Source: Deinococcus radiodurans R1 = ATCC 13939 = DSM 20539
GTDB taxonomy: Bacteria; Deinococcota; Deinococci; Deinococcales; Deinococcaceae
Direction of reading: 5' to 3'
Assembly: GCF_000008565.1 (NCBI RefSeq)
Contig: NC_001263.1
Span: forward strand, 1,380,175 to 1,406,869
DNA: 26,695 nt
Part shown: one piece after another, positions 1 through 26,695 of the stretch
How the letters are laid out: each line of letters opens with the position of its first letter
How positions within the stretch are numbered: the first letter of the stretch is position 1
The notes under the pieces: generated by a model
Database searches by the model: none
Told to the model about the DNA's origin: nothing
The model's input: the letters and a program-made list of their open reading frames with translations, nothing else
Translations under genes and position numbers: made by a program

Positions 1-1496
1 CCGGGGACGCGGTGCGGGCACAGGACGTGAAGGCCGAGGACCATGAAACGCAGCCCCCTGCTCGCTACACCGAGGCCAGTCTGGTGCAGGCCCTCGAAGG
101 CGCGGGCATCGGGCGGCCCTCGACCTACGCGAGCATCCTGGGGACCATTCAAGACCGGGGCTACGCGCTGAAAAAGGGCACGGCGCTGGTGCCGTCGTGG
201 ACGGCGTTTGCGACCTCGGCGCTGTTGGAGCACCATTTCGGCACGCTGGTGGACTACGACTTCACCGCCAAGATGGAAGAGGACCTCGACGAAATCGCGG
301 GCGGGCGCGAGCACCGCGTGCCCTACCTGCGCCGCTTCTACCTCGGTGAAGAGGGCGAGGGGATGGCGCTCAAGCCGCTGATTGAGCGGCAGATGGGCGA
401 GATCGACGCACGCGGTATTGCCACCATCAAGGTGCCGAAGCTCGAAGGCAGCGGCATCGAGGTGCGAGTAGGCCGCTACGGGCCGTACATGCAGCGCGGC
501 GAGGACAAGGCCAACCTGCCCGAAGGCATGACGCCCGACGAACTGACGCTGGAAGTCGCCGAGGAACTGTTCAGCCGTCCGCAGGGCGACCGGGTGCTGG
601 GCGAAGACCCGGAGAGCGGTCACCCGGTCCTGGCCCGCGCCGGACGCTACGGTCCTTACGTGACGCTGGGCAACGAGAACCCGCCGCTGCGTTCGGCGAG
701 CCTCTTCCCCGGCGAGAAACTGGAAGACATGACGCTGGAGCGGGCGCTGCAACTGCTCACGCTGCCCCGGCTCATCGGCACCAGCGAAGGTGAAGAGGTC
801 TGGGCGCACAACGGCAAGTTCGGGCCGTACCTCAAGCGCGGCAGTGACTCGCGCAGTCTGGCGACCCACGAACAGCTTTTCACGGTGACGCTGCCCGAAG
901 CCGAGGCTCTGTTTCAGCAGCCCAAGTTCCGGGGCCGGGGCGTGGCCGCCGCGCCGCTCGCCACCTACGAGTACGAAGGCCGCACGCCGATTCTGCTCAA
1001 GTCGGGCCGCTTCGGGCCGTACCTTACCGATGGCGAGAAAAATGCCACCTTGCGTAAGGGCGAGGACCTGAACACCCTCGACCCGCAGCGGGCACGTGAC
1101 ATTCTGGAAGAGCGCGGCAAAGAGCCGCAGAAGAAGCCCGGCAAGGCAGGCACGAAAAAGGCGGCAGCGAGTAAGGCCCCCGCTAAAGCTGCGGCCAGCA
1201 AAACTGCGCCCAAGAAAGCGGCAGCCAAGCCAGCGGCGAAAAAAGCGGCACCGAAAAAGGCCGCCAGTAAATCTGCTAAAACTCCAGCCGCCAAAGCCGC
1301 ACCGCTGACCTGGGCGCAACTCAAGCCCTTCGTGGGCGTGCTGAGCGAGCCGGAACGCGCGCTGGTCACGGCCACCCGCGAGCAGGGCCGTAAGGTAGAG
1401 GACGTGGCCCCCGAACTCGGCCTGGACGTGAAAAAAGCCAAGGGCATGGCGCTGCAAGCGAGCAAGAAGCTGAATCAGGCAGCGCGGGGCGGATAA
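1..1496 (+). CDS. topA: DNA topoisomerase I, C-terminal part (5' end lies outside the window)
   Basis: The open frame runs from the window edge. Four copies of the non-zinc TopA C-terminal repeat are present (RVGRYGPYMQRG, RAGRYGPYVTLG, HNGKFGPYLKRG, KSGRFGPYLTDG). These are followed by a Lys/Ala/Pro-rich tail and a ~63-aa terminal module. Confidence 0.9.
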   Translation, partial: GDAVRAQDVKAEDHETQPPARYTEASLVQALEGAGIGRPSTYASILGTIQDRGYALKKGTALVPSWTAFATSALLEHHFGTLVDYDFTAKMEEDLDEIAGGREHRVPYLRRFYLGEEGEGMALKPLIERQMGEIDARGIATIKVPKLEGSGIEVRVGRYGPYMQRGEDKANLPEGMTPDELTLEVAEELFSRPQGDRVLGEDPESGHPVLARAGRYGPYVTLGNENPPLRSASLFPGEKLEDMTLERALQLLTLPRLIGTSEGEEVWAHNGKFGPYLKRGSDSRSLATHEQLFTVTLPEAEALFQQPKFRGRGVAAAPLATYEYEGRTPILLKSGRFGPYLTDGEKNATLRKGEDLNTLDPQRARDILEERGKEPQKKPGKAGTKKAAASKAPAKAAASKTAPKKAAAKPAAKKAAPKKAASKSAKTPAAKAAPLTWAQLKPFVGVLSEPERALVTATREQGRKVEDVAPELGLDVKKAKGMALQASKKLNQAARGG

Positions 1497-1545
1497 GTCC
1501 GGGTGAGTCACCTTTTCAAAAACAGCGGAGTTCGGCTCTAGCTCC

Positions 1546-1845
1546 ATGCCCATGACTCGTCGCCCGGCACCTCCCGCGCCGCTGCATCTCCCGCGCCTCG
1601 CACAAAGCATGGCAGGGCAATGGGTGTCGTTGCCGGGCTCCGCGGCGCGAGTCTTGGGGTTGACAGGGCGCGTGGCTGGGACGGCGCCGGGCTATCTCAT
1701 CTGCCTCGCTGGTGAAGTCGTGGTGGACCTGCCGACAGGAGATTTCGTGAAGCTGCGAGCAGGTGAGACCTTTCGAGTGGTGGAAGGGAAGTGGCAAGCC
1801 TTAGCTACAGCGGAAGGGACAGTGCTGTTGCATCTGTCGGAGTAG
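1546..1845 (+). CDS. Small hypothetical protein, possibly a single cupin-like beta-barrel; start uncertain (alternative Met at MAGQW)
   Basis: A 99-aa ORF in the gap between topA and the glucosidase gene, on the same strand. The C-terminal half (GEVVVDLPTGDFVKLRAGETFRVVEG) resembles a cupin strand pattern. No motif I can name with certainty. Confidence 0.35.
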   Translation: MPMTRRPAPPAPLHLPRLAQSMAGQWVSLPGSAARVLGLTGRVAGTAPGYLICLAGEVVVDLPTGDFVKLRAGETFRVVEGKWQALATAEGTVLLHLSE

Positions 1846-1860
1846 GGGCTCCTCTTCCCT

Positions 1861-1890
1861 TTGAATCCCGTGTCTTCTATTTCATATAAA
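1861..1890 (+). promoter_or_regulatory. Putative sigma-70-type promoter for the alpha-glucosidase gene
   Basis: TTGAAT (1861-1866), an 18-nt spacer, then TATAAA (1885-1890). It sits inside a strikingly AT-rich ~90-bp stretch in otherwise GC-rich DNA, about 60 nt upstream of the ATG at 1951. Confidence 0.4.
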
Positions 1891-1950
1891 AAATATTTTC
1901 CGGCGTCGCAATTCTCATCTGAAACGATTCAGTCCACCCTAAACTTGAGC

Positions 1951-3555
<1,605 letters not shown>

Positions 3556-3625
3556 CCGATTCACTGGGCTGACTGACCCGCCGGGCTGACCGGAAACGGG
3601 CGCGATCTGTTAGCCTGCGCCCCAT

Positions 3626-4156
3626 ATGAGCCTTCCTCCCGGCAACGGCCCCGTGCAGATCAGCGCGGAGCAGATCAAAGCCCGTATTCAGGAACTCGCG
3701 GCGCAGATTCGCAGCGACTACGCGGGCCAGCGGCCCCACCTGATCTGCGTGCTCAACGGCGCTTTCATGTTCCACACCGATCTGGTGCGGGCGCTCGACA
3801 TGCCCGCCACCATCGATTTCATGCAGGCGAGCAGCTACGGCACCGCCAAGCAGTCGAGCGGCGAAGTGCGGCTGGTCAAGGACCTCGCCTTTCCCATCAG
3901 TGACCGGCACGTGATCATGGTGGACGACATCGTGGACACCGGCATCACCATGAGTTACCTGCTGCACTACCTCCAGGGACGCGGCCCGGCCAGCCTGAAG
4001 GTGGCGGCGCTGCTCAGCAAACCCAGCCGCCGCAAGGTGGAAGTGCCGGTGGACTACCTCGGCTTCACCATCCCCGACGCCTTCGTGTACGGCTACGGCC
4101 TCGACCGGGCGCAACTCGACCGCAACCTGCCATTTATCACTAGTCAGGAGGAGTAA
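3626..4156 (+). CDS. hpt: Hypoxanthine(-guanine) phosphoribosyltransferase
   Basis: 176 aa, with the PRPP-binding motif [14 protein letters not shown] and the C-terminal FVYGYGLD typical of Hpt. Confidence 0.9.
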
Positions 4157-4196
4157 GGAACAGCGTGTTCCCTGTCGGGGCCTCACGGCTGGCATA

Positions 4197-5381
4197 GTGA
4201 CGGCCATGACCTCACCCGACTCCGCCTCCTTTCCCGACCCCCAGCGCGCCTGGGTGTACCGTCCCGCTCAGCCCCTGCAAACGCACGACGCAGGGCCGCT
4301 GGCGGGGCTGACTTTTTCAGTCAAAGACCTCTACGGCGTTCCCGGCTGGCCGCTGACCGCGAGCACCCGCGCCCCGGTGCCCGACCCCGGCGCGAGCGTG
4401 CTGGTGGGGCGGCTGCTGGAGCTTGGCGCGGCGGCGCTCGGCAAGACGCACCTGCACGAAGTCGCGCTGGGGATTACCGGGATGAACGGCTATGGCGGCA
4501 CCACACACCCCCGTGACCCCGAGCGGGTGCCGGGCGGTTCGTCGAGCGGAGCAGCGGTGAGCGTGGCGCTCGGGCAGGTGGATTTCGCGCTGGGAACCGA
4601 TACCGGCGGCTCGATTCGGGTGCCGGCGGCGTGGTGCAGCGTGGTGGGCTACAAACCGACCAAAGGCCACCCCGCCTGGAGCACCGAGGGTGTGCTGCCG
4701 CTCTCCTGGACCTGCGATCACGCCGGGCCACTCGCCCGCGACCTGAGCATGGTGGTGCGGGTGTATCAGGCGCTCGGCGGAGGTCACGTCACGCCACAGG
4801 ACTGGCAGGACGTGCGCGTGGGCCTGTGGCTGCCCGAGGGCTGGACGGATGAAACGGTGCGAGACGCAGTGCTGGCTTACGCCGACGACCTGAAAGCGCG
4901 GGGGGCGACGGTGACCCCAGTGGACCTCCCGGAAATGCTCGACGCTTACTCGCCCATCGTGCTCAGCGAGGCGGCGCGGGTCCACGCAGAAGCTCTCCAA
5001 CAGCCCGACCCCGGCTTCCTACCATTCACGCTGATGTCCCTGCGCAACGGCGCGGCCCTGAGTGAGGAGGAAGTGCAGGCCGCGCACGAGCGCCGGACCG
5101 AATACCGCGTACTCCTTGACCGCCTACTGGCCGAGTTCGATGTGTTGCTCGCCCCCGCCGTGCCCACCCCTCCCCCTCTGATCGGGCAGGACGAAGTGAC
5201 GCTCCTCGAAGGCCCGCAAGTCCTGCGCCGCGCGGTGCTGCGCCTGAACACGCCGTTCAGTCTGCTGGGGGCGCCGGTGCTGTCGTTGCCGAGCAGCGTG
5301 CCCGATGTGGGCGTGCAACTCGTGGGCCGCCACGGGCAGGATGAGCGGCTGCTGGGGCTCGGCCTGAGTCTGGAGAGCTGA
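4197..5381 (+). CDS. Amidase-signature family amidase (GatA-like, short form)
   Basis: Amidase signature [14 protein letters not shown]...[11 protein letters not shown] with a Ser-cisSer-Lys context. At 394 aa it is shorter than canonical GatA. Confidence 0.8.
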
Positions 5382-5450
5382 GCCAGTCTTCCTGGGAAAC
5401 GGGGAATGCAGCCCACGGTTCGGCTACTCGCCACGGCCTAGACTCGGGGT

Positions 5451-5924
<474 letters not shown>

Positions 5925-5939
5925 AAGTCGAGCAGCAAA

Positions 5940-5967
5940 GGCCCAGGCAAGTACTGGGCCTTTTTTG
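5940..5967 (+). terminator. Rho-independent terminator after msrB
   Basis: GGCCCAG (5940-5946), a 7-nt loop, CTGGGCC (5954-5960), then TTTTTTG. Confidence 0.8.
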
Positions 5968-6068
5968 TTGGCTCGTAAAGCAACGCGGTTCAGCCCAGAG
6001 GCAGGCCGGAATGCACACCCTTACCACCTTAGAGATGCGTCAATGTCCCGAGGCAGCACCGTCAGCAG

Positions 6069-6641
6069 TCACTTCGTTTCCTGTTCCACCACAGCAGTCA
6101 CGCCCCCACGAATGAAGGCATTCAACCGCTGGGCCACCTCCTGCGGGTCGCCGGTCGGGGTTTCGCGCACCACCGTTTCGTACACCACGCCGCGCAGCAG
6201 GCCGGACACCAGGGGGAGCAGCACCGGGTAAGTCGCCAGCCGCTGACTGCCGAGGGCCTGAGTCAATCCGCCGATCATGGCGTCGTCGAAGGCTTCGCGG
6301 CGCTCACGCAGTTCGGCGCTGCCACCACACGACAGCAGCAGCAGCTCGCGGTGGTTGCCGAGCACCTCAAACAGGGCCGCGAAATCCACCGGCTCGCCGG
6401 GCACCATCAAGGCCTGGAGGTCCGGCGTGATGGCGGCGAGGCGCTCGTCGAGCAGGGCGTCGAGAATGGCTTCGGTGTGGTGAAAGTAGGTGTAGATGTT
6501 GGGGCGCGAGGTGCCGATGCTTTCCGCGATCATGCCCATGGAGACGCCCTCGAACCTGTGACGAAGAAAGAGGCCGGCAGCGGCAGAAAGAATCTCGGCG
6601 CGGCGCTGGTCCGCCGGAAGACGTGTTTTGGTCATGGGCAC
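6069..6641 (-). CDS. TetR/AcrR family transcriptional regulator
   Basis: N-terminal HTH: RRAEILSAAAGLFLRHRFEGVSMGMIAESIGTSRPNIYTYF. It is divergent from the membrane-protein gene at 6762. Confidence 0.88.
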   Translation of the reverse strand: MPMTKTRLPADQRRAEILSAAAGLFLRHRFEGVSMGMIAESIGTSRPNIYTYFHHTEAILDALLDERLAAITPDLQALMVPGEPVDFAALFEVLGNHRELLLLSCGGSAELRERREAFDDAMIGGLTQALGSQRLATYPVLLPLVSGLLRGVVYETVVRETPTGDPQEVAQRLNAFIRGGVTAVVEQETK

Positions 6642-6761
6642 AGAGTGTAACGGGCGCAGGAACCGATGCGGTCAGGTGACAAGGTTGTTTGAACTCGGCC
6701 CAAGAAAAAACGCTGACCGTTGGGCGCCGCCGGGGCGAGGGTCAGCCTCCTATAGTGCGGC

Positions 6762-7532
6762 ATGTCAACTTCAGGCGGCCTCATCATCGACTGGACCCAG
6801 ATGCACACCTACAACACCGTCATGGCCGTCGCGGCGGGCGCGGGACTGCTCTCGGTCGTCGCGCTCGCTCGGCAAACGGTGCGGGGCGAGCCGTTCGTGC
6901 CTGAAGCGTGGGCGGTGAATTTCGGCATTCTGGGGACGTTGATGACCCTCACCGGCGCCCATATGACGCTCACGTGGCCGCTGGCGAAGTATTTCCCCTT
7001 CGACAACATCATTTTCGGGGAACCGTCCCTGGCCTTCGGCGTCTTGCTGCTGGGCACCGCCGCGTACCTGTGGCGGCGGGCCGAGCACCTGCGCTCCTCC
7101 CCCGACCTGCTCGCCGAGATGGTGGCGTTTCTCAGGCCGCTGCAATTTCTGCTCGTCGGGCTGGGGCTGTCACTGCTCGGGATTGCGGCGGCGGGGGTGG
7201 CCTTCCGGCTGTTCGCCGCGCCGCCCGAGGAACCGATTTCGGGGCGCTTTGCCACTATGCCCTGGCTGGAAGCGAGCGCCATTTCGGGCCTCTACGCCCT
7301 GGTGGGGCTCACGGCGCTGCTGATTCCGCTGGCCCTGCGCCAAGACCCTCACCGCCTGGCCCAGTCGGGGCTGGTGCGCGCAGCAGGCTGGAGGGTGGGG
7401 CTGTCCGGGCTGGTTTGGCTGCTGTTCGGGGCGCTCAACTATTTCACCCACATCGGGCTAATCTTGAACCTCACACGACTAAAGTCGCGTGATTCTCACT
7501 TCGCAGACCATTGCCCGCCGAAGCAGGTCTGA
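6762..7532 (+). CDS. Multi-pass integral membrane protein; its 3' end is replaced by IS-derived sequence (native part 6762..7463, original tail at 9200..9220)
   Basis: Several long hydrophobic segments are present. After codon 234 (ATC at 7461-7463) the frame reads into the IS right end for 22 codons. Joining 7463 to 9200 restores ...GLI-INTTAK-stop. Confidence 0.75.
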
Positions 7533-7610
7533 CATAGCCTCCATGAGCGTTTAAGGTGTCTGAGATTCCCGCAGCCACCAACGCTTCACGCCGAATGTTC
7601 AGCGCAGCGT
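7448..7610 (-). ncRNA. Omega RNA / reRNA of TnpB: scaffold from the tnpB 3' end and IS right end, plus a ~16-nt guide read from flanking DNA (7463..7448). The 5' end cannot be fixed from sequence.
   Basis: Stable helices sit on the minus strand inside and just after the tnpB stop. One is CACGCGAC-UUUA-GUCGUGUG (7472-7491). Another is CCUGC-UUCG-GCGGG (7514-7527), with a flanking CAGACC/GGUCUG helix (7504-7509 / 7526-7531). Established knowledge of TnpB systems places the guide immediately 3' of the right end. No promoter or 5' end was mapped. Confidence 0.6.
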
Positions 7611-8697
7611 TCTCGTCTCGGTCATGGGTTTCCCCACAGTTCGGGCAAGTCCATGTACGGACGGCAAGATTCTTCACTTCGGGATTCTTGAATCCGCAGT
7701 CATGACACAACTGGCTAGATGGAAAGTAGGGGCTGACTTTAGATACCAGTCGCCCGTACCACGCTGCCTTGTATTCCAACTGCCGGATGAACTCACCCCA
7801 GCCCGCATCACTGATGCTCAGTGCAAGGCGGCGATTTTTCCGCATGTTGTCGGGTTTAAGGTGTTCGGTTCCGATGATTTCGTACTCACGCACCAGGGAG
7901 GTGGTGAGCTTGTGAAGGAAATCCTGACGCTTATTGACAATGCGCTTGTGAATCCGAGCCAGCTTGGTTTTCGCTTTCCCGTAACGTGCGCTGCCCTTCT
8001 TCCGTCTGGACAGGGTTTGCTGAGCTTTACGAAGTCTTTTCAGGGTGGAGCGGTAATATTTCGGATTCTGTTCATGCTTAAACCTCACGCCATCGGTCAC
8101 GATGGCAAAATCCTTGATGCCGACATCCACACCCGCTGCAAACTTGGGAGCCGCAGGCAGGTAGGGAATCTCGACTTCACAGAGAACGGACGCTTCGTAA
8201 TGGCCTTCGTGAATACGGCGCACAGTGACATTCAGAATCTTCCCTTGAATATCCTGCTGGCCCTTGGTTTTCACCCATCCCAGCTTAGGAAGTTTGAGCC
8301 TACCTTCCCCAATTTGGATGTTGTTGTTGGTGAATTGAGTCCGGTAGGACTCTCCCGTGCGCTTCTTTCTGAAACGTGGGAATCCTACCTTTTTACCGGA
8401 CTGCTTCACAGTCCGAAAGAAGTTCTTGTACGCGGTCTCAAGGTTTTTCAGCGAGTTCTGCAAAGCAAACTTATCTACTTCCGAGAGCCAGGAGGTTTCT
8501 TCAGCCTGCTTCAGAAGGGTCAGTTCGCTACTCGTTTGCCCGTAGGTCAGTCCCTTCCCGCTTTCCTTGTAGGCCGCAATGCGACGGGCAAGGAAGTGGT
8601 TGTAGACGAACCTTGCGCTACCCAGCGTGCGGTTAATCAGTTCAGTCTGAGCCGCATTTGGGTACAGCCTGACCACGAAAGCCTTATTCCTTATCAT
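7471..8697 (-). CDS. tnpB: TnpB, RuvC-fold RNA-guided DNA endonuclease (OrfB_IS605 family)
   Basis: 408 aa. RuvC-I is [10 protein letters not shown] (D191), RuvC-II is IIGTEHL (E278), RuvC-III is [10 protein letters not shown] (D361). The zinc ribbon is C331xxC334...C351xxC354. Length and residue numbers agree with my memory of ISDra2 TnpB. Confidence 0.95.
7472..7491 (-). promoter_or_regulatory. IS right-end subterminal imperfect hairpin (TnpA recognition; also an omega RNA 3' stem)
   Basis: An 8-bp stem with one A.C mismatch and a 4-nt loop, 8 nt from the inferred end. GAAT lies immediately 5' of the stem and TCAA is at the terminus (minus strand). Confidence 0.8.
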
Positions 8698-9106
8698 GCT
8701 GGCTCTCTATGTATTTCTGAATCTGAGCGCGGGTGTTTTCAGAAACAGTCAGGATGCAATACGACGGGTTCCAGAGATTGCCGCCCCACAGCTTTTCTTT
8801 CAACTGCGGGTAGGCCACGAACATCCGACGTGCGGAAGCGCCTTTCAGCGCCTTCACGAAGTCGGGGATGGCTTGCTGTGGGGTTGCGCTTAGCAGGAGG
8901 TGAACGTGGTCAGGCATGACTTCCATCGTGATGACTTCCAGCCCGTTCTGAGCGGCAATGTCACGCAGGATGTCTTTCAGTCCATCAGCAACCTCACCCA
9001 CCAACACCTGATGACGGTATTTCACGCACCAGATGAGGTGGTATTCAAGCTGATAGACGTAACCCCGGCCTTTCTTCATCTCAAGGGGAAGAATAACATA
9101 TGTCAT
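8684..9106 (-). CDS. tnpA: TnpA, IS200/IS605 Y1 (HUH) single-strand DNA transposase
   Basis: 140 aa, with the HUH motif PDHVHLLL (H67/H69) and the catalytic Tyr in [10 protein letters not shown] (Y132). The N-terminal [14 protein letters not shown] is typical of the Y1_Tnp family. Confidence 0.95.
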
Positions 9107-9163
9107 CTGGAAAAGCTAGAGGCTTCCGCTTTTCATCGCCCTTTTCAGGGCGAGAGGGGCTAA

Positions 9164-9183
9164 CTCATGACTGAAGTCACGAG
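9164..9183 (-). promoter_or_regulatory. IS left-end subterminal imperfect hairpin (TnpA recognition)
   Basis: CTCGTGAC-TTCA-GTCATGAG on the minus strand: an 8-bp stem with an A.C mismatch at the same stem position as the right-end hairpin, 16 nt from the left end. Confidence 0.8.
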
Positions 9184-9199
9184 TGTGCGCCCCTCAAGC

Positions 9200-9204
9200 A
9201 TCAA
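9200..9204 (-). promoter_or_regulatory. 5'-TTGAT target/cleavage pentanucleotide flanking the IS left end (equals the TnpB TAM)
   Basis: The plus strand reads ATCAA at 9200-9204, so the minus strand reads TTGAT immediately 5' of the element. ISDra2 is known to insert 3' of TTGAT. Confidence 0.85.
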
Positions 9205-9238
9205 CACCACCGCGAAGTAAGACACTACGAAAAAGAAG

Positions 9239-9278
9239 AGCTCCCGCCCCGGCACACTTAGCCGGAGCGGGGAGCTTT
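9239..9278. terminator. Bidirectional hairpin terminator between the original end of the membrane gene and the 9306..9905 gene
   Basis: AGCTCCCGCCCCGGC-ACACTTA-GCCGGAGCGGGGAGCT (one bulge), preceded by AAAAAGAAG and followed by TTT. Confidence 0.6.
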
Positions 9279-9305
9279 CAGTGGTCGGTCAAGCCGCCCT
9301 GCAAC

Positions 9306-9905
9306 TCAGAGCGCGTTGTGCTTCGCCTGAATGGTGCCTTTTTTGGCGTCCACGACCACGCTGCCGAAAGGCTGAGCGGCCCCGCTGTCCTTGAAGGTCA
9401 CCGTCACCGGCTTTTTCACGTCGTAGCGGGCGCTCTGGAGCTGGGCGTTCTTGAAGACCCAACCGCTCAGCCCCGGCTGGCTGAAGGTGGCCGAGGCGTC
9501 GCCGATGGAGTCTTTCATGTCGGCCAGCATCGCCTTGGTGGGCACGGTCTTGTCGCTGCTGTCGACGATGCTCAGGACGCCGGGTTTGCTGAAATCGACG
9601 ACATACAGGCCCCACACCTGCGCGAAGGCGCTGCCCTGCGGAAAGATGCTGAGGGCTTCGGTCAGGGTCTTGCCCGCCACCTTGAGCGTCTTGCCGTCGT
9701 CCACCACACTGAGGGTGCCGCACTTGAAATTCAGCGGGGTATTGAAGCTGACCGTTTTGCCCTTTACCTGCACGGTGAGGGTGCCGCCGTCGTCAAGACG
9801 CACAGTGTTGCATTGGGCGCCCGCCACCTGGGTCGGGGCCGCCTGAACAGAGGACAGCGCCAGGAGACCGGTCAGGCTAAGCAGCAGAGAAAAAGAAAAT
9901 CGCAT
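9306..9905 (-). CDS. Secreted hypothetical protein
   Basis: 199 aa with the signal peptide MRFSFSLLLSLTGLLALSSVQA-AP. The mature part is beta-strand-rich. No family recognised. Confidence 0.7.
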   Translation of the reverse strand: MRFSFSLLLSLTGLLALSSVQAAPTQVAGAQCNTVRLDDGGTLTVQVKGKTVSFNTPLNFKCGTLSVVDDGKTLKVAGKTLTEALSIFPQGSAFAQVWGLYVVDFSKPGVLSIVDSSDKTVPTKAMLADMKDSIGDASATFSQPGLSGWVFKNAQLQSARYDVKKPVTVTFKDSGAAQPFGSVVVDAKKGTIQAKHNAL

Positions 9906-10011
9906 AGAGGGGGACTATAGGCGCCCGCTTGCCGAGCCGTCCCTTCCCTGAGGACAGCCCGGTGCAGCGAGGGCGTTGGCTGAATGTCAGCTTGACTGAC
10001 GTTGACCCGGT

Positions 10012-10563
10012 TCAAGCCTGAGCAAACTCGGTGCGGAAGCCGACTTCGAGGAGCTGCTGAATGAGTTCGCCCAACCGCTCGGCATCGAGGTCCGGGTTCT
10101 GCAAGATGGCCGTCGCCACCGAGAACAGCATGACGCGGGTGAGCAGCACCATCTTCGGCGCCCCGATCAGCTGCTCGGTGTTGCGTGTGCGTTCGTCCAT
10201 GCGGGCCATGACGCGCGCCCGGGTGGCCTGAAACAGTGGGCCGCCGCCACTTTGCAACAGCAGCAGCAGGTCACGCTGGGTCAGGAGCACCTCGAACGTC
10301 AGCCGCGCGTCGGGCCGCTTGACTTCAGCGAAGCGGCGGTCGAGTTCCGCGAAATACTGCGCGGTCAGGCGTTCGAGCAGCGTGTCGAGAATGGCCTCGG
10401 TGGAGGGAAAATAGGTGTAGACGTTGGGCCGCGAGGTGCCGATGGCGGCGGCGATCTCGCGGGGACTGACCTGGGCAAAGCCCTGCTCGATGAAGAGGCC
10501 GAGGGCGGTGTCGAGGATTTGCTCCCGACGGGTGTCGGAAGAGAGGCGTTGGCGTGGAGACAT
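10012..10563 (-). CDS. TetR/AcrR family transcriptional regulator (paralog of 6069..6641)
   Basis: HTH: REQILDTALGLFIEQGFAQVSPREIAAAIGTSRPNVYTYF. I prefer the ATG at 10563 (MSPRQR...) over the track start at 10602. Confidence 0.85.
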   Translation of the reverse strand: MSPRQRLSSDTRREQILDTALGLFIEQGFAQVSPREIAAAIGTSRPNVYTYFPSTEAILDTLLERLTAQYFAELDRRFAEVKRPDARLTFEVLLTQRDLLLLLQSGGGPLFQATRARVMARMDERTRNTEQLIGAPKMVLLTRVMLFSVATAILQNPDLDAERLGELIQQLLEVGFRTEFAQA

Positions 10564-10742
10564 GGGCGCAGAGTATAAGCGTGCCCCGGCCCGCTGCGGC
10601 AAGAGCGGGCCGGAGTCGAAGGCAGGGGCACGGACCCTGCAATTATCCTAAGACGTCTTTTCGTTGGCCCGGCGTACTTTCCTAAGATGGTCAGGTCCCA
10701 AAGTTCACGAATGTGACTCCGCACCGGCCTAGGGTGCGAGGC

Positions 10743-11234
10743 ATGAAAAAAGTCCTGGCTCTGGGCCTGCTGCTCGCTACCGCTTCTGCTTCCGCCGCTG
10801 GTCTGACCGGCACCGATACGGCGTTCCTGGCAAAGGCGGTGCGCGGCAACAACTTCGAAATTGAAGCCGCTAAGCTCGCGCTGAAGATGTCGCGTTCGGA
10901 GTTCAACCGCACCTACGCCCGCCAGATGATCGCCGACCACACCATGCTGGGCGCGCAGGTCAAAACCGCCGTCATGAACGCCGCTCCGGGCATGCAGCTA
11001 CCGACGACGGTCACCTACAAGCAGTGGGACATGCTGCAAGCGCTCAAGGCGTCGGGCCGCGGTTTCGACAATCTCTACCGCCGCCAGATGATCAGCAGCC
11101 ACCGCGAAACCTATAACCTGTTCAACGCCTACAGCCACTCGCAGAACGCCAACAGAGGGCTGCAACAGGTCATCGTGGCCGCCAAGCCCAAGGTGCATAT
11201 GCACTGGAACCACGCGTTCAACCTCGCTCAGTAA
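10743..11234 (+). CDS. Exported DUF4142-like protein (four-helix, ferritin-like putative outer-membrane/periplasmic protein)
   Basis: Signal peptide MKKVLALGLLLATASASA. Two repeats of the pattern ...FEIEAAKLAL...YARQMIADH... / ...FDNLYRRQMISSHRE... are typical of DUF4142 as I recall it. Start taken at the ATG at 10743. Confidence 0.7.
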   Translation: MKKVLALGLLLATASASAAGLTGTDTAFLAKAVRGNNFEIEAAKLALKMSRSEFNRTYARQMIADHTMLGAQVKTAVMNAAPGMQLPTTVTYKQWDMLQALKASGRGFDNLYRRQMISSHRETYNLFNAYSHSQNANRGLQQVIVAAKPKVHMHWNHAFNLAQ

Positions 11235-11260
11235 AGCAACGAATTAGAGCAAAATCATGA

Positions 11261-11292
11261 CCCTGTGCCTGCCACGCACGGGGTTTTGTTTG
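11261..11292 (+). terminator. Rho-independent terminator after the DUF4142 gene
   Basis: CCCTGTGC (11261-11268) pairs with GCACGGGG (11276-11283) with one G.U pair, followed by TTTTGTTTGG. Confidence 0.7.
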
Positions 11293-11592
11293 GCGTGCCG
11301 TTTATGGTTTTCCGGTCAGCGGCACTGGGCAGCCAGCCACTTGCAGCGGCGTAAAGTCAGCCAGAACCGCCATCAGGCGAAGCTGCCCCAGAACCTTCAG
11401 GAGCCTCAGGGCCTCTCCCCACCGTTGGCCGCTTCGCACTGCTCCTGTCTGTTGCAAAGGGAACCACTTTCACTGGATTTGGGCCGCCCCTGCTGGTCGC
11501 CCGACCCTCCATCGACGCGACCGGGCCTGAACATCCCTTAAACTGCTGAGGTTGCCGTGTCCGAGTGACGCGCAGAAAGAGGAGGAAACATC

Positions 11593-12690
<1,098 letters not shown>

Positions 12691-12702
12691 ACGGATCCAA
12701 AA

Positions 12703-12740
12703 AGAGCGCCCCGGTCACTGCCGAGGCGCTTCTTTTTTTG
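12703..12740. terminator. Bidirectional terminator between convergent ychF and the amidase gene
   Basis: AGAGCGCC...GGCGCTT stem, flanked by AAAAA upstream and TTTTTTT downstream. Confidence 0.65.
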
Positions 12741-12753
12741 GCCGTCCGCCCGC

Positions 12754-13869
12754 TTATTTCAGGTGCAAGAACGCCAGAATCGCCTTTGCGATGCCCCGCG
12801 CCACCCGTTCCTGATAGGCCTTGTTGGCGAGCAACGGGCCTTCCTGGTCGCTGTCGCCGAAGCCGATTTCGGTCAGGATGGCGGCGGTATTGGGGTTGCG
12901 AATGACATAGAAGGTGTTGGTGTGCACGCCCCGGTTAGGAGCGCCGGTTTGCTGAAGCAGGCTCGCCTGCACCTTGCTCGCCAGGTCGCGTGAGAAGCTG
13001 ACCTTGGCCTGCGAGAGGATGTCGCCGAGCAGGTTCTGGGCGGTGCCCGCCGCCGTGCGCGTGAGTTCCTGGCCTATGCTGCCTGCACCGTTTTCCTGAA
13101 TGGCGAGAGCGCGTTTGTCGCTGCTGAGCGGCTGGCCGAAGTAATAGGTCTCCACGCCCCGCGAGCCTGGGCTGCCCGCATTGACGTGAATGCTGATATA
13201 GGCACTGACCGTGCCCGCCCGCGCCAGATTGGACCGGGCGTCGAGGTCGGCCCGCTTGTTATCGCTCAGGGACCGGTCGCTCGTGCGGGTCATGACCACG
13301 TCCACGCCTTTGCCGCGCAGCAGCTCACTGACACGCAGGCCCACCGCCAGCGTCACGTCCTTTTCGCGCAGGTGCTTGCTGACCATGCCGGGGTCTATCC
13401 CACCGTGTCCCGGGTCGATCACCACACGGGGCCGGGGAGTCGGTTTCGGTTTGGGCGCCGGCTTGGGTTTGGGGGCGGCCTTGACCACTGGTTTGGGGGC
13501 TGGTTTAGGCACGGCAACCTTTGACACGTCGATCACCAGCCGCTGCGGCAGGTTGCCCTGGCGGGGCACGATCTGAATCTGCGGGTTACCGTAGCCGGGC
13601 GCGAACGTCACGTTGACCGCGCTGCCCGCCGTCGCGTAGGCCACCACGCCCGGAACCTGAAAGCTGCCGCGCTCGGCCCGCAGCAGGGTGTTGAGCCGCA
13701 GGGTGAGGTAGGGCAACGTCACTTTCTTGCTCTGCACCCGGATAGGCTGCATACCCGGCAGGTCGAACACCACCCGGGTGTACCCAGGATGACTGCCCAC
13801 CCGGGGCGCCGCGCAGGCGAGCGAGGACCACAGGGCGAGCACCACGAACAGAAAAAAGCGCCACTTCAC
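12754..13869 (-). CDS. N-acetylmuramoyl-L-alanine amidase (Amidase_3) with an N-terminal AMIN domain and a Pro/Lys linker
   Basis: Signal peptide, then an AMIN-like block (YTRVVFDLPG...LVIDV), the linker PKPAPKPVVKAAPKPKPAPKPKPTPRP, and a catalytic domain VVIDPGHGGIDPG...SIHVNA... Confidence 0.88.
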   Translation of the reverse strand: MKWRFFLFVVLALWSSLACAAPRVGSHPGYTRVVFDLPGMQPIRVQSKKVTLPYLTLRLNTLLRAERGSFQVPGVVAYATAGSAVNVTFAPGYGNPQIQIVPRQGNLPQRLVIDVSKVAVPKPAPKPVVKAAPKPKPAPKPKPTPRPRVVIDPGHGGIDPGMVSKHLREKDVTLAVGLRVSELLRGKGVDVVMTRTSDRSLSDNKRADLDARSNLARAGTVSAYISIHVNAGSPGSRGVETYYFGQPLSSDKRALAIQENGAGSIGQELTRTAAGTAQNLLGDILSQAKVSFSRDLASKVQASLLQQTGAPNRGVHTNTFYVIRNPNTAAILTEIGFGDSDQEGPLLANKAYQERVARGIAKAILAFLHLK

Positions 13870-14043
13870 AACGGGGCCGAGTCTAAACGTTTCCTCAGGC
13901 CGGCGGGTAGGAGCTTTCTGGGAGATGGGTCCACCAGATGAGGACGTGGCGCGGCTGGCCGCTTCCCAGCAGCACCGCGCAAGCTGAAGCGCAGCTGACC
14001 CGGCCCCTCACGCCCCTCAGCCGGGAGGCCCTAAGGTGAGGGG

Positions 14044-14697
14044 ATGAAGCTCGTTTCTGCCCGTTTTTCCCGTCTACTTGCCGTGACGGCGCTGGCCCTG
14101 GGCACGCTGCCCGCGAGCGCCGTGACCTTCGGCGGCCTGAACGTGACCCCGCGCGGCGCTCAGAATCTCAATCTGGACACCGGCGCCACCGACATGCCCC
14201 AGGGCGGCACCGTGACCGACCCCAAGGGCGGCCTGACCATGACCGCCGCCCGCTTGCAACTCAAGCCCAACGAGTTGCTTCAGGCGCAAGGGGCGACGGT
14301 CAAGACCAAGTTCGGCGGCACCCTCACCGCCAATCAGGTGAGCTACGACCTGAAAAGTGGCGTGGTGACCGCGTCGGGCAACGTGAGCTACTCCGACGCC
14401 CGCATGAAAAACGTGCAGGCCGCGCAGGTGACCGTGTATGTCAGCAGCGGCTTCGTGGTCGCGCAGGGCGGCGTGCGGGCCAGTGCGCCCACCCTCAACG
14501 GCGCCGCGCTCGTCTTCGACCCCAACACCATGCAGGCGGTCATCAGCGGGCCGTATGCCCTGAGCACCCGCCTGGGCCAGAGCCGTGGGCAGGCCGGCGA
14601 CCGACTGCTGCTCACCTTCGCCGGCAACACGCTGACGAACGCGACAGGCAAGCCCACGCCGAACGACCTGACGCGCTTTAGCCCCTATCTGAAGTAA
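14044..14697 (+). CDS. Secreted hypothetical protein (possibly OstA/LptA-like beta-jellyroll)
   Basis: Signal peptide MKLVSARFSRLLAVTALALGTLPASA. It has repeated beta-strand segments and ANQVSYDLKSGVVTASGNVSY, which is reminiscent of OstA_N. The family call is tentative. Confidence 0.6.
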   Translation: MKLVSARFSRLLAVTALALGTLPASAVTFGGLNVTPRGAQNLNLDTGATDMPQGGTVTDPKGGLTMTAARLQLKPNELLQAQGATVKTKFGGTLTANQVSYDLKSGVVTASGNVSYSDARMKNVQAAQVTVYVSSGFVVAQGGVRASAPTLNGAALVFDPNTMQAVISGPYALSTRLGQSRGQAGDRLLLTFAGNTLTNATGKPTPNDLTRFSPYLK

Positions 14698-14800
14698 GAC
14701 TGCAATTGAATCCCCCGGTTACGGGATTCAATCCGAACGGAGTGAGAAGCAGCCCAGACGGTTTTCGGGAATTGGACGAAATCCATCTCAACCCCCGATG
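14698..14800 (+). repeat. Deinococcus-type small non-coding mosaic repeat, copy A
   Basis: A perfect 10-bp hairpin (ATTGAATCCC 14705-14714 / GGGATTCAAT 14723-14732) is followed by ATCCGAACGGAGTGAGAAG. The same hairpin-plus-ATCCGA(A/C)C(G/A)GAG(T/G)GA module recurs at 21733.. (+) and 16385..16440 (-). Confidence 0.7.
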
Positions 14801-14801
14801 A

Positions 14802-14843
14802 CACACCGCCCGCGCCCGCGAATGAGCCAGCGCGGGCGGTGTG
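14802..14843 (+). terminator. 14-bp GC-rich hairpin downstream of the 14044..14697 gene (terminator, or part of the repeat)
   Basis: CACACCGCCCGCGC (14802-14815) pairs perfectly with GCGCGGGCGGTGTG (14830-14843), with a 14-nt loop. Only a weak T-run (ATTGTTGT) follows. Confidence 0.5.
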
Positions 14844-14879
14844 ATTGTTGTCATCCCCCCGCCGCTACACTCCGGGCCA

Positions 14880-15500
14880 ATGATCGACCTGCTGCGAGTG
14901 CTGCTGCCCCGCGCCTGCCCCGGCTGCGGCGCCCAGCTGGGCCGCGCCGCCGGGCTGTGTGACCGCTGCCGCGCGGAGCTTCGACCCCGGGTGGAGCGGC
15001 ACTCGCCCCTCTCGGCGCAGGCCACGCCGCATCTGGTCACGCTGGGGCGGTACCAGGGCGTCCCCCGCCGGGCGGTACGGGCGCTGAAATACGGCGGGGC
15101 GCGGGACGTGGCCGGGCCGCTGGGGCGGGCGCTCGCAGCGGGGGTTCCGGCGAGCTGGCAAATAGCCGCTGTGGTGCCGGTGCCGCTGCATCCTTCGCGC
15201 CAGCGTGAGCGCGGGTACAACCAGGCCGAGTTGCTGGCGCAGGCGATGGCCGCTGAGCTGGGGGTGCCTTGCCTGCCGCTCCTCACCCGCACCCGCGCCA
15301 CCGCTCAGCAGGCCAAGTTGCACGCCAGCGAGCGCAGCAGCAATCTGGCGGGGGCTTTCGCGGTGCGCGGCGCCGTGCCGCCAGGCACCCTCCTCATTCT
15401 GGACGATGTGCTGACGACCGGCAGCACGCTCCTGGCCTGCCGGGACGCCCTGCACGCGGCGGGCGTGACCGACCTGAAATACGCGGCGGTAGCGCGCTAA
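14880..15500 (+). CDS. comF: ComF family protein (ComFC-type phosphoribosyltransferase-fold competence protein)
   Basis: N-terminal double CxxC (CPGCG...CDRC) and the PRT motif LILDDVLTTGSTL. I prefer the ATG at 14880 (MIDLLRV...) over the GTG at 14841. Confidence 0.85.
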   Translation: MIDLLRVLLPRACPGCGAQLGRAAGLCDRCRAELRPRVERHSPLSAQATPHLVTLGRYQGVPRRAVRALKYGGARDVAGPLGRALAAGVPASWQIAAVVPVPLHPSRQRERGYNQAELLAQAMAAELGVPCLPLLTRTRATAQQAKLHASERSSNLAGAFAVRGAVPPGTLLILDDVLTTGSTLLACRDALHAAGVTDLKYAAVAR

Positions 15501-15510
15501 GTCTGCCTGT

Positions 15511-16059
15511 TCAGGGCAGCTTTTCGCCTGCTTCCACCGCCACCGGCAGCACATTGCCAGCAGGCGGCAGCGGGCAGGTCCAGCCGTCGCCGTAAGCGCA
15601 GTAGGGGTGGTAGGCGAGGTTGAAATCGAGTTCGACCCAGGTTTCGCCATCATCGCGGCGCAGTGGCGCATCAATGTAGCGGCCCGCACCGTAAGTCGCC
15701 TGCCCACTGGTCGCGTCTCGGAAGGGGATGAAAGCCCGCGCCGGCTGGTCTTCGCCGAGCGGTGCAAACACGGTCAAGCGTTGCTCGCCCCCTGGCAGCG
15801 GGACTGCGACCTCGCCCAGCCGGGCCATAGAACGCGGGGTGCCCGTATTGGTATCGAGCAGAAACTCGGCGGCAGCAGCGTCACCCTGAGTGTCCTCCAG
15901 CGGCAGCACGAAGCGCCAGGCCGGGTCGGGAGGATAGTAGCTCAGCCCCTGGAAATCAGCCAGAGCATCCAGCGCGATGGGCCCGCGTCCGGCAGCGAAA
16001 TGCTCGTCCTTGCGGCGGCGAAAATCGGCCAGGGCGTCGGCGTAGGCCGCGTCGGTCAC
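15511..16059 (-). CDS. DUF1684 domain protein
   Basis: 182 aa. The pattern FRRRKDEHFA...GLSYYPPDPAWRF...RDATSGQATYGAGRY...DFNLAYHPYCAY matches my recollection of DUF1684. Confidence 0.7.
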   Translation of the reverse strand: MTDAAYADALADFRRRKDEHFAAGRGPIALDALADFQGLSYYPPDPAWRFVLPLEDTQGDAAAAEFLLDTNTGTPRSMARLGEVAVPLPGGEQRLTVFAPLGEDQPARAFIPFRDATSGQATYGAGRYIDAPLRRDDGETWVELDFNLAYHPYCAYGDGWTCPLPPAGNVLPVAVEAGEKLP

Positions 16060-16277
16060 CAGTCCACCTTCAGGCGGTGCCCGGCGTACTCCACCACGTC
16101 GCCCCGGCGCAGTTTCTTGCGGCGGCGGGTCTCGATTTCGCCGTTGACGCGCACTTCGCCGCCCTGCACGCGGAATTTAGCTTCGCCGCCGGTTTCGACG
16201 ACGCCCTGAAGTTTCAAAAAGTCCTGCAAGTCGATGGTCTGCTGCGCGGCCTCACCCTGGGGAAAAGATCCTGTCAT
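16056..16277 (-). CDS. Small S4-domain RNA-binding protein (YbcJ-like, ribosome-associated)
   Basis: 73 aa starting at the ATG at 16277: IDLQDFLKLQGVVETGGEAKFRVQGGEVRVNGEIETRRRKKLRRGDVVEY. Its stop overlaps the downstream start (ATGA). The 136-aa track ORF extends into a repeat and is not credible. Confidence 0.8.
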   Translation of the reverse strand: MTGSFPQGEAAQQTIDLQDFLKLQGVVETGGEAKFRVQGGEVRVNGEIETRRRKKLRRGDVVEYAGHRLKVDW

Positions 16278-16294
16278 GGCGGCATGATGGCAGA

Positions 16295-16450
16295 TGGGCC
16301 GCTGTGGGGGGCGTGATACGGGCTGCGCTCCATTCCAGCACAGTCGGAAAAGCGCCGCCTGGGCTTCCATACCACGCAACCCGTCTCTTTTCTTATTCAC
16401 TCTGTTCGGATGGAACCCAAAACAACAGGACTTAATCGGAATTCGTCTGA
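16295..16450 (-). repeat. Deinococcus-type small non-coding mosaic repeat, copy C
   Basis: The minus strand reads GAATTCCGATTAAGTCCTGTTG....ATCCGAACAGAGTGAATAAG, aligning with 21731.. (+). Its other end (GGCGGCGCTTTTCCGACTGTGCTGGAATGGAGC) matches modules at 24810-24850 and 21860-21895. Confidence 0.7.
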
Positions 16451-16480
16451 GTGCAGGCTTCCTCACTTTTTGCGCCTAGA

Positions 16481-17425
16481 ATGCCCGCCATGACCGACCC
16501 CCTGAGCGGCTGGCAACCGGCCCCCGCAGGTTTTAAACATGTCGTGAGCGTGAGCCTGGGGAACTCCAAGCGCAACGCCCGCGAGGAAATCAACGTGCTG
16601 GGCCAGCCTTTCATCCTCGAACGCCTCGGCACAGACGGCGACAGTGCGCTCGCCGCGCGGCTGTTTCGTGAGCTCGACGGACGGGTGGACGCCTTCGGGC
16701 TCGGCGGCGCCGACCTGTACGTGATCGCGGGGAGACGGCGCTACACCTTCGGCAACGTCCGCAAGCTGGTGGCGAACGCCAAACTCACGCCGGTGCTCGA
16801 CGGCTCGGGGCTGAAAAATACCCTGGAACGCGAGGCGGTGGCGCAGCTCGACCCGCTGCTGAACTGGCGCACCCAGCGCGTGCTGATGGTGAGTGCGGTG
16901 GACCGTTTCGGCATGGCCGAGGCCCTCGCCGAACACGGCGCCGACGTGGTGTACGGCGACCTGATTTTCGGCCTGAACGTGGACCGGCCTATCCGCAACA
17001 TCGGCACGTTGCGCCGGGTCGCGCGGCTGGCGCTGCCCGTCATCACCACGCTGCCGCAGGACTGGTTTTACCCGACCGGCGAGAAGCAGGAGCAGAGCGT
17101 GGAAGGCAAGGGCACGCGCTACTACAGCTGGGCCGACGTGCTGGCGGGCGACACCCACTACGTCAAGCGCTACGCCCCGCGCGACCTGCGCGGCAAGACC
17201 GTGCTGACCCAGACCATCACCGAGGCTGACCGCACCTGGATGCAGGAACACGGCGTCGCCCGCCTGATCACGACCACCCCGCGCATGGGCAAACGCAACT
17301 TCGCCACCAACGTGCTGGAGGCCTTTTTCGTCGCCCTGAGCGGCAAGCGCGAGGCGCTGAGCGAGCAGGAGTATCTGGACTACATACGGCAGGTGGGGTT
17401 CAAACCGGAAATCAACGAGCTTTGA
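16481..17425 (+). CDS. Conserved hypothetical protein; I recall homologs being annotated 'quinate 5-dehydrogenase'-like, unverified. Start uncertain (16451/16481/16490).
   Basis: A long ORF with coding-like composition. The N-terminal block is VSVSLGNSKRNAREEINVLGQPFILERLGTDGDSALAARLFRELDGRVDAFGLGGADLY. Confidence 0.6.
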   Translation: MPAMTDPLSGWQPAPAGFKHVVSVSLGNSKRNAREEINVLGQPFILERLGTDGDSALAARLFRELDGRVDAFGLGGADLYVIAGRRRYTFGNVRKLVANAKLTPVLDGSGLKNTLEREAVAQLDPLLNWRTQRVLMVSAVDRFGMAEALAEHGADVVYGDLIFGLNVDRPIRNIGTLRRVARLALPVITTLPQDWFYPTGEKQEQSVEGKGTRYYSWADVLAGDTHYVKRYAPRDLRGKTVLTQTITEADRTWMQEHGVARLITTTPRMGKRNFATNVLEAFFVALSGKREALSEQEYLDYIRQVGFKPEINEL

Positions 17426-17436
17426 CGCAAAGGGAG

Positions 17437-17470
17437 AGGGGGAGCAGTCGAGTTGGTCCCTCCCCCTTTC
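17437..17470. terminator. Bidirectional hairpin between convergent genes
   Basis: AGGGGGAG (17437-17444) pairs with CTCCCCCT (17460-17467), followed by TTTC. An A-rich stretch lies on the other side. Confidence 0.55.
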
Positions 17471-17481
17471 TCCGCCCATCT

Positions 17482-18195
17482 CTACGGCGCTTGCCCCAGC
17501 ACGTCGTCCGCCTCGGTCGCTTCGAGCAGGGCTTCGAGGTGCGCCTCGTCGTTGAAGCCGAGCAGGGTGCCGCTGTGTTCGCCGAGCAGCACGCGGGTAA
17601 TCGACGTGTTGGTGACACTCAGGCGCGACCAGGCGTGGCCGGGAACGCCACCGAGCGCGAGTCCCACTGCCACCCGTACCACGCCGCCGTGGGTAAAGAC
17701 CAGCACCCGCCCCCCGGGATGCGCGGCCCGCAGCGCGTGAAAGGCCTCGCCGCAGCGCCCGAAAAGGTCGGCCATGCTCTCGCCGCCCGGGCGCTGGGTC
17801 GTCCAGGGGTCGGCCTGCAGCGCCGCGAGGTAGTCGGGATAGCGCTCGCGGATCTCAGTGACGACCAGCCCGGTCAGCTCGCCCACGTCGATTTCGCGCA
17901 GTTCGGGGCTCAGTTGCACCGGCGGCGCCCCGGCAAGGCGCTCGGCCACCGCCCCGGCGGTCTGGCGGGCGCGGGTCAGGTCGCTGGAGTACACCGCGTC
18001 GAAGACCTGCCCGGTCAGGCGCTCGGCGAGGCAGGCTGCCTGCAACAGGCCGACGGCGGACAGCGGCACGTCCGTCTGGCCCTGGTAGCGCCCCCCGGCG
18101 TTCCAGGTGCTCTCGCCGTGGCGCACGACCCAGAACTCGGTGGCGGTCGCGCGGTCGGGGGCCGAAAAACCGGTGGGAGCAAGGCGCTTGATCAA
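17482..18195 (-). CDS. Histidine phosphatase family protein (phosphoglycerate mutase / alpha-ribazole phosphatase-like)
   Basis: The RHG motif EFWVVRHGESTWNAGGRYQG and a later VFTHGG motif. The TTG start overlaps the purM stop (TTGA). Confidence 0.82.
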   Translation of the reverse strand: MIKRLAPTGFSAPDRATATEFWVVRHGESTWNAGGRYQGQTDVPLSAVGLLQAACLAERLTGQVFDAVYSSDLTRARQTAGAVAERLAGAPPVQLSPELREIDVGELTGLVVTEIRERYPDYLAALQADPWTTQRPGGESMADLFGRCGEAFHALRAAHPGGRVLVFTHGGVVRVAVGLALGGVPGHAWSRLSVTNTSITRVLLGEHSGTLLGFNDEAHLEALLEATEADDVLGQAP

Positions 18196-19256
18196 GAGGC
18201 GCCGCCCCCGCTGAAGGTGACGCCCTGCCCGGCGACCATTTCCCCGATGACCCAGGGCTGCTCACCCGCCGCCCGCAGGGTCTGCATGGCCTGCTCCCGC
18301 TGCGCAGCGGGCACAATGAACAAGAAGCCCACGCCCATGTTCAGCGCCCGGAAGGCTTCCTGCCGCTCCACGCCCGCCTCGCGCACGATGAGTTCGAAGA
18401 GGGGCGGCACCGCCCAGCTCGCGGTGTCCACCTGCATCCCGATGCCCTGCGGAAACACGCGCGGGGGGTTGTCCACCAGCCCGCCCCCGGTGATGTGGGC
18501 CATGCCGCGCACGTCCACACCGGCCTTTTCCAGCGCGTCGTAGGCGGGAAGGTAGGAGCGGTGCGGAACCGGCAGCACGGCGGCGAGGGTCTGCCCGCCC
18601 AGATCGCTGCGGGCCTCGTTCCAGTCGAGGGCGTCGAGCGCCATGCGGGCGAGCGAGAAGCCGTTGGTGTGCAGGCCGCTGCTCGGGAGGGCAATCACGG
18701 CGTCACCGACCTCGATGCGCCCCCCGTCAATGAGGTTGGGCCGGTCCACCACGCCGACAATCGTGCCTACGATGTCGAGTTCGCCGTCCACGTACACGCC
18801 GGGCATCTCTGCGGTTTCGCCGCCGAGCAGCGCCACGCCGAGCGCCTCGCACGCCTGCGCCGCGCCGCTCACGACCTCGGCCACCGCCTCGGGGCGCAGC
18901 TTGCCCATCGCCACGTAATCGAGAAAAAACAGGGGCCGGGCGCCCTGCACCAGAATGTCGTTCACACAGTGGTTCACGATGTCGTGTCCGAGCCCGCCGA
19001 ACTGCCCGACCTTGACCGCTACCTTGGTCTTGGTGCCCACGCCGTCGGTGCTGGCGACGAGCACAGGGTCCGCCATGTCGCCGAAAGCGGCACGGAACAG
19101 CCCACCGAAACCGCCGAGGCCACCGAGCACGTTGGCGGTGTGGGTGCGGGCCACCGCTCCTTTCATCAGGTCCACGGCGCGGTGCCCGGCGTCGATACTG
19201 ACCCCGGCCCGTTCGTAGGCAGAAGCGGGGGAAGCGCCCAAATCTTTGTCCATCAT
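18192..19256 (-). CDS. purM: Phosphoribosylformylglycinamidine cyclo-ligase (AIR synthetase)
   Basis: VASTDGVGTKTKVA, HDIVNHCVNDILVQGARPLFFLDY, GGETAEMPG and AHITGGG. Confidence 0.93.
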   Translation of the reverse strand: MMDKDLGASPASAYERAGVSIDAGHRAVDLMKGAVARTHTANVLGGLGGFGGLFRAAFGDMADPVLVASTDGVGTKTKVAVKVGQFGGLGHDIVNHCVNDILVQGARPLFFLDYVAMGKLRPEAVAEVVSGAAQACEALGVALLGGETAEMPGVYVDGELDIVGTIVGVVDRPNLIDGGRIEVGDAVIALPSSGLHTNGFSLARMALDALDWNEARSDLGGQTLAAVLPVPHRSYLPAYDALEKAGVDVRGMAHITGGGLVDNPPRVFPQGIGMQVDTASWAVPPLFELIVREAGVERQEAFRALNMGVGFLFIVPAAQREQAMQTLRAAGEQPWVIGEMVAGQGVTFSGGGAS

Positions 19257-19320
19257 CTCGCAGCGAAGTGTAGCGGAGAAGTGGCCCCCGGCAGGTCCCC
19301 GCGCCCACTACACTCCCCCT

Positions 19321-20310
19321 ATGCGTCCCGAACTGCTCGCCCGCGTGCTCTCGCTGCTGCCCGAAACCAGCGCCACGCCCGAACTCGCCCGCTTCTACGC
19401 GCTGCTGCGCGACTACCCGCAGCGCGGCGGCAAGGGCATCCGCTCGGAGCTGCTGCTCGCCAGCGCCCGCGCCCACGGCCTGAGCGAGTCGGACACCGGG
19501 TGGGAGAGCGCCCTGTGGCTCGCCGCCGCGCTGGAACTGTTTCAGAACTGGGTGCTGGTCCACGACGACATCGAGGACGACTCCGAGGAGCGCCGGGGCC
19601 GGCCCGCGCTGCACCACCTGTGCGGGATGCCGGTGGCGCTCAACGTGGGCGACGCGCTGCACGCCTATATGTGGGCGGCGGTGGGCAAAGCGAACGTGCC
19701 CGGCGCTTTCGAGGAATTCTTGCAGATGGTTTACCGCACCGCCGAGGGGCAGCACCTCGACCTCGCCTGGGTGGAGGGCCGCGAGTGGGGGCTGCGGCCC
19801 GCCGACTACCTGCAAATGGTGGGCCTGAAAACCGCGCACTACACGGTGATCGTGCCGCTGCGGCTGGGGGCATTGGCGGCAGGCATGGCGCCGCAGGACG
19901 CTTTTACCCCGGCGGGACTGGCACTCGGCACCGCCTTCCAGATTCGGGACGACGTGCTCAACCTCGCGGGCGACCCGGTGAAATATGGCAAGGAAATCGG
20001 CGGCGACTTGCTCGAAGGCAAGCGCACCCTGATCGTGCTGGACTGGCTGACCACCGCACCCGACGACCGGAAGGCGATTTTTCTCGACCAGATGCGCCGG
20101 CACCGCGCCGACAAGGACCCCGCCGTCATTGACGAGATTCACCGCTGGCTGCTGGAAAGCGGCAGCGTGGAAGCCGCGCAGGACTACGCGCAGGCGCAGG
20201 CTGCCGAGGGGCTGGACCTGCTGGAAAAAGCGTTGGCAGACGCCCCGGACGCGCAGGCCGCCGCCGCACTGCTCGCCAGCGTACGCGAACTGGCGACGCG
20301 GGAGAAGTGA
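19321..20310 (+). CDS. Polyprenyl diphosphate synthase, likely geranylgeranyl diphosphate synthase
   Basis: First Asp-rich motif LVHDDIEDDSEERRGRPALH, second motif FQIRDDVLNL, and KYGKEIGGDLLEGKRT. Start taken at the ATG at 19321. From memory it may be the carotenoid crtE of D. radiodurans; this is unverified. Confidence 0.85.
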   Translation: MRPELLARVLSLLPETSATPELARFYALLRDYPQRGGKGIRSELLLASARAHGLSESDTGWESALWLAAALELFQNWVLVHDDIEDDSEERRGRPALHHLCGMPVALNVGDALHAYMWAAVGKANVPGAFEEFLQMVYRTAEGQHLDLAWVEGREWGLRPADYLQMVGLKTAHYTVIVPLRLGALAAGMAPQDAFTPAGLALGTAFQIRDDVLNLAGDPVKYGKEIGGDLLEGKRTLIVLDWLTTAPDDRKAIFLDQMRRHRADKDPAVIDEIHRWLLESGSVEAAQDYAQAQAAEGLDLLEKALADAPDAQAAAALLASVRELATREK

Positions 20311-20819
20311 GCGGCGTCCTCCGCCCGCGCCAGGACAGTGACCTCCCGGCTCTGGTCGCCCTGCGCGAAGTCCACGCTGCCGACGCCTATCCGTCCGCCT
20401 GGCCGGACGACCCCCTTCCCTTTCTGACTCCGCCGGACGTGGGTGCCTGGGTGGCCCTCAGCGGCGGGGAGGTGGCTGGGCAAGTGGTTTTGCGCCGCCC
20501 TGCTGAGCCACTCCCCGAATGGCTGCGGACGGTGGGCCGACCTGCCGCCGAACTGGCCGTCGTGTCCCGGCTGTTCGTGCGGCCAGCGGCACGGGGGCGG
20601 GGGCTGGCCGAGGCACTGTTTCAAGCAGCCTGGTCAGCAGCGCGGGCGCAGGGCTGGCGGGCAGTGCTCGACGTGCATCAGCGGAACCTCGCCGCTGTGC
20701 GCCTGTACGAGCGCCAGGGCTGGCAGCGAGTAGCGACAGTAGACGGGGACTGGTTGGAGCCGGACGGCACGACGCCACAGGTCCACGTTTATCTGTCGCC
20801 GGAGGAGGCTCAGCTTTAG
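20307..20819 (+). CDS. GNAT family N-acetyltransferase
   Basis: Acetyl-CoA binding motif VSRLFVRPAARGRGLAEALF, and later AVRLYERQGW. The GTG start overlaps the preceding stop (GTGA). Confidence 0.8.
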   Translation: MSGVLRPRQDSDLPALVALREVHAADAYPSAWPDDPLPFLTPPDVGAWVALSGGEVAGQVVLRRPAEPLPEWLRTVGRPAAELAVVSRLFVRPAARGRGLAEALFQAAWSAARAQGWRAVLDVHQRNLAAVRLYERQGWQRVATVDGDWLEPDGTTPQVHVYLSPEEAQL

Positions 20820-20922
20820 AGCATTTGACGTAATAAGGACCCCTCACCCCTGCCTTTGGCAGGCCCTCTCCCCTGGGTAGAGGGTCAAACAGCTCAAGGC
20901 CATTCATTTGTCAAATGCTCTA
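20817..20922. repeat. MITE-like small non-coding repeat with perfect 13-bp terminal inverted repeats, copy D
   Basis: TAGAGCATTTGAC (20817-20829) and GTCAAATGCTCTA (20910-20922). Internal hairpins are CCTGCC-TTT-GGCAGG (20849-20863) and CCCTCT...AGAGGG (20864-20884). Confidence 0.8.
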
Positions 20923-21708
20923 GCCCACGATGTCCAGCGCCCGGTCCGCGAACTGCGCGAAGCAGTCGTGCAACTCCTTGAGGGCGCCCCCCCGCCGCTC
21001 CGTCCACTCGGCGGAGTAGAGCGCCACGTTGATTTCCAGGCCGAAGGCGGGAATGCCCGTGCGGGCCTGATGCGCGGCGCTGAGGGTGTCGGTGGTCCAG
21101 GGGTCGCCCACCGCCACGCGGGTGTATCTGCCAGTCAGCGCAGGCGCGAACGCCTCGGCGCAGGCGGCTTGCAGCGCGTCCCAGTGCTGGTGGGGCACGG
21201 TGGGGTGTTGCTCGGTGCCCAGCATCAGCGTAAGCGCGGGGCGCGGCTCTCCCCGGTCAGGCCCGAGCGCCGGGCCGAACTCGGCCATCGAGTGCCCGAC
21301 GATCATCAAGCGGGCGCCCTCCAGCTCGCGGGTCACCTGAGCGTCAAAGCTGTCCCAGAGGCGCCGCAGCCGGGCTTCGCGGGCCGGGGGCGTCAGGGCA
21401 AAGCCCGCCGGGTAGAGCGGCTGGCGGTCGAAGGTCATCTGCTTGAGCACGCCGTTGTCCTCGCTGTCATCGCGCCCCCGGTTGAGGTCCACGGCGAAGC
21501 GGCTCCACGGCGCTTGCAGAAAACGGGCGCCCGGCACCGCGTAGATCAGGTCGGTGTAAGGGTCGCCCTCGAAAAAGACGCGGCGCAAAAAAGCCTCGCG
21601 CTTCTCGGTGTCAAAGGCGTCGTCGCCCAGCATGGCGAGCAGCACGTCGGCGGGGAGTTGCCCGGAAGGGTGAGGAGCGAGGATGAGCAGGTCGTCGCGG
21701 TCAGGCAT
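20920..21708 (-). CDS. Putative N-formylglutamate amidohydrolase family protein
   Basis: 262 aa. The layout (N-terminal LILAPHPSG, DPYTD, a central IVGHSM block) resembles the FGase family as I remember it. This is a tentative family call. Confidence 0.5.
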   Translation of the reverse strand: MPDRDDLLILAPHPSGQLPADVLLAMLGDDAFDTEKREAFLRRVFFEGDPYTDLIYAVPGARFLQAPWSRFAVDLNRGRDDSEDNGVLKQMTFDRQPLYPAGFALTPPAREARLRRLWDSFDAQVTRELEGARLMIVGHSMAEFGPALGPDRGEPRPALTLMLGTEQHPTVPHQHWDALQAACAEAFAPALTGRYTRVAVGDPWTTDTLSAAHQARTGIPAFGLEINVALYSAEWTERRGGALKELHDCFAQFADRALDIVG

Positions 21709-21717
21709 GGCCCGAGG

Positions 21718-21915
21718 CTAGAGCATTAAACGGATTCCGACTGAGTCCTGTTGAAAACAGGATGAAATCCGACCGGAGGGAGAAGGAAGGGAACGCGTTT
21801 CGGTCGTGGAGTGGGGAACCCGGTGCCGTGCCAGGTTACCCACGAAACAAACGGAATGCGTATTCCAGCGCACAAAAAGCCCAGGCGCGGCGGCCTGAGC
21901 TTCGGGGGTTGCAGG
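21718..21915 (+). repeat. Deinococcus-type small non-coding mosaic repeat, copy B
   Basis: It starts CTAGAGCATTAAAC, the same terminus as copies D and E. It continues GGATTCCGACTGAGTCCTGTTGAAAACAGGATGAAATCCGACCGGAGGGAGAAG, the module shared with copies A and C. The distal part ATTCCAGCGCACAAAAAGCCCAGGCGCGGCGGCC is related, in inverted orientation, to copy C. Confidence 0.7.
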
Positions 21916-21918
21916 TGC

Positions 21919-22359
21919 TTACCGCACCCGGCGCAGTTCCAGCGGGTAGGCCACGCCGTTGACCCGTAGCGAACCCTTGAAGACCTCGCCAGCCACCCGC
22001 CCGGTGAGCAGCGCATCGGACTTGAGGGCCACGCCGCTCACGCCGAAGCCCAGCACGCTCGCGCTGAGCCGGGCGCCGCTGCTCGCCGTGATCTGGGCGG
22101 TGAGTTCGGCGCCCTCCGCGACGGGGAGCAGCGTGCCGCTTGCCTGAAAGCGGTCGCCGCTGCTGCGGTTTTCCAGCGTCCCGGCGAGCTGGTGGCTCTG
22201 GGGGTCGGCGCTGAAGGTCAGGCGGTAGCTCTGCTCGCGCAGCAGCACCCGGCCCGTGCCCTCCCACACCTCAACTGACTGCGGCTGGAGCTGCGGGGCG
22301 CAGGCGCTCAGCGAGAGCAGAGCGAGCCCTAATCCAGACCCGGCCCAGAGCGCTTTCAC
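21919..22359 (-). CDS. Hypothetical lipoprotein
   Basis: Signal peptide with lipobox LLSLSAC (MKALWAGSGLGLALLSLSA-C). No family recognised. Confidence 0.65.
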   Translation of the reverse strand: MKALWAGSGLGLALLSLSACAPQLQPQSVEVWEGTGRVLLREQSYRLTFSADPQSHQLAGTLENRSSGDRFQASGTLLPVAEGAELTAQITASSGARLSASVLGFGVSGVALKSDALLTGRVAGEVFKGSLRVNGVAYPLELRRVR

Positions 22360-22362
22360 TCT

Positions 22363-23142
22363 TCACTGCTCGCCGTTGTGCAGGCCCTGACGCTTGAGGG
22401 CGGCCACCAGTCCGGGTTCGCGGACTTCCATGCCGCCGCCCTGGCCGAAGTACATCTTGAGCAGCCGCGCCCAGTCGCCGGGCTTGCCGGGGCGCTCGGC
22501 GATGGGGTTCATGAGTTCGGTGGCGGCGCGCAGTTCCTCGGGGGTGCCGTCGCGGTAGGTGCCGGTGTGGACGACGAGTTCTCGCGGCAGGCGCGGGCGC
22601 AGCGGGGCGTCCTCGGCGGGGCGGCCCACAGTGATGGCGGCGAAGGGCAGCACACCTTCGGGGAGGCCGAGCAGCGTGATCAGGGCGTCCATGTTGTTCA
22701 CCACGCCGCCGATCCAGCAGCCCTGATAGCCGAGCATTTCGGCGGCGGTCAGCAGGTTCTGACCGGACATCACGATGTCCCCGATGCCGAAGTGCACGGC
22801 GATGGCAGGCCAACTGCCCGACTCATAGCCCGCCGCCTCCAGAATCTTGCCCACCCGGCGGGTGTCGGAGCAGGCGATAAACGCCTCGGACGCGATGTTG
22901 ATGTGGGGGTTGCCGGTCAGCTCGGCCACCTGCGCCCGCAGCTCAGGAGTGGTGAGGTGAATATAAGAGTAGAGCTGTGCAGTGGCGTCGGTGGGCGCCC
23001 GCTGAGCGGCGTGCAGCACCGCGTCGAGCTCGTCTGCTGTCATGCGGATGGGCGAGCCGTCGGGCTGGGTCTGGTAGAGGCGGACCGTGCGGTGGGCGTC
23101 GTAGAAGGCGCGAACTTGGTCGGGCGTTTGGGTGCCGTGCAT
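22363..23142 (-). CDS. Nitroreductase family protein
   Basis: 259 aa. RTVRLYQ...LHAAQRAPTDATAQLYS is typical of the nitroreductase fold N-terminus. CWIGGV lies in the core. Confidence 0.7.
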   Translation of the reverse strand: MHGTQTPDQVRAFYDAHRTVRLYQTQPDGSPIRMTADELDAVLHAAQRAPTDATAQLYSYIHLTTPELRAQVAELTGNPHINIASEAFIACSDTRRVGKILEAAGYESGSWPAIAVHFGIGDIVMSGQNLLTAAEMLGYQGCWIGGVVNNMDALITLLGLPEGVLPFAAITVGRPAEDAPLRPRLPRELVVHTGTYRDGTPEELRAATELMNPIAERPGKPGDWARLLKMYFGQGGGMEVREPGLVAALKRQGLHNGEQ

Positions 23143-23242
23143 GGGCGCCAGGATAGGTCGGGAACCGGCGGGAATGTTGGCCCAGGGCGTTTTTTGGTGG
23201 GTCAGGGTGGCACCAAAGCTGTCACCTCGCTGGGGACCAGAT

Positions 23243-23965
23243 TCAGCCCGCCAGGAAGCGCAGGGCCCCCGCGGGCACGTCGTCGCCCGGCACCAGGGTG
23301 GGAATCAGGCGGCTGGTGCTGAGCTGCGCGGCATAGTCGACGTCGGAGCTCAGGCCGAGTCTGGCCAGGGTGGCGCCGTGTCCGCTGCTCCGCAAAGCCT
23401 CGCCCGGATCGCCCCCGCCCCGGCGCATGGTGAGGGCAATGCGGGCGCCGTCGTCTACCTGAAAGTCGCCCAGCGCGAGCAGATACTCGGCGATGACTCC
23501 GGCAGCGTACACGTCGTCGAGCCCCACCCGTCCGTCGGTTCCCGCACACACGATGGCGATTTCCTCGCTCGCCACCGCCAGGGCGTGCCGGGCCACCGCG
23601 TGGGCGTTGACCAGCGCGGCAAGCACCACGTGTCGGGCCGTTTGCGCGGCGCGGTGAGCGGCAATGGTCCCGTTGGTGGTCGTCATGACCACGCGGCGCC
23701 CGGCCACTGCCCCACCACTCACTTCCACCGGACTGTTGCCGAGGTCGAAGCCGGGAATGGTCAGCCCGCCGCGTTCACCCGCGAGCAGCACGTCGGGCAC
23801 CGTTTCGCGCACGGCGAGGGCCGCCTCGGTCGTGCGGGTCAGCAGCAGTTCGGCGGCGCCCTGCTCCAGCAGGGTCACGGCGGTGGTGGTCGCCCGCAGC
23901 ACGTCAATGACCAGGGCCACGTCGGGGTAATGGCTGTCGGGAAGCAGGTCTACACGCAGTCTCAT
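23243..23965 (-). CDS. 2-phosphosulfolactate phosphatase (ComB) family protein
   Basis: N-terminal [22 protein letters not shown] and later TTTNGT / VCAGTDGRV blocks are characteristic of the ComB family. Confidence 0.75.
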
Positions 23966-24021
23966 GGCGGGCCTCGCAGCAGGACAGAAAAAGGGCGAAG
24001 AGGGGAACGAACGCTCGGCGC

Positions 24022-24705
24022 TCAGGCCAGAGCGTCACGCAGCCGCTGCACGCCCGCCGCGCCGCCGTCCGCGCCGTACACTGCGCTGCCCGCGACGAGG
24101 CAAGTGGCCCCGGCCTCGGCGAGTAGTCGAGCATTGGCGGGCGTCACGCCGCCGTCCACCTGCAACTCGGCCTGCGGGTTCACCTCGTCGAGCCAGCCGC
24201 GCAGAGTGCGGACACGCTCGGTGCTCGCGGGGATGAACTTCTGACCGCCGAAACCGGGGTTCACGCTCATCACCAGCACGAGGTCCACGTCGGCGAGCAG
24301 TGGGCGCACGGCTTCCAGCGGGGTGCCGGGGTTCAGCGTCACGCCCGCCTTTTTGCCGAGTTCCTTGATCTGCTGCACGGCGCGGTGAATGTGCTGGGTG
24401 GCTTCCACATGCACAGTGATGCTGTCGGCGCCCGCCTCGGCAAAGTCGCGCAGGTAGCGCTCGGGCCGCTCGATCATCAGGTGCACGTCCATCGGCAGGT
24501 TCGAGGCCCGCCGCGCCGCCGCCAGAATCGGCAGCCCGAAGGAGATGTTGGGCACGAAGGCCCCGTCCATCACGTCCACATGCGCCCAATCGGCGCCGGC
24601 GATGGCCTGCAACTCCTCTCCCAGCCGCGAGAAATCGCACGAGAGAATGCTGGGGGCGAGCTTGACCGCACGGGCCGGCGCCGGGGAAGCAGAACTGTGA
24701 CTCAC
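24022..24705 (-). CDS. rpe: Ribulose-phosphate 3-epimerase
   Basis: [21 protein letters not shown]...[18 protein letters not shown]...DVHLMI...[12 protein letters not shown]...VDGG. I propose the GTG start at 24705. The longer track ORF runs into repeat copy E. Confidence 0.9.
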
Positions 24706-24715
24706 GGGGTCAAGT

Positions 24716-24867
24716 CTAGAGCATTTGACAAAAAGATGGCACAGCTTTTGGGCGAGCAGAGCGAGAACAAAACACAGAGCAGGACGGACTTGCAAAGCTG
24801 CGAAGCAGAGAATGGAGCGGGTGGCGGTGCTTTTCCGACGCACGCGTAATTCGGAGAACTGCTCTAG
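24716..24867. repeat. Small non-coding mosaic repeat bounded by CTAGAGC...GCTCTAG, copy E
   Basis: The left end CTAGAGCATTTGAC is identical to the left terminus of copy D. The right end is GCTCTAG (24861-24867). The internal GGCGGTGCTTTTCCGACGCACGC matches copy C. Confidence 0.7.
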
Positions 24868-24892
24868 CAGCCGCCCCGCTCGCCGCCAGTTT

Positions 24893-25519
24893 TCAGCGGG
24901 GGCCGTCGCGCCGCAGGGCACCTTCGAGCAGCAGCCCAAGCGCGAGGCGCATCTCGTCTTTGAGTGGACGCTCGGTGCCGTAAGCCGACCAGCGCAGCGC
25001 GACCATCAGGTAGGTGTCGGCAATCAGGTTGCTGATGCGTTGCAGGCTCAGGTCGGTGCGAATCTGCCCTTCCTGATGCAGCGGGCGCAACACCAGCTCG
25101 ACCACCTTGCTCAGCGGCAGCGCCTGATACGCGGTGCGGGCACGCTCGGGGTTGGGGTTCATCACCTCGTAGGCGAGCGGCGGAAACAGGTCGCGCTCGC
25201 GGGCGTTTTCGTCGGCCAGCGTGTCCCAGATTTCGTAGAGCACCGACATGGCGGGCACGCCCTGCGCCAGCCGCTGCTCGGCGAGGTCGCGCAGCCGCTC
25301 CATGACCTCGCTGCCGTAATCGAGCAGCACCGCTTCCTTGTAGGGGTAGTAGTTGAAAAAAGTGCCGCGCGAGACGTTGCTCGCCCGCGCGATGTCGGTG
25401 GCGGTGGTGCCCTGAAACCCCCCCTGTTTGAAGAGGTCGATCGCCACGTTATAGATGCGGGCGCGGCGGCGTTCTTTCTGCCGCTCCCGAAGTGAGGAAG
25501 AGTCCATGGTTGGCGTCAT
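24893..25519 (-). CDS. TetR/AcrR family transcriptional regulator
   Basis: HTH: RARIYNVAIDLFKQGGFQGTTATDIARASNVSRGTFFNYYPYKEAVL. Confidence 0.88.
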   Translation of the reverse strand: MTPTMDSSSLRERQKERRRARIYNVAIDLFKQGGFQGTTATDIARASNVSRGTFFNYYPYKEAVLLDYGSEVMERLRDLAEQRLAQGVPAMSVLYEIWDTLADENARERDLFPPLAYEVMNPNPERARTAYQALPLSKVVELVLRPLHQEGQIRTDLSLQRISNLIADTYLMVALRWSAYGTERPLKDEMRLALGLLLEGALRRDGPR

Positions 25520-25600
25520 CCTACGTCAAGCAGGTACAAAATTGAACCGGGAACAGAAAGTAGTCTGGATTTGGTTTGGACAGGTGTACTCGCCGCCCGA

Positions 25601-26416
25601 TCAGTCCACGGCTCGCAAGAACTTCACCGCCGCTTCCTCCACCGCCGCCCGCGCCTCGCGGTGGGGGGTGTGACCGCAGTTTGGCAGCACCAGCGCCCGC
25701 GCCGGCCCCGACGCGCCGTCCACCATGCCGCGCACCTGCGCCAGCGTGCCGAATTCGTCGTCCTCGCCCTGAATGACGAGCAGCGGGCACTGGATACCGG
25801 GCAGCCGGGCTTCTACCGACCAGTCACGGAACCAGGGCGCCGTCCAGGTGTCGGTCCAGGCGTGGTAGAGGGCGTCCACCTTGTCGCCGTGGTACTTGAC
25901 CAGCCGCGCGGCGATGTCGGTGCTGGCGTAGGCGCTGGTGGCCTGCTCGACCCCGGCAATCGTCACCGGCTCGTTGAAGATGTGGGCGCCTTCCACGATG
26001 ACCCCGGTCACCCGCTCCGGCAGCGCGGCGGCGGCGAGCAGGGCAATCGAGCCGCCGTCGCTGTGGCCAAAGAGGGCCGCCCCCTCTACGCCGCAGGCGT
26101 CCAGCACCGCCGGCAGCACTTCGCCCGCCTCGTGCAGCAGATAATCGCGCTCGCGCGGGCGGTCGAAGGGACCGGACCCCCCATGCCCCAGGCGGTCGTA
26201 GAGCAGGGCGTCGCGCCCGGTCAGCTCGGCGAGCCGCGCCGGAAAGTCGCGCCAGGTGGCGGTGCAGCCCAGCGAATCGTGCAAGAAGACCAGCGGCGCT
26301 CGCCGGTCGGCCTGACCCTGCACGGACGGCTCATGGGAGGACAGCTCATGGCGCAGCCAGCGCACGGCCAGCGAGCGGCCCCCGAGGTCGAGCACCTCGT
26401 CGGTGATGTGAAGCAT
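25601..26416 (-). CDS. Alpha/beta-fold hydrolase
   Basis: LVFLHDSLG (oxyanion region), nucleophile elbow GHSDGG, and C-terminal LPNCGHTPH (catalytic His). The start is either the ATG at 26416 or the GTG at 26434. Confidence 0.8.
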   Translation of the reverse strand: MLHITDEVLDLGGRSLAVRWLRHELSSHEPSVQGQADRRAPLVFLHDSLGCTATWRDFPARLAELTGRDALLYDRLGHGGSGPFDRPRERDYLLHEAGEVLPAVLDACGVEGAALFGHSDGGSIALLAAAALPERVTGVIVEGAHIFNEPVTIAGVEQATSAYASTDIAARLVKYHGDKVDALYHAWTDTWTAPWFRDWSVEARLPGIQCPLLVIQGEDDEFGTLAQVRGMVDGASGPARALVLPNCGHTPHREARAAVEEAAVKFLRAVD

Positions 26417-26510
26417 GGCGGCAGCATAGGGCACACCGCGCCCAACGCCACAGGCCCGGCGAGACGCTGAGAGCAGCGCGGGGCCGGGCCTGTTCAGGTG
26501 TTTGGAAGGT

Positions 26511-26695
26511 TCAGGGCAGCGTGTACTGGCGGCTGAACAGCTTGAGGTCGGCGTCGTCCACCCGGCGGTCGCCGTTGAGGTCGCCGGGCAGGGCGCCGGT
26601 CTTGCCGAAGTTTTCCATCAGGACGGCGAGGTCGGCGAGGTCCACCACCCCGTCGTTGTTGAGGTCGGCGCCACTGAAACGGGCGGCAGCGCCAG
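26511..26695 (-). CDS. 3' end of a gene (5' part outside the window) encoding a dockerin-like / EF-hand-type duplicated Ca-binding module
   Basis: My own minus-strand translation is ...GADLNNDGVVDLADLAVLMENFGKTGALPGDLNGDRRVDDADLKLFSRQYTLP*. It is absent from the ORF track because there is no in-window start. Confidence 0.7.
   Translation of the reverse strand, partial: GAAARFSGADLNNDGVVDLADLAVLMENFGKTGALPGDLNGDRRVDDADLKLFSRQYTLP

Follow-up and report, generated by a model that had tools for sequence, protein, structure and literature searches.

The stretch from 7464 to 9199 on the minus strand of the analyzed window (26,695 nucleotides of the chromosome of Deinococcus radiodurans R1, BAA-816 type) is almost certainly an intact copy of ISDra2, an element of the IS200/IS605 family that carries a TnpB/guide-RNA nuclease module. 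The system is already known and nothing about it here is new, which agrees with the preliminary description, where it had been correctly rated as the key system of the window but not as an undescribed one, since it is already published. Among the RNA-guided nucleases encoded by transposons, ISDra2 TnpB is the founding example, with a solved structure; it probably represents the ancestor type of Cas12 and is widely used as a miniature genome editor. Its detection in this window only confirms that such systems are recognizable from raw sequence and opens no new question. The analysis established the identity of both proteins, the element boundaries, the TAM, the guide, the RNA helices with their covariation and a natural empty allele. 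Its small added value is twofold: the natural empty allele corresponds precisely to the TAM + guide target that the homing/retention model predicts, and the covariation analysis is an independent check of a solved RNA fold.

Element boundaries, insertion site and empty allele

The complete element (7464–9199, minus strand) has a length of 1736 bp, identical to the published length of ISDra2. Its limits are supported by the empty-site alignment and by the drop of conservation among relatives, which stops exactly at GGTTCAA, the element end. The right end reads ...GAGGTTCAA up to position 7464 and is followed by GATTAGCCCGATGTGG at 7463–7448 (minus strand). According to the PDB identities and the empty-site alignment, the TnpA and TnpB sequences, the length of 1736 bp and the insertion 3′ of TTGAT without target duplication are all those of ISDra2, while the Y1/HUH TnpA together with subterminal imperfect palindromes at both ends characterizes an autonomous IS200/IS605 element. 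The GC content of the copy is 52.7%, compared to ~66% for the chromosome. Overall, no sequence evidence contradicting the identification as ISDra2 was found.

The pentanucleotide TTGAT, the target and cleavage site of TnpA, lies at 9204–9200 (minus strand) directly 5′ of the left end, as supported by the sequence, the empty allele, the relatives and the literature. The left ends of relatives carry either TTGAT or TTGAC, and the 26.7-kb window contains the 5-mer TTGAT only 19 times, counting both strands. At the other end, the guide segment of 16 nt (RNA GAUUAGCCCGAUGUGG, DNA GATTAGCCCGATGTGG) is taken from the flank at 7448–7463 (minus strand), its length following Karvelis et al. (2021). The interval 7448–9204 delimited in the preliminary description, with TTGAT at the end opposite to the RNA, corresponds exactly to guide, IS and TAM.

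The interrupted host gene (6762–7463, plus strand) belongs to the Pfam family DUF981. ISDra2 splits it six codons before the stop, with the remainder, ATCAACACCACCGCGAAGTAA, located at 9200–9220 (plus strand), and the 16-nt guide segment represents the last part of this gene in antisense orientation. The rejoined ORF encodes 240 aa and is identical to P0036 of other strains. Five other D. radiodurans assemblies, CP031500 among them, contain the empty allele, in which ...GGTGGTGTTGAT is joined to GATTAGCCCGATGTGG...; the junction reads ...GTTGAT followed directly by GATTAGCCCGATGTGG and keeps one TTGAT joined to the right flank. Because this allele exists in five other genomes of the species, the element boundaries can be considered proven, and since the same assemblies lack the copy, its insertion is not universal in D. 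radiodurans. Judging from the sequence, the empty allele (TTGAT + GATTAGCCCGATGTGG) is the natural target of the guide of this copy. Possible locus tags of the copy are DR_1381/1382, an assignment that is not claimed here. Its locus tag was not found in PMC11219805, and a TnpB search of genome contigs returned no D. radiodurans locus, the matches being relatives with at most 85% identity. The copy DR_1651–1652 has been reported as the single functional ISDra2 copy in ATCC 13939; the present one, located in the DUF981 gene and absent from five other assemblies, is therefore a different copy.

TnpA and the terminal hairpins

The tnpA gene (8684–9106, minus strand) encodes a 140-aa HUH/Y1 single-strand DNA transposase with 100% identity to the ISDra2 TnpA crystal chains (PDB 2XM3/2XQC), and it matches Pfam Y1_Tnp (147.6 bits) and NCBIfam transpos_IS200. 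With H67-V-H69 and Y132 present, the Y1 transposase is complete, as had been proposed. The tnpA ORF overlaps the start of tnpB by 14 nt. The left-end subterminal imperfect palindrome CTCGTGACTTCAGTCATGAG (9164–9183, minus strand), assigned as a TnpA-binding DNA hairpin from the DNA fold and conservation, is situated 16 nt inside the left boundary and is kept in relatives; the DNA fold of the left end (9210–9100) has a z-score of −5.3. The right-end subterminal palindrome CACGCGACTTTAGTCGTGTG (7472–7491, minus strand) occurs once in the window. According to the fold, the cryo-EM mapping and the relatives, it serves as the TnpA hairpin when DNA and as stem 4 of the guide RNA when RNA.

TnpB and its RNA-guided nuclease activity

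The tnpB gene (7471–8697, minus strand) encodes a 408-aa RNA-guided DNA endonuclease, as evidenced by the ORF, the PDB identity and the family models. The protein is 100% identical over residues 1–408 to the ISDra2 TnpB chains in PDB 8BF8/8EX9/8EXA/8H1J, deposited as "RNA-guided DNA endonuclease TnpB". Its RuvC triad is formed by D191 (motif starting at residue 187), E278 (IIGTEHL at 274) and D361 (motif starting at 358). The CCCC zinc finger (331–354) consists of two CxxC pairs, C331/C334 and C351/C354, placed between E278 and D361. The same catalytic and zinc residues were named for ISDra2 TnpB in the cryo-EM study of Nakagawa et al. (2023; PMC10097598). Pfam models recognized HTH_OrfB_IS605 (PF12323, 64 bits), OrfB_IS605 (PF01385, 89 bits) and Cas12f1-like_TNB (PF07282, 91 bits), and NCBIfam IS200_TnpB (NF038281) scored 490 bits (cut-off 425). 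The protein thus combines HTH/WED-REC, OrfB_IS605 (RuvC) and zinc-ribbon TNB domains above the curated cut-offs, with both the RuvC D-E-D triad and the CCCC zinc finger intact. In comparison, it does not belong to the CRISPR-Cas type V effectors: the Cas12f2 model (NF049972) gave 47.7 bits at a cut-off of 450, and C2c8 scored 110 at a cut-off of 350. No CRISPR array was detected in the window, which contains only two weak tandem repeats of 2–3 copies, at 3547–3592 and 13448–13483.

These results bear out the preliminary description, which had read a split RuvC triad with exactly these three residues and a CxxC...CxxC zinc ribbon between the second and the third of them, had seen no CRISPR array and had named the 408-aa protein as ISDra2 TnpB; in the family search that it proposed, the Pfam OrfB_IS605 set and IS200_TnpB passed, with Cas12f2 far below its cut-off. 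It had also described the protein as an RNA-guided dsDNA endonuclease with a TTGAT TAM, in agreement with Karvelis et al. (2021; PMC8612924). In that study, TnpB cleaved dsDNA in a TTGAT- and guide-dependent manner 15–21 bp from the TAM, the D191A/E278A substitutions abolished the activity, plasmid interference was demonstrated, and the protein co-purified with a right-end transcript of ~150 nt whose 3′ end comprised ~16 nt of the flank. RNA- and TAM-dependent cleavage of dsDNA is published for the identical protein and RNA.

In the proposed mechanism, TnpA would excise and insert the top strand as a single-stranded circle, using the subterminal hairpins and the TTGAT site. Transcription of tnpB would read through into the flank, and TnpB would bind the 3′ part of the transcript, consisting of a ~116-nt scaffold (four stems and a pseudoknot) followed by 16 nt of the flank as the guide. 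The ribonucleoprotein would recognize dsDNA with 5′-TTGAT followed by a match to the guide. Its target would be the scarless donor joint left after TnpA excision of this copy, where TTGAT would then serve as the TAM. The single RuvC site (D191/E278/D361) would cut the donor joint 15–21 bp from the TAM, and the break would be repaired from the sister copy still holding the IS, whereby the element would be retained ("peel, paste and copy"). Two steps are probable by inference or by extension from relatives: the 5′ processing of the mRNA by TnpB (mRNA processing, Nety et al., 2023) and, in D. radiodurans itself, the retention of the element through homologous repair, the retention model having been tested in Geobacillus (Meers et al., 2023).

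An important question is whether TnpB in its native host is such a homing nuclease or mainly a negative regulator of TnpA excision and insertion, in which case the cleavage detected in vitro and in E. coli would be secondary. Down-regulation of ISDra2 transposition by TnpB was reported in an older genetic study (Pasternak et al., 2013) and is not obviously predicted by the retention model; moreover, excision and insertion proceed without TnpB, which is dispensable for them. However, cutting and re-filling of the empty donor joints would look like reduced excision, the DNA cleavage by the same protein is RNA-, TAM- and RuvC-dependent, and retention was shown directly for relatives (Meers et al., 2023). 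A mainly regulatory role is, therefore, quite unlikely, and the two views are not mutually exclusive.

Guide RNA

The scaffold of the guide RNA (positions −116 to −1) occupies 7464–7579 on the minus strand, as supported by the cryo-EM base match, the covariation and the fold z-score. All bases named in the cryo-EM description match the window at coordinate 7463 + n, and every helix maps onto 7464–7579 (minus strand): stem 1 (7579–7572 with 7562–7555), the pseudoknot (7568–7565 with 7469–7466), stem 2 (7547–7543 with 7499–7495), stem 3a (7540–7534 with 7511–7505), stem 3b (7527–7523 with 7518–7514) and stem 4 (7492–7484 with 7479–7471). The scaffold overlaps the last ~35 codons of tnpB, and longer precursors extend to about 7694. 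As is characteristic of TnpB, the structured RNA is encoded where tnpB ends, at the right end of the element, and runs into the flank.

The minus-strand RNA 7610–7448 folds at −65.2 kcal/mol (z = −3.3), and none of 200 shuffles was as good. MFE folding recovered stems 1, 3b and 4, while the 3′ tail was paired differently from the cryo-EM pseudoknot; for this reason, the experimental structure was used for the covariation test. With eight Deinococcus relatives added (9 sequences), 97.6% of cells were paired and double changes were present at 12 of the 37 pairs, a result reached by none of 500 shuffles, whereas the slid controls had 30–43% of cells paired and 0–1 double-change pairs. The structured RNA suspected earlier at and overlapping the 3′ end of tnpB was thereby corroborated. 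Because scaffold and coding sequence overlap, the conservation of the scaffold in part reflects the protein. The overlap falls on the dispensable C-terminal domain of TnpB, and this dispensability, together with the compensatory changes, argues for an RNA constraint on the scaffold. Rfam 15 at the gathering threshold gave no family on either the whole window or the Clostridium locus, and the basis of the RNA assignment is thus the literature together with the covariation count. A promoter/terminator scan within the IS yielded nothing above shuffles and no candidate for RNA 3′-end formation.

It is highly improbable that the right-end structure matters only as DNA, i.e., as a TnpA-binding hairpin, with no functional RNA made from this copy. 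The stem-4 sequence is indeed the right-end palindrome and resembles the left-end one, and the right-end DNA fold alone is weakly better than shuffles (z = −2.0). However, stems 1, 2, 3a and 3b are supported by covariation and the pseudoknot is fully paired. These helices lie well outside the TnpA hairpin, 30–116 nt into the element, and RNA of this region co-purifies with TnpB expressed in E. coli and is resolved in the cryo-EM structure. Although degenerate ISDra2 copies are known in the species (DR_0177–0178), there is a negligible probability that the TnpB of this copy has decayed or been domesticated, whether as a pseudogene or as a nuclease-dead protein like the TldR-type regulators, and this candidate was rejected: neither ORF is truncated, each product is 100% identical to the active protein, and the RuvC triad and zinc finger are preserved, as are the two ends and the complete scaffold.

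Right-end terminus in other lineages

Stem 4, the TnpA cleavage site and the 3′ strand of the pseudoknot all lie within the terminal 31–33 nt of the ISDra2 right end, a stretch that C. botulinum plasmids and low-GC metagenome contigs carry without any difference. It is shared unchanged by elements from genomes of 22–62% GC, whose TnpB proteins range in identity from 77% to about 20%, yet 1–7 positions deviate in some of the close Deinococcus relatives. It is rather unlikely that the history of this terminal RNA/DNA module is independent of the nuclease gene, whether through exchange among TnpB lineages or through fixation by a trans-acting TnpA that they share; if it were, the guide-RNA core and the nuclease would be less co-evolved than assumed. 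The cross-phylum identity of the right end was rejected as a new finding, the homology between the ends of ISDra2 and clostridial IStrons having already been reported (Tourasse et al., 2014).

Comparison with known systems

The copy shares its proteins, length, TTGAT site, scaffold bases and catalytic residues with the described ISDra2 (IS8301; Pasternak et al., 2010; Karvelis et al., 2021; Nakagawa et al., 2023; Sasnauskas et al., 2023). Only the insertion site, here in the DUF981 gene, and hence the 16-nt guide are different. The clostridial group A IStrons (CdISt1) and related low-GC IS200/IS605 elements have homologous ends, including the palindromes, and the same TTGAT target (Tourasse et al., 2014), but a group I intron may be present in them or tnpA absent, their TnpB proteins are 20–50% identical, and the part of their RNA that precedes stem 4 is different. 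With IS608/ISHp608 of Helicobacter pylori, the element has in common the peel-and-paste single-strand mechanism, the Y1 TnpA, the subterminal hairpins and the tnpB passenger, whereas the target there is TTAC instead of TTGAT and the TnpA match reaches only E = 1e-22. Cas12f and other type V effectors share the split RuvC, into which a zinc-finger TNB domain is inserted, the guide-pseudoknot-stem core of the RNA and the 5′ motif-dependent cleavage of dsDNA with staggered cuts distal to the motif. In contrast to them, ISDra2 has neither a CRISPR array nor adaptation genes, and its guide is a single flank sequence, fixed by where the element has inserted; unlike Cas12f, its TnpB works as a monomer together with one long RNA (Karvelis et al., 2021).

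Identity of the two genes

The insertion carries two overlapping genes on the minus strand, tnpA (8684–9106; 140 aa) and tnpB (7471–8697; 408 aa). Over its full length, the 408-aa product is 100% identical to the protein in PDB entries 8BF8, 8EX9, 8EXA and 8H1J, deposited under the title "RNA-guided DNA endonuclease TnpB", in line with the preliminary description. An exact protein look-up returned the same name, with Deinococcus radiodurans proteins as neighbours, and the 140-aa product is 100% identical to ISDra2 TnpA (PDB 2XM3 and 2XQC). The element is the reference TnpB system, ISDra2, itself, beyond mere membership of the TnpB family, and the system is already known. The RuvC motifs of TnpB start at residues 187, 274 and 358, giving the D191, E278 and D361 read earlier from the translation, and the cysteine motifs CHDC (331–334) and CPNC (351–354) both lie between E278 and D361, where the zinc ribbon had been placed ahead of RuvC-III. 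A search against the OrfB_IS605/TnpB family, proposed at that stage, gave Pfam matches to HTH_OrfB_IS605, OrfB_IS605 and Cas12f1-like_TNB and 490 bits against NCBIfam IS200_TnpB (cut-off 425); TnpA matched Y1_Tnp (Pfam) and transpos_IS200 (NCBIfam). Every detail of the preliminary description that was checked proved accurate.

Element boundaries and the vacant site

On the minus strand, TTGAT is located at 9204–9200, and the right end of the element, ...GTGTGAGGTTCAA, at 7464, followed by the flank GATTAGCCCGATGTGG (7463–7448). The 1736 bp of the element (7464–9199) have a GC content of 52.7%, compared with about 66% on either side. Since only 19 TTGAT are present on both strands of the window, its exact position at the boundary is beyond chance expectation. 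A DUF981 ORF upstream of the element (6762–7532, plus strand; 256 aa) extends into it, and deleting 7464–9199 in silico restores a 240-aa DUF981 protein with the end ...HIGLIINTTAK, the exact sequence of its counterpart in other D. radiodurans genomes (P0036). The insertion interrupts this membrane-protein gene six codons ahead of the stop, with the remainder at 9200–9220 (plus strand); the 256-aa fusion ORF (AAF10959/Q9RUK4) was found on one contig only.

In five other assemblies (CP150840, CP031500, CP094462, CP015081 and one Logan contig), the 199-aa gene directly adjoins DUF981, and their DNA reads ...GGTGGTGTTGAT joined to GATTAGCCCGATGTGGGTG..., a precise join of both window flanks with a single TTGAT and without duplication. 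This junction fixes the element limits at 7464–9199, bears out the earlier placement of TTGAT against the end of the IS and presents a natural vacant site consisting of the TAM plus a 16-nt guide match. According to a published comparison, BAA-816 has seven complete ISDra2 copies, six of which are missing from ATCC 13939 strains; the absence of the window's copy from all five other assemblies examined is consistent with this pattern.

Both ends carry palindromes on the minus strand: CTCGTGACTTCAGTCATGAG at 9183–9164, 16 nt inside TTGAT, and CACGCGACTTTAGTCGTGTG at 7491–7472, in the same place as stem 4 of the RNA. Folded as single-stranded DNA, the left end gave z = -5.3, and in relatives the corresponding left boundary is marked by TTGAT or TTGAC.

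Structure of the guide RNA

The structured right-end RNA anticipated in the preliminary description was confirmed. The minus-strand RNA 7610–7448 folds with z = -3.3, a value equalled by none of 200 shuffles. The cryo-EM structure of the bound RNA (116-nt scaffold plus 16-nt guide, with stems 1–4, a pseudoknot and many bases named by position; Nakagawa 2023, PMC10097598) was mapped by setting scaffold position -n to window 7463+n on the minus strand, whereby every named base agrees with the window and all helices form: stem 1 (7579–7572 with 7562–7555), the pseudoknot (7568–7565 with 7469–7466), stem 2 (7547–7543 with 7499–7495), stem 3a (7540–7534 with 7511–7505), stem 3b (7527–7523 with 7518–7514) and stem 4 (7492–7484 with 7479–7471; loop UUUA, 7483–7480). 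Finally, in an alignment of the window with eight Deinococcus relatives (TnpB 55–85% identical), 97.6% of cells were paired in the experimental structure and 12 of the 37 pairs had changes on both sides (reached by 0 of 500 shuffles), against 30–43% pairing and 0–1 double-change pairs in slid controls. Conservation ends sharply past GGTTCAA, and the flanks of the relatives are unrelated. No Rfam family scored in the window at gathering threshold.

The scaffold shares sequence with the final ~35 codons of tnpB, whose stop codon occupies scaffold positions -10 to -8. Because TnpB residues 376–408 are disordered and dispensable, conservation in this overlap is more likely due to the RNA.

Conservation of the right-end terminus

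The final 33 nt of ISDra2 (7464–7496, minus strand) recur with 100% identity in plasmids of Clostridium botulinum and C. sporogenes (C. botulinum locus L019, 2501–2533), and the exact terminal 31-mer is shared by 18 metagenome and 3 viral contigs (L025–L045) of 22–62% GC with TnpB 45–77% identical. These 31–33 nt comprise stem 4, the 3' pseudoknot strand and the right-end cleavage site. Because only exact matches were searched for, the sample of carriers is biased; some Deinococcus relatives have 1–7 differences in the same terminus. The clostridial terminus lies 37 nt past a TnpB that shares only ~20% identity with that of ISDra2; the left-end hairpin of this element resembles the one in ISDra2 and is preceded by TTTAT. 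Upstream of conserved stem 4, the C. botulinum element (L019 2440–2533) has only a short stretch of RNA, all of it beyond the tnpB stop, which suggests, speculatively, a far more compact guide RNA; this stretch has a stem UACGU...ACGUA with a loop containing GGAAA, which might form a pseudoknot with the terminal GGUUC.

Genomic neighbourhood

The remainder of the window consists of ordinary chromosomal housekeeping genes (topoisomerase C-terminus, alpha-amylase, amidase, MsrB, YchF GTPase, N-acetylmuramoyl-L-alanine amidase, AIR synthase-related protein, ribulose-phosphate epimerase and others). Two TetR-family genes with similar N-termini (6069–6641 and 10012–10602, both minus strand) flank the insertion and the DUF981/199-aa gene pair; their start codons differ between gene callers (156–196 aa versions in cluster lists). 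The 199-aa signal-peptide gene (9306–9905) has no Pfam family. Just downstream of it, ~40 nt upstream of TTGAT, a strong GC-rich hairpin followed by a T-run (9243–9271, minus strand) is likely a terminator, so transcription read-through into the left end of the IS is probably limited. In CP150840 (L020 1736–2744), a DDE_3 (IS630-like) transposase gene lies between the TetR gene and a DUF4142 gene, and the equivalent site in the window (~10650–10700) has no transposase gene, which adds to the IS-driven variation between strains in this neighbourhood.

Mode of action and relation to known systems

TnpA by itself can excise ISDra2 and insert it 3' of TTGAT (Pasternak 2010). A ~150-nt right-end RNA ending in ~16 nt of flank co-purifies with TnpB, which cuts dsDNA carrying 5'-TTGAT and a guide match 15–21 bp from the TAM, leaving 5' overhangs; D191A abolishes the activity in vitro and in vivo, and E278A does so in vivo (Karvelis 2021, PMC8612924). 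The guide RNA would be made by TnpB processing the 5' side of its own mRNA, as reported by Nety 2023. After excision, TnpB would cut the donor joint and recombination would re-instate the element, a role proposed by Karvelis 2021 (PMC8612924) and tested for Geobacillus relatives (Meers 2023). That TnpB instead mainly down-regulates ISDra2 transposition, an effect described in an older report (Pasternak 2013, cited in Tourasse 2014), has a low probability, and such an effect is compatible with donor joints being re-filled.

The ends of ISDra2, palindromes and TTGAT target included, are homologous to those of clostridial group A IStrons (CdISt1), as already reported (Tourasse 2014); at most, therefore, the terminus identity sharpens a known relationship. 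Although ISDra2 TnpB falls outside Cas12, scoring far under the Cas12 cut-offs and having no CRISPR array (none was found in the window, in agreement with the first reading), it works like a minimal Cas12f.

Follow-up and report, generated by a model that had tools for sequence, protein, structure and literature searches.

The closest described counterpart of the RNA considered here is the reRNA/ωRNA of the insertion sequence ISDra2, which guides the nuclease TnpB and belongs to the very same element (Karvelis 2021, PMC8612924; Nakagawa 2023, PMC10097598; PDB 8H1J and 8EXA). reRNAs of about 150 nt copurify with TnpB and correspond in sequence to the 3' end of tnpB and the right end (RE) of the element; their 3' terminus consists of about 16 nt of flanking DNA, and the TnpB-reRNA complex cuts DNA that carries TTGAT beside a match to the guide (PMC8612924). 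The role proposed for TnpB is cleavage of the empty donor joint, after which recombination reinstates the element (PMC8612924, PMC10055086). A cryo-EM structure shows the 116-nt scaffold bound to TnpB, and the scaffold has been likened to a Cas12f sgRNA, as the UUUA loop of its stem 4 joins a tracrRNA-like and a crRNA-like part into a “natural sgRNA” (PMC10097598). Unlike the guides of Cas12f and other Cas12 nucleases, the ISDra2 guide derives from the transposon flank and not from a CRISPR array, the TnpB is monomeric, and the scaffold shares DNA with both the nuclease open reading frame (ORF) and a transposase binding site.

Other known systems share single aspects of the locus. The Rfam IS605-orfB motifs RF03065 and RF02998 describe RNAs of the same type, likewise located at tnpB 3' ends (PMC10055086); neither matches the window (the whole stretch of 26,695 nucleotides from Deinococcus radiodurans R1 that was analyzed), even at an E value of ≤1, and the two models cover other ωRNA lineages. 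No Rfam family was found for the RNA of the window (E ≤ 1 over 7000-9600; gathering score over the whole window), which is a gap in the library and not a sign of novelty. The palindromes bound by TnpA in IS608 and other IS200/IS605 elements resemble stem 4 and the left-end (LE) hairpin of ISDra2 in being read on the top strand and in having a conserved non-Watson-Crick position (PMC2806898). In contrast to those palindromes, that at the RE of ISDra2 also becomes part of the guide RNA on transcription and is partly translated.

The locus in the window has the TnpB, scaffold positions, target-adjacent motif (TAM), boundaries, and 16-nt guide position of published ISDra2. Only the guide is copy dependent, and a CAGACC/GGUCUG helix proposed in an earlier note on this DNA is absent from the published fold. 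We conclude that the region is almost certainly the right-end guide RNA of ISDra2, and the window offers no evidence to the contrary.

Identity and boundaries of the element

The element occupies 7464..9199 of the window on the minus strand (1,736 bp). It is an autonomous IS200/IS605 element, ISDra2, with a Y1 TnpA, hairpins at LE and RE, and insertion 3' of TTGAT. The minus-strand ORF listing shows a compact element of two genes, a 140-aa ORF overlapping a 408-aa ORF. Its main features, apart from the RNA, are as follows.

8684..9106, minus strand: tnpA, Y1 (HUH) transposase of 140 aa (Pfam and PDB matches)
7471..8697, minus strand: tnpB, 408 aa, with a TGA stop at 7471..7473 (PDB and Pfam matches)
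9200..9204, minus strand: TTGAT target site and TAM, immediately 5' of the left end (read from the sequence; role from the literature)
9164..9183, minus strand: left-end subterminal hairpin CUCGUGAC-UUCA-GUCAUGAG (sequence; covariance-model matches in relatives)

The 140-aa protein matches Pfam Y1_Tnp (2.3e-43) and, over its full length, the ISDra2 TnpA structures PDB 2XM3, 2XQC, 2XMA, and 2XO6 (E about 1e-93). TnpB is 100% identical over all 408 aa to the RNA-guided endonuclease in PDB 8BF8, 8EX9, 8EXA, and 8H1J; its Pfam domains are HTH_OrfB_IS605, OrfB_IS605, and Cas12f1-like_TNB, the last of which ends at residue 368. By PDB identity and Pfam, the gene adjoining the guide RNA therefore encodes a RuvC-type TnpB nuclease. 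The role of TTGAT at ISDra2 insertion is known (PMC2806898, PMC8612924), and TTGAT or TTGAC stands in the same position in relatives. The left-end hairpin has a G.T in the same stem position as the right-end hairpin.

The host gene of the insertion encodes a DUF981 membrane protein (Pfam) and is interrupted in its last codons. Reconstruction of the empty site returns the DUF981 reading frame (...HIGLI up to the junction, then INTTAK and the stop codon) without target duplication. The coordinates and sequences in the earlier note all agree with the minus strand, and its right-end boundary, inferred by eye, is confirmed by blastn, as homology to the window ends exactly at 7464 in eight related loci. 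The sequence context suits a guide, with TTGAT at 9200..9204 on one side of the element and the flank 7448..7463 on the other. The flank of one related locus, L004, resembles the window guide at 11 of 15 positions; no longer homology lies behind this match, and it was set aside as chance.

Fold of the scaffold

With ωRNA position −n taken as window coordinate 7463+n, the published cryo-EM pairings (PMC10097598) land base for base on the window. The features of the RNA are as follows.

7464..7579, minus strand: reRNA/ωRNA scaffold core, −116..−1 (numbering mapped on PMC10097598; covariance model)
7448..7463, minus strand: 16-nt guide GAUUAGCCCGAUGUGG, from host DNA and antisense to the DUF981 gene (end of homology and PMC8612924)
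7580..7694, minus strand: 5' extension of the primary ωRNA, −231..−117 (PMC10097598; codon periodicity)
7549..7579, minus strand: stem 1 with the triple-helix strand, within −116..−86 (PMC10097598)
7555..7579, minus strand: stem 1, GGUGGCUG (7579..7572) pairing with CAGACACC (7562..7555) (cryo-EM, covariation, and minimum free energy [MFE] structure)
7549..7554, minus strand: triple-helix strand, −91..−86, docking on stem 1 (PMC10097598)
7495..7547, minus strand: stem 2, CUCA (7547..7544; −84..−81) with UGAG (7498..7495; −35..−32) (PMC10097598)
7505..7540, minus strand: stem 3a, AGGCUAU (7540..7534; −77..−71) with AUGGUCU (7511..7505; −48..−42) (PMC10097598, covariation, and MFE)
7512..7533, minus strand: stem 3b, −70..−49, containing the UUCG hairpin at 7514..7527 (PMC10097598)
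7472..7491, minus strand: stem 4, CACGCGAC-UUUA-GUCGUGUG, −28..−21 with −16..−9 and loop −20..−17 (cryo-EM and covariation)
7466..7468 with 7566..7568, minus strand: pseudoknot, UUC (−5..−3) with GAA (−105..−103) (PMC10097598)

Stem 1 has a conserved G.A, and its loop holds the 5' strand of the pseudoknot, GAA (7568..7566). Stem 2 encloses stem 3, the outer part of which, stem 3b, is disordered in the cryo-EM structure; its deletion in the Trim2 variant keeps or improves activity (PMC10097598). Stem 4 consists of 8 bp, including one G.U, and its 3' arm spans the UG (7473-7472) of the TGA stop codon; seven nucleotides, GGUUCAA (7470..7464), lie between the stop and the right end. Only the 3' third of this architecture appears in the earlier note, which lacks stem 1 and its triplex, stem 2, stem 3a, and the pseudoknot.

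The folding energy is moderately unusual, about 2.3 standard deviations below that of shuffled sequences (z = −2.31 over 147 nt; −2.28 for the core of 116 nt). The MFE structure of the core has stem 4 and the UUCG hairpin, and in it GGUCU pairs with AGGCU. Thermodynamic prediction pairs −5..−3 with −32..−30 instead; both partners are invariant in the 10-sequence alignment described below, and covariation does not tell this pairing from the pseudoknot.

Comparative support for the fold

Besides the identity, boundaries, and TAM of the element, the analysis shows directly that the published fold is conserved and that its pairs covary. Relatives came from a genome scan with TnpB, which gave nine from Deinococcus, with 55-85% identity in TnpB, and several that are more distant. 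Three further relatives were added by a metagenome scan with the pattern ACACCNNAAACGCNCNTNGAG (16 specified bases), which returned 120 loci, nearly all by chance; the real ones were L117, L128, and L043/L134. Covariation was assessed mainly on 10 sequences aligned with MAFFT alone.

In this alignment the cryo-EM fold has 94.5% of its cells paired and 12 pairs changed on both sides. None of 500 shuffles matched these values, and controls with slid partners paired at 32-38%. Stem 4 and stem 2 are 100% paired, with two compensated pairs in the former and two of four in the latter (all four in a wider set). Stem 3a is 90% paired (four of seven pairs compensated), the stem 3b hairpin 95.6% (two compensated pairs), and stem 1 87.5%, its two compensated pairs being 12:26 and 13:25, which change from CG to UA. 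The pseudoknot is 100% paired; its changes are one sided, A-U to G-U in four sequences, and it rests accordingly on the cryo-EM structure. G.U pairs occur only on the tnpB-sense strand, to which the structure must therefore belong.

A covariance model was built from 12 sequences. Covariance model R1 recovers the window scaffold at 7464..7579 on the minus strand with 129.9 bits and also detects this architecture just downstream of tnpB genes that are only 30-40% identical, with scores of 41 bits in Sphaerochaeta, 33 bits in Selenomonadaceae, and 24 bits in Levilactobacillus. In the model-fitted alignment of 20 sequences, 29 of 35 pairs are compensated, a count that the fitting inflates. The shuffle statistics are not to be read as probabilities, as the 10 to 12 close relatives share phylogeny and the structure itself guided the covariance-model alignment.

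Of the three helices named in the earlier note, for which a covariance check among ISDra2-like elements had been suggested, two are borne out by this comparison and one is not. The helix across the stop codon at 7472-7491 is real and is stem 4, 100% paired in 10 relatives with two compensated pairs. For CCUGC-UUCG-GCGGG (7527..7514), the stem holds, with the values given for stem 3b, but the canonical UUCG tetraloop is not conserved. The cUUCGg tetraloop with its C-G closing pair is present in the window copy and not kept among relatives, where its counterparts are UUGU, AAAU, UUUG, CUCG, UCCG, AAAA, AAUC, and GUUC or the loop is deleted; in L006 the whole stem 3b hairpin is missing through a 15-nt deletion.

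The third helix, CAGACC/GGUCUG (7531..7526 with 7509..7504), conflicts with stem 3a and was thought to be nested with, or to compete with, the UUCG hairpin. It could represent a second, functional conformer in competition with stems 3a and 3b, as in an RNA switch: six perfect pairs are present in this copy, and movement of the distal part of the arm on target binding is ascribed to Sasnauskas et al. in PMC11844463, a secondary account. The comparison speaks against such a switch, since the helix is paired at 61.8% in relatives, which equals the shuffle mean, without a single compensatory change. Moreover, it appears in neither the MFE nor the centroid structure, L006 lacks one of its arms, and the Trim2 deletion of the arm leaves the RNA active (PMC10097598). 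We regard this conformer as very unlikely to be functional and retain the published fold.

Ends, processing, and function of the RNA

The existence of the RNA, its ends, its structure, and its cleavage activity are known from published experiments on the same element. These bear out the claim in the earlier note that the last tnpB codons and the 7 nt past the stop encode the scaffold (PMC8612924, PMC10097598), as well as its prediction that the RNA crosses 7464 and takes the 16-nt flank as its guide (PMC8612924).

Observed RNAs are about 220, 160, and 130 nt long, with cuts near −150/−138 and at −117/−116; the candidate 5' ends, −149/−150 and −137/−138, correspond to window positions ~7612 and ~7600 (PMC10097598). 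The 5' extension, −231..−117, is removed by processing and is unnecessary for cleavage (PMC10097598); over the corresponding stretch, 7580..7694, codon periodicity is normal. The RuvC site of an orthologous TnpB trims its own mRNA on the 5' side but not on the 3' side (PMC10278001), and a 2026 preprint reports such self-processing for ISDra2, starting from its native overlapping transcript. Going by the published data, the reRNA 5' end is a product of processing and not of a dedicated promoter. A promoter scan found no sigma-70-like minus-strand site within tnpB, although such a scan is uninformative for Deinococcus; the absence fits processing from mRNA. A terminator scan found no minus-strand site at 7300-7500, i.e., none after the RE. 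We infer that the ISDra2 guide RNA is expressed from this genomic copy.

Before 2021, an RNA of this kind would have been viewed mainly as a sense-overlapping regulatory sRNA acting on tnpB or tnpA expression or on transposition. Noncoding RNAs that overlap tnpB 3' ends in the sense direction had been reported before the guide role became known (PMC4615843), and an orthologue is reported to have a cis-inhibitory mRNA region. Guide function has been directly shown for this element (PMC8612924), so that regulation could only be additional, and we consider a mainly regulatory RNA highly improbable, slightly more so than the switch discussed above.

Stem 4 as a TnpA binding site

Stem 4 is the part of the scaffold in which RNA and DNA functions meet. 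The earlier note had proposed that it doubles as the right-end hairpin recognized by TnpA, and this overlap is stated in PMC11844463. The stem 4 part of the covariance model also matches the LE hairpins of L002, L003, L004, L007, L008, and L117, and the LE hairpin of the window (9183..9164) shares a GAC-UUYA-GUC core with stem 4. Within each element the two hairpins covary, e.g., with C-G for A-U/U-A in L002 and L003. For TnpA, which acts on single strands only, the last 43 nt of the RE with their secondary structure suffice for cleavage and strand transfer (PMC2806898), and a mutational scan found that the stem overlapping the TnpA hairpin tolerates mutation in TnpB cleavage (PMC11844463). 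On the top strand TnpA binds to stem 4, and in view of the likeness of this stem to the LE hairpin, the TnpA literature, and the tolerance of mutations, its extreme conservation is best attributed to TnpA.

A stretch of 33 to 38 nt that is 97-100% identical to 7459..7496 occurs in seven plasmids of Clostridium botulinum and Clostridium sporogenes. In one of these plasmids it forms the end of a tnpB-only element, in which TnpB shares 20% identity with that of ISDra2 and the remaining ωRNA has diverged. A neighboring tnpA in C. botulinum was considered as the source of the identical RE and rejected; its product shares only 36% identity with ISDra2 TnpA, and the gene is part of a different element.

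Could all of the helices matter only as the single-stranded DNA end recognized by TnpA, with RNA folding being incidental? The near-identical hairpin at the LE, the mutations tolerated by stem 4 in TnpB cleavage assays (PMC11844463), and the identity of its 35 nt in Clostridium plasmids with a TnpB only 20% identical would all fit such a role for stem 4. Yet 43 nt of the RE are enough for TnpA (PMC2806898), whereas covariation continues through stems 1 to 3 as far as 116 nt from the end, and the RNA has been seen on TnpB by cryo-EM (PMC10097598). For stems 1 to 3 a purely DNA-level role is already refuted, and for the region as a whole its probability is negligible. Just as little can be said for an intrinsic terminator or a stabilizer of the tnpB mRNA 3' end: the ORF does end in a stable hairpin of 8 to 9 bp, but this hairpin is followed by GAGGUUCAAGAUUAG and no U tract, the scan of 7300-7500 gave no minus-strand site, and the published RNAs continue into the flank (PMC8612924).

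Protein coding in the overlap

Most of the scaffold lies within the last 36 codons of tnpB. Pairwise diversities at codon positions 1, 2, and 3 across six relatives were as follows.

tnpB N-terminal half: 0.18, 0.12, and 0.51
tnpB codons 335-373: 0.06, 0.09, and 0.34
Scaffold overlap, codons 373-408: 0.13, 0.21, and 0.27

The usual excess at the third position is almost gone in codons 373-408. Compensatory changes in the RNA freely alter amino acids, and the TnpB tail of L002, ...NARRECVSPALAGNVR, is unlike that of the window. The stop codon lies inside stem 4 in the window copy of ISDra2 and in L001, L004, L006, and L008; in L002, L003, L007, and L011 it lies 30 nt upstream, in the “hinge” (ωRNA −40..−38), and there the 3' arm of stem 2 and stem 4 are noncoding and are conserved equally. 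A full-scoring ωRNA is kept in L005, where tnpB has two in-frame stops, and in L008, which carries an insertion of roughly 320 nt. In the published structure, TnpB residues 376-408 are disordered; these residues are little conserved, cleavage does not require them, and the stretches of the ORF and of the RNA that matter for function hardly overlap (PMC10097598).

The DNA of the overlap physically encodes both protein and RNA, yet judged from these comparisons the constraint at the protein level looks weak, and the last 36 tnpB codons appear to resemble translated RNA more than a selected protein segment. The earlier note had assigned three roles at once to this DNA. The RNA and TnpA roles stand, and the protein role was overstated, as residues 376-408 are disordered and dispensable, no Pfam domain reaches beyond residue 368, and selection at the protein level looks weak. 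Overall, the observation in that note is partly confirmed, and its interpretation is supported.

Two side notes, the alternative position of the stop codon in close relatives and the stretch shared with Clostridium, are not stated in the ISDra2 papers compared. They invite speculation that we think rather unlikely to hold. A ribosome finishing tnpB would have to unwind stems 1 to 3 and, in ISDra2, stem 4 as well, such that a transcript might be either translated or used as a guide and the stop position might tune this choice; or else the 35-nt stem 4 module might be an exchangeable TnpA-end cassette, independent of the TnpB-ωRNA core.

Proposed mechanism and significance

We propose the following sequence of events. 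(i) Transcription of tnpB would continue past the right end into host DNA, and the transcript would be trimmed on its 5' side to about 130 to 160 nt. (ii) The last 116 nt of the element would fold into stems 1 to 4, the triple helix, and the pseudoknot and be bound by TnpB, with the following 16 nt of host sequence (7463..7448) serving as the guide. (iii) Excision of the top strand by TnpA would leave an empty donor joint, TTGAT and then GATTAGCCCGATGTGG, which would match the guide and be cut by TnpB; recombination with a sister copy would then restore the element. (iv) The same DNA, as a single-stranded top strand, would present stem 4 as the subterminal hairpin for TnpA.

The finding is already known, the element being the reference example of its family, and the analysis brings no new biology; the earlier note, made from raw sequence alone, was nevertheless right about where the RNA, its boundary, and its guide lie. 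Cas12 descends from TnpB with its reRNA/ωRNA, a compact genome editor for which ISDra2 is the reference system. For any recoding of the overlap between tnpB and the scaffold, the comparison indicates that relatives conserve the native fold and not the CAGACC/GGUCUG helix and that the last 36 codons may be treated as acting as translated RNA and not as selected protein.

Insertion site and host context

ISDra2 (7464 to 9199, minus strand) is inserted in the final codons of a gene for a DUF981 membrane protein (window 6762 to 7532, plus strand, and 9200 to 9220), for which reconstruction of the empty site gives ...HIGLI|INTTAK*. With the element in place, the DUF981 open reading frame extends 22 codons inside the IS before reaching a stop. 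This extension is antisense to the scaffold of the ωRNA, the TnpB guide RNA, and the 16-nt guide is antisense to the DUF981 gene. The surroundings of the insertion contain the following features.

5451 to 5924, plus strand: MsrB (SelR) gene
6069 to 6641, minus strand: TetR-family regulator gene flanking the insertion region
9243 to 9271, minus strand: GC-rich hairpin resembling a terminator, with a T-rich run after it, ∼40 nt upstream of TTGAT
10012 to 10602, minus strand: second TetR-family regulator gene flanking the insertion region

The TetR-family and MsrB (SelR) neighbors are ordinary host context. The hairpin probably serves to terminate transcription of the upstream host gene (9306 to 9905, minus strand), and transcription of tnpA and tnpB therefore likely starts inside ISDra2.

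The sequence upstream of the left end was compared among related loci (L001 to L008, L017, L117, and L140). TTGAC, not TTGAT, adjoins the left end in most of these relatives, while TTGAT is found there in the window, in L001, and apparently in L007, which suggests variation of the TAM/target site inside the ISDra2 clade.

Right end and ωRNA modules

Close relatives of ISDra2 have their tnpB stop codon at one of two sites: within the 3′ arm of stem 4, the right-end hairpin (the window, where the stop is at 7471 to 7473, and L001, L004, L006, and L008), or 30 nt further upstream, at ωRNA positions −40 to −38 (L002, L003, L007, and L011). The nucleotides 3′ of the stop are equally conserved for both positions.

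The right-end hairpin and terminal nucleotides of ISDra2 (window 7459 to 7496) recur as 33- to 38-nt stretches of 97 to 100% identity in seven Clostridium botulinum/sporogenes plasmids. At locus L139 (NZ_CP031095.1, 1128 to 2535), such a stretch closes a tnpB-only element whose TnpB is only 20% identical to that of ISDra2 and whose ωRNA has otherwise diverged (covariance model score, 39.9 bits; 37% GC). Its left-end hairpin, CCCGTGACTTTAGTCATGGG, is the same as that of the Deinococcus relative L007; the nearest tnpA gene (36% identical) is part of a different element.

The tnpB gene contains two in-frame stop codons in L005 (D. radiomollis plasmid; 1501 to 2713) and is split by an insertion of ∼320 nt in L008 (1501 to 3053). 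The ωRNA is intact and top scoring at both; these loci may therefore represent decaying nuclease genes with preserved guide and right-end modules. In relatives of 55% identity, ∼75 extra nucleotides (∼25 codons) lie directly 5′ of ωRNA position −116 (L007, 2601 to 2691; L011, 1872 to 1983), where they separate the scaffold core from the conserved TNB domain. This arrangement is in keeping with two modules that can be separated and are connected through a variable linker.

Follow-up and report, generated by a model that had tools for sequence, protein, structure and literature searches.

The insertion sequence ISDra2 of Deinococcus radiodurans has a published length of 1736 bp and the target 5'-TTGAT-3' (PMC2806898). 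Irradiation induces the excision of ISDra2, and its TnpB protein is dispensable for both excision and insertion (PMC2806898). The RNA bound by TnpB (omega-RNA, or reRNA) corresponds to the 3'-terminal part of tnpB together with the right end of the element, and its last ~16 nucleotides originate from the flanking DNA (PMC8612924). Karvelis et al. demonstrated target cleavage by TnpB in vitro and in E. coli, with cut sites located ~15 nucleotides from the TAM in the non-target strand and 20–21 nucleotides from it in the target strand, and proposed a "homing" model for ISDra2, which they likened to group I introns (Karvelis et al. 2021, Nature 599:692, PMC8612924). Meers et al. subsequently found that donor joints are cleaved, and reproduced the interference of ISDra2 TnpB on native donor joints. 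In the same study, co-expression of TnpB with TnpA raised transposon retention, which was observed for Geobacillus elements in E. coli and not for ISDra2 in Deinococcus (Meers et al. 2023, bioRxiv 10.1101/2023.03.14.532601).

Here we describe a copy of ISDra2 located within a 26,695-nucleotide stretch of the D. radiodurans R1 chromosome, referred to below as the window. The interpretation that we favor, with a probability of about 0.9, is that an intact ISDra2 is inserted 3' of TTGAT within the final codons of a gene for a DUF981 membrane protein, and that its TnpB cuts the donor joint and thereby retains the element. The cutting activity and the retention effect are those described in the literature, and they presumably extend to this locus. 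Nothing in the sequence contradicts this explanation.

An intact ISDra2 interrupts a DUF981 gene

The element in the window is ISDra2 itself and not a relative (Table 1). Its length, recomputed from the window as 9199-7464+1, agrees with the published one, and the whole element is base for base the same as copies of ISDra2 at other D. radiodurans loci, which were reached by looking up contigs that encode the exact TnpB of the window. One of these copies lies beside a DctM gene and another within a T2SSE ATPase gene. TTGAT always precedes the left end of the other copies, whereas the right-end flank is different each time. The same pentanucleotide precedes the left end in three related elements (L007, L011 and L015). 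The hallmarks of the IS200/IS605 family are present: the insertion is 3' of TTGAT, and there are neither target-site duplications nor terminal inverted repeats. Positions 7464–7467 read TTGA on the plus strand, so that the minus-strand element ends with ...GGTTCAA. The G+C content drops from ~0.65–0.70 to 0.53 inside the element.

Table 1 Features of the ISDra2 insertion and of the interrupted gene (window coordinates).
Feature	Position	Strand	Remarks
DUF981 membrane-protein gene, occupied allele	6762..7532	+	234 native + 22 IS-encoded codons
Right-end flank GATTAGCCCGATGTGG, guide template and post-excision target	7448..7463	-	Within DUF981 coding sequence
Complete ISDra2 (IS200/IS605 family)	7464..9199	-	1736 bp; active top strand is the window minus strand
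TTCAA, right-end terminal (transposon-encoded) motif	7464..7468	-	Takes the place of the TAM beside the target when occupied
Omega-RNA (reRNA) scaffold, -116 to -1, predicted	7464..7579	-	Overlaps the tnpB 3' end and the right end
tnpB, RNA-guided RuvC nuclease, 408 aa	7471..8697	-	Pfam PF12323 + PF01385 + PF07282
tnpA, Y1 HUH transposase, 140 aa	8684..9106	-	Pfam Y1_Tnp PF01797, E = 2.3e-43
Left end (LE), non-coding, subterminal hairpins, upstream of tnpA	9107..9199	-	DNA fold
TTGAT, TnpA target/cleavage pentanucleotide and TnpB TAM	9200..9204	-	Host DNA, abuts the left end
Native 3' end of DUF981 (INTTAK*), displaced by the insertion	9200..9220	+	Sequence ATCAACACCACCGCGAAGTAA

Both proteins of the element are identical to versions with known structures. 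TnpA matches PDB 2xm3 in 140 of 140 residues. TnpB carries the domains HTH_OrfB_IS605, OrfB_IS605 and Cas12f1-like_TNB, and all of its 408 residues are the same as those of the active enzyme in PDB entries 8bf8, 8ex9 and 8exa, named "RNA-guided DNA endonuclease TnpB". The tnpB and tnpA genes overlap by 14 bp, and the tnpB stop codon is positioned 7 nucleotides from the end of the element. A second cryo-EM study of ISDra2 TnpB was reportedly carried out by Sasnauskas et al. in 2023. A 431-residue open reading frame antisense to tnpB was considered as a gene and rejected.

The top strand of the left end folds into a nested imperfect palindrome and a second hairpin with an energy of -22.7 kcal/mol (z = -5.5; 0 of 200 shuffles were as stable). 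The right end contains a clear 9-bp stem, CACGCGACT/AGTCGTGTG, just inside the terminus, and the z value of the 66-nucleotide piece folded as DNA is only -1.9. The stems were detected by folding and were unreported by the repeat search with a seed of 6. The presence of subterminal hairpins at both ends fits the expectation for recognition by TnpA.

The interrupted gene encodes a protein with a DUF981 domain in residues 16–231 of its occupied form (Pfam, E = 1.9e-37). This 256-residue protein is identical in all 256 positions to AAF10959.1 / WP_010888021.1 / Q9RUK4. In the cluster listing, AAF10959.1 is placed on a single D. radiodurans contig of 2,648,638 bp, presumably the original chromosome sequence of R1.

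The remainder of the window is ordinary chromosome. Its other genes with Pfam matches encode a topoisomerase I fragment, an alpha-amylase, an amidase, MsrB (SelR), two TetR regulators, YchF, a cell-wall amidase, an AIR-synthase-like protein and FGase, and one 199-residue protein has no Pfam match. The window contains no tRNA genes and only two tandem repeats, which are short and low-scoring. The GC skew in the window is too weak to indicate the direction of replication, and with it whether the top strand is the lagging-strand template, and the chromosome records have different start points.

Empty alleles define the element boundaries

The host DNA in front of the element ends with ...GGGCTAATC at position 7463 of the plus strand, where positions 7448–7463 read CCACATCGGGCTAATC. 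Joining position 7463 to 9200 produces an in-frame DUF981 protein of 240 residues that ends with GLIINTTAK. The TTGAT at 9204..9200 of the minus strand corresponds to the Ile-Asn codons of the gene on the plus strand. On the minus strand, the join gives ...GTGTTGAT|GATTAGCCCGATGTGG, that is TTGAT|GATTAGCCCGATGTGG, in which the TAM is followed by 16 nucleotides from the right-end flank.

The reconstructed junction exists in sequenced genomes. The exact 400-bp sequence is present in six of the six records fetched, which are four complete D. radiodurans chromosomes (CP150840.1, CP031500.1, CP094462.1 and CP015081.1) and two JGI metagenome contigs. Furthermore, the reconstructed 6 kb, with 3 kb on each side, is 100% identical and gapless in CP031500.1 and CP015081.1. 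These records were reached by a protein search with the reconstructed 240-residue product, whose contigs were then examined. The boundaries of the element are proven by the empty alleles; excision at the DUF981 locus is not, since scarless excision generates a sequence that looks like an allele that was never inserted into.

An earlier note on this DNA, made from the sequence alone, had placed the boundaries at 7464 and 9199, with a length of 1736 bp and a TCAA terminus, and this placement is correct to the base according to the recomputation, the empty records and the other copies of the element. The joined frame that it described, ending with GLI-INTTAK*, and the 22 IS-encoded codons of the occupied allele were both reproduced. 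The comparison with genomes lacking the insertion, which the note had called for, returned the junction that it predicted. Its suggested checks have for the most part been covered by published work, namely on excision induced by irradiation and on the dispensability of TnpB (PMC2806898), and by an earlier report that TnpB lowers apparent excision (cited in PMC8612924). The note had also counted the in-frame restoration towards its case; the native C-terminus is restored, as the orthologues agree, but this is not independent evidence of the mechanism.

The insertion was found on few contigs and the empty allele on many. The reconstructed product matches "DUF981 domain-containing protein [Deinococcus radiodurans]" (P0001) with 100% identity and 100% coverage, and this protein is encoded on 18 contigs, and a short-start form of the empty allele (P0124) is encoded on 318 contigs. 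The occupied allele is represented by the full form on one contig and by a short-start form on four contigs. The empty junction had no exact match in the GTDB species-representative genomes, where the D. radiodurans representative is seemingly not exposed at these sequences, and a search of the same genomes with the right end returned no D. radiodurans record either.

The gene is also uninterrupted in the diverged strain Deinococcus sp. PESE-13 (P0121), where it ends with ...GLIINTTAK. Orthologues from other Deinococcus have the C-termini GLIIHTMAAS, GLIIHTMPK and GLIINTMPKP, and the end of the protein is thus conserved as GLII(N/H)T.... Because PESE-13, the orthologues and most contigs are uninterrupted, the empty state is probably ancestral and the insertion appears to be specific to one lineage. 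Such an insertion agrees with the reported variation in ISDra2 copy number, which is seven in the published genome versus a single active copy, at DR1651-DR1652, in ATCC 13939 (PMC2806898).

The empty alleles of D. radiodurans could alternatively have originated by precise loss of this copy, which would mean that retention by TnpB failed here. Scarless excision gives the same sequence, and the flanks of the resequenced chromosomes are 100% identical. However, the C-terminus is uninterrupted in PESE-13 and in the orthologues of other species, and the difference in copy number between ATCC 13939 and the published genome points to a gain in the sequenced lineage. We consider the loss unlikely. 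The question of gain or loss concerns history only and leaves the mechanism unchanged.

The omega-RNA register specifies the guide

The omega-RNA was positioned according to the published numbering, in which -1 is the last base of the transposon (Nakagawa et al. 2023, Nature 616:390, PMC10097598). The nucleotides quoted in that study are -231G, -117T, -116G, -109G, -106G, -105G, -103A, -102U, -32G, -30A, -10U, -6G, -5U, -3C and -2A (PMC10097598). With -1 placed at position 7464, 15 of the 15 match the minus strand, and the highest score at any other offset between -60 and +60 is 8 of the 15. The assignment of this predicted transcript rests on the published numbering and not on a covariance model. 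No Rfam family was found for it, either at gathering thresholds in the whole window or at E <= 1 in positions 7300–9400, and the sole match was a chance one outside the element. The 166-nucleotide RNA folds more stably than its shuffles (z = -3.4), and the longer form of 231 nucleotides would start at position 7694.

In this register, the guide nucleotides +1 to +16 correspond to positions 7463..7448 and read GAUUAGCCCGAUGUGG. Transcription of the guide from the flank makes the two sequences identical by construction, and their agreement calls for no statistical test. What is informative is the exact position of the boundaries and the presence of TTGAT. The arrangement shows that scarless resealing by TnpA sets the TAM directly against the flank that matches the guide. 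The earlier note had stated that the empty minus strand reads TTGAT followed by the guide-matching sequence, and this is the case, with the match itself given by construction. Elsewhere in the window, the 16-nucleotide target has no match with two or fewer mismatches.

The guide and any read-through transcript would run antisense to the DUF981 mRNA at its 3' end, and the insertion exchanges six native residues for 22, which together raise the possibility of an effect on the host gene. It is conceivable, although we give it little credence, that the element alters the expression or function of the DUF981 membrane protein besides protecting itself. To our knowledge, TnpB-dependent retention has never been measured directly for ISDra2 in its native host; R1 stocks with the occupied and with the empty allele might provide a natural test of it, a prospect that is just as tentative.

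Proposed donor-joint cleavage and probable protection of the occupied site

Based on the structure of the locus and on the published activities of TnpA and TnpB, retention of the element may proceed as follows. TnpA would excise the top strand, which is the minus strand of the window, as a single-stranded circle and reseal the flanks without a scar, creating TTGAT|GATTAGCCCGATGTGG. TnpB would be loaded with an omega-RNA containing the scaffold from 7579..7464 and a 16-nucleotide guide produced by read-through into the flank at 7463..7448. The TnpB-omega-RNA complex would then recognise the donor joint TTGATGATTAGCCCGATGTGG, composed of the TAM and the complementary target, and make a double-strand break. 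We infer that this cutting takes place at the DUF981 locus in vivo, with cuts of the empty allele near position 7449 in the non-target strand and at 7443–7444 in the target strand, inside the DUF981 coding sequence. Recombination with a copy of the chromosome that still bears the element would restore ISDra2. The guide length, TAM requirement, cleavage activity and retention effect in this scheme are those of the published studies. The self-homing or retention logic put forward in the earlier note is supported; it is the model that Karvelis et al. proposed for ISDra2 in 2021 and Meers et al. tested in 2023.

Before 2021, TnpB was viewed as a negative regulator of excision and insertion by TnpA rather than as a homing nuclease, and the arrangement of TAM and guide would then be incidental. 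The dispensability of TnpB for excision and insertion (PMC2806898) is compatible with this view, as is an earlier report that TnpB inhibits ISDra2 excision and integration, which has been cited as needing to be revisited (PMC8612924). However, cleavage of donor joints itself predicts that fewer excision products are recovered, and the earlier report serves as indirect evidence for the retention of ISDra2. In addition, biochemical and structural work has established that the identical TnpB, with other guides, makes RNA-guided, TAM-dependent double-strand cuts in DNA (PMC8612924, PMC10097598), and the retention effect needed co-expression of TnpB (bioRxiv 10.1101/2023.03.14.532601). We therefore regard a regulatory role in place of donor-joint cutting as very improbable.

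In the occupied allele, the target directly follows TTCAA, which belongs to the element itself, and the occupied locus would thus escape cleavage. Within the window, the TAM and target together have a single near-match, 7448..7468, in which TTCAA precedes the target and the two mismatches are at TAM positions 3 and 5. In the TAM, K76 reads the G, and Y52 and S56 contact the final T; the substitutions K76A and Y52A abolish cleavage (PMC10097598). The replacement of TTGAT by TTCAA probably protects the occupied locus from cutting, because the two motifs differ in the bases that K76 and Y52 contact, namely the G and the T in last position. The same difference between the TAM and the transposon-encoded motif (TEM), at positions 3 and 5, was described by Meers et al. 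(bioRxiv 10.1101/2023.03.14.532601). We found no paper in the literature in which TTCAA was tested directly as a TAM for ISDra2 TnpB. The earlier note had ascribed the immunity of the occupied site to the 1736-bp separation of TAM and target. The immunity is supported, but it is better attributed to the TTCAA in front of the target and not only to the separation.

The idea that the boundaries are wrong by a few bases, so that the TAM and the guide match are not adjacent after excision and their fit is an artefact of reading, has a negligible chance of being correct: it is refuted by the junction in six records and the gapless 6 kb in two chromosomes, and identity to the other ISDra2 copies ends exactly at 7464 and 9199 with the published length in between, whereas the related element L008, whose inferred left end is not directly after TTGAT, has a boundary derived from a BLAST alignment of 79–82% and not from an empty site.

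Comparison with known retention systems

The retention mechanism proposed for this site was already known from publications of 2021–2023, and nothing is added to it biologically. The boundaries of the element and the logic connecting its TAM and guide could be recovered to the base from the raw sequence alone. The facts specific to the locus are the guide of this copy and the distribution of the occupied and empty alleles among contigs. The copy shares with the published ISDra2 of D. radiodurans R1 the same 1736 bp, TnpA, TnpB, TTGAT, TTCAA, omega-RNA register and 16-nucleotide guide from the flank. It differs only in its insertion site within the DUF981 gene and hence in its guide.

The ISGst elements of Geobacillus stearothermophilus follow the same logic, in which the scarless donor joint is composed of the TAM and the right-end flank (Meers et al. 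2023). In both systems the nuclease and the transposase read one motif, and the TAM and the transposon-encoded motif of ISGst differ at positions 3 and 5, as do TTGAT and TTCAA. The ISGst elements differ from ISDra2 in their host, in their TAM, which is TTTAT, and in their TnpB or IscB orthologues, and their retention was measured in E. coli.

A more distant analogy, drawn by both Karvelis and Meers, is that with homing endonucleases (PMC8612924; bioRxiv 10.1101/2023.03.14.532601). Group I introns and inteins are likewise selfish elements that encode a nuclease which cuts only the allele free of the element, and repair copies the element back. However, homing endonucleases depend on a fixed protein-DNA interface, whereas the RNA guide of ISDra2 is re-specified automatically at each insertion site. 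Unlike in the case of homing endonucleases, the empty allele that ISDra2 TnpB cuts is made by the element's own transposase.

Conserved terminus and mixed flanks of ISDra2 copies

The exact 28-nucleotide terminus of the ISDra2 right end is also present in a set of elements (L007–L016) from other Deinococcus genomes and from a contig whose bin is assigned to Nostoc sp. JL33. Several of these elements carry only tnpB and lack tnpA; they are about 1.39–1.43 kb long, and TTGAT still precedes them. The final 32 nucleotides of the Nostoc-binned copy are 100% identical to those of ISDra2, and the copy contains a 422-residue open reading frame (ORF) whose translation was judged by eye to be TnpB-like. 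Beyond the terminus, almost nothing of this copy was aligned to ISDra2 by blastn. The sequence comparison suggests that the terminus, which includes the hairpin, the pseudoknot strand, and TTCAA, is strongly constrained, or that the copy was recently transferred, or that the contig was mis-binned.

The ISDra2 copy in CBCRWM010000001.1 (L019) has the left flank AATGGCCTTGAT, which is that of the copy at the DctM locus (L017 and L021). Its right flank differs from that of L017 and L021 and runs into a SNF2/LAGLIDADG-containing gene. Such a combination would fit recombination between insertion sequence copies, a different strain arrangement, or misassembly. The guide of an ISDra2 copy of this kind would be re-specified by the new right flank.

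Features of the ISDra2 region and of related loci
Feature	Record	Coordinates	Strand	Remarks
1065-bp insertion	L001 (CP150840.1)	5154..6218		encodes DDE_3 (IS630-like) transposase
ISDra2-terminus element	L015	4462..5848	-	
ISDra2-terminus element	L007	2762..4190		
431-aa ORF	window	7624..8919	+	opposite tnpB and part of tnpA
476-aa antisense ORF	L011	1403..2833	-	still open; relative 79% identical

Insertion polymorphism and database coverage

A second insertion polymorphism, that of the DDE_3 element, is located 1.4 kb away from the ISDra2 site. The element is present in one D. radiodurans chromosome, where the TA of its insertion point (window 10650–10651) is duplicated; neither the window nor any of the other chromosomes has it.

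Searches of the GTDB species-representative collection gave no D. radiodurans record with the empty junction or with the ISDra2 right end; many D. radiodurans assemblies do contain the empty junction, the right end, or both. An exact sequence look-up of the 256-residue occupied product gave no record, yet the cluster lists this product as AAF10959.1. The missing records probably stem from the data sets themselves, through masking or indexing, and not from biology.

Coding features within tnpB

On the opposite strand, the 431-residue ORF follows the codon boundaries of tnpB exactly. Antisense stops would arise from TTA, CTA, and TCA, which occur in tnpB only at codons 379, 382, and 406, against approximately 8–9 expected from the use of A-ending codons in other four-fold families. 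Antisense open frames of this kind lie opposite many genes in the window. The ORF was rejected as a gene, since the antisense products of ISDra2 and the relative are only 53% identical, whereas their TnpB proteins are 85% identical. From its sequence, the ORF looks like an artefact of codon usage.

The stop codon of tnpB (TGA, 7473..7471, minus strand) is only seven nucleotides from the end of ISDra2. The tnpB coding sequence therefore contains the right-end hairpin and most of the omega-RNA scaffold, which overlap codons of about 370 to 408. The TnpB region encoded by codons ~370–408 was reported to be disordered and dispensable (PMC10097598).
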